From the NCBI GenBank assembly GCA_039794085.1, contig JBDIWC010000038.1, forward strand, positions 1 through 39,980: a DNA stretch of 39,980 bases. Direction: 5' to 3'. How positions within the stretch are numbered: position 1 is the stretch's first letter; the number at the start of each line of letters is the position of its first letter. The translations under genes and the position numbers were made by a program. The stretch is from Gemmatimonadales bacterium (GTDB taxonomy: Bacteria; Gemmatimonadota; Gemmatimonadetes; Gemmatimonadales; GWC2-71-9). The notes beneath the pieces are model-generated. The model made no database searches and had not been told where the DNA came from. It saw only the letters and a list, made by a program, of their open reading frames with translations. Positions 1 to 39,980 of the stretch are shown in pieces.

Positions 1-95
1 CGAAGGCCAGGTGTCGGGCCGCATCTGGTCTTGGGAGTAGGAACCCCGCAGACCGCGAGCATACCCGGGCAGTATCTGTGGCTCCGAGTGTGTAA

Positions 96-127
96 GCCTC
101 TTTGGTTCCGGCTCTGCCGGCTTAGGG
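96..127 (+). repeat. 32-bp hairpin-containing repeat (GCCTCTTTGGTTCCGGCTCTGCCGGCWTAGGG), copy 1
   Basis: 31/32 identical to 21622-21653; contains CCGGC-TCT-GCCGG stem-loop. Confidence 0.85.
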
Positions 128-171
128 TTTGCGGTAGTCCGCGGTCCGGAAATGCCCTTGTGAAACCAAGG

Positions 172-181
172 TATGGCCATA
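172..181. promoter_or_regulatory. Putative RHH antitoxin operator (palindrome TATGGCCATA)
   Basis: Perfect 10-bp palindrome just upstream of the antitoxin start; autoregulation is typical for vapBC (inference). Confidence 0.4.
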
Positions 182-193
182 ACTTCTATATAT

Positions 194-457
194 ATGGCCA
201 GAACTACTATTAAAGCCACTTACTCCCTCCCTCCCGAGATCGTGGACCGCCTCGAACGTTTGGCCCGACGATGGGGGATTTCGCGGTCCGCCGCTGTGGG
301 GCGCGCGATTACGGCCGCCGAGTCGGCACTCGAGCCGGGGACGGCAACTAGTGCGTTTGACAAGCTGCAGCGTGGCACACCTCTCTCCGCCGAGGACGCG
401 GAGCACTGGGTCCATTCCGTTCAAACCGAGCGGAGGGCCTCTCGGCGCCGGGTGTGA
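194..457 (+). CDS. vapB: CopG/ribbon-helix-helix antitoxin (VapB-like)
   Basis: KATYSLPPEIVDRLERLARRWGISRSAAVGRAI is an RHH signature; GTGA overlap with downstream PIN gene; ATG at 194 preferred over 173. Confidence 0.8.
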   Translation: MARTTIKATYSLPPEIVDRLERLARRWGISRSAAVGRAITAAESALEPGTATSAFDKLQRGTPLSAEDAEHWVHSVQTERRASRRRV

Positions 458-837
458 TTCACCTCGACACAAGCTTCCTGATCCGAGGCCTGGTCAAGGG
501 ATCCGCCGAGGATCGCCGGATTCGCCGCTGGCTCAAGGATGGGGAGCTCCTTGGCCTCAGCGCGATCGTCTGGGCGGAGTTTCTCTGCGGGCCCCTCGGC
601 GATGGGTCGATCGATGCCGCGCGGGAGGTGTTTGGAGCACCCGTGGTCTTCTCAGGAACGGAAGCCGAACTGGCGGCGGAACTCTTCAACCTTTCCGGAC
701 GTCGGCGCGGCACACTGCCCGATTGCATGATCGCCGCAGTGGCCCTGAGTCACGACTCCGCACTCGCCACCTCGAACGGGGACGACTTCCGGCGCTTCGT
801 ACCCCACGGTCTCCGCCTCATCACTCCAAGCGGCTGA
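454..837 (+). CDS. vapC: PIN-domain toxin (VapC family)
   Basis: IHLDTSFLI N-terminus, AEFLCG, DCMIAAVAL, LATSNGDDF PIN motifs; 127 aa. Confidence 0.9.
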   Translation: MIHLDTSFLIRGLVKGSAEDRRIRRWLKDGELLGLSAIVWAEFLCGPLGDGSIDAAREVFGAPVVFSGTEAELAAELFNLSGRRRGTLPDCMIAAVALSHDSALATSNGDDFRRFVPHGLRLITPSG

Positions 838-845
838 ACCGACCA

Positions 846-960
846 GTTTTCAGCGTTCAATTTTCAGTGTTCAGACCCTTCCACTCCGTACGCGTCGGAT
901 TGGGATCGCTTCATGGGCTCCGAGCACCGCTGCGTCCCTGCGCCCTTGCGACTTTGCGTT
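846..960 (+). repeat. Short tandem repeats: heptamers (GTTTTCA/GTGTTCA x4, 846-874) and octamers (CTGCGCCC/TTGCGACT-type x4, 930-960)
   Basis: Visible periodic degenerate repeats downstream of vapC. Confidence 0.6.
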
Positions 961-993
961 GGTCTGTCTCCGCGGCAGGCTCCTCGCTTCGCG

Positions 994-1131
994 AGGCCGT
1001 GTCACAACTCGCAGCGAGCACGACCTCGCAAGATTCCACAGCGCACATTTCGCGCAGGAGCCACGACTGCGACTCGGGGAGGCATCGGACGACCCCATTC
1101 ATGTTCACCTGGGCGAGTTTTCACACAGTCT
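994..1131. mobile_element. 138-bp MITE with IS1182-like terminal inverted repeats
   Basis: Left end AGGCCGTGTCACAACTC vs reverse complement of right end AGACTGTGTGAAAACTC (13/17); CGCG direct repeat at 990-993 and 1132-1135; no ORF of note. Confidence 0.7.
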
Positions 1132-1281
1132 CGCGCTCGGGATGACAATCGAGTAACGATCTCGTAGCTTCCTCTCATACCCTCTTGGAACTCTGACCCG
1201 GTGTCCCATCTTCCGAGGCAGTCTGGATCAAGTCACCGAGGCCTGAGAACCCACCACATTCTCCTGCGGCAAGGCTGTCCC

Positions 1282-3819
1282 ATGCACCGTTCCCTCCTGC
1301 TCGTTCTTCTGGGGTTCACTCCGTCCCTGCACGGGCAGCAACTCCGCCCGGTCGCGCCGCATGCGTGGGCCTGGCTCGCCACCGACGAGCGCTCCTCCAA
1401 CAGCGCCCTCTTCGTGGGTGACTCGATCGCGCTGGTGGTGGATCCCGGGCTGACCCCGGCCGCGGCCCGGGAGTTCCTCGCGGCGGTGCGTTCCGTGACC
1501 GACCACCCGGTCCGGTACTCGGTACTCACCCATTGGCACCCCGACCACTCTCTCGGCGCCACCTGTCTCCCACCTCCTGATCGCCCCTTCCGGATCGTGG
1601 CCCATGGGAAGACCCGCCGGATGCTCGCCGAACGTGCCGCCCGATCGGCACGGGACCTCGCCGCCGCCGCGAGTACCCCGGCCGAGCGCGCGGAGTGGGA
1701 GAAGTGCCGAGTGACCCTGGCCGACAGCGTCGTCTCCAGCAGGGCCTCCTTTGACCTGGGCGGCATCACGGTGGACGTGGTTCATCCCGGCTGGTCCCAC
1801 ACGGCGGGGGATCTGATCGTCTGGTCCCGCGAGGAGAAGGTGCTCGCCACCGGTGACATCTTCAACCACAACGCGAGTCCCTACCTCGACGAGGGTCATC
1901 CCGGCACCTGGATCGCGGTACTCGATTCCCTCGTGGCCCTCGAGCCGCGGGCCGTGGTGGCCGGTCACTTCGGGCCGAGCACCGGTGCCGACCTGGCCCG
2001 GTTCCGGGACTACCTACGAGCGCTCGACACCCGCGCCGCAGCATTGCTGAGTGAGGGGGTGCCGCCGGACAGCGCGCCACACCGGATCCGCGCACCCGAG
2101 TTCGCCGACTTCGGCCAGTTCCCGCAATACAACGCGACCATCGCGGGTAACACCGCCCGCATCGTTCAACAGCGTCTGGCCCGGCCCGCCCCTCGCGGAG
2201 TCACCGCGGGTTTCCGGACCGTGGCCTCGATCGAGATCGGCCAGAATCCCCATCAGATCGCCTTCTCCGAGGACGGCCGCCTGGCCTGGGTCGCGGTGGC
2301 GGGAAGCAACCGGGTGGCGGTGGTGGATGCCGTGACCCATCGCCTGGTCGACACCCTTCCGGTGGCGGGAACCCCGCTCGGTGTGGCGCCACTCCCTGAC
2401 GGCACCTTGGCCGTGACCCGATTCCAGGGCCAGGCCATCGTGCGAATGACCCGCCAGGGACGAATCCTGGACACCTTGCCGCTCGGCGGGATCGGCGCCT
2501 CCCTCTTCCATGGTCCGCTGGGTGACGGGGGACACCTGGTCTCGGTGGAACGCACCAACCGTCTCGAGCACCTCACCGCCAGCGGCTCGCTCGGCGTTGC
2601 CTATCCGACCGGAGCCCGCCCCTTCCCCTCCGCCACCACCTCGGACGGACGCCTCGCCTTCGTCCCCAACTACGACGACGGGACCGTCACGGTGGTGGAC
2701 CGATGGAATGGGCGGATCCACGCCACCGTACCGGTCGGCGCGCGACCCAGCGGTGGCGTGGTCCTGCCAGGAGACGTCGAGTATGCGGTGGCTGTGCGCG
2801 GAGAGAACAAGGTCGTGTTCATCAACGCCGCCTCTCACCGGGTGGTGGACAGTCTGGTCGACGGCATCGGGGACTCACCCTTTTCCGTCGTGCTGGCGGC
2901 CAACGGCCGGCTCGGTTTCGTCAACAACACCGCGAGCCACGACATCACGGTGTTCACCCTCCCCGAGCGCCGGGTGATCGCGCGGATTCCGGTTCCCGAC
3001 ATCCCGATCGTGATGGCGGTCCATCCGTCGGGTCGCGAGCTCTGGGTGTCGTCGGAGGGAATTCATCGGCTCACGATGATCGCGATCCCGGAGGAGTGGA
3101 CCACCGCACCCACCGCACCGCCGGACACGGGCACCACCGAGGTGGCGGTGATGGGCATGATCCACGACACTCATCGGACCAGCGCCCGGTGGGGGATCCC
3201 GCAGGTGGCGCAGACCATCCGTCGTTTCCGGCCCGATGTCGTGTGCGCTGAGATCGCGCCGGACCGCTGGGAGCGGATCTGGTCGGACTACACCGAGCGC
3301 GGTGTGATCGAAGAGCCCCGGGTGCAGCGCTTTCCCGAGTACGTGGATGAGGGCGCGATTCTCGCTCTGGCCGTGGAGATGGGGTTCGTGATCGAGCCCT
3401 GCGCGGCGTGGAACCTGGAGATGTCCGACCTCCGGAACACGCGCATCCGTCAGTTCAACACCGAGCCCGAGTACGCCGCCCCCCGCCAGGCCTATGCCGA
3501 TCGCCTCGCGGCGGTCCGGGCGCGCCACACCGAGTCGCTGGACACGGACGATCCCCGCGTCATTCACTCACCGGCGTATGACGAACGGCAGCGCGAGGAA
3601 CTCAGTCTCTACGATGAGTACCAGAACGATCTCATCGGTCCCGGGGGATGGAGCAACATCAACCGGGCCCACCTGACGCTGGTGGACGAGGTGATCCGGC
3701 GTCATCGCGGCCGTCGGGTGCTGGTGACGTTCGGGGCGGGCCACAAGTACCCGTTCCTCGATCATCTGAAACAGGATCCCTCGGTCCGGCTGGTGAGCCT
3801 GGAGCCGTATTTGCCGTAG
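1282..3819 (+). CDS. Secreted fusion protein: MBL-fold metallo-hydrolase + YVTN-type beta-propeller + C-terminal TraB/DUF5694-like domain
   Basis: Signal peptide MHRSLLLVLLG; THWHPDH, HTAGD, TGD and VVAGH MBL motifs; repeats such as GQNPHQIAFSEDGRLAWVA and GDSPFSVVLAANGRLGFV; C-terminal GMIH..PDVVCAE..FGAGH. Confidence 0.8.
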   Translation: MHRSLLLVLLGFTPSLHGQQLRPVAPHAWAWLATDERSSNSALFVGDSIALVVDPGLTPAAAREFLAAVRSVTDHPVRYSVLTHWHPDHSLGATCLPPPDRPFRIVAHGKTRRMLAERAARSARDLAAAASTPAERAEWEKCRVTLADSVVSSRASFDLGGITVDVVHPGWSHTAGDLIVWSREEKVLATGDIFNHNASPYLDEGHPGTWIAVLDSLVALEPRAVVAGHFGPSTGADLARFRDYLRALDTRAAALLSEGVPPDSAPHRIRAPEFADFGQFPQYNATIAGNTARIVQQRLARPAPRGVTAGFRTVASIEIGQNPHQIAFSEDGRLAWVAVAGSNRVAVVDAVTHRLVDTLPVAGTPLGVAPLPDGTLAVTRFQGQAIVRMTRQGRILDTLPLGGIGASLFHGPLGDGGHLVSVERTNRLEHLTASGSLGVAYPTGARPFPSATTSDGRLAFVPNYDDGTVTVVDRWNGRIHATVPVGARPSGGVVLPGDVEYAVAVRGENKVVFINAASHRVVDSLVDGIGDSPFSVVLAANGRLGFVNNTASHDITVFTLPERRVIARIPVPDIPIVMAVHPSGRELWVSSEGIHRLTMIAIPEEWTTAPTAPPDTGTTEVAVMGMIHDTHRTSARWGIPQVAQTIRRFRPDVVCAEIAPDRWERIWSDYTERGVIEEPRVQRFPEYVDEGAILALAVEMGFVIEPCAAWNLEMSDLRNTRIRQFNTEPEYAAPRQAYADRLAAVRARHTESLDTDDPRVIHSPAYDERQREELSLYDEYQNDLIGPGGWSNINRAHLTLVDEVIRRHRGRRVLVTFGAGHKYPFLDHLKQDPSVRLVSLEPYLP

Positions 3820-3879
3820 GGAGGGGCACGGCCGCGCGGTGCCCCGCGAAGCCAGGGCACCGGACGGCCACAGGACCCC

Positions 3880-4013
3880 GCGGTCTTGCGCCCCTATGGG
3901 GCGCAGAAGAGTTGCGAGTGCTTCCTGCTCCCACGGCTGAAGCCGTGGGCCATGTTCTTCGGCCGCTCCGCGGCCGGGATTCCGGCTTCGGTGCCAGGAC
4001 CTCCTCGATGGAC
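3880..4013 (+). repeat. Composite palindromic element containing CCCACGGCTGAAGCCGTGGG (copy 1)
   Basis: Inverted homolog at 26297-26429; lies between convergent genes. Confidence 0.8.
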
Positions 4014-4059
4014 TGATTGAACCCCATCGACAGCGTGACGACGGGAGGTGCAGCTGCTG

Positions 4060-5508
4060 TCAGGGCACCGGCCTCCGCCGGGTCAGGGCCTCCACCTCCT
4101 CCAGATCGCGCGGCACCAGGCTGATCCGCTCCAGCCCCCGTTCCGTGATGACGTAGGAGTCCTCGATCCGGATTCCGGTGTTCGCATAGCGCACGACGGC
4201 CGCCCGCACCCTGGCGGCGAAGGACCGGTTGCGCCGGGTGTCCGGCAGAATGTCGAGGAGCTTTGGCGCGATGTAGAGCCCCGGTTCGATCGTGAACGCG
4301 TCTCCCACCTTGAAGATCCCATCCTCGTAGGCCTGCAGCGGGTCGTGCACCTCGAGGCCAATCCCGTGGGTGATCCCGTGAATGGCGAAGAGCATCACCT
4401 GGCGGCAGGAGGCGGGAGCCTGCTCACAATTCGCGGGCCACGGCGGATCGAAGAGCGCATCGGCTGCCTCCACCACGCCGAGCGCGGCGAGACCCCGGGC
4501 CCGGACCGCGACGGAGCTGTCCAGCGCCGCGGCGATGGACATCCCGGGCTTCGAGTTCCGCTCGGCCGCCGCCTGCGCCTCCCGCACGATCCGGTACACC
4601 TCCCGCTGCTCGGCGGTGAAGGTCCCGCTCACCGGGAGGGTGCGGGTCACGTCGGCGGCGTATCCGTTGTACTCCGCCCCCGCGTCGATGACGACCACCT
4701 CGCCGGGCTGCATTTCCCGCCGGTTCTTCATGTAGTGGAGCTGCAGGGAGAGGGGGCCCGACCCGACGATCGAGCCGTACGCCGGGCGTTCCGCGCCGCC
4801 GCGCCGGAAAGTGTACTCCAGGATCGCCTGGAGGTCGTACTCGTGCATCCCCGGTTCGATCCGCTTCATCAGCTCCTCGTGGCCGGCGTCGCTGATGGCG
4901 GCGGCCGTGCGGAGCAGGTCGAGTTCCGTCTCGCTCTTCCGGGCGCGGAGCTGATTAACGATCGGATGCGCGTCCCTCACCACCAGTCCGGCATGGCGCG
5001 AGGCGAGCGTGCGCATGAACTGTCCCCCTCGGGTCAGGGAATCGGCGGCCGCGAAATCGGCGGCGGCGAAGTCCCGGAGTGACCAGAACGGAAGCTCGCT
5101 TGCGGCGAGTGAGTCCACCACGCGGTCGAACTCCCCGACATCGCGGGAGGCGAGGCCCAGCTCGGTCATGAGGGTGGCGGAATCGGGCTCCTCCCCGTAG
5201 TAGAGGGCTCGGCGCGGCGCGGTCCGGGCCACGAACAGGGTCGACTGACCTCGACCGCCCCGCACCACCATCACCAGCGACGCATTGGCATGCTCGTATC
5301 CGGTCAGGTAGCGGAAGGCGGGAAGTTGATGGAACGGTCCGAAATCAGTGACCGGCGTTGCTCCCCCGAAGGCGACCACCACACCGTCTCCAATGCGCTC
5401 GGCGAGTGCCGCGCGACGGGAGGCGTACTCCTCGCGGGCGATTTGCGCCGAGGCCGGAGTGGCGGGCAGGAGGAGTCCACAGAGCAGAAAGGGGAGAAGG
5501 CGACGCAT
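4060..5508 (-). CDS. pepP: Xaa-Pro aminopeptidase (M24B), secreted
   Basis: Signal peptide; LRARKSETELDLLR, IDAGAEYNGYAADVTRT, HGIGLEVHD, FTIEPGLY, GIRIED motifs. Confidence 0.9.
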   Translation of the reverse strand: MRRLLPFLLCGLLLPATPASAQIAREEYASRRAALAERIGDGVVVAFGGATPVTDFGPFHQLPAFRYLTGYEHANASLVMVVRGGRGQSTLFVARTAPRRALYYGEEPDSATLMTELGLASRDVGEFDRVVDSLAASELPFWSLRDFAAADFAAADSLTRGGQFMRTLASRHAGLVVRDAHPIVNQLRARKSETELDLLRTAAAISDAGHEELMKRIEPGMHEYDLQAILEYTFRRGGAERPAYGSIVGSGPLSLQLHYMKNRREMQPGEVVVIDAGAEYNGYAADVTRTLPVSGTFTAEQREVYRIVREAQAAAERNSKPGMSIAAALDSSVAVRARGLAALGVVEAADALFDPPWPANCEQAPASCRQVMLFAIHGITHGIGLEVHDPLQAYEDGIFKVGDAFTIEPGLYIAPKLLDILPDTRRNRSFAARVRAAVVRYANTGIRIEDSYVITERGLERISLVPRDLEEVEALTRRRPVP

Positions 5509-5578
5509 GCGGGGAACTCCGGTCGAGGGTGTGAGCAATCTAAGGACACTCTGATCAACTGAGGAGACGACCAATGCC

Positions 5579-5606
5579 CGTCATTCCCGCCCGCGCGGGA
5601 ATCCAT
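5579..5606 (+). repeat. Single CGTC-type palindromic repeat
   Basis: CGTCATTCCCGC-CCGC-GCGGGAATCCAT stem-loop. Confidence 0.75.
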
Positions 5607-5674
5607 TTTCGGCTCTTCAGGCCTTCTTGTGGTTGGCCTTGGGTGAGACAAGCGCTCCGGCGGGTGGGGAAATG

Positions 5675-5776
5675 GCCACAAAAGGCACAAGAGGCACAAG
5701 AGACAAGGGACCCCGCGGGCTAGCCGACGCATCGGTCACCCTTCCTCTGTTTCGTGTCTTTTGTGCTTTTTGTGGT
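5675..5776. repeat. Inverted pair of 9-mer tandem runs (GGCACAAGA... / ...TTTTTGTG)
   Basis: 5675-5706 run is roughly complementary to 5751-5776 run. Confidence 0.6.
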
Positions 5777-5859
5777 TGGCTCTTTGGGTGAGGCGGGGCG
5801 CTCGGCCGGTCAAGAGGGTGGAAACGACCACGAATGGGATGGTGATTGATCGGAGGTCT

Positions 5860-6717
5860 CTACCTCGCCCGGAGCACCATGACAGTCACGTTGTCGGATC
5901 CACCGTCGGCCAGGGCGTCCTCCACCAGGGTTTCGCAGGTTTCGCGCGACGAGGTGAGGGAGAGGAGGCGAGTGGTGATCTGGGCGTCGGATACGTGCTT
6001 GGTCAGGCCGTCGGTGCAGAGGAGCACGATGCTTCCGGGGGCGAGAGTGCTCCGGGTCACCACCGGTTTCGTGATCTTCCCTCCGAGTGAGCTGCTCAAC
6101 ATGCTCGAGAAAGGGCTTCGGGACGCCCGGTCGGCGGGGAGCACACCGGAATCCACCAAGTCCTGCGCCATGGTCTGGTCGCGGGTGAGCTGGTTGAGAG
6201 TGCCGTTCTGGAAGTGGTAGCAGCGGCTGTCACCCACGTGCAGCACGTAGAGGTGGGGCCAGATGGCGACGATCGCCGAGAGCGTGGTGGCCATTCCCCC
6301 GGCGGTTCCGCTCTCGGTGGCCCGGGTGAGGATCGCTTCGTGCGCGAGCCGGGCGGCTTCCTCCAGGGATGCCAGGAACACCGTCTCGTCGCCGGTGTCG
6401 ACCGTGTAGAAGGACTGCATGGTGTTCGTCACATAGCTGGCGATCGCCTCCAGCGCCGCCTGGCTGGCGATGTCCCCTCCTGCCCGGCCGCCCACACCAT
6501 CGGCCACCATGCCGAAGGAGGCGAGCCGCTGGCTGGGCAGTTCGAGCAGTCCACGGTTGGGGAGGTTGGTGCCACCGACCTTCATCGCTTTGTGCAGGGT
6601 GCAATAGAGGAAGTGATCCTCATTGCGGGACCGGACCTTTCCGGGATGACTCATCCCAAAGAAATCGAGGTCCTCGTCTTTCGGTTTCGGCGGGTAGATG
6701 GGGTGCTGGCCGGTCAT
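5860..6717 (-). CDS. PP2C/PPM-family Ser/Thr protein phosphatase
   Basis: RSRNED, VADGVGG, HVGDSRCY, LTRDQT, LLCTDGL, GGSDNVT motifs. Confidence 0.92.
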   Translation of the reverse strand: MTGQHPIYPPKPKDEDLDFFGMSHPGKVRSRNEDHFLYCTLHKAMKVGGTNLPNRGLLELPSQRLASFGMVADGVGGRAGGDIASQAALEAIASYVTNTMQSFYTVDTGDETVFLASLEEAARLAHEAILTRATESGTAGGMATTLSAIVAIWPHLYVLHVGDSRCYHFQNGTLNQLTRDQTMAQDLVDSGVLPADRASRSPFSSMLSSSLGGKITKPVVTRSTLAPGSIVLLCTDGLTKHVSDAQITTRLLSLTSSRETCETLVEDALADGGSDNVTVMVLRAR

Positions 6718-6749
6718 GGATCAATGCTACCGCCAAAGCAGGGAGTAGG

Positions 6750-6893
6750 GAAGTTTGAAGTTCGAAGTTTGAAGTAGGGGCGAATGGCATTCGCCCGGAA
6801 TTCGGGATCCGAGCCCCTTACGGAGCGTCACCCCGGCGGCAGCCGGGGTCCATCTCCACCCGGGTATGGATTCCGGCGTGCGCCGGAATGACG
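6750..6893 (+). repeat. Mosaic repeat unit: GAAGTTY heptamers + GTAG-type REP (6774-6796) + CGTC palindrome doublet (6826-6893)
   Basis: GTAGGGGCGAATGGCATTCGCCC; CGTCACCCCGGCGGCAGCCGGGGTCC...ATGGATTCCGGCGTGCGCCGGAATGACG. Confidence 0.85.
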
Positions 6894-7050
6894 GCCCGTG
6901 GACAGCCGAAGGGTCGCCTTGTGGCCCGGCCGGATGCGGCCCATCTTTCGGCATCATGCCCGATCCCGGCGACTGTCACGCAGCCCTCTCGTCTTCACGC
7001 CGGCCTTCGGGCATTTCACGTCACCGGATTCGCAGTTCCGGACCGCCGAC

Positions 7051-8469
7051 GTGAGCGCGTCTCCCGCCGTCGCCCGTCGCGGGTTCGATCGCTCGATCAT
7101 CGAGGGTCCTCTCCCCGCGGCCGTCTGGAAGCTGGCCTGGCCCACGATGCTGCAGAATGTTATTGGGGGGCTGCAGGGGATCGTGGACCACATCATGGTC
7201 GGGCATTTCGTGGGATTCACCGGGAACGCCGCCATTGGTGTGTCGTGGCAGATCTTCCTCGTGGTGATGGTCTTCGTCAGTTCCCTGTTCACCGGGATGA
7301 GCGTGCTGGTGGCGCGGTTTGCCGGCGCCGGCGACCGGGACCGTGCCGACCGGGCGGTGTACCAGGCCTTCCTCACCTCGGGGGGGATCTCGGTCGGCAT
7401 CCTCGCCCCCCTCGGATACTTCCTGGCTCCGACCCTCCTCGGCTTCATCAATGCCGCACCCGAAGTCCAGGCAGAGGCGCTGGGTTATTTGCGGACCATG
7501 TTCGTGTTCAGCTTTGGCATGATGACGTTCTTCCTCATGGGAGGGGCGCTCCGCTCGGCGGGAGATGCTCGGACACCACTCCGCTGGGGCATCACCCTCA
7601 CCATCCTGAACATCACCTTCAACGCCATCCTGATCAGCGGCCTCGGTCCGATCCCCGCCTTCGGCACCACGGGCGCCGCGATGGGCACCGTGATCGCCGG
7701 GGGGGTGTTGAGCATCCTGGCCCTGCACCACCTGCTCACCGGTCGCTGGGTGGTCGGGTTTCCGCGCGGGATCGGCTGGGCTCCGGACTGGAGCATCATC
7801 CGGGCGCTCTTCCGCTTCGGGCTTCCCACCGGCCTGCAGGGGATCGCGATGAACGTGGGCGGCGTCCTCCTGATCCGCTTCATCGGCGCCCTGCCGCACA
7901 GCGCCGAGGCACAGGCGGCCTGGGCCATCGGATACACGGAGCTGTTTTCGCTGATCACCTGGACCTCGATCGGGCTGATGGGCGCCACCGCCGCGGTGGC
8001 CGGCCAGAACATCGGGGCGGGACATCCCGACCGGGCGGCCCAGGCGGTGCACGTGGCCAGCCGGATCGGCGTGAGCGGTGCCATCGTTGTGGGTCTTCTC
8101 TTTCTCACCGTGCCCCGTCTGCTGCTTTCGGCGTTTGGCATGACCGATCCCCTCGTCGTGGACCTGGCCGTGGAGTTGCTCGGCTTTCTGAGCGTCTCCG
8201 GCCTCTTCATCACCGTGGCGCTCGCCTACACCGGAGGTCTTCAAGGGACGGGTGACACCCGAGGGCCCTTCACGATCTCCGTCATTTCCCAACTGGTGAT
8301 TCCCCTCGGGATCTGTGGCGTTCTCCAGGCCGCCGGCGCCCTCACCCCGACCCGGATCTGGACCGCGGTCCTGCTCGGTCACATGGCGCGGAGCGGGCTC
8401 AGCATCCTCCGGTTCCGGCAGGGGATCTGGCGGACGATCCGGGTGGATATCGAGGCGGTCCGGACCTGA
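7051..8469 (+). CDS. MATE family efflux transporter
   Basis: IIEGPLPAAVWKLAWP, VDHIMVG, ALRSAGDARTPL, GQNIGAG, LQGTGDT; many TM helices; GTG start at 7051 is approximate. Confidence 0.9.
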   Translation: MSASPAVARRGFDRSIIEGPLPAAVWKLAWPTMLQNVIGGLQGIVDHIMVGHFVGFTGNAAIGVSWQIFLVVMVFVSSLFTGMSVLVARFAGAGDRDRADRAVYQAFLTSGGISVGILAPLGYFLAPTLLGFINAAPEVQAEALGYLRTMFVFSFGMMTFFLMGGALRSAGDARTPLRWGITLTILNITFNAILISGLGPIPAFGTTGAAMGTVIAGGVLSILALHHLLTGRWVVGFPRGIGWAPDWSIIRALFRFGLPTGLQGIAMNVGGVLLIRFIGALPHSAEAQAAWAIGYTELFSLITWTSIGLMGATAAVAGQNIGAGHPDRAAQAVHVASRIGVSGAIVVGLLFLTVPRLLLSAFGMTDPLVVDLAVELLGFLSVSGLFITVALAYTGGLQGTGDTRGPFTISVISQLVIPLGICGVLQAAGALTPTRIWTAVLLGHMARSGLSILRFRQGIWRTIRVDIEAVRT

Positions 8470-8480
8470 CCTTCACGGAG

Positions 8481-8548
8481 CGTCACCCCGGCGAAAGCCG
8501 GGGTCCATTCCCACCCGGGCATGGATTCCGGCGTGCGCCGGAATGACG
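8481..8548 (+). repeat. CGTC palindrome doublet (empty form)
   Basis: Left hairpin CCCCGGC-GAAA-GCCGGGG, short spacer, right hairpin ATTCCGGC-GTGC-GCCGGAAT, ends CGTC/GACG. Confidence 0.9.
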
Positions 8549-8585
8549 GCGCTTCGGTATCCGAAACCCCGTACCCTAACGGCGA

Positions 8586-8971
8586 GTCACCCCGGCGGAA
8601 GCCGGGGTCCGTTCCCATCGCGTCTGCTTCTACAACAACCCTTCATACAGATCTCGCCACTCCGGGTTCTCCTTCTCAATCAACTCCACCTTCCACCGTC
8701 GCTTCCATTCCTTGATCGCCTTCTCTCTGGCGATGGCCGCGCCCATCGTTTCGTGCAGCTCATACCATACCAGCGTGTGGACGCCATACTTTCGGGTGAA
8801 TCCGGGAACGAGATCCTGCTTGTGTTCCCAGACGCGCTTGATGATGTTCGAGGTCACACCAACATACAAAGTGCCGTGGCGGCGAGCGGCGAGCATGTAC
8901 ACACAGGGACGTTTCATCCGCTGGTCTCCTTCCCACCTCAGGCATGGATTCCGGCGTGCGCCGGAATGACG
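8586..8971. mobile_element. CGTC doublet with GIY-YIG gene between its two halves (putative autonomous element)
   Basis: Left half 8586-8610 and right half 8944-8971 match the halves of the empty doublets and enclose only the nuclease gene. Confidence 0.65.
8630..8917 (-). CDS. Stand-alone GIY-YIG nuclease (95 aa)
   Basis: CVYMLA..LYVGVT..RVWEHK..AIAREKAIKEWKRRWK..NPEWRDL; GGAG RBS upstream of ATG 8917. Confidence 0.92.
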   Translation of the reverse strand: MKRPCVYMLAARRHGTLYVGVTSNIIKRVWEHKQDLVPGFTRKYGVHTLVWYELHETMGAAIAREKAIKEWKRRWKVELIEKENPEWRDLYEGLL

Positions 8972-9013
8972 GCCCGTGAGCACCCGAAGTTCCGCTTCCA
9001 CCCCGGAAGACTG

Positions 9014-12000
9014 TCACTCCGGCGGATAGGCGAAGGCCCGGTTGGGATACGGCGGAGGCGGCGGCACCGGCCGCGGATCTTCCGCGATCTTCCCCCGTAA
9101 CCAGGCGATCGCCGCCTCGAGCTGGGCATCCTTCCCCCGGAACGTGGCATGGGGGAGGTTCTCCACCTCGATGTCGGGGATCACCCCCTCCTGTTCGATG
9201 AGCCATTGGCCCTCGGGACCATAGACCCCGTTCATCGGGGCGCGCGCCAGGCCGCCATCGCTCAACGTGTTCACCGAGCTCAGCCAGATTTCTCCTCCCC
9301 AGGTTCGCGATCCGATCACCGGCCCCAGCCCCAGGCGTCGGAATCCATCGGCGAAGGCCTCTCCATCGGAGGCGGTTTCCTGGTCCACCAGCACCACCAT
9401 GTGACCCCGAAAGGCGTAGTGCAGGTTCCAGTACGGGTCCCCCACCCTGGTCTTCCAGTACATCCACGCCTTGCGCATCAGCTTCTCCAGGATGAACGCG
9501 TCGATGTTCCCGCCCCGGTTCTGCCGCACATCGATGATGAGACCCTGGCGATTGAAGACCGGGTAGAACTCGCGGTACCACTGATTGATGTCGTTCCCTC
9601 CCATGGCCCGGAGATGGACGTACCCGATGGCATTGTCGCTCGCGGAATCAGTCTGCCGGCGGCGGGTCACCTCCCAATCGGTATAGCGGAGATTCGCCTC
9701 GTTGGTCATCGGCTCCACGATGACATCGCGGGCCCCGGTGCCCGACCCGATGGTCAGGAGCACCTGCTTCCCCGCCTGGTTGCGAAGGAGGGCTCCGATG
9801 TCGGGCGCGTCGAGCGTGGCCGCTCCGTTGACGGCGGTGATCACGTCCCCCGGCTCGATCCCGAGACCGGGATCGGCGAGGGGCGACCAGGTGTCGGGAT
9901 AATCGGGGTCGGCCTGGTAGATATGGTCGATCCGGTATCCGTTCCGCGCGGGATCCCGCATCAGCCGCGCGCCGAGTGAGGCCACCTGCACGTTGTCGGG
10001 ACCGCGGCGGAGGTCGCCCCCGCGGACCGCTGTGTGCAACGCCGAGAGTTCCCCGACCATCAAGCCGATCAGGTCGGACAGTTCATCGCGGGTGGTCACC
10101 CGGTCGACGAGGGGGAGGTGTTTGGTGAGGACTCCGTTCCAATCCACGCCGTGCATCCCGGGGTCGTAGAAGTAGTCCCGCTCGAGCCGCCACGCGTCGA
10201 CAAAGATCTGGCGCCAATCGTCCCGGACATCGATCGGGAAGCTCCACCCGGAGAGGTCCACCCGCGACTCGGCGAGGTTCGCGACCTTGGTCGGCTTCGC
10301 GTCGATCACGTGGAGTGCGTTGCCCTTTCGCAGCAGCAGCTTCTTTCCATCCATCGACAGCTCGACCGATCGCACGTCGTCCACGACGGCGACCGGCTTG
10401 GAATCGTTGCCGATCCGCACCGCCATCAGGTCGGTGTCGGGCGAGGGGCCTGAGCCCCGGGCCAGCCAGAACAGCGCCTCCCCATTCGCCACGAGCCCGG
10501 CGTAGTTCCCGGCCGGCACCGGCACCTTCCGCACTCTGCGCATGAGTCCCGCCGTGTCGATCTGGATCTGGACGGTGGAATCACGACCCCTGCGTGCCGC
10601 CTCTGCGGGCCCGTGGCGTTGGGCGATGAGTTCGTTGTCGGGCAGGAAACGGGAGCGGCTTCCTGCAGACCGGAGCGCCACTTCGTAGATCTCGAAGGCG
10701 TGGTCGAAATACGGCTCCGGCTGTCTCGACCCCCAGGGGGCGGCCACCAGGGTCTGCAGGTTTCGGTCGGAGAGAAAGTAGAGGAACTCCCCCTTCGGGT
10801 CCCAGGCGATGGAGCGGCTGTTGACCCGGTCGCTGGTCACGGTGACGGTCCGGTTGGTTTCGACGGCGTGCAGCTTGATCTGCTGAAAGGTGTTGGCCGC
10901 GGTCATCGTGAAGGCGAGCCATCGGCTGTCGGGCGACCAGGCGACGTCCCCGACTCCCTCCCGGTTCTCGGAGATCCGCCGTGTGGACCCGGTGGCCAGG
11001 TTCATGACCCAGAGATCGCGGTTGTTGTCGGTCCAGGCGATCCATTGCGCGTCGGGCGATGGCGTTCCCCGGAACCGGAGGATCTGGCCATCGCGTGTCA
11101 ACGCCGAGTCAGGCCCGATACCGTTGGCGGGGATCCGGGTGAACTCCAGCTCGCCCGAGGCATCGGAGAGGCCGAGCAGTGTCCGGCCGTCGGGCATGAA
11201 GACGACATCCCGGAACCGGACGCTGTCCTGTCGCGAGGCCCGGACCAGGCGTCCCTGCGTGACGGGAGCGACGAACACCCGTCCCCGGCTGGTCAGCACC
11301 ACGCGGTCGCCGTCCGGCGAGAGGTGTGCCGAGGAGAGAGAGGTCATTGGATCGGTCACCCACCGGTCGCGCAACTGGTCGAGGTCGGAGGCGATGGTGA
11401 TGGAGACGGGTGCCGACTGATCCCGCGCGATATCATGCAGCCAGAGATCGGCGCCGAGCTGATAGACGATGCGTCCCTGATCGAGGGACGGCGTCCGCAC
11501 GTCCCACCCGGAGTGACGGGTGTGCTGCCGCAGGTCCCGGCCCTGCTCATCCATCGACCAGAGGTTCATGGTGCCGTCGCGGTCGCTCACGAACCAGACC
11601 CGTCCGTTCCACCACATGGGCGAGTGACTCTCCCCCCGATAGTCGCCGGTCAGCTCGGTGGCCTCGGCGTCCCCAGTGGTGAACTTCCAGATCCGCCGTG
11701 CCGTGCCTCCGGTGTAGCGCTTGGTCACGTTGTTGTGGAAGCCGGGTCGCACGAAATAGAGCGTCCGGCCGGAGGCATCCCAGGTGCCTTCCGAGGCGCC
11801 GGCGAGGGGGAGGAGGGTGCGAAGCCGGGTCGCGGGGTCGAGCGCCACAAGTTGCAGTTTCGGGATGCCCGAGTAGTGGGTCGTGGCGTAGACCACCTTG
11901 CCATCGGGGGTCCAGCTGGTGGGAGTCGCCGTTTCGGCGTCCCAGGTCCAGCGGGTGGGAACTCCGCCGCTCAGGGGGATGGTGTAGAGCGCGGCCGGAC

Positions 12001-12271
12001 CCTCGTACCGGGCGGTGAACGCCACGGTGCGTCCGTCGGGCGAGAGGACGGGGTTCGACTCCTCCGCGGGGTGGCTGGTGAGTCGGCGCGCGAGGCCGCC
12101 ACCGGTGCCAACGGTCCAGAGGTCTCCCTCCGCGGTGAAGACGATGGTTTCGCCGCGGATCGCGGGATCGCGGTAGAAGCCGTTCAATCCGGTCGCGGCA
12201 GGATCTCCCTGGGCGGAGAGGAACGCGGGGGCGACGAGGAGGAGGGCAAGAAAGATCCAGGGGCGGCGCAT
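9014..12271 (-). CDS. Tricorn-like S41 family protease, secreted
   Basis: Signal peptide; beta-propeller repeats (PVLSPDGRTVAF), PDZ-like region, GYVHL, IIDVRQNRGG, TASDGE, GSRTWGG. Confidence 0.92.
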   Translation of the reverse strand: MRRPWIFLALLLVAPAFLSAQGDPAATGLNGFYRDPAIRGETIVFTAEGDLWTVGTGGGLARRLTSHPAEESNPVLSPDGRTVAFTARYEGPAALYTIPLSGGVPTRWTWDAETATPTSWTPDGKVVYATTHYSGIPKLQLVALDPATRLRTLLPLAGASEGTWDASGRTLYFVRPGFHNNVTKRYTGGTARRIWKFTTGDAEATELTGDYRGESHSPMWWNGRVWFVSDRDGTMNLWSMDEQGRDLRQHTRHSGWDVRTPSLDQGRIVYQLGADLWLHDIARDQSAPVSITIASDLDQLRDRWVTDPMTSLSSAHLSPDGDRVVLTSRGRVFVAPVTQGRLVRASRQDSVRFRDVVFMPDGRTLLGLSDASGELEFTRIPANGIGPDSALTRDGQILRFRGTPSPDAQWIAWTDNNRDLWVMNLATGSTRRISENREGVGDVAWSPDSRWLAFTMTAANTFQQIKLHAVETNRTVTVTSDRVNSRSIAWDPKGEFLYFLSDRNLQTLVAAPWGSRQPEPYFDHAFEIYEVALRSAGSRSRFLPDNELIAQRHGPAEAARRGRDSTVQIQIDTAGLMRRVRKVPVPAGNYAGLVANGEALFWLARGSGPSPDTDLMAVRIGNDSKPVAVVDDVRSVELSMDGKKLLLRKGNALHVIDAKPTKVANLAESRVDLSGWSFPIDVRDDWRQIFVDAWRLERDYFYDPGMHGVDWNGVLTKHLPLVDRVTTRDELSDLIGLMVGELSALHTAVRGGDLRRGPDNVQVASLGARLMRDPARNGYRIDHIYQADPDYPDTWSPLADPGLGIEPGDVITAVNGAATLDAPDIGALLRNQAGKQVLLTIGSGTGARDVIVEPMTNEANLRYTDWEVTRRRQTDSASDNAIGYVHLRAMGGNDINQWYREFYPVFNRQGLIIDVRQNRGGNIDAFILEKLMRKAWMYWKTRVGDPYWNLHYAFRGHMVVLVDQETASDGEAFADGFRRLGLGPVIGSRTWGGEIWLSSVNTLSDGGLARAPMNGVYGPEGQWLIEQEGVIPDIEVENLPHATFRGKDAQLEAAIAWLRGKIAEDPRPVPPPPPYPNRAFAYPPE

Positions 12272-12295
12272 CGGACTCTCCTGACGGAGGAAGTT

Positions 12296-12875
12296 GTAGG
12301 GGCGAATCATATTCGCCCGGGCTCCGGAATCCGAGCGCACATCGGAGCGTCGCCCCGGCGGAAACCGGGGTCCATTCTCACCCGGGCATGGATTCCGGCG
12401 TGCGCCGGAATGACGGCCCGTACGCACCTGAAGTCCAGGCCCTCTCCGCACCGTCCCGCATGCACCGGCGGCCAGGCCCTTCACGGAGCGTCACCCCGGC
12501 GGAAGCCGGGGTCCATTCTCACCCCGGGCATGGATTCCGGCGTGGAGTTCGGGAAATCCCGGGGCTCACGCCCCTTGCTCGGCCCTGTGAGGTGGCTGAC
12601 GCCACCCGGCACGCCCTCACCACCGGGGCCCTACCGCCTGCCAGCCACCGCCTATCGCCTGCAAGGGAGCGTCACCCCGGCGGTAGCCGGGGTCCGTTCC
12701 CACCCGGGCATGGATTCCGGCGTAGACTTCGGGAAATCCCGGGGCTCACGCCACCCGGGAACGCCCTCACCCCTGGTCCCTCTCCCGCCCGGCGGGGGCT
12801 GGAGGAGTGAGTGGAGAGGAGTGAGGAGAGAGAGGAGATTCGATCTCACTTCTCACTCCTCTTCCCTCTCTCCTC
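12296..12875 (+). repeat. Dense repeat cluster: GTAG REP (12296-12318), three CGTC doublets (12348-12415, 12489-12543, 12670-12723), family-B fragments, CCCTCACCCC-type motif and purine/pyrimidine heptamer hairpin (12801-12875)
   Basis: Direct sequence matches to other copies in the window. Confidence 0.85.
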
Positions 12876-13062
12876 GAAGGGGCACCTGAAATTCCGCTCC
12901 CTTTCGGAGAGCCCCCGAACTCGTGAACCCCGGAATGTCGGTGGACTGTCATACACAATGATCCATCGGGACTACTCCTCGCTTCATCCCAATGAGCGAT
13001 AGGATCGCCGTGCCGTGTCCAGTAGCATTCCCTCATAGAATCGAGACCGACCCCTTTCCACG

Positions 13063-13455
13063 ATGACCGAGAAACCGATGACATCCTCCGGCACATTCGA
13101 TCCCGAATCGGACACTGGCTACCGACTGGAACAACTCGCTGGCGCCTTTGACCGGGTGCGGCATTCACGAGATTGGAGGGGGCCGATTCGGGCGGTGATT
13201 CCGGCTGAGGATCGCTCCCTGGTGGAGAAGGCCGTCCTCTGGTTCATGAACACCGCCCCGGCCTTCGAACCCCTCCCCGGTGAGGACGACCGCCTGGTGG
13301 TGACGGCTCCGGGGTCTCCCACCCCGACGGCCACGACCCGGTCTCTTCCTTCACCCCCGGTTGAGTCGCAGCCCACCCAACCCCGTGCCCAGGAGGGCGA
13401 GGACGACCCGAGTGATGACCCGTGGGGATTGGATGGTCGCCTCGCCGCACGATAG
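13063..13455 (+). CDS. Hypothetical protein
   Basis: 130-aa ORF with plausible globular N-terminal part and Pro/acidic tail; co-oriented with downstream genes. Confidence 0.55.
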   Translation: MTEKPMTSSGTFDPESDTGYRLEQLAGAFDRVRHSRDWRGPIRAVIPAEDRSLVEKAVLWFMNTAPAFEPLPGEDDRLVVTAPGSPTPTATTRSLPSPPVESQPTQPRAQEGEDDPSDDPWGLDGRLAAR

Positions 13456-13560
13456 CACCGCCTCTCCACTCGACCTTCAACCGGACGCGCAGACCAGATC
13501 CGTCCGGTCGATCCACAGCGCCTCGAGTCCTGCCGGTGTCACTACTTTCCGGAGTGTCCA

Positions 13561-14952
13561 ATGCACACAATCAAGGTTGATCTCGCGGTCCTCGGCGGGG
13601 GCATGGCCGGGCTCCCCATCGCCCACACGGCGGCGGCCGCGGGTCAGCGCACCGTCCTGTGCGAGCAGGAGCTGCTGGGCGGCACCTGCCTCAACCGGGG
13701 CTGCATTCCGACCAAGACCCTGATTGAATCGGCCCGCGTGGCGCACCTGGTGAGGACCGCCGGTCGGTTCGGTGTCGAGGCCGCCGAACCCGGGATCGAT
13801 CTGGCCGCGATCGTCAAGCGGAAGAACGAGATCGTGGAAGGCGCCCGGGCCATGATGTACACGCGAGCCAGAAGCAGCGATAACCTGACCCTGATCGAGG
13901 AGCGGGCCGTGTTCGAGGGGCCCGGGCGGCTCTGCGTCGGGGACACGAGGGTCGAGGCCGATCGCATCATCATCAATACGGGAGCCCGCCCCACTCTCCC
14001 CACGGTGAAGGGGCTGGCCGACCTCCCCTACCTCACCAGCCGGACCCTGCTCGACGTCACCGAGTTGCCGCCCTCGCTGCTCGTCGTGGGAGGTGGGTAT
14101 GTCGGGTGCGAGTTCGCCCAGATGTTCTCCCGGTTCGGATCGAAGGTGACCATCCTGCAGAAAGCCGCTCAACTCCTGGCCGAGGAGGGAACGGCGGTGG
14201 CCGAGACGGTGACCGAGGTGCTGCGGGGCGAGGGGATCCACGTGCTTCTCAACGCCCAGGTGACGGAGGCCGAGCGGACCGGTGACGGCATCCGCCTCAC
14301 CTCCCGCGTGAACGGAAACACCCGGGCGGTGGAGGGATCGGCCGTGCTGATCGCCGTGGGCCGCACCCCGAACTCGGATGAGCTCAACCTGGATGCGGTG
14401 GGGGTGGACCGGGACGCCCAGGGGTTCATCGTCGTCGATGACGGATTCCAGACCAGCGGGGAGGGCATCTGGGCGATTGGGGACGTGGTCGGGGGACCGA
14501 TGTTCACCCACAGCGCCCGCGACGATGCGGACCTGCTGTACCGCCGGATCTTCACGGGCGAGGATGTCACGACCCGAGGACGCCAGGTACCCTTTGCGAT
14601 CTTTACCGACCCGGAGGTCGCCGCCGTCGGTTTGACCGAGGAAGCGGCCCGGCGGCAGGGGTACCGGGTGATCGTCGGTACTCATCCGTTCGCCAAGGTG
14701 GGCCGGGCCCTGGCCATGGGATCGACCCAGGGCTTCGTCGCCCTGGTGGCCGAGGCCGGAACCGGCACGCTGCTCGGGGCGCAGATCGTGGGGCCGCACG
14801 CGGGGGAGCTGATCCATGAGATGGTGCTGGCGCTCGAGATGGGTGCGACCTGCCTGCAGATCAGCCGCAGCATGCATGTGCACCCCACGCTCGCGGAGGG
14901 GATCCAGTCGGCCGCGACCGTGGTCGTCAAGGAGCTGTCCGCGGGACGTTGA
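13561..14952 (+). CDS. Class I pyridine nucleotide-disulfide oxidoreductase (dihydrolipoamide dehydrogenase/mercuric reductase-like)
   Basis: GGGMAG, GGTCLNRGCIPTK redox disulfide, GGGYVGCE, AIGD, HPTLAE. Confidence 0.9.
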   Translation: MHTIKVDLAVLGGGMAGLPIAHTAAAAGQRTVLCEQELLGGTCLNRGCIPTKTLIESARVAHLVRTAGRFGVEAAEPGIDLAAIVKRKNEIVEGARAMMYTRARSSDNLTLIEERAVFEGPGRLCVGDTRVEADRIIINTGARPTLPTVKGLADLPYLTSRTLLDVTELPPSLLVVGGGYVGCEFAQMFSRFGSKVTILQKAAQLLAEEGTAVAETVTEVLRGEGIHVLLNAQVTEAERTGDGIRLTSRVNGNTRAVEGSAVLIAVGRTPNSDELNLDAVGVDRDAQGFIVVDDGFQTSGEGIWAIGDVVGGPMFTHSARDDADLLYRRIFTGEDVTTRGRQVPFAIFTDPEVAAVGLTEEAARRQGYRVIVGTHPFAKVGRALAMGSTQGFVALVAEAGTGTLLGAQIVGPHAGELIHEMVLALEMGATCLQISRSMHVHPTLAEGIQSAATVVVKELSAGR

Positions 14953-15041
14953 TCTGCGGCGGGGCAGGCTGGACGGCCATGAGAGCAGTTGGTATACCTA
15001 TAGCACTCGCTTCGCCGATCACCGCAGCAAGGAACGACCCC

Positions 15042-16418
15042 ATGACGCACCCCACCATCGACCCCGCCACGGGGCAGACCATCGCCACTCACCCCGAACT
15101 CACGACGCCTGAGCTCCGCAGCAAAATCGCCGAGACCCACAAGACATTCCTCCACTGGCGCGACATCCCCATTGCCTCCCGCTCCGAGCCGATGCGCGCC
15201 GCCGCCGGGATCCTCCGGGACCGGGCTCGGCCGCTTGCCGAACTCATGGCGCGCGAAATGGGGAAGCCGGTGACCCAGGGGCGGAGCGAGGTGGAGAAGT
15301 GTGCCTGGGTCTGCGAGTACTACGCGGAACACGCGGAGAGCTTTCTGGCCCCGGAGGTGGTCTCCACCGACGCCGCTCGGAGCTATGTCACCTTCCGGCC
15401 GCTCGGCGTCATCTTCGCCATCATGCCGTGGAACTTCCCGCTCTGGCAGGTATTCCGTGCCGCGGCCCCGGCCCTCATGGGTGGGAACGGGATGGTACTC
15501 AAGCACGCGGAGAACGTGCCGGGGTGCGCCGAGGCGATCGCGGAGATCTTCCGGGACGCCGGATTTCCGGTGAGTCTCTTTCAGAATCTGGCCATCGGGC
15601 GGGACCGGGCGAAGCTGGTGATCCGGCACCGGCAGGTCGCCGCCGTCACCTTCACCGGGAGCACCGCCGCGGGCAAGGCGGTGGCGAAGGAGGCCGGAGC
15701 CCGTCTCAAGAAGTGCGTCCTGGAGCTCGGCGGGAGCGACCCCTATCTGATCCTGGCCGATGCCGATCTCGATCGCGCCGTGGAAGCGTGTGCCACGAGC
15801 CGGCTCATCAATGCGGGGCAGAGCTGCATCGCGGCCAAGAGATTCCTCGTGGTGGAGCGGGTGCGCGCCGAGTTCGAGCGGCGGCTGGTGGAGCGGATGA
15901 GCCGAGTGCGGATGGGGAACCCCCGGGAGGAGAGCACCGAACTCGGACCCCTGGCCCGCGCCGATCTCCGGGAAACCCTGCATGAGCAGGTGGATCGGAG
16001 CATCGAGAAGGGAGCGCGACTGCTGCTCGGGGGAACCGTGCCCGAGGGTCCCGGCTTCTTCTATCCGCCCACGGTCCTCACCGACGTGAAGAAGGGGATG
16101 CCGGCCTACGGCGAAGAGCTGTTCGGACCGGTCGCCGCGATCATTCCGGTCAAGACCGCGGCCGCGGCCATCAGGGCGGCCAACGATTCCCCCTTCGGGC
16201 TCGGCGCGGCGGTGTTCACCGGCAACACGGAGCGCGGTGAGGAGATCGCCGCCACGAAGCTGGAGGCGGGGTCGTGCGTCGTGAATGAGTTCGTGCGGTC
16301 GGACCCTCGGCTTCCGTTCGGCGGTATCAAGGAGAGCGGGTTCGGGCGCGAGCTGGGACGATACGGGATGCTGGAGTTTCAGAATGTGAAGACGGTGGTG
16401 GTAGGGGGCAGGGAGTAG
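15042..16418 (+). CDS. NAD(P)-dependent succinate-semialdehyde dehydrogenase-like aldehyde dehydrogenase
   Basis: IMPWNFP, LKHA, FTGS, LELGGSDP, NAGQSCIA, EELFGP, PFGGIKESGFGRE. Confidence 0.9.
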   Translation: MTHPTIDPATGQTIATHPELTTPELRSKIAETHKTFLHWRDIPIASRSEPMRAAAGILRDRARPLAELMAREMGKPVTQGRSEVEKCAWVCEYYAEHAESFLAPEVVSTDAARSYVTFRPLGVIFAIMPWNFPLWQVFRAAAPALMGGNGMVLKHAENVPGCAEAIAEIFRDAGFPVSLFQNLAIGRDRAKLVIRHRQVAAVTFTGSTAAGKAVAKEAGARLKKCVLELGGSDPYLILADADLDRAVEACATSRLINAGQSCIAAKRFLVVERVRAEFERRLVERMSRVRMGNPREESTELGPLARADLRETLHEQVDRSIEKGARLLLGGTVPEGPGFFYPPTVLTDVKKGMPAYGEELFGPVAAIIPVKTAAAAIRAANDSPFGLGAAVFTGNTERGEEIAATKLEAGSCVVNEFVRSDPRLPFGGIKESGFGRELGRYGMLEFQNVKTVVVGGRE

Positions 16419-16435
16419 GGAGTAGGGAATAGGGT

Positions 16436-16641
16436 GTAGGGGCGAACGGCGTTCGCCTGCGCCCCGGAATCCGAGCCCCTCACGGAGCGTCACCCCGGCG
16501 AAAGCGCCCTCACCCCCGGCCCCTCTCCCAGAGGAAGAGGGGGGATCGGGCCCTCGTAATACCCGGCGTCCATTCCCCGCCCGAGCATGGATTCCAGCGT
16601 ACGCCGGAATGAGGGCCATGGGCACCTGGAATCCCGCCCGC
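16436..16641 (+). repeat. ~205-bp mosaic repeat, copy 1 (GTAG REP + CGTC doublet interrupted by CCCTCACCCCCGGCCCCTCTCCC hairpin element)
   Basis: Direct repeat of 18457-18662; preceded by AGTAGGG heptamers. Confidence 0.85.
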
Positions 16642-16678
16642 ATGCCGGAGAGACGGACCGTGCGAGTGGCACTGAGCC

Positions 16679-18367
16679 CTACCTCGCGGTTCCTGCGGCG
16701 TGATCCTGGGCCCCGTCGAGCTCCGTGGCCCTCCGCCGAGCCGCGTCCACGACGGCGTGTGGCGCGCCCGCCGCCTCGAGGAGTGCCAGGGCAGTCCGGC
16801 TGCTGGCCGGTCCCTTTCGCCGACGATAGTCGAAGGTCAGCCCCTCCGGTCCCATCGTTTCCCGAAAGTGCCAGGGCTCATAGACATCGCGTAGCATCGG
16901 CACCAGTTCCCCATCGTGCGTGGCCACGATCACCGCGTGGTCCGATCGCTGGCCGCAGCTATCTAACAGCGCGCGGAGCACCGCCTCGCCCGCCGCCAGA
17001 CGCTCGATGGTGTTGGTGCCCCGGAGGAGTTCATCGAGGAGGAAAATCGTCGGGGTGTGGCTCTGTGATTCCTGCAGGAGCTCCACGACCCCTTCGGCCT
17101 CGACCTGGTAGTAGCTCTTTCCCGCCGAGAGGTCGTCGCTCCGCCCGATGAGGCTCCGGACGCGAAAGGCGCGACCGTGCCAGGACGTGGCAGGACAGGT
17201 GTTCAGGGATCTCGCCAGCACGGCGGCGATTCCGATCGACCGCAGGTAGGTGGTCTTCCCCGACATGTTGGCGCCGGTAATCACCATTCCGACACCAGCC
17301 TCCAGAGTGGCGTCATTCCCCACCGGCACCTTGATGAGTGGATGCCACACGCCGACCAGCTCGGCCCGGGTCTCTTCCGTCCACCCGGGGGCCACCCACG
17401 ATCGGGGTTCAGCCCGGAGAGACGCAACCGTCAGGGCAACATCCACGTCACCCACCCAGGTAGCGACCCTTTCCAGCACCGGAGCCAGTCGGCGCAGATG
17501 GCGTGCACTGAACACCAGGGCATTGGCATCCAGGACCAGGAGGAGGTTGAGATACTCATACACACTCGCAACGATATCGCCCGATGACACCGGATCACGG
17601 CTGACCCACGACGCGATTCGCCGCAGGGGGCGGAGGCGCTCCACCTCTTGGGCAACGAGATCCCCCTCTTCGTCCCCCATCCCGGGCACCCGCACCAGCC
17701 TCTCCGCCGTTCTGATGAGGGGGCCCATCTGCCGGATGGGAGCCAGGATGGAGGGGATCTGCCACGCTGTGGCCATCCGAACCACCAGGTTGATGACCGC
17801 GAGGGCACCGACCACCAGAAGAGCGCGCGGTTCGAAGGCGCTCACGACCGCGCTCGCCACCATCGTCCCCGCGAGGAAGGGGAAGAACCAGTACCACCAG
17901 CGTGCCTGGATCAGATCGGGCCGGGTTATCACCCAGAGACCCCGGCCCATGGGTCGGCCCGCGGAGGCGAGCTGGATCCCGACCTCCTCCCGCAACTGCT
18001 GCTCCCGCCCGAAGCGCTGCGCGAGCCGTTCGAGGTGCGGCGTGTCGCTCCATGCGGTGGCCGCCCGAAGGCGTCGATAGAGCATCTGACGCCCGAGCCC
18101 GGTGTGGGTCCGGTCGACAGTGGCGAGGACGGCATCGAGATCGAGGTCGGACCAAGTGCGGTCGTCGAGACCCTGTGCGAGACCCCGTCCCCGCTCCAGC
18201 TCCTCCCATGCCTCCGCCGCGTCGTCGTCGTCCAGCCGTCGCGGTGAGAGCGGCACTCCCCATGCCCGTCGGAGACGAGCGACGAGTTGCCGCCTCTGCC
18301 ACCAGGAGTGCATGGCAAGCGCGGCACCAGCCAGCGCCAGGATGGGGATCACCACGGCAGGATTCAT
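16679..18367 (-). CDS. Membrane-anchored MutS-family ATPase (domain V; MutS-related protein)
   Basis: N-terminal and central TM helices; ITGANMSGKTTYLR Walker A, GKSYYQVE, LDELLRGTN, ATHD; lacks mismatch-binding domain. Confidence 0.85.
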   Translation of the reverse strand: MNPAVVIPILALAGAALAMHSWWQRRQLVARLRRAWGVPLSPRRLDDDDAAEAWEELERGRGLAQGLDDRTWSDLDLDAVLATVDRTHTGLGRQMLYRRLRAATAWSDTPHLERLAQRFGREQQLREEVGIQLASAGRPMGRGLWVITRPDLIQARWWYWFFPFLAGTMVASAVVSAFEPRALLVVGALAVINLVVRMATAWQIPSILAPIRQMGPLIRTAERLVRVPGMGDEEGDLVAQEVERLRPLRRIASWVSRDPVSSGDIVASVYEYLNLLLVLDANALVFSARHLRRLAPVLERVATWVGDVDVALTVASLRAEPRSWVAPGWTEETRAELVGVWHPLIKVPVGNDATLEAGVGMVITGANMSGKTTYLRSIGIAAVLARSLNTCPATSWHGRAFRVRSLIGRSDDLSAGKSYYQVEAEGVVELLQESQSHTPTIFLLDELLRGTNTIERLAAGEAVLRALLDSCGQRSDHAVIVATHDGELVPMLRDVYEPWHFRETMGPEGLTFDYRRRKGPASSRTALALLEAAGAPHAVVDAARRRATELDGAQDHAAGTAR

Positions 18368-18456
18368 GGAAGGGAAGTGTGAAGTGTGACGGTGGAAATG
18401 GGAAGTAGGGGCGACGAGATAAACCGTGGGCGGTAGGAAGGGACAGGGAATGGGGC

Positions 18457-18662
18457 GTAGGAGCGAATCACATTCGCCCGGGCACCTGAACCTGAGCCCC
18501 TCACGAAACGTCACCCCGGCGAACGCGCCCTCACCCCCGGCCCCTCTCCCAGAGGAAGAGGGGGGATCGGGCCCTCGCAATACCCGGCGTCCATTTCCCG
18601 CCCGAGCATGGATTCCGGCGTACGCCGGAATGACGGCCCGTGGGCATCCGAAGCCCGCCCGC
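18457..18662 (+). repeat. ~205-bp mosaic repeat, copy 2
   Basis: Direct repeat of 16436-16641. Confidence 0.85.
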
Positions 18663-18722
18663 CGCAAGCGGCCCAGCCACTGATCAATGAACAATGTTCA
18701 AGGAACAATGAACAGAAGACAA

Positions 18723-19076
18723 TTACGAGATCAGCGCCCAGACCGGCGGGAAACTCAACACCAGTCCCAACGCGATGAGAACCGTCATCCAAACCGCCAC
18801 GCGTCCCGGCGCGACGTGGCGGCCCTTCCACCGGTGATGCAGCACCGCCCAGGCGATCAGCCAGAGTGCGGCGGCGAGTGCGGTGCGGCCCGTCACACCT
18901 CCGGACGGGGCATAAAGAGTCGGCGGGGTGAAGACGCCGAGTTCGTTGAGGATGATCACGAAGCCCATGGCGAAGGCACCGATGCCAGCACCCAGGAAGG
19001 CGGCCAGGGCGGCACCGTTGGGGGAAGCGTCGTTCCGATAAGCGGTGGATTCCATCGTTCCGGCCTTTCCGGTCAC
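18723..19076 (-). CDS. Hypothetical membrane protein (about 3 TM)
   Basis: Hydrophobic helices; GTGA coupling to upstream gene (alternative ATG 19055). Confidence 0.75.
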   Translation of the reverse strand: MTGKAGTMESTAYRNDASPNGAALAAFLGAGIGAFAMGFVIILNELGVFTPPTLYAPSGGVTGRTALAAALWLIAWAVLHHRWKGRHVAPGRVAVWMTVLIALGLVLSFPPVWALIS

Positions 19077-19615
19077 TCGAGGGGAGCGACCTTGTTGATG
19101 AACACGCCGAGGAGCGACACGAAGGAGACGAGGAGAAAGCAGATGGCGAGGAGGGTCGTCGCCATCCGCCTCAAAACTCGGTCTCGCAGGAGTTGCGCCT
19201 GGTAACGGACCGCGACAAAGGCCACCGCCGTGGCGAGCATGGCGGCAATCCAGGGGACGTGCTCCTTGATCTCCATCGCGAAGGAGTGCAACCAGCCGGT
19301 GTCGGGGTTGGACCGGATCAGCGCCCGGGGGTACTGGCTCAGATCCAGAAGCCCCTCGGGCGGCGCGGCCCGGTAGGGCGGGAAGGAGATGTAGGTCCCG
19401 ACCATCACCGTGAGCCAGAGGAGGCCGGCGATGATCACGGTGAGCTGGGCCAGCTTCCGCGCCTGGCGCCCCATCTCGGCGTCGGGCACCCCGTCGGCCC
19501 CCATGGCATGCAGGGAATAGAGCGCCGCGAAGAGCCCCATCAGGGCGCCTCCACCCAGCGCAATTCCGTGCACCATCGTCCAGATGCTGCGTTCACTGAA
19601 GAGCAGGAGATCCAT
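19073..19615 (-). CDS. Hypothetical membrane protein (about 4 TM, MEIKEH motif)
   Basis: Four hydrophobic segments with His residues (TMVHG, WLHSFAMEIKEH); ATG 19615. Confidence 0.75.
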   Translation of the reverse strand: MDLLLFSERSIWTMVHGIALGGGALMGLFAALYSLHAMGADGVPDAEMGRQARKLAQLTVIIAGLLWLTVMVGTYISFPPYRAAPPEGLLDLSQYPRALIRSNPDTGWLHSFAMEIKEHVPWIAAMLATAVAFVAVRYQAQLLRDRVLRRMATTLLAICFLLVSFVSLLGVFINKVAPLE

Positions 19616-19643
19616 CTTCGGTTCGTCCTGGTGAGGGGGGTAT

Positions 19644-19815
19644 ACAATGAACAATGAACAATGAACAATAACAATGAACAATCAACAGCGGGTGTAGGGG
19701 CGACGCGCCAGCATCGCCCGAGCGTCGGATGGCAACGAAAGGGCGTAGGGGCGAATCACATTCGACCGGGTCTATTCCCATCCTGGCATGGATTCCGGCA
19801 TGTGCCGGAATGACG
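19644..19815 (+). repeat. ACAATGA heptamer run + two GTAG REPs (19694, 19745) + right half of CGTC doublet (19788-19815)
   Basis: Direct matches to other copies; a similar heptamer run lies at 18686-18723. Confidence 0.8.
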
Positions 19816-19886
19816 GCCCTTGGGGAATCCGGAGTCCCGTTCCCGGTCGGAGACCCGTGCGCCGCAAGCGGTGCACCCACGAGGCC

Positions 19887-21014
19887 TCACCGGTATCCGT
19901 GGTACTGCCGTCCCGGTCCCGTCAAGGGTGCTGCCGGTGGAGCCCACCGGCCCGATTCGTAGTCAAACCAGATGCGTGTCAGGGTGTCGCCATACGCGCC
20001 CATGATCGATGGTCCCGCGGCATGGCCCCGCACCACGCGGGGCAGGAGAGTGGCGTAGTTGCGAGTGGCCACTCCGACCAGCCGGATCAGCACGTCGTAG
20101 GCATGGCGCATCGAGTCGGCCGGGAAGGTGAACACGCTGTCCGCGTAGGCAACGCCGGGGATCCCGTCCAGCATCGCCAGGCTCGCGGGCGGCACCGCCT
20201 TGAGCCCGGCGGTAAGGGGGAGCGCAGCGCGCATGGCCCGGGCTCGGCCCGCCCGCAGGTTCTCCACCGCGCGTTGAGCCTGCGCCGTGAGATCGGCCCT
20301 CGCCTCGTCGACCGGCCGTGGCTCTGCGCTGTCGGCCGCCGTGGCGGTCTTCACCGTCACGAACTCGATCCACGGCATGGTGGCGAGATCGCCGGCGAGC
20401 CGGTCGTCGCCGGAACCGAAGATCACCGGGATCCCCTGTCGTCCCCACGAGAGGCCCACCAGTTCCGTCTCCGTGATCTCCTGTCCGTTGATGAGGAGAC
20501 CGATGCCGAGCGTGAAGGTGTGGGAGGCGAACCCACCGCTCCCGGTCCTGGCGTGCATGCCGACCACGGCCACCGCGTCGTAGGCGCCGGGCACCACCAG
20601 GTCGAAATACGCATCGAACGTTGAATCACGGAGCACCTGGGTGGCACGGGGGTCGAGCAGATCGCGACGCGCGTCGGGGTCGGGGTTGCCGCTCCCGTGG
20701 CCGTCCACCACATGAACCTCCGTGGCGCCACCGTTGTAAAGGCCGGCAATGACGGCGTTCAGATCCGCGGCGAGAAGCTCCTGGCCCATCGGGTACTCCG
20801 CCGTGCCGAAGTCGAAGCTCCGGGGGTCGCTCTGGCCGGAGAGACCCTCCATGTCGTGCAGAACCAGGATCCGGATCCCGTCGGTGGTGTCGGGGTCCAC
20901 CGCCTCGGTGGTCCACGGTTCGGCGGGCATCGCGGGCCCGGAGGTGGAGGGGGTCGCGCCGGGCTGACAGGCGACGAGGAGGAGCGCGGGAACGATCCAG
21001 GGGCGGCGCATCAT
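19887..21014 (-). CDS. M55 family (DppA-like) D-aminopeptidase, lipoprotein
   Basis: Lipobox LVAC; HDMEG, VVDGHGSG, VGMHA, FASHT, GSGD motifs. Confidence 0.85.
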   Translation of the reverse strand: MMRRPWIVPALLLVACQPGATPSTSGPAMPAEPWTTEAVDPDTTDGIRILVLHDMEGLSGQSDPRSFDFGTAEYPMGQELLAADLNAVIAGLYNGGATEVHVVDGHGSGNPDPDARRDLLDPRATQVLRDSTFDAYFDLVVPGAYDAVAVVGMHARTGSGGFASHTFTLGIGLLINGQEITETELVGLSWGRQGIPVIFGSGDDRLAGDLATMPWIEFVTVKTATAADSAEPRPVDEARADLTAQAQRAVENLRAGRARAMRAALPLTAGLKAVPPASLAMLDGIPGVAYADSVFTFPADSMRHAYDVLIRLVGVATRNYATLLPRVVRGHAAGPSIMGAYGDTLTRIWFDYESGRWAPPAAPLTGPGRQYHGYR

Positions 21015-21029
21015 GCTCTCCTGGCGGAG

Positions 21030-21191
21030 GAAGTGTGAAGTTGGAAGTTGGAAGTTTGAAGTTCGAAGGGGGAAAAGGGAAGTTCGAAGTTGGAAGTGTG
21101 AAGTTCGAAGGAAGCAGAAGCCCCGAACACACATCGGAGCGTCACCCCGGGAACGCCGGGGTCCATTCCCACGCGGGCATGGATTCCGGCG
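21030..21191 (+). repeat. GAAGTKB heptamer run (about 11 units, 21030-21110) + truncated CGTC doublet (21140-21191)
   Basis: Visible periodicity and match to doublet consensus. Confidence 0.8.
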
Positions 21192-21306
21192 GTGAGTGGG
21201 AATCCCGGGGAATAGGGCACAGCACGCTGCGCCCTTACGCGCCCCTTGCTCGGCCAGGTGCGGTGGCGAACAGACAAGGGACAATGATCAATGAAAATTA
21301 CCAGCA

Positions 21307-21376
21307 GGGAGTAGTCCCTTACGGACAAGATTGAACACAAGAAAGCAACAATATTTTGGGTGACGCTCGGAAACCC
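21307..21376. repeat. AT-rich dispersed repeat, copy 1
   Basis: First 34 bp identical to 39767-39800; similarity continues through GCAACAATATTTT and CGGAAACCC. Confidence 0.85.
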
Positions 21377-21480
21377 TTACGGGCAGCGAGTTTGAGGGAG
21401 TTTGGGAAGGCATCCAACTTTGAGGCCTCTCGGGAAATGCACTCGAGTCGCGGAGCGCGCCGTGACCAGGCGATTGGTGT

Positions 21481-21603
21481 TTCCCGGGGCTTTCGCCCCT
21501 TGCTCGGCCAGGGGAGGTGGCTCACGCCACCGAGGAGCCCGGGCGAACACCCGGCCGTGTGAACGGCCTCTCGCCGCCGAGCCCGGGGCGAAAGCCCCGG
21601 GAA
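21481..21603. repeat. Family-B long palindromic element (REPIN/MITE-like)
   Basis: Terminal inverted arms CCCGGGGCTTTCGCCCC..GCTCGGC; inverted homolog at 26014-26153. Confidence 0.8.
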
Positions 21604-21621
21604 ACCACACGACCCCGACGC

Positions 21622-21684
21622 GCCTCTTTGGTTCCGGCTCTGCCGGCATAGGGAATAGGGAGTAGGGGCGAGCGGCATTCGCCC
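21622..21684 (+). repeat. 32-bp hairpin repeat copy 2 (21622-21653) followed by GTAG REP (21662-21684)
   Basis: Matches 96-127 and the other GTAG REPs. Confidence 0.85.
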
Positions 21685-21710
21685 TGATTGCTCCTCGAAT
21701 CGGTACAGGA

Positions 21711-21739
21711 TTGATCTGATCGCTCGTGGCAGCTATATT
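21711..21739 (+). promoter_or_regulatory. Sigma70-type promoter TTGATC-N17-TATATT
   Basis: Near-consensus hexamers at exact 17-bp spacing in a GC-rich genome. Confidence 0.75.
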
Positions 21740-21745
21740 GCTGTT

Positions 21746-21814
21746 GCTATCCCCCCAGTCCCTTCGGGGGCCGGGCAGCGAGGCCGTGCCGAAAGGCCGG
21801 CCTCAGCTTTTTTT
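21746..21814 (+). ncRNA. Putative ~70-nt structured leader/small RNA upstream of NYN nuclease
   Basis: Hairpin 1 at 21754-21775 with cUUCGg loop; hairpin 2 at 21777-21808 with GAAA loop, followed by U7. Confidence 0.6.
21777..21814 (+). terminator. Intrinsic terminator between promoter and NYN gene
   Basis: GC-rich stem with GAAA loop followed by TTTTTTT (21808-21814). Confidence 0.75.
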
Positions 21815-21846
21815 GCTCCCCCCCCTCCCCCGGCTGGGTGGCTGCC

Positions 21847-22470
21847 GTGAAGACAGTGGTGTACGTCGACGGGTTCAACCTCTACTATGGTGCGGTTCGG
21901 CAAACACCGTACAAGTGGCTGGACATTCCCTTGATGTGCCGGAAACTGCTTCCACGGCACGAGATCACGAAGACCAAGTACTTCACCGCTCGCGTCGCCG
22001 GTCGCCCTGGGGATCCCGACCAACCCAACCGCCAGCAGGCCTACCTGCGCGCACTGCAGACTCGACAGGGAGTCGAGATCATCTGGGGCCATTTCCTGTC
22101 AAACGAGGTGCGAATGCCCGTGGCCGGCTGCCCACCAGGCGAGCAGCGCTACGAGCGGGTCATCAAAACAGAGGAGAAGGGCTCTGATGTCAACCTTGCC
22201 ACTCATCTTCTCGCTGATGGATTCCGTGGGGCCTTCGAGGCAGCCGTTCTGGTTACTAACGATTCCGACCTGACGGAAGCTGTTCGAGTGGTCAGACAGG
22301 AATTGGGACTGATCGTAGGCATCCTCAATCCCCACAAGCATCCATCACGCGAGCTGCTCAAGAACGCCTCATTCATGAAACCGATTCGCAAGGGCGTGCT
22401 CGCCGCCAGCCAGTTGCCGAACCCTCTCTTCGATCGGAACGGCGAGATCCGCAAGCCCCCAACGTGGTAG
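21847..22470 (+). CDS. NYN-domain (LabA/DUF88, PIN-like) putative ribonuclease
   Basis: VYVDGFNLYYG, KYFTA, EEKGSDVNLA, LVTNDSDL acidic catalytic motifs intact; GTG start 21847 (or 21838). Confidence 0.9.
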   Translation: MKTVVYVDGFNLYYGAVRQTPYKWLDIPLMCRKLLPRHEITKTKYFTARVAGRPGDPDQPNRQQAYLRALQTRQGVEIIWGHFLSNEVRMPVAGCPPGEQRYERVIKTEEKGSDVNLATHLLADGFRGAFEAAVLVTNDSDLTEAVRVVRQELGLIVGILNPHKHPSRELLKNASFMKPIRKGVLAASQLPNPLFDRNGEIRKPPTW

Positions 22471-22576
22471 CTGTCCACATCTCCCCACCACGGCGACCAC
22501 ACGGTTCGCCCCGACGGGTTGTCCCCCGCCCGACTCCGCAGTAGGCTCCCCTGTCCCCTTTCCGGATCCGATCTCG

Positions 22577-25171
22577 ATGCCCTTCGCTCTCCCGCGCGCT
22601 GCGATCGCGCTCGCCGCGTCCCTCATTCCGACATTGTCACCCGTCTCCCTCCTTCCCGCCCAGGGGCAGGAGGTCCCCACCTTTGCCCAGGTGAGCGGCC
22701 ACGCCTTCGGCGAACGGATCACCCAGCATCACGAGATGGTCCGCTATCTCGATGCCCTCGCCGCCGCCTCGAACCGGGTGCAGGTGGTCCGGCAGGGGAC
22801 CAGCTGGGAGGGCCGCGAGTTGATGCTCGCCATCGTGTCCGCTCCCGAGAACCTGGCCCGCCTCGACGCCATCCGGGCCAACAGCCTGGCCCTGGCGGAC
22901 GCCCGGCGCACCGATCCCGCCGCCGCCGAGTCGATCATCGCGACCCAGCCCGCCATCGTCTGGTTCGGCGGGTCGATCCACGGGTTCGAGCTCTCCGGGA
23001 GCGAGGGGGCACTCAAACTTCTGGAGCACCTCACCACCCGGTCCGATGCCGCCACCCTGGAGGTGTTGCGGGAGACGGTGATCCTCATCGATCCGATGCT
23101 CAACCCCGACGGTCGCGACGCCTTTGCCCATCTCAACCACGAGAACATCGGGCGGCTCCCGGCCTCAAACCCCGACGACTGGTCCAACGACTTCACCGGA
23201 TGGCAGTCGATCAAGTTCCGCACCGGCCACTACTACTTCGATACCAACCGCGACTGGTTTGCCCAGACCCAGCGGGAAACCCGCGACCGAATGCCGCACC
23301 TGCACGCCTGGCGTCCCCAGGTGGCCATTGACATGCACGAACAGGGGAACGCCGCCGAGTTTTATTTCGACCCCCCGGGCGAGCCGGCCAATCCGCACTT
23401 TCCCGCCTTTGCCCACACCTGGTTCGCCACCTTCGGGGCGGCGTATGCCCGGGCCTTCGATTCCGCCGGGTTCGAGTACTTCAGCCGGGAGCGCTACAAC
23501 TACTTCTACCCGGGGTACACCTCCAACCGCGGCTATCAGGGTGCCGTGGCCATGCTCTTCGAGCAGGGGTCCACCCGCGGGCTCGCCGGCGAACGGGGGG
23601 ACGGCACCGTCCGTACCCTCACCGACGCCCTCACCCAGCAGTACACCGCCGCCTGGGCCGCGGTCCGGCTTGCCGCGACCAGGCGCCAGGATCTCCTGCG
23701 GGACTATCACGCCTCCCAGCGCGCCATTCTCTCTCCTCCCGCCGGAGCGGCACGCAAGTATCTGATTGCCGACACCGGCAACACTCATCTGGTTCGTGAG
23801 CTGATCACCCTCCTCCACCGGAACGACATCGAGATCGGTGTGCTGGAGCAGGAGACCAGGCTCACCGGCCTCCGGGACCGGGCCGGTGCCGCGGTGGCCG
23901 ATCGCACCTTCCCGGCCGGCACCTGGGTGGTCGATCCGGCGCAGCCGTCGGGCCGCCTGATCCGGGTGCTGCTCGACCCCTCGGTTCCGATCCCGGCCGA
24001 CTTCCTGGAGCAGGCTCGGCGTTTCACCGATCGGGACGAGAATCCCAGGTTCTACGACATCACCGGGTGGAGTCTCCCCCTTCTCTTCAACGTGGAGGGG
24101 TGGAGTTCCAGCGACGCCCGTGCCGTGTCCACCCGTCCCATCGCTGAACCCGCGGCAATGCCGGTCCCGCGCCGAGCGTCCTATGCGTACATCGTGGGCG
24201 GGTCGGAGACGGCAAGTGCCGCCGCCCTCTCGCGGCTCAAGGAGAGGGGCCACCGGGCGGCCTATCTCTTCCGGGCCACTCGAATCGGGACCGAGACGAT
24301 CCCGGCGGGGAGCATCATCGCGCGGGTGGGCCAGAACGATGCCACGCTCCACGAGGCAATGGCCGGGATCGTGCGGGAACTCGGTGTCAGGGTCATTTCC
24401 CTCGATCAGGGGCTCGCGGCGCCCGGCGGTCCCGATCTCGGCTCGGGGGACTGGACCTTCCAGGCTCGGAGGTCGCGCATCGCGATGGTCGCCGAGGATC
24501 CGGTGCAGGGATATTCCTTCGGATGGGCGTGGTACACGCTGGACCGACAGTACGGGATTCCGGTGACGGTGCTGCGGGCGGGGACTCTCGCCGACCGTCC
24601 CCTGGATGAGTATGACGTGCTGGTGCTTCCCGAGATGAACACCGGCGCCTTCCGGAACCTCCTGGGCGAGGAGGGCCGCACCCGGATCGATCGCTGGGTG
24701 CGGGACGGCGGGACGCTCGTCACCATCGGGTCCGCCACCGAGTTTGCCCGGACTCAGTTCTCCCTCGGTCTCCGGTCCTGGTACGACACCGACGCCGCCA
24801 AGGGTGCCAAGCGGTTCAGCGTGCCCGGGGCGGTCTTTGCCACCCGGCTCGACAGCCGGCACTGGATGGCGGGCGGGTCGCCGGAGCTGGTGCCGATGCT
24901 GGTCAACTCCAACCGGCTCTATCTGCCGCCCGAGGGTCCGGTGTCGAGCCAGCGGCGGGTGATCGCCACCTACGCCGGCTCGGCGCCGATGTCGGGTCAC
25001 GCCTGGCCGGAGACGCAGGAGCGGATCGACGGGAAGGTGTTCGTGTATGAAGAGAGGGTGGGCCGGGGGCGGGTGATCGTATTCGCCGAGGATCCGAACT
25101 TCCGGGCGTACCTGCGGGGGGCGAACCGGCTGTTCCTGAACGCGGTGCTGCTGGGTCCAAGCGCGCCGTAG
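22577..25171 (+). CDS. M14 family zinc carboxypeptidase-like protein, secreted
   Basis: Signal peptide; SIHGFE, NPDGRD, DTNRDW, DMHEQG; C-terminal GAT-like WVRDGGTLV, EDPNFRAY. Confidence 0.88.
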   Translation: MPFALPRAAIALAASLIPTLSPVSLLPAQGQEVPTFAQVSGHAFGERITQHHEMVRYLDALAAASNRVQVVRQGTSWEGRELMLAIVSAPENLARLDAIRANSLALADARRTDPAAAESIIATQPAIVWFGGSIHGFELSGSEGALKLLEHLTTRSDAATLEVLRETVILIDPMLNPDGRDAFAHLNHENIGRLPASNPDDWSNDFTGWQSIKFRTGHYYFDTNRDWFAQTQRETRDRMPHLHAWRPQVAIDMHEQGNAAEFYFDPPGEPANPHFPAFAHTWFATFGAAYARAFDSAGFEYFSRERYNYFYPGYTSNRGYQGAVAMLFEQGSTRGLAGERGDGTVRTLTDALTQQYTAAWAAVRLAATRRQDLLRDYHASQRAILSPPAGAARKYLIADTGNTHLVRELITLLHRNDIEIGVLEQETRLTGLRDRAGAAVADRTFPAGTWVVDPAQPSGRLIRVLLDPSVPIPADFLEQARRFTDRDENPRFYDITGWSLPLLFNVEGWSSSDARAVSTRPIAEPAAMPVPRRASYAYIVGGSETASAAALSRLKERGHRAAYLFRATRIGTETIPAGSIIARVGQNDATLHEAMAGIVRELGVRVISLDQGLAAPGGPDLGSGDWTFQARRSRIAMVAEDPVQGYSFGWAWYTLDRQYGIPVTVLRAGTLADRPLDEYDVLVLPEMNTGAFRNLLGEEGRTRIDRWVRDGGTLVTIGSATEFARTQFSLGLRSWYDTDAAKGAKRFSVPGAVFATRLDSRHWMAGGSPELVPMLVNSNRLYLPPEGPVSSQRRVIATYAGSAPMSGHAWPETQERIDGKVFVYEERVGRGRVIVFAEDPNFRAYLRGANRLFLNAVLLGPSAP
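25132..25164 (+). repeat. 33-bp 3' end of M14 gene, duplicated at 26153-26185
   Basis: 31/33 identity between the two copies. Confidence 0.8.
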
Positions 25172-25180
25172 AGGTAGGAT

Positions 25181-25237
25181 CGTCATCCCGGCGAACGCCG
25201 GGATCCATGTAAACGAGGGCTTGAGTAGGACCGGTCG
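25181..25237 (+). repeat. CGTC palindrome plus 41-bp direct repeat (25197-25237; second copy 25899-25939)
   Basis: 38/41 identity; the two copies bracket the TA pair. Confidence 0.8.
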
Positions 25238-25347
25238 ATCGATCAGAGCTTCCCTGGTCATGGCCTGGCCGTGGCCGTTCTTTGCGGGGGGGCTGGAGAG
25301 CCCGGAGTCCGATTGCACCTGGCCGCGATGGGGGGTAGACTAGTTCC

Positions 25348-25563
25348 ATGGCACGTACGATTCCCGTCCACGATCTGACCGCTGAAGAGCGCGTCGAACT
25401 GATCGGCAAGCTCTGGGATAGCCTCGACTCGTCCCTGGCGGCGCCGATCACGCCCGCGTTGGCGGCCGAACTGGATCGTCGCGAGGCTGAGGCTGATGCC
25501 GCACCCGATGTCGGCCTGTCGTGGCGGGACATTCGGGACGACCTGCGCAAGAAACTGCGGTAG
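25348..25563 (+). CDS. Addiction-module antitoxin (TIGR02574-like)
   Basis: LTAEERVELIGKLWDSL..AELDRR..GLSWRDIR pattern; directly upstream of RelE/ParE-like gene. Confidence 0.85.
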   Translation: MARTIPVHDLTAEERVELIGKLWDSLDSSLAAPITPALAAELDRREAEADAAPDVGLSWRDIRDDLRKKLR

Positions 25564-25861
25564 GTGCGGCAGCTCCGTTCGCAAGGCGGCCCGGGCCGAG
25601 GTTGTTGCTGCGTTTGACTGGTATCTTGAGCGATCCCCCACGGCTGCGGGACGGTTCCTGGATGCGGTGGATGAGGCCATGCAGCACATCCAGGCGGATC
25701 CGGAGCGCTATCCGGTCATTCGGGGCCGCTTGCGTCGTGTGCTCTTGCGGCGGTTCCCCTACGGCGTCTACTACAAGGTCTATCCTTCCAGCATCAGCGT
25801 GGTTGGTGTGATCCACGGTCACCGGCACCCGGACACATGGGTGGGTCGCACTGACACGTGA
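25564..25861 (+). pseudogene. RelE/ParE-family toxin, frameshifted near 5' end
   Basis: GTG 25564 gives MRQL, but the toxin body (VRKAARAE..WY..F..PERYP..RRFPYGVYY..HGHRHP) is in another frame from about 25577. Confidence 0.7.
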
Positions 25862-26013
25862 TAGGCAACAATTGCCCGCCGGAGTGAGGGTTCGTGGAGC
25901 CGGGATCCATGTAAACGAGGGCTGGAGGAGGACGGGTCGTTTCGGTCGGAGTTTCCGGCTGTTCGGGGTTCCTCGGGGTCGCACCCGCTGGCGCGCTTGG
26001 CCGACATCTGGGG

Positions 26014-26153
26014 TTTCTCGGGGCTCACGCCCCTTGCTCGGCGGCGGGAGGCCGTTGACACGGCCGGGCGTTCGTCTTGACTGCCGGTGGCGTGGGGGGG
26101 CGGTTCGTGAGCCGCCCTTCCTCAATCGGCCGAGCAAGGGCGTGAGCCCCGGG
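26014..26153. repeat. Family-B long palindromic element, copy 2
   Basis: Inverted homolog of 21481-21603. Confidence 0.8.
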
Positions 26154-26205
26154 TTCCTGAACGCGGTGCTGCTGGATCCAAGAGCACGGAAGATCCTTAC
26201 CTGCG

Positions 26206-26486
26206 GCCGGAATCCCGGCCGCGGAGCGGCCGAAGAACATGGCCCACGGCTTCAGGATCACGCATGTGTCGCTCTGAACGGTTCTCAGGATAGGAGGTCC
26301 ATCGAGGAGAGCCTCGCCTCGAAGCCGGAATCCCGGCCGCGGAGCGGCCGAAGAACATGGCCCACGGCTTCAGCCGTGGGAGCAGGAAGCATCCAGACAT
26401 TCGCGCGCCCCGTAAGGGCGCAAGACCGCAGAGCTGCTCATGGGACACAGGACCTCGACTTCCTTCGTGTCTTCGTGTCTTCGTGT
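26206..26486 (-). repeat. CCCACGGCTTCAGCCGTGGG element: partial copy (26206-26254) and full copy (26297-26429), then CTTCGTGT x3
   Basis: Inverted homolog of 3880-4013. Confidence 0.8.
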
Positions 26487-26528
26487 GAATCCTCCGGCCT
26501 GGAGCACACATGATCGCGACACCGGGGA

Positions 26529-27515
26529 TCACACGCTACGTCCGCTCCGCGGGGATGACGGTTGGTTCGAAGCACTCGAGACGAAAGCCGTCGCCATCCC
26601 CTCGATCAACAGCTGCGCCGCCATGTGCTGGGTCAACTCGGCGTGGTCGAGATAGGGGTTCACCTCCACCAGGTCGAGCCCCACCATGGTACCTCGCGGA
26701 GCCAGGCCCTGAAGGATCCGCTTGATGTGCGTGTAGCTGAGCCCCTCCGCCTCGGGGCTCTCCGTCCCCGGCGCCAGCGAAGGATCCAGCGCATCGATAT
26801 CAATGCTCACGTAGTAGTTGCCGAGCGCCTCCGGAATGCGGTCGAGGATTCCCTGAGGGCCCACGTCGAACACCTCGTAGTTGGTGAACACGAGGTTGCC
26901 CCGTTTCCGCGTTTCGCGGAGCTCGCGGTCGGTCGACTTCACACCGCGCACGCCAATGGTGATGATCCGCTCCACGAACGGCAACTCCTGGGCCCGCCGG
27001 AACGGACTGTTGTTGGTGAGCGCGAGACCGTGCATCTCGTCCACGTAATCGAGATGGGCATCAAAGAGGATGATGGTCAGCGGCCCGGTCCGATCGAGGG
27101 CACGGATCACGGGATACGAGATCGAGTGATCCCCGCCGATGACGACCGGGAGCGCTCCCCGGTCCACGATGCTCCGGACGCTCGCCTCGATGGTCTCCAC
27201 GTTGCGCTCGGCGTCGTAGTAGATCACGTCGGCGTCGCCACAGTCGGCGATCCGGAGACCCGGGAGAAGCATCCGGTCCTGGTTGATGTCGAAATATCCC
27301 CGGGTCCTCGGGCGGCCAAGGAAACCAAAGCGGGTGGAGGCGTCCCGAATGGCGCGGGGAGCCTGCCGGCATCCGGGCCGCATCCCGGCGGCGGCATCGG
27401 TGGGGACGCCGAGGATGCCGATGTCGGCGTCGAGTGTCGCGAGGTCCTCCACGTACGGTGCCTTGGCAAAGGTGGCGATGCCGGTATGAGGCATGGTGGC
27501 CCGTCGTTCGCTCAT
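26529..27515 (-). CDS. Ureohydrolase (agmatinase/arginase family)
   Basis: GGDHS, DAHLD, SIDIDALDPSLAPGT, DLVEVNP; GGAGG RBS before ATG 27515. Confidence 0.9.
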   Translation of the reverse strand: MSERRATMPHTGIATFAKAPYVEDLATLDADIGILGVPTDAAAGMRPGCRQAPRAIRDASTRFGFLGRPRTRGYFDINQDRMLLPGLRIADCGDADVIYYDAERNVETIEASVRSIVDRGALPVVIGGDHSISYPVIRALDRTGPLTIILFDAHLDYVDEMHGLALTNNSPFRRAQELPFVERIITIGVRGVKSTDRELRETRKRGNLVFTNYEVFDVGPQGILDRIPEALGNYYVSIDIDALDPSLAPGTESPEAEGLSYTHIKRILQGLAPRGTMVGLDLVEVNPYLDHAELTQHMAAQLLIEGMATAFVSSASNQPSSPRSGRSV

Positions 27516-27549
27516 GGTGCCTCCGTCAGAGATCCAGGGTGGAGTAATG

Positions 27550-28464
27550 TCATGGGTTGAAGGGCGACGCATCCAGAAACTCCCACGTGGCGCGGGCGGG
27601 AAGCGGGAGCTCCAAGGTCTCGGTGACGTGAAAGTCCCAGAAGCGGCTTGTTCCTCCCGTGGTCCCGTCGGGGTCCCCCAGATCCCACTGGATGGCCACC
27701 TCCCCCACGAGCTGGAGGGTGCGTTGGCCGACGAAATCCGGGATGATGATTCCTCCCGCGGGATGTGCCGCGAAATTGCCGAGCGTATTGAACATGCTGT
27801 TGCCGGGGTAGTCGGGGATCCGGAGAGTGGAGTCATCCAGAACCTGCACAAAACCCGGCGCGCCGCCCCGGTGCGAGGCGTCCACACCCTGCTCCGGGTG
27901 CAGGCTGGCGACAAAGAGTGTGTCCGCCTCCGCGATCATCGCGTGCTGGTCACGGCTCAGCGTCGTTCCGCGAATGGGCTCGGGCAGATCCTCTCCCCGC
28001 GGGGACGGATGTTCGCGCAGGTGGCGGCGCTGGATGTACTTCGGGCAATTGGGGTACGCCTGCTCCACTTCGAGATGGAGAGCGCCCCCGCTTTGCATTG
28101 CCTTCCCGTTGATCCGGAGCCGACGCCGCGTGGCCAAGTCGATGAGGAGAAGGCCGAATCGCGGATCGTTCCGGAGGTTGGTTCGGAAGGGGTCGGCATC
28201 GTGGGGCCAGGCGCGGGAGAGATGCGCGGTGAGCCGGTCCGGCGACTCGGCCTGGAGAAAGCCGGGGATGCCGATGATGAGCGACGCCCACGGACGGTGC
28301 TGCACGTCGACAGTTCCGAGCACCGCCATCGGTTGCTGGCCGACGAACCCGAGTGCCCGCGGAGGAATGGTGGGCGCGATGACCCGCCCGTTCCTGACCG
28401 CGATGGCTGCCTCGCCGGCCCGTTCCTGAACCGCTCTTTCTCCCCCGTGATACGGAGTGTCCAT
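27550..28464 (-). CDS. Pyridoxamine 5'-phosphate oxidase-like FMN-binding protein (tandem domain)
   Basis: YHGGERAVQ, RRRLRING, NCPKYIQRR, DASHRGGAPGFV, PDYPGNSMFNTLGN. Confidence 0.88.
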   Translation of the reverse strand: MDTPYHGGERAVQERAGEAAIAVRNGRVIAPTIPPRALGFVGQQPMAVLGTVDVQHRPWASLIIGIPGFLQAESPDRLTAHLSRAWPHDADPFRTNLRNDPRFGLLLIDLATRRRLRINGKAMQSGGALHLEVEQAYPNCPKYIQRRHLREHPSPRGEDLPEPIRGTTLSRDQHAMIAEADTLFVASLHPEQGVDASHRGGAPGFVQVLDDSTLRIPDYPGNSMFNTLGNFAAHPAGGIIIPDFVGQRTLQLVGEVAIQWDLGDPDGTTGGTSRFWDFHVTETLELPLPARATWEFLDASPFNP

Positions 28465-28573
28465 GGCAATGCCTCCAGGGTAGGGGGGACCGGCGGTGGC
28501 GCTCTCCGTGAATGCGCCAGCCGGCCCCGCCCCGGGACTGACCGCCGGAGGATCAGCACCTCCGGCGTTCCTG

Positions 28574-28951
28574 TCAGAAGGTGAGGACCGAGTACCCCTC
28601 GGACACCAGGTTCCTCAGGCTCGGCAGCCCGGGAGTACCCGGCAGCGGGTTGTCCTTGACGAGGTCGAACCCGTTCTTCTCGGCGTCGTCGGTGGCGCCG
28701 AACACGTCCGCGCAGCCGCACGACACCCCCGCGACCCGGTCCGAGACCGCGTTGAAGAGGTCGTGAAAGGGGTGAGCGGGATTCGAGAGCTGTCCGGCCC
28801 AGCGGGTGCCCGCGCCCTGGAAGAGCACGGTGACTTCGTCTCCCCGCTGTTTGAAATCGTGGGCCGCGGCGAGCGCGTTGAACACGCGGCCGAGGGACTC
28901 TTCCGACTGGTTGGCCGGATCCGACAGAACGACGATGGCAGCTTTCTGCAT
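28574..28951 (-). CDS. DsrE/DsrF-like family protein
   Basis: GRVFNAL, VLFQGAGTRW, VSCGCADVFGA, GYSVLTF C-terminus; AGGAG RBS. Confidence 0.8.
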   Translation of the reverse strand: MQKAAIVVLSDPANQSEESLGRVFNALAAAHDFKQRGDEVTVLFQGAGTRWAGQLSNPAHPFHDLFNAVSDRVAGVSCGCADVFGATDDAEKNGFDLVKDNPLPGTPGLPSLRNLVSEGYSVLTF

Positions 28952-28988
28952 TGTTCTTCTCCTTGGTTTGGTGTGTACTGCATTGTGG

Positions 28989-29002
28989 ACCGAACGTCCG
29001 GT
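28989..29002. promoter_or_regulatory. Putative TetR operator upstream of dsrE-like gene (ACCGAACGTCCGGT)
   Basis: Imperfect palindrome, 12/14 match to the reverse complement of 29641-29654. Confidence 0.65.
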
Positions 29003-29033
29003 AAACATCTTCTTCAACAAAAACAGCATTGAC

Positions 29034-29627
29034 CTACGTGCGCAGCAACTGCTCGGGCAGCTCGGCGAGGATCTGCCGAAACGGCGCCGGATTCTCCCGG
29101 ACCCGCGCCATGACCAGGGCCCCCTGGATCAGGGTGATCGCCCGTTCCGCCCGGTCCCGCGCCTCGGCCGGGCCGAAGCCTGCCGCCGTGAGGGCGGAGG
29201 CGAGTTCCCGGGTCCAGAGATCGAGCGCCCCCCTGGTGAGGCGGCAGAGGGAGCTCCCGGGCTCGCCAATCGACATGGCGTCGAGCAGGCACGATTTCCG
29301 GCCCGACTCGTAGAACGCGTCCAGATGCTTCGCCATCGCGCGCAAGCGGTCCCGGGGCGACAGGGCCTCGTCCCGCAGGGGGGCCAGAGCCTCCATCTCG
29401 AGCCAGGCCTGGGCCCGTTTCATCACCGCTTCCGCCATTTCTGCCTTCCCCCCGGGAAACCGGTGGTAGAGACTCGCCCGGGCGAGCCCGGTGGCCTTGG
29501 CGATGATCTGGAGGCTCGCGCCTTGGTACCCGTGGGTCCGGAACACGTCGGTGAGGATCGCCACGATCTGTTCTTCTGAGAGGGCCATCCCGTCTCGTCC
29601 GCCTTTCCGGGCCAGGGGTCTCGCCAC
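29034..29627 (-). CDS. TetR/AcrR family transcriptional regulator
   Basis: FRTHGYQGASLQIIAKATGLARASLYHRFPGGK HTH; start GTG 29627 (leaderless) or ATG 29588. Confidence 0.9.
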   Translation of the reverse strand: MARPLARKGGRDGMALSEEQIVAILTDVFRTHGYQGASLQIIAKATGLARASLYHRFPGGKAEMAEAVMKRAQAWLEMEALAPLRDEALSPRDRLRAMAKHLDAFYESGRKSCLLDAMSIGEPGSSLCRLTRGALDLWTRELASALTAAGFGPAEARDRAERAITLIQGALVMARVRENPAPFRQILAELPEQLLRT

Positions 29628-29633
29628 GGCACC

Positions 29634-29662
29634 AACGTAGACCGATCGTTCGGTAATGTCAA
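29634..29662 (-). promoter_or_regulatory. tetR promoter TTGACA-N17-TACGTT with operator palindrome in the spacer
   Basis: Consensus -35, 17-bp spacer containing ACCGAACGATCGGT. Confidence 0.8.
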
Positions 29663-29810
29663 GTGGTCGGGGCTTCACCCGTCGCGGGCTTCACCGGAAT
29701 CCACCGTCGGCCTCCGGAACCAAGGCGTGGCAATTCGTGGCCAGTGCGCTGGCGGGGGGAGTAGTGCTCGCCATCGAGGCGAGTGAAGCGATGCGGGCGG
29801 AGGTCCAGCG

Positions 29811-30059
29811 TCAGCCGTAGTGATAACGAGCCTGCAGGAATTCAACGCGGTCGTGGAACACCTCGTAGACCAGGCGATCGGCCTCGTTGATGCGCCGGGA
29901 CCAGACTTGGCCACCCAGGTGTTTCAGCCGCTCCGGTTTGCCCATGCCTGTCGAGGGATCGCGCAGGGCGGACTCCATCAGATCCAGCACACGCAGGGCG
30001 GTCTTGCGGTTGGTGTCGGCCCAGTAGCGAAGATCTTCACGGCACTCATCCTGGAGCAC
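29811..30059 (-). CDS. yoeB: Txe/YoeB family toxin
   Basis: EDLRYW, GMGKPERLK, WSRRINEADRLVY, LQARYHY; frame is open upstream to a CTGA overlap at 30092, so the true start may be earlier. Confidence 0.9.
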   Translation of the reverse strand: MLQDECREDLRYWADTNRKTALRVLDLMESALRDPSTGMGKPERLKHLGGQVWSRRINEADRLVYEVFHDRVEFLQARYHYG

Positions 30060-30088
30060 CCCGTACCGCGCCCGCCTGGGCTCCCGCG

Positions 30089-30376
30089 TCAGGAAGCCTC
30101 CGACAACCCCAGCGCAGCCCGCAGAGCCGTCAGTTCGGTTGGCTTCGACGTGGTCCGGCGCGCCCGGGTCATCGCTGCCAGAAGTCGGACAGCGTTCTCG
30201 GGGGAGCGGAGAAGGTACGCCGTTTCCCGCAGGCTGGAGAGCTCATCGGCGGGGATCAATGCCATATCCTCGTGGCCCCGGCGGTGGATGACCGCCGCCT
30301 CCCGGGAGTCCTCAACCTCATCCCAGAGGGCGGCGAGATTTTCGCGCGCGTGACTGTAGTTTGTCTTAACGGCCAC
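30089..30376 (-). CDS. yefM: Phd/YefM family antitoxin
   Basis: NYSHARENLA, LRETAYLLRSPENAVRL; GGGAG RBS before GTG 30376. Confidence 0.9.
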   Translation of the reverse strand: MAVKTNYSHARENLAALWDEVEDSREAAVIHRRGHEDMALIPADELSSLRETAYLLRSPENAVRLLAAMTRARRTTSKPTELTALRAALGLSEAS

Positions 30377-30395
30377 GATGAGGCTCCCGCTAAAG

Positions 30396-30416
30396 TTGTA
30401 CAATACACCTGTACAA
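30396..30416. promoter_or_regulatory. yefM-yoeB operator, two TGTACA palindromes
   Basis: TGTACA at 30397-30402 and 30410-30415, the core known for YefM operators. Confidence 0.7.
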
Positions 30417-30566
30417 CCTTTTGAGCTGTGTCAAGGGACCTACGACCAAGGCATCAACCTGTTCGGGCGGATGCGGTTTCTGTTTTCCCCCGCGGGCCCC
30501 GGGCCCGGGCGGCTTTGCGTGAAGCGCCCCGGTCACTCGGCCCTGTGGACGGCCGATACCGGGGCT

Positions 30567-30621
30567 CCAACGCCCCGCGCCTCGTCCCCCCAATGACTGG
30601 GAGAACGAGGCGCGGGTAAGG
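30567..30621 (+). repeat. 55-bp hairpin repeat (CGCGCCTCG...CGAGGCGC.GGTAAGG), copy 1
   Basis: Direct repeat at 31685-31738; partial inverted copy at 26186-26204. Confidence 0.8.
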
Positions 30622-30822
30622 CCCTTGTGGTGACGAGTCAGCGCCGGGGAGTAAGGAGTCCGGAGGATGGCCTGGCAGGAACCACCTGGGGTCGTCAGGG
30701 ATCCGGCGATGTTCCGTGCCATCTTGCTGAGGGGGTGGTTGAGGTGCAGTATACTTGCAACCGTATATGCCGCCCCCTTCACCTCCCGTGTCTCAGGGCC
30801 ACGTCGGATCAAGAGGAGCACG

Positions 30823-31485
30823 ATGAAGGTGGCACAGCCTGGCAAGCGTATGTCAATCGGGCTCGATACCGCTTCCGATCTCTTTCGCAAGGTGGAGCGA
30901 GACCGGACGGCTCTGGAGCGGGAGGTCACACCGGATGCCGTGTTCAACTTCGTCGTAACCGCCCACGCGCTGTGCGATTGGGTGCAGAAGGACCCCACAC
31001 TCTCGCGTACCGCCAAGCTGGGGGCTGTGGATCTCGCCAGGACCAACGAGTGGCTGCGTGCCTGCCGCGACCTGGCGAACGGCAGCAAGCACTTCACGAT
31101 CGATCGTTACCACCCACTCGTGGAGCACGCGGATGCCGCAAGCGGCTATGGTAGGGGTCGCTACGGAGTCGGCGCGTATGGCGGAGGCGAGTGGTGCATC
31201 ACGATATCATGGGATGGCAACACGTACAAAGCGCTCGACCTGGTTGCACGGGTCTGCGAGGCGTGGACGGCGTTCTTTCAAGACCAAGCGATGAAGGATG
31301 ATGGAGCGGTGGCACAATTGCGTTCCGTTCCGCCCTCGCCCAACTCTTATTGCCAGCCTCCTGAGAGATCGCTACCTTCCGAGTTGCTCCACCTTGGAGG
31401 ACTGGATGACCCGCGAAACCCTGGAAGCTCAGCTTCGCCGCCTCCCGCCGGAGGACCGGGCGCACCTCGCCCGGGTTCTCCTTGA
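30823..31485 (+). CDS. Hypothetical protein with HEPN-like motif
   Basis: GAGGAG RBS; NFVVTAHALCDW and CRDLANGSKH motifs; protein-like sequence fades near 31290 and the frame runs on into the next gene. Confidence 0.6.
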   Translation: MKVAQPGKRMSIGLDTASDLFRKVERDRTALEREVTPDAVFNFVVTAHALCDWVQKDPTLSRTAKLGAVDLARTNEWLRACRDLANGSKHFTIDRYHPLVEHADAASGYGRGRYGVGAYGGGEWCITISWDGNTYKALDLVARVCEAWTAFFQDQAMKDDGAVAQLRSVPPSPNSYCQPPERSLPSELLHLGGLDDPRNPGSSASPPPAGGPGAPRPGSP

Positions 31486-31627
31486 AAGTCTGGACGACCA
31501 GCCGGAACTCGACCCCGCGTGGATTGAGGAGGTTGAGCGTCGCGCTGCGGAGTTGATCGCGGGCACCGTCGAGGGGATCCCGGCGGCAAACGCTTTCGCC
31601 AATGCCCGTCGTCGTCTCGCCGGATGA
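31406..31627 (+). CDS. Addiction-module antitoxin (TIGR02574-like)
   Basis: GGAGG RBS; LPPEDRAHLARVLLESLD..AWIEEVERR. Confidence 0.85.
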   Translation: MTRETLEAQLRRLPPEDRAHLARVLLESLDDQPELDPAWIEEVERRAAELIAGTVEGIPAANAFANARRRLAG

Positions 31628-31713
31628 CCGTTGGGTTCCACCCCCTTGCCGATCAAGAGCTTACGGATGCCGGCACCCTTGGCCCCAACGCCCCGCGCCT
31701 CGCCCTCCCATGA
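31624..31713 (+). pseudogene. Truncated RelE/ParE toxin remnant
   Basis: ATGA-coupled MTVGFHPLADQELTDA is a typical toxin N-terminus; it runs into the hairpin repeat and stops after 29 codons. Confidence 0.7.
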
Positions 31714-31738
31714 TCGGAAGAACGAGGCGCAGGTAAGG
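31685..31738 (+). repeat. 55-bp hairpin repeat, copy 2
   Basis: Direct repeat of 30567-30621. Confidence 0.8.
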
Positions 31739-31771
31739 ATCCTTCCGTAACGAATCAGGACCGATTCGCCG

Positions 31772-33550
31772 TCAGCTCCCCGCCAGTTCCCGCACTGCGG
31801 CGGCGAGCATCCGGACCTTCCCCTGGTCCGACGACCCCTTGACGTCTCCATCAACCTGCGTAGCCAGGCGGTTCAGTGCCGTGCTCCGGGCACTCCCGCT
31901 CATCCCCTCCGCCTGGGTGAGCGCGGCACGGACCGCTGTAATCCTCGCCGAGGACAGCCCCTTCGACCGCTCGAGCTGATCCACGAACGACCGCGCCTTC
32001 GGGAAGCTCGGCGGCCACACCATCTGGGGCTGCTGCTGCGGATTCAGTTCGTCCCAGACCACGGTCTTCGCCGCGTCGATCTCGTTCTGCGAGATGTAGG
32101 GACTCGGTGCCAGCTCGAATATGTCGAGCCCCCGGGCAATCTCCGAGTTCACGATCACGCCGTTGTACCAGTACGCCGACCACGACCCGGCCGACGTCAA
32201 CTCGCCATCCTTGAGCGGACCCCGGTCGTGGAACGCGATCTCGTGCGGGTTGGAGGGATCGGTCCAATCGAAGATCGAGATGCCCCCCTGATACCACCCC
32301 TGCACCATCACCTCGCGCCCGGGAATCGGGATCGGCGATCCGTTGTGGGCCACGCAGTTTTCCCACTCGGTCTGGACCGACGGCATCTTGTAGTAGCTCT
32401 GGAACTTCATCTTGCCGTTCTCGATCGTGAACAGCGCGTCCCCTCCCCACTCGTACTTGTCGGTGTCGCGGCACCGCGGGGCCCGTCCCCCCCCCCACTC
32501 ATCCGTGAACAGCACCGCCTTGCCGTCGTTGCTGAAGGTGGCCGAGTGCCAGAAGGAGAAGTTGGTGTCCGCCACGGCATCGAGGCGGCGGGGATTGGCC
32601 GGATCGCTGATGTCGAGGAGCAGGCCGTAGCCGCCACACGCACCCCCGGCGAGCCCCACTTCGGGGTAGACGGTAATGTCGTGGCACTGGGTCGGACCGG
32701 TGCGCGGCCGCGCCGGGCGGGCCGGACGATCGGGTGTGGCGGGCCGCGGAGGCTGCGGAGGCGTCGCCCGCTGCGGCGCGGGACCAAGATCGTTGAAGAT
32801 CCGCGGTGAACTCACGATAGCGGCCTGGCTCGGATTGGCGAGCGGCACCCGGATCACCTCGATCCGGAACAGCGCCGAATTCGGGTCCTCATCGGGCGCC
32901 AGTGCCGAGCAGCCCGGCAGTTCCTCGGGGGAGCGAACCCCGGCCGACCCCGAGATGTAGACGTAGACGTTGTCCGGATCCTTCTTGTCGGTCACGACCG
33001 TGTGGGTGTGTGATCCGCGGCAGGTCTGCACATTGCCGATGTATTTCGGATTCATGATGTCGGTCATGTCGAAGATCCGAAGACCTCTCACCCGATGCTC
33101 GCTCACCGGCTCCGGCACACCCTGGGCCCCGCAGTCGAGCCGCCCCGTGAGTCCCTCGGCGGATACGAAGAGGAGGTTTCCGAACACCGAGACGTCACTC
33201 TGCGACGCCGGACAGTGCGACCAGGTGGTCAGATGCGGCTTGGCCGGGTTGGCGATGTTCCACACCAGGAAACCGTTGTAGTTGCCCTGGTAGACGTGGT
33301 GGCCCGAGAAGGCCAGGTCGGAGTTGGTCGCGGCCGCGAAGGGACCCGGCGACGGCGTAGTGGAGAGCATGCGGAGGTTCCAGATCGCCTCGCCGGCGTC
33401 GTGCTTTCCCGCCGAGAGTCCCACCCGGGGATCGGGGTCGGGGGTGGTCTTGATCTTCTGCTGGGCCGTGGCGGCCGACGTACCCACGGCCAGGGCCAGG
33501 CCCGCCAGGGCGAGCGCCCAGCGGCACGGGAAAACGGGTGGAGCGGTCAT
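31772..33550 (-). CDS. Secreted LVIVD-repeat protein
   Basis: Signal peptide; NSDLAF, SQSDVSV, CRGSHTHT, CHDITV, LLLDISDPANP, CVAHNGS; paired with DUF305. Confidence 0.8.
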   Translation of the reverse strand: MTAPPVFPCRWALALAGLALAVGTSAATAQQKIKTTPDPDPRVGLSAGKHDAGEAIWNLRMLSTTPSPGPFAAATNSDLAFSGHHVYQGNYNGFLVWNIANPAKPHLTTWSHCPASQSDVSVFGNLLFVSAEGLTGRLDCGAQGVPEPVSEHRVRGLRIFDMTDIMNPKYIGNVQTCRGSHTHTVVTDKKDPDNVYVYISGSAGVRSPEELPGCSALAPDEDPNSALFRIEVIRVPLANPSQAAIVSSPRIFNDLGPAPQRATPPQPPRPATPDRPARPARPRTGPTQCHDITVYPEVGLAGGACGGYGLLLDISDPANPRRLDAVADTNFSFWHSATFSNDGKAVLFTDEWGGGRAPRCRDTDKYEWGGDALFTIENGKMKFQSYYKMPSVQTEWENCVAHNGSPIPIPGREVMVQGWYQGGISIFDWTDPSNPHEIAFHDRGPLKDGELTSAGSWSAYWYNGVIVNSEIARGLDIFELAPSPYISQNEIDAAKTVVWDELNPQQQPQMVWPPSFPKARSFVDQLERSKGLSSARITAVRAALTQAEGMSGSARSTALNRLATQVDGDVKGSSDQGKVRMLAAAVRELAGS

Positions 33551-33612
33551 CGGGGCATCCTCTGCGTGACGGGAACGGGTGGGTGGGACTGGGGAGACGG
33601 CAGGGGCGACGG

Positions 33613-34206
33613 TCACTTCCCGGGCGCGGGAAGGTCGTCGAGCAGGAGCTGCAGGAACTCGATCTCGGTCGTCTGATCGGCAAAAACGTCGGAGGCGAGC
33701 CGGAATACGAACTCGTCCTGCGCCGCGCCGTGGGAGGCGAAGAGCTCCTCCACCATGGTGATCGCCCCCTGGTGATGCCGGATCATGAACCGCAGGAAGA
33801 GGCGGTCGAACTCGGTGCCCCGGGCGCGATCGAGCTGAGCCATCTCCTCATCGGAGAGCATCCCCGGCATCAGCATCGGGTGGGACATCCCGTCCCGCTC
33901 CATCATCATGTGAGTCGCATCGGCCGCGGGCACGGGCATGCCCTGAGCGCCAAGCCAGGTCCGCATCATGGCGATCTCGTCCCGCTGGGCCACCACGATC
34001 CGCTCGGCGAAACGCTGGAGTGCCGCGCTCGCCCCATGGGTCGGCGCCCAGCCCGCCATGGTCACTGCCTGGGCATGGTGCGGGATCATCCCGGTGACGA
34101 AGTGGACATCGGGCGCGGCGGGCCCCGGAGGCTGCGACGCCTGTGCCGGGAGCCCCGGGACGACAACGACGGCAGCGACGAGACCGAGCACCAGACCAGC
34201 CTTCAT
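33613..34206 (-). CDS. DUF305 domain protein (ferritin-like), secreted
   Basis: MIPHHAQAVTMA and FDRLFLRFMIRHHQGAITM duplicated HH motifs. Confidence 0.88.
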   Translation of the reverse strand: MKAGLVLGLVAAVVVVPGLPAQASQPPGPAAPDVHFVTGMIPHHAQAVTMAGWAPTHGASAALQRFAERIVVAQRDEIAMMRTWLGAQGMPVPAADATHMMMERDGMSHPMLMPGMLSDEEMAQLDRARGTEFDRLFLRFMIRHHQGAITMVEELFASHGAAQDEFVFRLASDVFADQTTEIEFLQLLLDDLPAPGK

Positions 34207-34318
34207 GGAACGTCCCTCCGCGGTGGAAAAAAATCAACAGGGAAGAATGCATATTAGCATGGTTTCTTCCCACTGACGAGATCCCCCGAAGGGACTCTCG
34301 AGAAACGAGGAGGTCGAT

Positions 34319-34819
34319 GTGATCACCATGCGACGGCGACCTCTGTGGCCCCTGCTCCTCGTTGCCACCGTTGGCGCCTGCGCCACCCTCCCGCAGATCG
34401 CTGCTCTCCGGCAGGTATCCTTTTTCCTGGCGGGAGTCCAGGATGCCCGCCTGGCCGGGGTTCCCCTCAACCGCATCGCCTCCTACCGGGACCTGACCGC
34501 CACCGAAGTCGGCCGCCTGGGACTCGCCATCGCACGCAACGATCTTCCCTTCGAGTTCCGGGTGGACGTCCAGGCAGAGAACCCGGCGGAGAACCGCACA
34601 ACGGCGACGATGGTGCGTCTCACCTGGGCTCTCCTCCTCGACGACAAGGAGACCATTAATAGCGTCCTCGACACGAGCCACGTCCTTCCCCCGGGCCGGC
34701 CGGTGATCATTCCCGTGCGGATGCGGCTGAACCTCCGGGAGTTTTTCAGCGGGCCCGCCGAGAGCCTCGTGAACCTCGCGGCCGGCGCAACGACCGCGAT
34801 GATGCGCGGCGGCGCATAG
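34319..34819 (+). pseudogene. 5' part of a putative lipoprotein gene, interrupted at about 34785
   Basis: GAGGAGG RBS, lipobox VGAC; C-terminus apparently displaced to 37147-37422. Confidence 0.65.
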
Positions 34820-35405
34820 TACGCCTCGTTCTCGCTCGTCTCGAGCTCGCGAGCGAAGCCGATGGTGGTGCGGCGCGGGAATCCTTCACTGCCTGCTTCC
34901 GATGCTGCCTGTGAGGCTGTTGCGAAAACACTGGCCTCTCCCGCAGAGCGGGAGAGGGGTCAGGGGGTGCGGACCGACCGTCAGATGCCGGAAGTGCCTT
35001 GGAGGCCGGATCGTCGCGTCCGTCGCTCCAGCTCCGCGAGCGTCCGTTGTCGATATCGGCGCAATGCTGCGACAGTACACACAGTTTGGGGGGACAGGAG
35101 GCTTCCTCACCGACTGATCCCGCCTCGAGTATGGCCTCTTCCGAGCGTCTCTACCCCCCCCCGGCCGATCAGTTCCCGGGCATTCTGGCCACCCCCCGGT
35201 CGTTGTAGAAGACAAGACCTGCTGAGCCGATCCGGCCCTCGGAAATCTCGGGCGACAACTCCTCCCCGTCGAACCTCGGTCCGGGTATACGCGCCCCGTT
35301 GGAGATCACGAGCGCGATGCATTGCAGCACGTCACTTTCGTCCGGCAGCAGCTCCCGCCAATCGCCCAGGCCGCCCCAGCACGCAGCACCCGGAGCGGCA
35401 AGCGA

Positions 35406-36749
35406 TCAGCGGGTTCCTGCCGGCGTACCACGGACGACAAGCACAAACGCCGGAGGCGTGAGCCAGCGACGGGCGACGCCCCGCACGTCGTCGGGTCGAG
35501 CCCGGGCCTGACGGTCGAGACGGTCGAGATAGCGCCCCGGGTTGCCCGAAAACACCAGACTCTCCCCGACCAGCTCGATGCGGCCGCCGATCCAGCCGAG
35601 CTGATCCATGAATCCGGCCACCCGGCTCCGCTCCGCCGCCGCCGCGGCGTCAAGCTCGTCCTGCCGGATACGCTGGAGAGCGACGGCAAGCGCGTCACGC
35701 ACCCACGCCTCCAGGGTCACCGCATCCGCCGTCGGCTCGTGCGCTACGACAATCGTGAAGCTGCCCGCCAGTTCCAGCGCCTCCACTTCGACACTGCTGC
35801 GCAGCACGCCCCCCGGGGGGTCAGCCGAGAGGCGATTCTCGAGCACGTGACCGAACAGCTCGAGCAGCGGTGTGTCTCCCGAGGCCCATTGCGGAACCGG
35901 CCATGACAGAAACAACAGACTCTCTCCGGTCGCCACGGGCAGCGAGTCCCGGCCGCCCACAGGTGTTGGCACCTCCGGCTCCGGGGCGGGCGGGCGGGTA
36001 CCTCCCGCAATACGTCCGAAGATCATTTCGACAAGGGGGCGCGCCACACCGGCATCGAATCCCCCCGCCACAAAGAGGGTGGAATATTCCGGCCTCACAT
36101 GACCGCGATGCCAACGCACGAGGTCGTCCCGTGTCGTGAGGCGAGTCTCTTCGGGAGTCCCATAGGCGGCGTGACCGTACGGATGCGATGCTCCGAACGT
36201 CCCACGGGTGAGACGCGCCCGGACCGGTTCCCCCCAGCGTGTGCCGGCCTGGCGTTGCATTTCGGCAAGCACGCGTCCGCGCTGGAATTCGATCACGTCG
36301 GTCGTCAGATCGAATTCCGGATCGGAACCGAGCCGATTCGCGGCCATCAGCAGGAACAGGCCCAGCCCGGCGCGCTTCGCCTTCTGGTAGTACCGGGTGT
36401 AATCGTAGCGCGTCCGCGCGTTGCTTCCCGTTCGCAGGGAGTCGGCCAGTCCGCGGACGGCCGTCCGGAGCAGAACGCCGTGCGGCATCGCATGCTCGAA
36501 GAAGTGCGCCATCCCGAAACGGCCGACCGGCTCGTGCCGGGTACCCACCCGTGTCCAGAGCTCGACAGCCACCTCGTCCTGGGTGGAATCCGGGAGGAAC
36601 ACGACCTCGAGGCCGTTGGACAACTCGAATCGCTCCCAGGAGAGTGCGGAGATCGATCGCTGTGCCGGAAGCGGCGACGCGCGACCAGCCAGAGTGGCCA
36701 GGCCCAACAGGAATGCAGCGCCGCGACTACGGTGGACGTTGACACGCAT
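35406..36749 (-). CDS. M16 family (pitrilysin-like) metallopeptidase
   Basis: LSNGLEV, GMAHFFEH (HXXEH), NARTRYDYTRYY, HPYGH; GGAG RBS. Confidence 0.85.
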   Translation of the reverse strand: MRVNVHRSRGAAFLLGLATLAGRASPLPAQRSISALSWERFELSNGLEVVFLPDSTQDEVAVELWTRVGTRHEPVGRFGMAHFFEHAMPHGVLLRTAVRGLADSLRTGSNARTRYDYTRYYQKAKRAGLGLFLLMAANRLGSDPEFDLTTDVIEFQRGRVLAEMQRQAGTRWGEPVRARLTRGTFGASHPYGHAAYGTPEETRLTTRDDLVRWHRGHVRPEYSTLFVAGGFDAGVARPLVEMIFGRIAGGTRPPAPEPEVPTPVGGRDSLPVATGESLLFLSWPVPQWASGDTPLLELFGHVLENRLSADPPGGVLRSSVEVEALELAGSFTIVVAHEPTADAVTLEAWVRDALAVALQRIRQDELDAAAAAERSRVAGFMDQLGWIGGRIELVGESLVFSGNPGRYLDRLDRQARARPDDVRGVARRWLTPPAFVLVVRGTPAGTR

Positions 36750-37146
36750 GGTCTCTCCAGGTGAGTTGGCAATGATCACAGATTCTCGGCCTCTCCTGAT
36801 CGGAGTACGTCGAGCCACGAGGCCGACAAGGGGGGACAGTCGCAGGAGGGCATTCCTGCAGCCTGCTGGTAGGCCCGTATCCACGCCACCGGATTGCCCA
36901 GCGTCCCGATCAGCCGACCATCACCCAGATGCTCCCTGATCGCGCGAGTAATGAAATACCCGACAGCCATATATCGTGAGATGCCGCAGCTCGGCAGAAG
37001 GTTGTAGATACCCTGCTCGGTCCTGGCCGGTGCCCATGGCCGCTGATGGGTCCGACGGTCAGCCGTATTCACCTCCTTGCCTCGTGCGGGGTTGCCCGTC
37101 TCCCGTGAGGCGGCATTTGGTCGTTGGAACCCAGGGACCGGGCCCG

Positions 37147-37422
37147 AAGGAGACCATCAACGGTGTCCTCGACTCGAGCCTCGTCCTCCCCCCGGGACAG
37201 CCTGTTGTCATCCCCCTCCTGATGCGGGTCAACCTCCGGGATTTTTTCAGCGGACCCGCCGAGAGCCTCGTGAACCTCGCGGCCGGTCTCGCGGGCCTCA
37301 ACGCCGACCCAACCAGGATCGCGCTTCGGGCGGTGCCCACCATCGACACCCCCGTCGGCCCCATCGGGTATCCCTCTCCGATCACCATCCTCAGCCGGAC
37401 GGTGGGCCCCGGTCGACCCTGA
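37147..37422 (+). pseudogene. 3' part of the lipoprotein gene (diverged 140-bp overlap with 34646-34785)
   Basis: KETINGVLDSSLVLPPGQPVVIP..FFSGPAESLVNLAAG then LAGLNADPTRIALRAVPTIDTPVGPIGYP to stop; no own start. Confidence 0.7.
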
Positions 37423-37424
37423 CC

Positions 37425-37524
37425 CCTCTCTGTGCTCCGTGTTCGGTGTTCAGAACCCGCTCTCCCGCCGTGCGGGGGAGGGGTGGGGGGGTAGTGAACC
37501 CTGAACCCTGAAAACTGAAAACTG
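37425..37524. repeat. Inverted heptamer runs flanking a CTCTCCCGC...GCGGGGGAGGGG hairpin
   Basis: GTGTTC-type run at 37425-37453 vs CTGAAMM run at 37494-37524. Confidence 0.55.
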
Positions 37525-37607
37525 CGAAGCGCCCCCTTCCCAACGCCCGGGGCCATCCCGATATTACTTCCGCCGCGCCCGAAAAGAACCTCCCCCGCCG
37601 GAGCCCG

Positions 37608-38117
37608 ATGGCCGTCTCCTACGAAAACTCGCGCATCGTCTTTGACGGCATCAAGGCCGCCGGAGTTCGGTCGCTCTCGGCGCTGCCGGAGACCTGGCTC
37701 GGCATCCTCCTGCAGTGCGCCGAAAACGACCCCGAGGTGGACCTCGTTCAGGTCGCCAAGGAAGAGGAGGCGATCGGGATCGCGGCCGGGGCCTGGTTCG
37801 CGGGCACCCCCCACATCCTCTTGATGCAGAACCACGGATTTCTGGCCGCGATCAACGGCATCGTCTCGCTGGCCCAGCTCTACTCGCTTCCGCTGTGCAT
37901 GCTCATCGCCCTGCGGGGCGAGCCCGACGAGTCGGCTCCCTGGCACAAGAGGGGTGGCGCCGTCACCGAACCCGTTCTCCGCGCGCTCGACATTCCCTTC
38001 GAGCATGCACGGGATCCCCGGACCGTGGGGGCACAGATCCGCGACACCCTCCATCGTTCACAGAAGTCGCTGGCGCCGGTCGCGCTCCTGTTGACCCGCG
38101 ACCTGATGATCGACTGA
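37608..38117 (+). CDS. comD: Sulfopyruvate decarboxylase alpha subunit-like (TPP enzyme PYR domain)
   Basis: KEEEAIGIAAGAW, LMQNHG, LIALRG. Confidence 0.8.
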   Translation: MAVSYENSRIVFDGIKAAGVRSLSALPETWLGILLQCAENDPEVDLVQVAKEEEAIGIAAGAWFAGTPHILLMQNHGFLAAINGIVSLAQLYSLPLCMLIALRGEPDESAPWHKRGGAVTEPVLRALDIPFEHARDPRTVGAQIRDTLHRSQKSLAPVALLLTRDLMID

Positions 38118-38121
38118 TCCG

Positions 38122-38712
38122 ATGGAACGCGCCGAGTGCATCGAGATGATCTACCCCGAGCTCGAGGACAAGCTCGTGGTGACCATTATGGGCGCCTGCG
38201 CCCAGGAGCTGTACAACCTGGGCCATCGCGAGAACTTCTTCTATCTGCAACACGCGATGGGGCTCGCCTCGTCGATCGGGCTGGGTCTGGCCCGCCACCT
38301 TCCCGACGAGCGCGTCGTCGTGCTCGACGGAGACGGGTCGGTGCTGATGAACCTGGGCACCTTCGCGACGCTCGCCCGCTACAGGCCCCCCAACCTGATC
38401 CACGTCATCTTCGACAACGGCAGCCTGCTGTCGACCGGTGGGTACGACTCTCATACGGCGTCCGGAATCACAGACCTGGGCGCGGTGGCCAGGGCCGCCG
38501 GCATCGAGCATGTCCTCTCGGTGGATGATTCCTTCCACTTTGGGGAAGCGATGATCGATGCCTTCGGGCGTAACGACCTGACCGTGATCGTCGCACGGGT
38601 CAAGGCCGTTGGACCCGCGGACTATGGGATGGATTTTTCTCTTCCCGAGAACGCCCGGCAGTTCCGGAGCTACATCGACACGCGGAGAGGCGGCAGACCG
38701 GCAAAGGACTGA
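38122..38712 (+). CDS. comE: Sulfopyruvate decarboxylase beta subunit-like (TPP-binding)
   Basis: MGLASSIGLG, DGDGSVLMN, FDNG..STGG. Confidence 0.8.
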   Translation: MERAECIEMIYPELEDKLVVTIMGACAQELYNLGHRENFFYLQHAMGLASSIGLGLARHLPDERVVVLDGDGSVLMNLGTFATLARYRPPNLIHVIFDNGSLLSTGGYDSHTASGITDLGAVARAAGIEHVLSVDDSFHFGEAMIDAFGRNDLTVIVARVKAVGPADYGMDFSLPENARQFRSYIDTRRGGRPAKD

Positions 38713-39081
38713 CGGCCCGATCGGCATTGGTCAGCCGACCGGGCCGTCACAAACCGGCGCGTGGGGGAGGGGGTGCCGTGGAGCGTCCCGCTCCCAATCC
38801 AGGATTCCGTACTCGTTCCGAATCCGCCGGTCTGGGCAGTGCACGTCAGCCGCTTCGTATCTCAGCCTCGTGCGGAGCACGCCGGGTTTGCCGTGTCGGC
38901 GTGGGCCAAGGACCGCGCGATCCTCGCCAACCAGTGAGCTTCCCGTCGTCACGCCCGGTGTTCCCGTGGCCTTGCCGAGGGATCCGGCTCATTGGCAAGA
39001 CCAGTATAGCACCCGGCGGATGAAGGGAGGGTGAAAACAACCGGAAACCCAGGCGAGGTGCTGACCCCCGTACCCATCTCC

Positions 39082-39126
39082 CGTACACGTACTCGTACAC
39101 GTACTCGTACTCGTACACGAGCGAAC
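39082..39126 (+). repeat. Hexamer tandem repeat CGTACW
   Basis: CGTACA/CGTACT x6 plus degenerate units. Confidence 0.75.
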
Positions 39127-39320
39127 GCACCCGGGCAGGAGAACGAACCCTGAACCTGATTTCACCACCGATTCACGACCGCCGTGTAGGATTGAAGGAT
39201 CCTGGAATTCGTCCCCTGTCCGGAAATGTGGTGCCGGGTGGTTCAGGGAGTTCTTTCCCGCTCGATCCGCTCGTCCCGGCCGATCCAACCGGTGGTCCGG
39301 CGGCGGATAAGGAGGACACG

Positions 39321-39760
39321 ATGTCCGCAGGTCAGATGTGCAGCAGGGTCGTGGCCACAGCCACGCCGAACGAGGCGGTGCGCACGGGGCGCGGCGGATG
39401 GCGGAACATGACGTGGGCACTCTGGTGGTGGTCGATGGCGCCCGTGGGACACCGGTGGGGATGCTCACCGACCGGGATCTCACGCTTCGGTGTCTCGCGG
39501 GGAATCTCGATCCCGACACGACGCGGGTCGAGGAACTGATGAACCGTCCGGTCCAGCAGATCGACGAGCACGCACCGATGTCCGAGGCGATCGCGCGGAT
39601 GGAGACGGCGGCCGTCCGGCGGCTCGTGGTCGTGGGAGACGCGGGGCGAGTGGTCGGCATCCTGAGTCTCGACGATGTGCTGCATCTGGTGAGCCGGGAC
39701 ATGTGCGCCATCGGCGCCCTGGTGGACAAGCAGAGCGCCCGGGTGCCGGCGACACTCTGA
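39321..39760 (+). pseudogene. CBS-domain protein with a single-base frameshift at GGGG (39386-39389)
   Basis: AGGAGG RBS; MSAGQMCSRVVATATPNEAVRT in one frame, ARRMAEHDVGTLVVV..GMLTDRDL..VRRLVVV..GILSLDD in another. Confidence 0.8.
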
Positions 39761-39766
39761 GAATAG

Positions 39767-39837
39767 GGGAGTAGTCCCTTACGGACAAGATTGAACACAA
39801 AACGGCAACAATATTTTTGGGCGCCCCCCGGAAACCC
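39767..39837. repeat. AT-rich dispersed repeat, copy 2
   Basis: Matches 21307-21376. Confidence 0.85.
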
Positions 39838-39980
39838 GCTCCAGCCGTGCGTGTGACGGCGTCTGTGACGGCATCCCACTTGGGGCTCTTCAGGGTTTCG
39901 CGTGGGTGAGAGACACGTCGATCGGGCGTTGTGCGCACGGTGCGAGGGGACGCCCCGGAGTCCGGGGACCCGCCCTGGGG

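What the first reader, a model, noticed from the sequence alone, without database searches (positions are those of the whole stretch)
8481..8971. GIY-YIG gene nested inside a CGTC palindrome doublet, with empty doublets scattered through the window
Seen: the empty unit is left hairpin + short spacer + right hairpin (6826, 8481, 12348, 12489, 12670, 16488, 18509, 21140; halves at 5579, 19788, 25181). At 8586-8971 the same two halves enclose only a 95-aa GIY-YIG gene. This is the geometry of RAYT/REPIN or autonomous element/MITE pairs, but with a GIY-YIG nuclease instead of an HUH or DDE transposase. Inference: the nuclease mobilises or maintains this repeat family.
Basis: partly seen in the sequence, partly recalled or inferred. 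Interest (0 to 1): 0.78.

Follow-up and report, generated by a model that had tools for sequence, protein, structure and literature searches.

The report
Ssn nuclease gene inside hairpin doublet
A small nuclease gene sits between two DNA hairpins of a repeat family scattered through this genome; it is a new example of the Ssn single-strand nuclease and repeat pairing published in 2025, and a sister genome lacks it at this spot, so it was likely gained or lost recently.

Summary
A 95-aa GIY-YIG gene (8630-8917, minus strand) lies between two outward-facing xGTC hairpins; the genome has 168 related hairpins, 0 in a reversed control. Of the eight listed 'empty doublets', three are intact; the rest are cut short or interrupted. 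The system is published: Ssn nucleases with SRM repeats (Chenal 2025), whose repeats are CGTC-1 REPs (Di Nocera 2013). The protein is 51-53% identical to the Neisseria gonorrhoeae orthologue, keeps its Y/Y/E residues and groups with it (100/97). That paper already proposes the RAYT-like, mobile-element idea. Added here: a sister genome has other repeats and no ssn at this site, and its own ssn is another lineage elsewhere. Three intact Ssn-like paralogues each sit in their own hairpin family; a fourth lacking the Glu has none. Against a MITE model: 134 of 168 hairpins are unpaired, and 2 of 17 gain/loss junctions lie near a tag. This scan found the same system on other genomes before.

The parts
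8630..8917 (-). ssn gene, 95-aa single-domain GIY-YIG nuclease (P0001); Y7, Y18, R28, H32, E65 align with Y6, Y17, R27, H31, E64 of the Neisseria orthologue; 55.6% GC against about 67% in neighbouring genes
8944..8971 (-). upstream SRM/CGTC-1 hairpin (tag outside, 8-bp stem, 4-nt loop, CCA tail), ending 26 bp before the ATG
8585..8612 (+). downstream hairpin, slightly decayed (AGTC tag, altered tail); keeps the GTC before and the C after the stem
8612..8617 (+). 6-bp direct repeat, inner end of the left hairpin
   Evidence: sequence
8930..8935 (+). 6-bp direct repeat next to the SD-like AAGGAG of the gene; removing the 318 bp between the two copies gives a 69-bp unit with 64 of 68 identities to the empty doublet
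8481..8548 (.). intact empty heterodimer doublet, 37 bp from the filled one; folds as one long hairpin (z -5.4)
6826..6893 (.). intact empty doublet; also present at the orthologous site of sister genome G001
12348..12415 (.). intact empty doublet with mismatches; present in G001
12489..12544 (.). doublet with truncated right hairpin (complete in G001)
12670..12723 (.). doublet with truncated right hairpin
16488..16614 (.). doublet whose left hairpin is split by an unrelated CCCTC-type hairpin
18509..18635 (.). second copy of the split doublet (part of a 207-bp direct repeat around the MutS-V gene)
19788..19815 (-). single right hairpin with spacer remnant
21140..21191 (.). doublet with altered left loop and truncated right hairpin
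5579..5606 (+). single hairpin of the CCCGCG-stem subtype
25181..25208 (+). single hairpin, left half of the 78-bp doublet subtype

Best explanation
This is an Ssn-family nuclease gene framed by its CGTC hairpin repeats; the protein likely binds each hairpin as single-stranded DNA and cuts just upstream of its tag, and repair of those cuts likely helps the repeats and the gene spread by recombination, not by precise transposition. Shown here: gene, hairpins, family placement, absence at the sister genome's orthologous site, and fast turnover of repeat positions. From the family (PMC11893778, four homologues tested): ssDNA-only, strand-specific cutting a few nucleotides 5' of the hairpin. Inferred: this copy is active. 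It arrived horizontally (low GC, nearest relatives 77% from unrelated metagenomes, the sister genome's copy only 63% and elsewhere). It came to lie inside a resident 68-bp doublet, either by insertion or recombination at a 6-bp microhomology, or because the local doublets are deletion leftovers of an older filled copy that the sister lineage lost. Nick-triggered gene conversion or template switching between repeats would explain the ragged, mosaic intergenic regions.
For: Best reciprocal-type match: the N. gonorrhoeae orthologue hits the window gene first in this genome (E 4e-32; the other three 6e-22 to 8e-12). One clade holds the window protein, two Neisseria proteins, the G001 copy and 20 metagenome relatives at 100/97, apart from the other three paralogues. 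Hairpins flank 68 of 68 relatives on one side and 56 of 68 on both; shuffled flanks give 17 of 1360 and 0 of 1360. In 61 family genomes, 3 of 3 with a close-clade ssn (>=60%) carry 65-207 copies, against 2 of the other 58. Each intact paralogue has only its own hairpin family within 650 bp (4, 4, 3 copies); the paralogue with Met for the catalytic Glu has none. G001 has 94-96% DNA identity in the two flanking genes but other repeats in this gap. None of the 80 relatives lies beside MATE or tricorn genes. At 43 sites where only one genome has a hairpin, 25 are replacements by other DNA, 7 are long cargo and 11 are clean.
Against: No activity was measured for this protein. G018 (97% complete) has 74 copies but only a 44% Ssn-like protein, and G049 (88% complete) has 9 copies and no hit. 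Local enrichment near the gene (15 copies within 20 kb, 1.2 expected) is not specific: GTAG repeats are also enriched on this contig (6 of 45) and contig C19 has 14 copies with no ssn. G001 has the same doublet subtype on the two contigs matching this window (6 of its 10 hits) with no ssn found there. The spacer-matches-inner-flank relation was not seen by eye in G047, G001 or the 4 metagenome loci with an empty doublet. The genome also has 5 Y1-transposase matches and many 78-bp doublets carry an outer inverted repeat, so other movers are available. Kin genomes are not independent.
Confidence: 0.7

Rival explanations
1. True autonomous element and MITE pair, the first reader's model: the nuclease excises or copies the doublet as a unit with defined ends, and empty doublets are its non-autonomous derivatives.
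For: The filled unit minus 318 bp between two 6-bp repeats is 64 of 68 identical to the empty doublet. 9 of 11 copies of this spacer subtype lie on the gene's contig. Tags-out is the commonest arrangement among relatives (27 of 56 two-sided loci). The gene is absent from the sister's orthologous site.
Against: 134 of 168 hairpins are unpaired. Only 2 of 17 junctions lie within 8 bp of a tag, and no constant target duplication was seen by eye in the 11 clean cases. 29 of 56 two-sided loci have other orientations. GIY-YIG chemistry is hydrolytic, with no known strand-transfer step (established knowledge, recalled).
Confidence: 0.15
2. Host-domesticated ssDNA restriction, as in Neisseria: the nuclease cuts incoming or exposed ssDNA at the repeats to tune recombination, while the repeats spread by other means (Y1 or IS transposases, slippage, gene conversion) and the gene merely hitch-hikes.
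For: Shown for N. meningitidis (PMC11893778, Fig. 4 text). Repeats persist without a close ssn in G018. Outer inverted repeats around many 78-bp doublets and 5 Y1 matches offer other movers.
Against: The gene is not kept at one locus or in one lineage between sister genomes, which fits a selfish passenger better than a settled host function. Natural competence of this host was not tested. No Y1 locus had a family-A hairpin within its fetched flanks (0 of 5).
Confidence: 0.12
3. Chance or assembly: an ordinary repair GIY-YIG gene fell into, or was mis-joined into, a transcription-terminator-like REP doublet.
For: Run contigs break at the repeats and none spans the region. The repeats lie in intergenic gaps, often between convergent genes.
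Against: 68 of 68 relatives carry such hairpins. One run contig joins hairpin, gene and hairpin with no differences (8521-8970). The protein falls in the SsnA clade. A wrong placement would move the cassette, not undo the pairing.
Confidence: 0.03

Closest known systems
Ssn nucleases with NTS/SRM repeats (SsnA of Neisseria meningitidis; CDD cd10448; Chenal et al. 2025, PMC11893778)
   Same: Single-domain GIY-YIG of 94-95 aa; 51-53% identity to the N. gonorrhoeae orthologue; Y/Y/E kept; SRM hairpins on both sides; the published SRM pattern matches the upstream hairpin and 8 others in the window.
   Different: Stem variants (CCGGC rather than CCCGC core; heterodimers). The host is a high-GC environmental bacterium. 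The genome holds three intact Ssn-like paralogues, each in a different hairpin family. No activity or transformation role was tested here.
CGTC-1 REP family, HH dimers (Di Nocera et al. 2013, PMC3733652; includes Neisseria dRS3 and Rickettsia RPE-6)
   Same: CGTC tag, 8-bp stem starting with A, 4-nt loop, CCA tail, tags-outside dimers with a short spacer, intergenic, interleaved with other repeats.
   Different: Here most units are single (134 of 168) rather than dimers. That paper found no dedicated enzyme; the gap was filled by the Ssn paper.
RAYT/REPtron with REP and REPIN elements
   Same: A small enzyme gene flanked by its cognate hairpins; doublets; several enzyme-repeat pairs in one genome; local clustering around the gene.
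   Different: RAYT is an HUH/Y1 tyrosine transposase with GTAG tags and a covalent DNA intermediate (recalled). This protein is a GIY-YIG hydrolase and has no Y1 domain.

Membership tests
Ssn (cd10448) | small single-domain GIY-YIG protein | tested here: met
   95 aa; only Pfam hit is PF01541; no NCBIfam hit
Ssn (cd10448) | homology to Neisseria SsnA at E<1e-10 | tested here: met
   E 4e-34 and 53% to the N. gonorrhoeae orthologue, best hit in both directions. The N. meningitidis protein itself was not fetched; the orthologue has the paper's length (94 aa) and residue numbers.
Ssn (cd10448) | falls in the SsnA clade | tested here: met
   branch support 100/97; 50 rows, 94 columns, midpoint root; no one-clade test was run
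Ssn (cd10448) | residues needed for cutting (Y6, Y17, E64) | tested here: met
   Y7, Y18, E65
Ssn (cd10448) | SRM repeats flanking the gene | tested here: met
   upstream hairpin and the adjacent downstream doublet match the published pattern; the hairpin nearest the stop codon is decayed and does not match
Ssn (cd10448) | CDD assignment cd10448 | not testable with these tools
   no CDD library available
Ssn (cd10448) | sequence-specific, ssDNA-only cleavage | not testable with these tools
   needs purified protein
CGTC-1 REP | CGTC tag, 8-bp stem, 4-nt loop, CCA tail | tested here: met
   definition from PMC3733652 passages; its Figure 2 consensus was not seen
CGTC-1 REP | predominantly HH dimers | tested here: inconclusive
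   tags-out pairs exist (17) but 134 of 168 are unpaired at the 2-mismatch threshold; decayed partners may be missed
RAYT/REPtron | HUH/Y1 transposase domain | tested here: not met
   the genome's Y1 matches are on other contigs
Autonomous element/MITE pair | defined ends and constant target duplication at filled versus empty sites | tested here: not met
   2 of 17 junctions within 8 bp of a tag; 25 of 43 differing sites are replacements. The two genomes are 93% identical, so later decay could blur ends.
Autonomous element/MITE pair | empty unit is an internal deletion of the filled unit | tested here: inconclusive
   fits in this window (64 of 68); not seen in G047, G001 or 4 metagenome loci

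The most novel reading that the evidence does not exclude
Ssn genes are selfish mobile elements of a third REP-spreading kind. Each paralogue seeds and reshuffles its own hairpin family, mostly near itself, by nick-induced recombination, and moves between species by recombining into resident doublets. This genome holds three such pairs and one dead orphan, and host genes between repeat clusters (MutS-V here) get moved as well.
Probability: 0.35. Interest if true: 0.55.

Novelty: new member of a known kind. Interest (0 to 1): 0.22.

Why it matters
The system is already described, so the find itself is ordinary. Its value is as a test bed for the question the Ssn paper leaves open: does the nuclease spread its repeats? 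This genome and its sister offer a filled and an unfilled orthologous site, two non-orthologous ssn genes, and three enzyme-hairpin pairs plus a Glu-less orphan in one cell. These allow direct cross-specificity and mobility tests and may supply ssDNA cutters with new specificities.

Tried and rejected
NCBIfam and PDB sequence searches with the protein gave nothing. A search for ssn gene fragments elsewhere in the genome, as deletion derivatives, gave only short chance-level hits outside the repeats. An autonomous IS behind the outer inverted repeat was not found: 21 copies, 8 within 120 bp of a hairpin, one closed pair, and no repeated long ORF; its IS5-like look is recalled, not tested. Joints in run contigs that go back about 490-520 bp could suggest a circle, but they are single contigs that likely come from other repeat copies, so I rejected them as evidence. 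The lack of cover of the gene in X4 is a filter hole and no evidence. G002 (same genus, 78% MATE protein) has a different gene after MATE and no copy of this spacer subtype, so it cannot polarise gain versus loss. The G000 site matching G001's ssn falls in a contig gap (C13 end, C86 start), so a second copy there cannot be excluded. No RNA run held the stretch beyond a 0.07 share, so expression was not tested. My generic hairpin finder missed the bulged families of the other paralogues; they were counted with own patterns. Structure and complex prediction were not run.

Full report
Observation. The window is contig C38 of a 4.16-Mb, 66.8% GC assembly in 115 contigs. Between a MATE gene (6898-8469, +) and a tricorn-type protease gene (ending 9014, -) lie an intact 68-bp doublet (8481-8548), a 37-bp linker, a left hairpin (8585-8612), a 95-aa ORF on the minus strand (8630-8917) and a right hairpin (8944-8971). 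The ORF is a single GIY-YIG domain, has an SD-like AAGGAG 8 nt before its ATG (sequence), and is 55.6% GC against about 67% for its neighbours. Each hairpin is tag, 8-bp stem, 4-nt loop, CCA tail. Of the eight listed doublets three are intact, three have a truncated right half and two have the left half split by another repeat. The published SRM pattern gives 9 window hits against 0.65 in 100 shuffles. A family pattern gives 168 genome copies at up to 2 mismatches (183 at 3) and 0 in two controls; 17 tags-out pairs, 134 unpaired.

What it is. Chenal et al. 2025 (PMC11893778) describe the Ssn family. I read the abstract, introduction, results up to the family section, discussion, one methods section, keyword passages and 1 of 14 supplementary files. 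These are single-domain GIY-YIG proteins (cd10448) whose genes are flanked by SRM hairpins, 71% on one side and 42% on both. Four homologues cut ssDNA near their own hairpin. The N. meningitidis enzyme cuts only the tag strand, a few nucleotides upstream, needs Y6, Y17 and E64, and lowers transformation by repeat-bearing DNA. The paper notes that NTS-ssnA-NTS resembles IS elements and REP-associated transposases and proposes it drove repeat expansion. Di Nocera et al. 2013 (PMC3733652; passages only) define CGTC-1 REPs with this anatomy, equate them with Neisseria dRS3, report tags-outside dimers and found no dedicated transposase.

Membership. Among 5 Neisseria genomes searched, 2 had matches; the N. 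gonorrhoeae protein is 94 aa and 53% identical over the match, E 4e-34. It hits the window gene best of four genes in this genome, and Y6, Y17, R27, H31, E64 are all kept. A tree of 50 proteins was built from 30 of 32 genome loci (one left out for a stop, one not recovered) and 20 of 80 metagenome relatives. It puts the window protein, both Neisseria proteins, the sister genome's copy and the metagenome relatives on one branch at 100/97 (few columns, midpoint root). CDD assignment and activity could not be tested.

Gene-repeat link. I took the best 80 of 482 metagenome relatives (65-78% identity) and dropped 12 for short flanks. Of 68, all have a hairpin within 200 bp on at least one side and 56 on both; base-shuffled flanks give 17 and 0 of 1360. 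Orientation varies: 27 tags-out, 15 and 4 direct, 10 tags-in. None of the 80 lies beside MATE or tricorn. Some loci are near-duplicates. In 61 genomes of the family the repeat occurs in 5: 150, 207, 74, 65 and 9 copies. The only three with an Ssn of 60% or more are among them; G018 (74 copies) has only a 44% protein and G049 (9 copies, 88% complete) none. This genome has four Ssn-like genes. Three keep the catalytic residues, and each has only its own hairpin family within 650 bp (families of 168, 31 and 77 copies). The fourth has Met for the Glu, host-like GC and no hairpin. The word 'paralog' does not occur in the main text of the Ssn paper, and five literature searches showed no follow-up on mobility; unread supplements may bear on this.

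Mobility. Sister genome G001 has MATE and tricorn in the same order at 94-96% DNA identity, but the gap holds 280 bp of other repeats and neither ssn nor these hairpins. Its closest ssn is 63% identical in protein and 65% in DNA and lies at another locus. Two other paralogues, by contrast, are syntenic and nearly identical between the two genomes. The matching G000 site falls in a contig gap. In 625 kb of G001 (about a sixth of the genome, chosen for holding hairpins, so biased), 504 kb aligned at 93.3%. Collinear gaps held a hairpin only in G001 36 times, only in G000 7 times and in both 9 times; 14 of 15 hairpins inside aligned blocks were shared (output partly cut, head counts seen). Of the 43 one-sided sites, 25 are replacements, 7 long cargo and 11 clean. 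Of 17 junctions beyond an outward tag, 2 are within 8 bp, 14 lie 14-61 bp out and 1 falls inside the motif. So positions turn over fast but not as a unit with ends set by the predicted cut.

Filled versus empty unit. Removing the 318 bp between two 6-bp direct repeats inside the filled unit gives 64 of 68 identities to the neighbouring empty doublet. This spacer subtype is local: 9 of 11 copies on C38. G001 has it too, 6 of 10 hits on the two contigs that match this window, with no ssn found there. Either the ancestor had the gene here and G001 lost it, or the gene entered a resident doublet in G000; G002 could not decide. The same relation was not seen in G047, G001 or 4 of 28 tags-out metagenome loci that had an empty doublet nearby. 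C38 is also rich in GTAG repeats, and C19 has 14 family copies without an ssn, so local enrichment alone proves little.

Mechanism and verdict. Most likely (0.7) an active Ssn that nicks ssDNA beside its hairpins, with host repair and recombination spreading and reshuffling repeats and gene; the cutting is inferred from the family and the spreading is untested. A precise element/MITE pair (0.15), a settled host restriction role with repeats moved by other enzymes (0.12) and chance or mis-assembly (0.03) are the rivals. Earlier notes of this scan reached the same family call on other genomes; my reading was formed before I looked, and they are not independent support. Other notes on this genome name the host as Gemmatimonadales; I did not test that. 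New member of a known kind; interest 0.22.

Noticed in passing
window 16411-18638; G001:C240 (L039): The MutS-V-domain gene (about 16680-18360, -) sits between two 207-bp direct-repeat clusters here. In G001 it lies about 4 kb away, next to the tricorn start, and the site here has a single cluster. A gene appears to have moved between repeat clusters; direction unknown.
   Followed up: partly
G000:C3:120409-120681, C22:47712-47963, C73:14744-14995: Three further Ssn-like genes. C3 and C22 each sit in a different bulged xGTC hairpin family (31 and 77 copies; 11 of 31 within 20 kb of the C3 gene). C73 has Met for the catalytic Glu, no hairpins, and is kept in G001.
   Followed up: partly
window 6739-6799, 12283-12321, 16423-16461, 18444-18482, 19741-19770, 21026-21109, 21649-21687: Intergenic gaps are mosaics of several repeat families: GTAG-tagged hairpins (45 in the genome), runs of 7-nt units, and CCCTC-type hairpins, nested in one another.
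   Followed up: no
G001 loci L043-L079; window near 5550 and 25230: Many 78-bp doublets carry an outer inverted repeat of about 15 bp, 20-60 bp beyond the tags. It may be a separate miniature element carrying the doublet; no autonomous partner was found in G000.
   Followed up: partly
window 3919-4013, 26206-26255, 26297-26391: A 95-bp unit repeated in inverted orientation 22 kb apart at 95% identity, with a third 50-bp perfect copy; a separate recent repeat family.
   Followed up: no
window 21307-21420 and 39767-39881: A 54-bp near-identical, AT-rich repeat with a more diverged extension, 18.5 kb apart; looks like the end of an insertion sequence.
   Followed up: no
window 34646-34785 and 37147-37286: A 140-bp direct repeat at 86% identity, 2.5 kb apart, not examined.
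   Followed up: no
G018 (L010): 74 copies of the window's hairpin family, but the only Ssn-like gene found (44%) is flanked by a different short hairpin; repeats may outlive their gene.
   Followed up: partly
G044:C9, C45, C19 (L205, L207, L208): One Neisseria genome has three ssn matches, one with an internal stop.
   Followed up: no

Follow-up and report, generated by a model that had tools for sequence, protein, structure and literature searches.

The locus described here raises the question of whether a short structured RNA, encoded between a promoter and a predicted NYN nuclease gene, is a partner of that nuclease and, if so, in what role. It lies in a 39,980-nucleotide stretch of DNA from a Gemmatimonadales bacterium (hereafter the window; contig JBDIWC010000038.1 of assembly GCA_039794085.1), in which an earlier note, made from the sequence letters, had seen a candidate type III-like RNA-antitoxin system. 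The RNA and the NYN gene form a real, widespread and apparently undescribed module.

The locus and its predicted nuclease

The earlier note had described a promoter, about 70 nt with a UUCG hairpin, a GAAA hairpin and a run of seven U, and an intact NYN gene about 30 bp further on, and all of these are present on the forward strand. A predicted -35 hexamer from the promoter scan (21711–21716) and a -10 hexamer (21734–21739) make up a promoter-like sequence, TTGATC-N17-TATATT (21711–21739), which agrees with the consensus at 9 of 12 positions and is one of two such sites between 20000 and 24500, where the mean for shuffled sequence is 0.4. From an inferred start near 21746, the predicted small RNA of ~69 nt (21746–21814) comprises an unpaired 5' leader, A-Y-C-C-C (21746–21753), a 9-bp hairpin with a UUCG loop (P1, 21754–21775), the GAAA hairpin, which is a predicted terminator stem (P2, 21778–21807), and the U7 tail of a predicted intrinsic terminator (21808–21814). 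The 70 nt from 21746 to 21815 fold with a minimum free energy of -37.7 kcal/mol (z = -3.19), with 2 of 200 shuffles equally stable. A simple terminator scan of the window does not list the P2 hairpin, probably because of its bulges. The NYN gene, with a GTG start and 207 codons' worth of protein (21847–22470, 207 aa), begins 32 nt 3' of the U tract. As had been remarked, no Shine-Dalgarno-like run is present in the C-rich spacer before this start; the absence is not general in the family, an SD-like 4-mer being present at 33 of 77 tandem loci.

The gene is flanked by M55 and M14 peptidase genes and has no antitoxin neighbour, in agreement with the earlier note, and no protein family is common to the neighbours of its relatives, the 146 nearest ORFs at the best 80 of 495 GTDB loci being varied under a crude longest-ORF rule. 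The source genome contains a single NYN gene of this type and one strong copy of the RNA (64 bits with the covariance model R1, described below), along with two weak matches of 21.6 and 16.6 bits. The module occupies a variable slot between the two peptidase genes (21192–22518, no strand assigned): in G110, a genome of the same genus, both flanks of the slot match at 95–97% and the slot itself is unmatched, holding an unrelated ~450-aa repeat-rich predicted lipoprotein that is RCC1-like by eye (L512). A ~380-nt sequence with long inverted arms in the slot (21301–21680, likewise unstranded) was considered as part of the module and rejected as a bystander, being a MITE- or REP-like multicopy genomic repeat (22 genome matches of at least 250 nt); copies are also found in same-genus genomes. 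Elsewhere in the window, purine-rich 7-mer short tandem repeats lie upstream of the M55 peptidase gene (21026–21109), with a similar run in G110, and an ordinary type II pair, a TIGR02574-family antitoxin and a ParE toxin, is encoded at 25348–25861.

The NYN protein matches Pfam NYN (PF01936; E 2.6e-9) and, over residues 3–207, the PADLOC HEC-09 profile (E 1.9e-41), and is without a match in NCBIfam or a real one in a sequence search of the PDB. Its alignment-based AlphaFold model (pLDDT 94, vs 33 for a single-sequence model) finds VPA0982 (PDB 2qip) and the MARF1 NYN domain as best Foldseek matches, which it resembles in fold and acidic active site. Residues D8, D114, D139 and D141 are invariant in 56 aligned sequences (the L039 homologue, with an in-frame stop, was excluded), as are W24, R62 and K111; 13 alignment positions are basic in at least 80% of sequences, and the conserved basic residues include R62, K111, K203 and R181. 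The NYN fold and acidic active site place the protein in the NYN.COG1432/LabA-DUF88 family, and fold and residues together predict RNase activity. Among the best 80 of 495 GTDB loci the closest homologues are from Gemmatimonadota. At least 8000 protein relatives were scored, and many annotated NYN copies carry nicB/hspA hydroxylase labels.

Conservation of the RNA and its association with NYN genes

Alignment of homologous loci and a search for covariation had been set beforehand as the check on the proposal, and the outcome favours it. The covariance model R1, trained on the window together with 76 loci out of the best 80 of 495 from GTDB, matches 79 of these 80 loci (76 of them the training set); at the sole exception, L009, the contig ends 53 nt upstream of the NYN gene and the last 14 nt of the RNA are visible. 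Judging from record titles and later loci, the carriers span some ten phyla. Pairing holds in 93.6% of the cells of the proposed structure, and both sides have changed in 19 of its 20 pairs (nine of nine in P1 and ten of eleven in P2, where 97% of cells are paired), a level reached by none of 500 shuffles, with slid controls at 40–50%; RNAalifold returns the same two helices. Because kinship inflates plain covariation counts, changes were also mapped on the protein tree, which gave 56 double changes that preserve pairing, where 9.5 co-changes were expected, and 1886 unpaired column pairs used as a control averaged 0.11 co-changes with a maximum of 3. The Rfam check that had been suggested yielded no matching family: a covariance search of Rfam 15 gave no relevant match, only an unrelated plasmid RNAI and a 14-nt chance hairpin.

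Conservation extends to unpaired bases. The unpaired leader positions, the UUCG loop and the C-G pair beside the bulge are 88–100% conserved (three leader columns at 94–100%; the P1 loop is UUCG in 68 of 77 loci), the C-G pair being an invariant one that adjoins a bulged base near the foot of P2, and the distal P2 stem-loop is free to vary. This is the pattern of a putative protein-binding face, with the leader as a candidate point of contact. A pseudoknot was considered and rejected, pairing between leader and P2 loop reaching at most 3 bp in 74 of 77 loci. Within the 49 nt that precede the RNA, 63 of 77 loci have a promoter match of at least 9/12, vs 2 of 152 control windows, and the -10 ends 4–7 nt before the fifth model position in 55 of these 63. 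Homologous RNAs end in 3–7 U per 9 nt (mode 5), and the U tails are weak in many of them.

Loci held out from the model gave a similar association. The RNA is present at each of the 14 viral NYN loci, although these represent only about six lineages. In a phylum sample of 151 genomes, 9 have the RNA at strict settings and 18 have a NYN match, and each of the seven NYN genes that are intact and at least 45% identical has an R1 match directly upstream (19.5–71.5 bits). Four broken NYN genes and one remnant in the same sample keep the RNA (G088, G079, G064, G143 and G124), and one further genome has the RNA alone; that the RNA outlasts a broken NYN gene is how the decay of a toxin-antitoxin pair would be expected to run.

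As sequence comparison shows, the spread of the module is patchy, on plasmids and prophages and beside restriction-modification genes. NYN relatives occur on 453 plasmid records, and also on prophages. Restriction-modification-type neighbours were found in 12 of the best 80 of 495 loci, a count that has no background control and includes several related loci, and in one case the NYN module lies inside a type I operon. The RNA is single-copy in the window and in nearly all loci. On a small pUA1144-type plasmid (42% identity) the terminator is preceded by four hairpin units, and in two relatives by five (L095, L504 and L505, 4–5 units); the last unit with the terminator on the pUA1144-type plasmid scores 28 bits with R1. 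Two tandem, diverged copies precede one NYN gene on a viral contig (L092, 1856–1988).

By inspection, most homologues at 27–36% identity combine a promoter and a C-rich leader with a hairpin of another kind and a terminator, and R1 scores on them are weak (10–23 bits), indicating that further RNA subtypes exist; L499 and L500 are less clear than the others. A second RNA type, with a long interrupted stem and a strong terminator, precedes distant NYN genes on proteobacterial plasmids (L498 ~1900–1990, L502 ~1405–1490, L503 ~1395–1480, L099 ~1878–1961), among them a Klebsiella plasmid family annotated hspA/nicB, and is not in Rfam. Longer leaders lie before NYN genes on small plasmids (L098 ~1770–1990, partly repeated; L100 1883–1968; L501 ~780–950), and an 8-nt loop-like motif is common to L098, L100 and L498. 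On a Thiothrix plasmid that encodes a distant homologue (L500, 932–2157), a 120-aa ORF overlaps the NYN start and a weak RNA-like match lies further upstream, possibly a three-part variant. At L412 and L426 a weakly matching NYN-like sequence (E ~1e-10 to 1e-12) lies ~120 nt after the RNA, possibly from another NYN subfamily that goes with this RNA. At L003 (2385–3609) the RNA is followed by a 5' NYN remnant and then by a fragment, which we take to be DUF1016-like, that continues in frame into a complete NYN domain; a displaced RNA was rejected here, as the RNA precedes the NYN remnant and the insertion follows. At L054 a second RNA copy (4982–5041), damaged at its 3' end, lies 1.4 kb downstream of the NYN gene; it comes after two small genes that resemble a type II toxin-antitoxin system and is itself followed by a MazG-like remnant.

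The RNA is also found on phage records without the nuclease. In a loose-pattern viral scan, six of 80 full-flank loci scored 36–57 bits, one 24.5 and the rest below 20, so the pattern alone does not yield high scores; a second loose-pattern scan gave three model matches in its first 80 loci, all already in the set. Ten phage records in all (including L105, L106, L212 and L367) have the RNA and no NYN match, in a search that was partly without a positive control; two are rated 100% complete and eight are fragments. Several of these copies have a terminase, a resolvase or tail genes nearby. Speaking against a role as mimics, only 2 of the 10 have a promoter match of 9/12 or better, two of five copies that were folded are no better than shuffles, and orphan RNAs arise on chromosomes too, via NYN loss; the eight fragments and the search partly without a control weigh the same way. 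A blastn search of the window RNA region against named phages returned nothing, and a prophage copy of the RNA matched its own record only. If the RNA is an antitoxin, the chances that its phage-borne copies serve in counter-defence seem evenly balanced.

Candidate roles of the RNA

The reading that we prefer is that the RNA is probably an antitoxin acting in trans, which binds the NYN protein and keeps the nuclease inactive; by analogy, the precedent of AbiF/RCd22 supports such inhibition. A small RNA functionally tied to NYN in a type III-like layout, as first proposed, has strong comparative support in its conservation, covariation, own promoter, independence of position and tandem-array variant, and in the lack of a conserved protein partner. 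The conserved basic residues of the NYN protein and the restriction-modification-type neighbours also count in favour of the antitoxin reading. The other role that had been suggested, guidance of the nuclease, is unsupported because the RNA alignment contains no variable spacer or guide segment and no cognate-specific complementarity was found. Under the antitoxin reading the RNA would be made in excess over the nuclease and, in the tandem layout, a weak terminator would let only occasional read-through into the nuclease gene. The protein-binding surface would consist of the C-rich leader, which is unpaired, together with the conserved junction of P1 with the bulged P2 foot, and binding would block the NYN active site. 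Shut-off of host transcription by a phage, or loss of the element, would lead to RNA decay and free the NYN protein, which would then cut cellular RNA, resulting in abortive infection or addiction.

It is possible, although unlikely, that the RNA is instead a required cofactor or scaffold of a NYN ribonucleoprotein, which activates the enzyme or sets its substrate and is no inhibitor. Linkage in trans and a conserved sequence fit a ribonucleoprotein equally well, the available text on HEC-09 does not report it as toxic (bioRxiv 10.1101/2024.01.29.577857), and a 58.9-bit RNA copy, with no NYN in the 632 nt covered, fills the gap between tRNA-Leu(TAG) and tRNA-Met(CAT) genes on the same strand (L468, 181–436), a possible link to tRNA metabolism. 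A cofactor of this kind is harder to reconcile with an RNA that has no variable guide segment and outlives broken or lost NYN genes, with copies in phage records without NYN, which are easier explained as inhibitors, and with a tandem array that resembles antitoxin arrays.

Less probable again is regulation in cis, with the RNA serving as a leader or attenuator that restrains NYN expression, perhaps with feedback from the nuclease. The protein-first search found the RNA directly upstream of 78 of 80 close homologues (best 80 of 495), in most loci on the same strand and at a median distance of 14 nt, which a cis element would predict just as well; such an element would also suit the weak U tails and the ability of the window leader to pair with the NYN start region. 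Moreover, the AbiF RNA acts in cis too (PMC12373285), so a cis role may coexist with a role in trans. The arrangement of the module in metagenomes argues against a leader. A scan by RNA pattern alone, in which ~1100 stretches were estimated, gave 80 full-flank loci among 120 listed, and 61 of these 80 score at least 30 bits. Among the 61, the RNA is upstream of NYN on the same strand in 25, downstream and convergent in 12, upstream and divergent in 9, and downstream on the same strand in none; 5 are without NYN despite flanks of 700 nt or more on either side, and 10 lack it but have a short flank. NYN-linked copies thus make up 46 of the 51 with a NYN match or flanks of that length, with the qualification that the 46 include a few NYN remnants (two at E 0.015–0.04) and some near-duplicates and that the pattern favours one subtype. 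In 21 of the 46 the RNA is divergent or convergent and cannot be the 5' end of the mRNA. On a FastTree tree of 131 proteins (midpoint root; proteins below 110 aa left out) the arrangement changes at least seven times, with three divergent and four convergent groups. In a Mycobacterium abscessus prophage, for example, the RNA lies just past the NYN stop codon on the opposite strand with its own promoter match, and such matches are less frequent in rearranged copies generally (6 of 14 convergent, 5 of 10 divergent). Since the RNA is retained in inverted positions and behind the gene, it cannot rely on being the mRNA leader; together with the rearrangements on the tree, these copies make it most likely trans-acting. 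Nor is an alternative antiterminator fold evident in the RNA alignment, where RNAalifold finds only the two helices, or the RNA spread before unrelated genes. We consider it highly probable, from position and conservation, that the RNA is a trans-acting partner of NYN. The terminator-before-toxin order that the earlier note had described is accordingly not essential.

Less likely still is antisense action of a type I-like kind, in which an antitoxin RNA would base-pair through its C-rich leader with the NYN mRNA at the ribosome-binding region. Action in trans fits and the unpaired C-run could pair with a G-rich SD, but cognate pairing is no better than non-cognate (-8.25 vs -8.15 kcal/mol for leader against start region; -22.18 vs -22.02 kcal/mol for the whole RNA), SD-like 4-mers are limited to the 33 of 77 loci noted above, and convergent RNAs barely overlap the coding region, 11 of the 12 ending 2–21 nt beyond the point where the gene is modelled to end. 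Terminators often have UUCG or GNRA hairpins with U tails, but a mere promoter and generic terminator travelling with a mobile gene is hardly credible for a unit in which P1 covaries, unpaired positions and the bulge are conserved across ~10 phyla, and which is kept when inverted or moved.

Known systems and implications

Type III toxin-antitoxin systems (ToxIN, AbiQ, CptIN, TenpIN) consist of a promoter, a non-coding RNA, a terminator and a stand-alone RNase gene (Goeders, 2016; PMC5086642). The NYN module has the same layout in the window, with a terminator-like hairpin (P2 and U7) between RNA and toxin gene, and similarly occurs on plasmids and prophages; repeat number varies in one NYN plasmid lineage as it does in toxI arrays, and the phage-borne copies recall pseudo-ToxI, the antitoxin look-alikes of phages (PMC5086642). 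In contrast to type III systems, the protein has a NYN/PIN fold and no ToxN homology or ToxN-like fold (Pfam, Foldseek), and the RNA is usually a single copy of two plain hairpins without a pseudoknot and is often inverted or behind the gene, the layout being absent in the 21 of 46 copies above. Tandem repeats are absent from the window and limited to the array-bearing relatives (L095/L504/L505, and L092 with two units). Complementarity to the cognate toxin mRNA, the mark of type I systems, was not found either.

[quoted passage not shown] Here too a short RNA stands beside a predicted RNase toxin, although the AbiF toxin belongs to the Abi_2 family, with links to Cas13 (PMC12373285), is unrelated to NYN and has a different RNA motif. 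Profile and structure searches found no Abi_2/AbiF toxin in the window protein. We take the AbiF toxin to be HEPN-type. The module resembles type III systems and AbiF in its predicted working but is not a member of either.

HEC-09, to whose family the window protein belongs, was described as a single protein in defence loci, and the main text mentions no non-coding RNA (Payne, 2024; bioRxiv 10.1101/2024.01.29.577857). Cloned with ~150 bp of upstream DNA it gave no defence in E. coli, and it is not among the systems that the available text flags as toxic under IPTG (same source); its Hma locus differs from the window, where two peptidase genes flank the NYN gene. This result, the chief observation against the antitoxin reading, fits a silenced toxin without its trigger and also a non-toxic enzyme. 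The NYN.COG1432/LabA-DUF88 group is listed as of unknown function, and the available text of that survey mentions no RNA partner (Matelska, 2017; PMC5499597). For PhoH2, lineage-specific structured RNAs have been described on either side of a PIN-domain gene (bioRxiv 10.64898/2026.10.21.760802), but that case involves a long RNA and a PIN-helicase fusion, and its main text does not mention NYN. The literature searched holds no description of a NYN-RNA pair, although the motif may still be listed in supplements or in the COMPASS or Weinberg 2017 sets; NYN is best read as a toxin fold not previously found paired with an RNA antitoxin in that literature.

Few folds are known among protein toxins held by RNA antitoxins, namely the type III families and AbiF (PMC5086642, PMC12373285). 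If the antitoxin reading is correct, the module would be a new family of RNA-controlled toxin systems and would add to these toxins the NYN/LabA-DUF88 family, which is large, is for the most part of unknown function and counts MARF1 among its animal relatives. The inertness of HEC-09 when assayed with its upstream DNA could be explained in this way, and phage-borne copies would be natural RNA-based counter-defence. With an RNA of ~65 nt and an enzyme of 207 aa, the module would be a very small and tractable RNA switch. More tentatively, and with the balance somewhat against it, much of the LabA/DUF88 NYN family may consist of anti-phage RNases held by lineage-specific small RNAs, which phages counter with stand-alone antidote RNA copies; this would be a new class of RNA antitoxin based on the PIN/NYN fold. 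The antitoxin reading would provide a testable function for thousands of genes, some of them labelled as nicotine-pathway hydroxylases.
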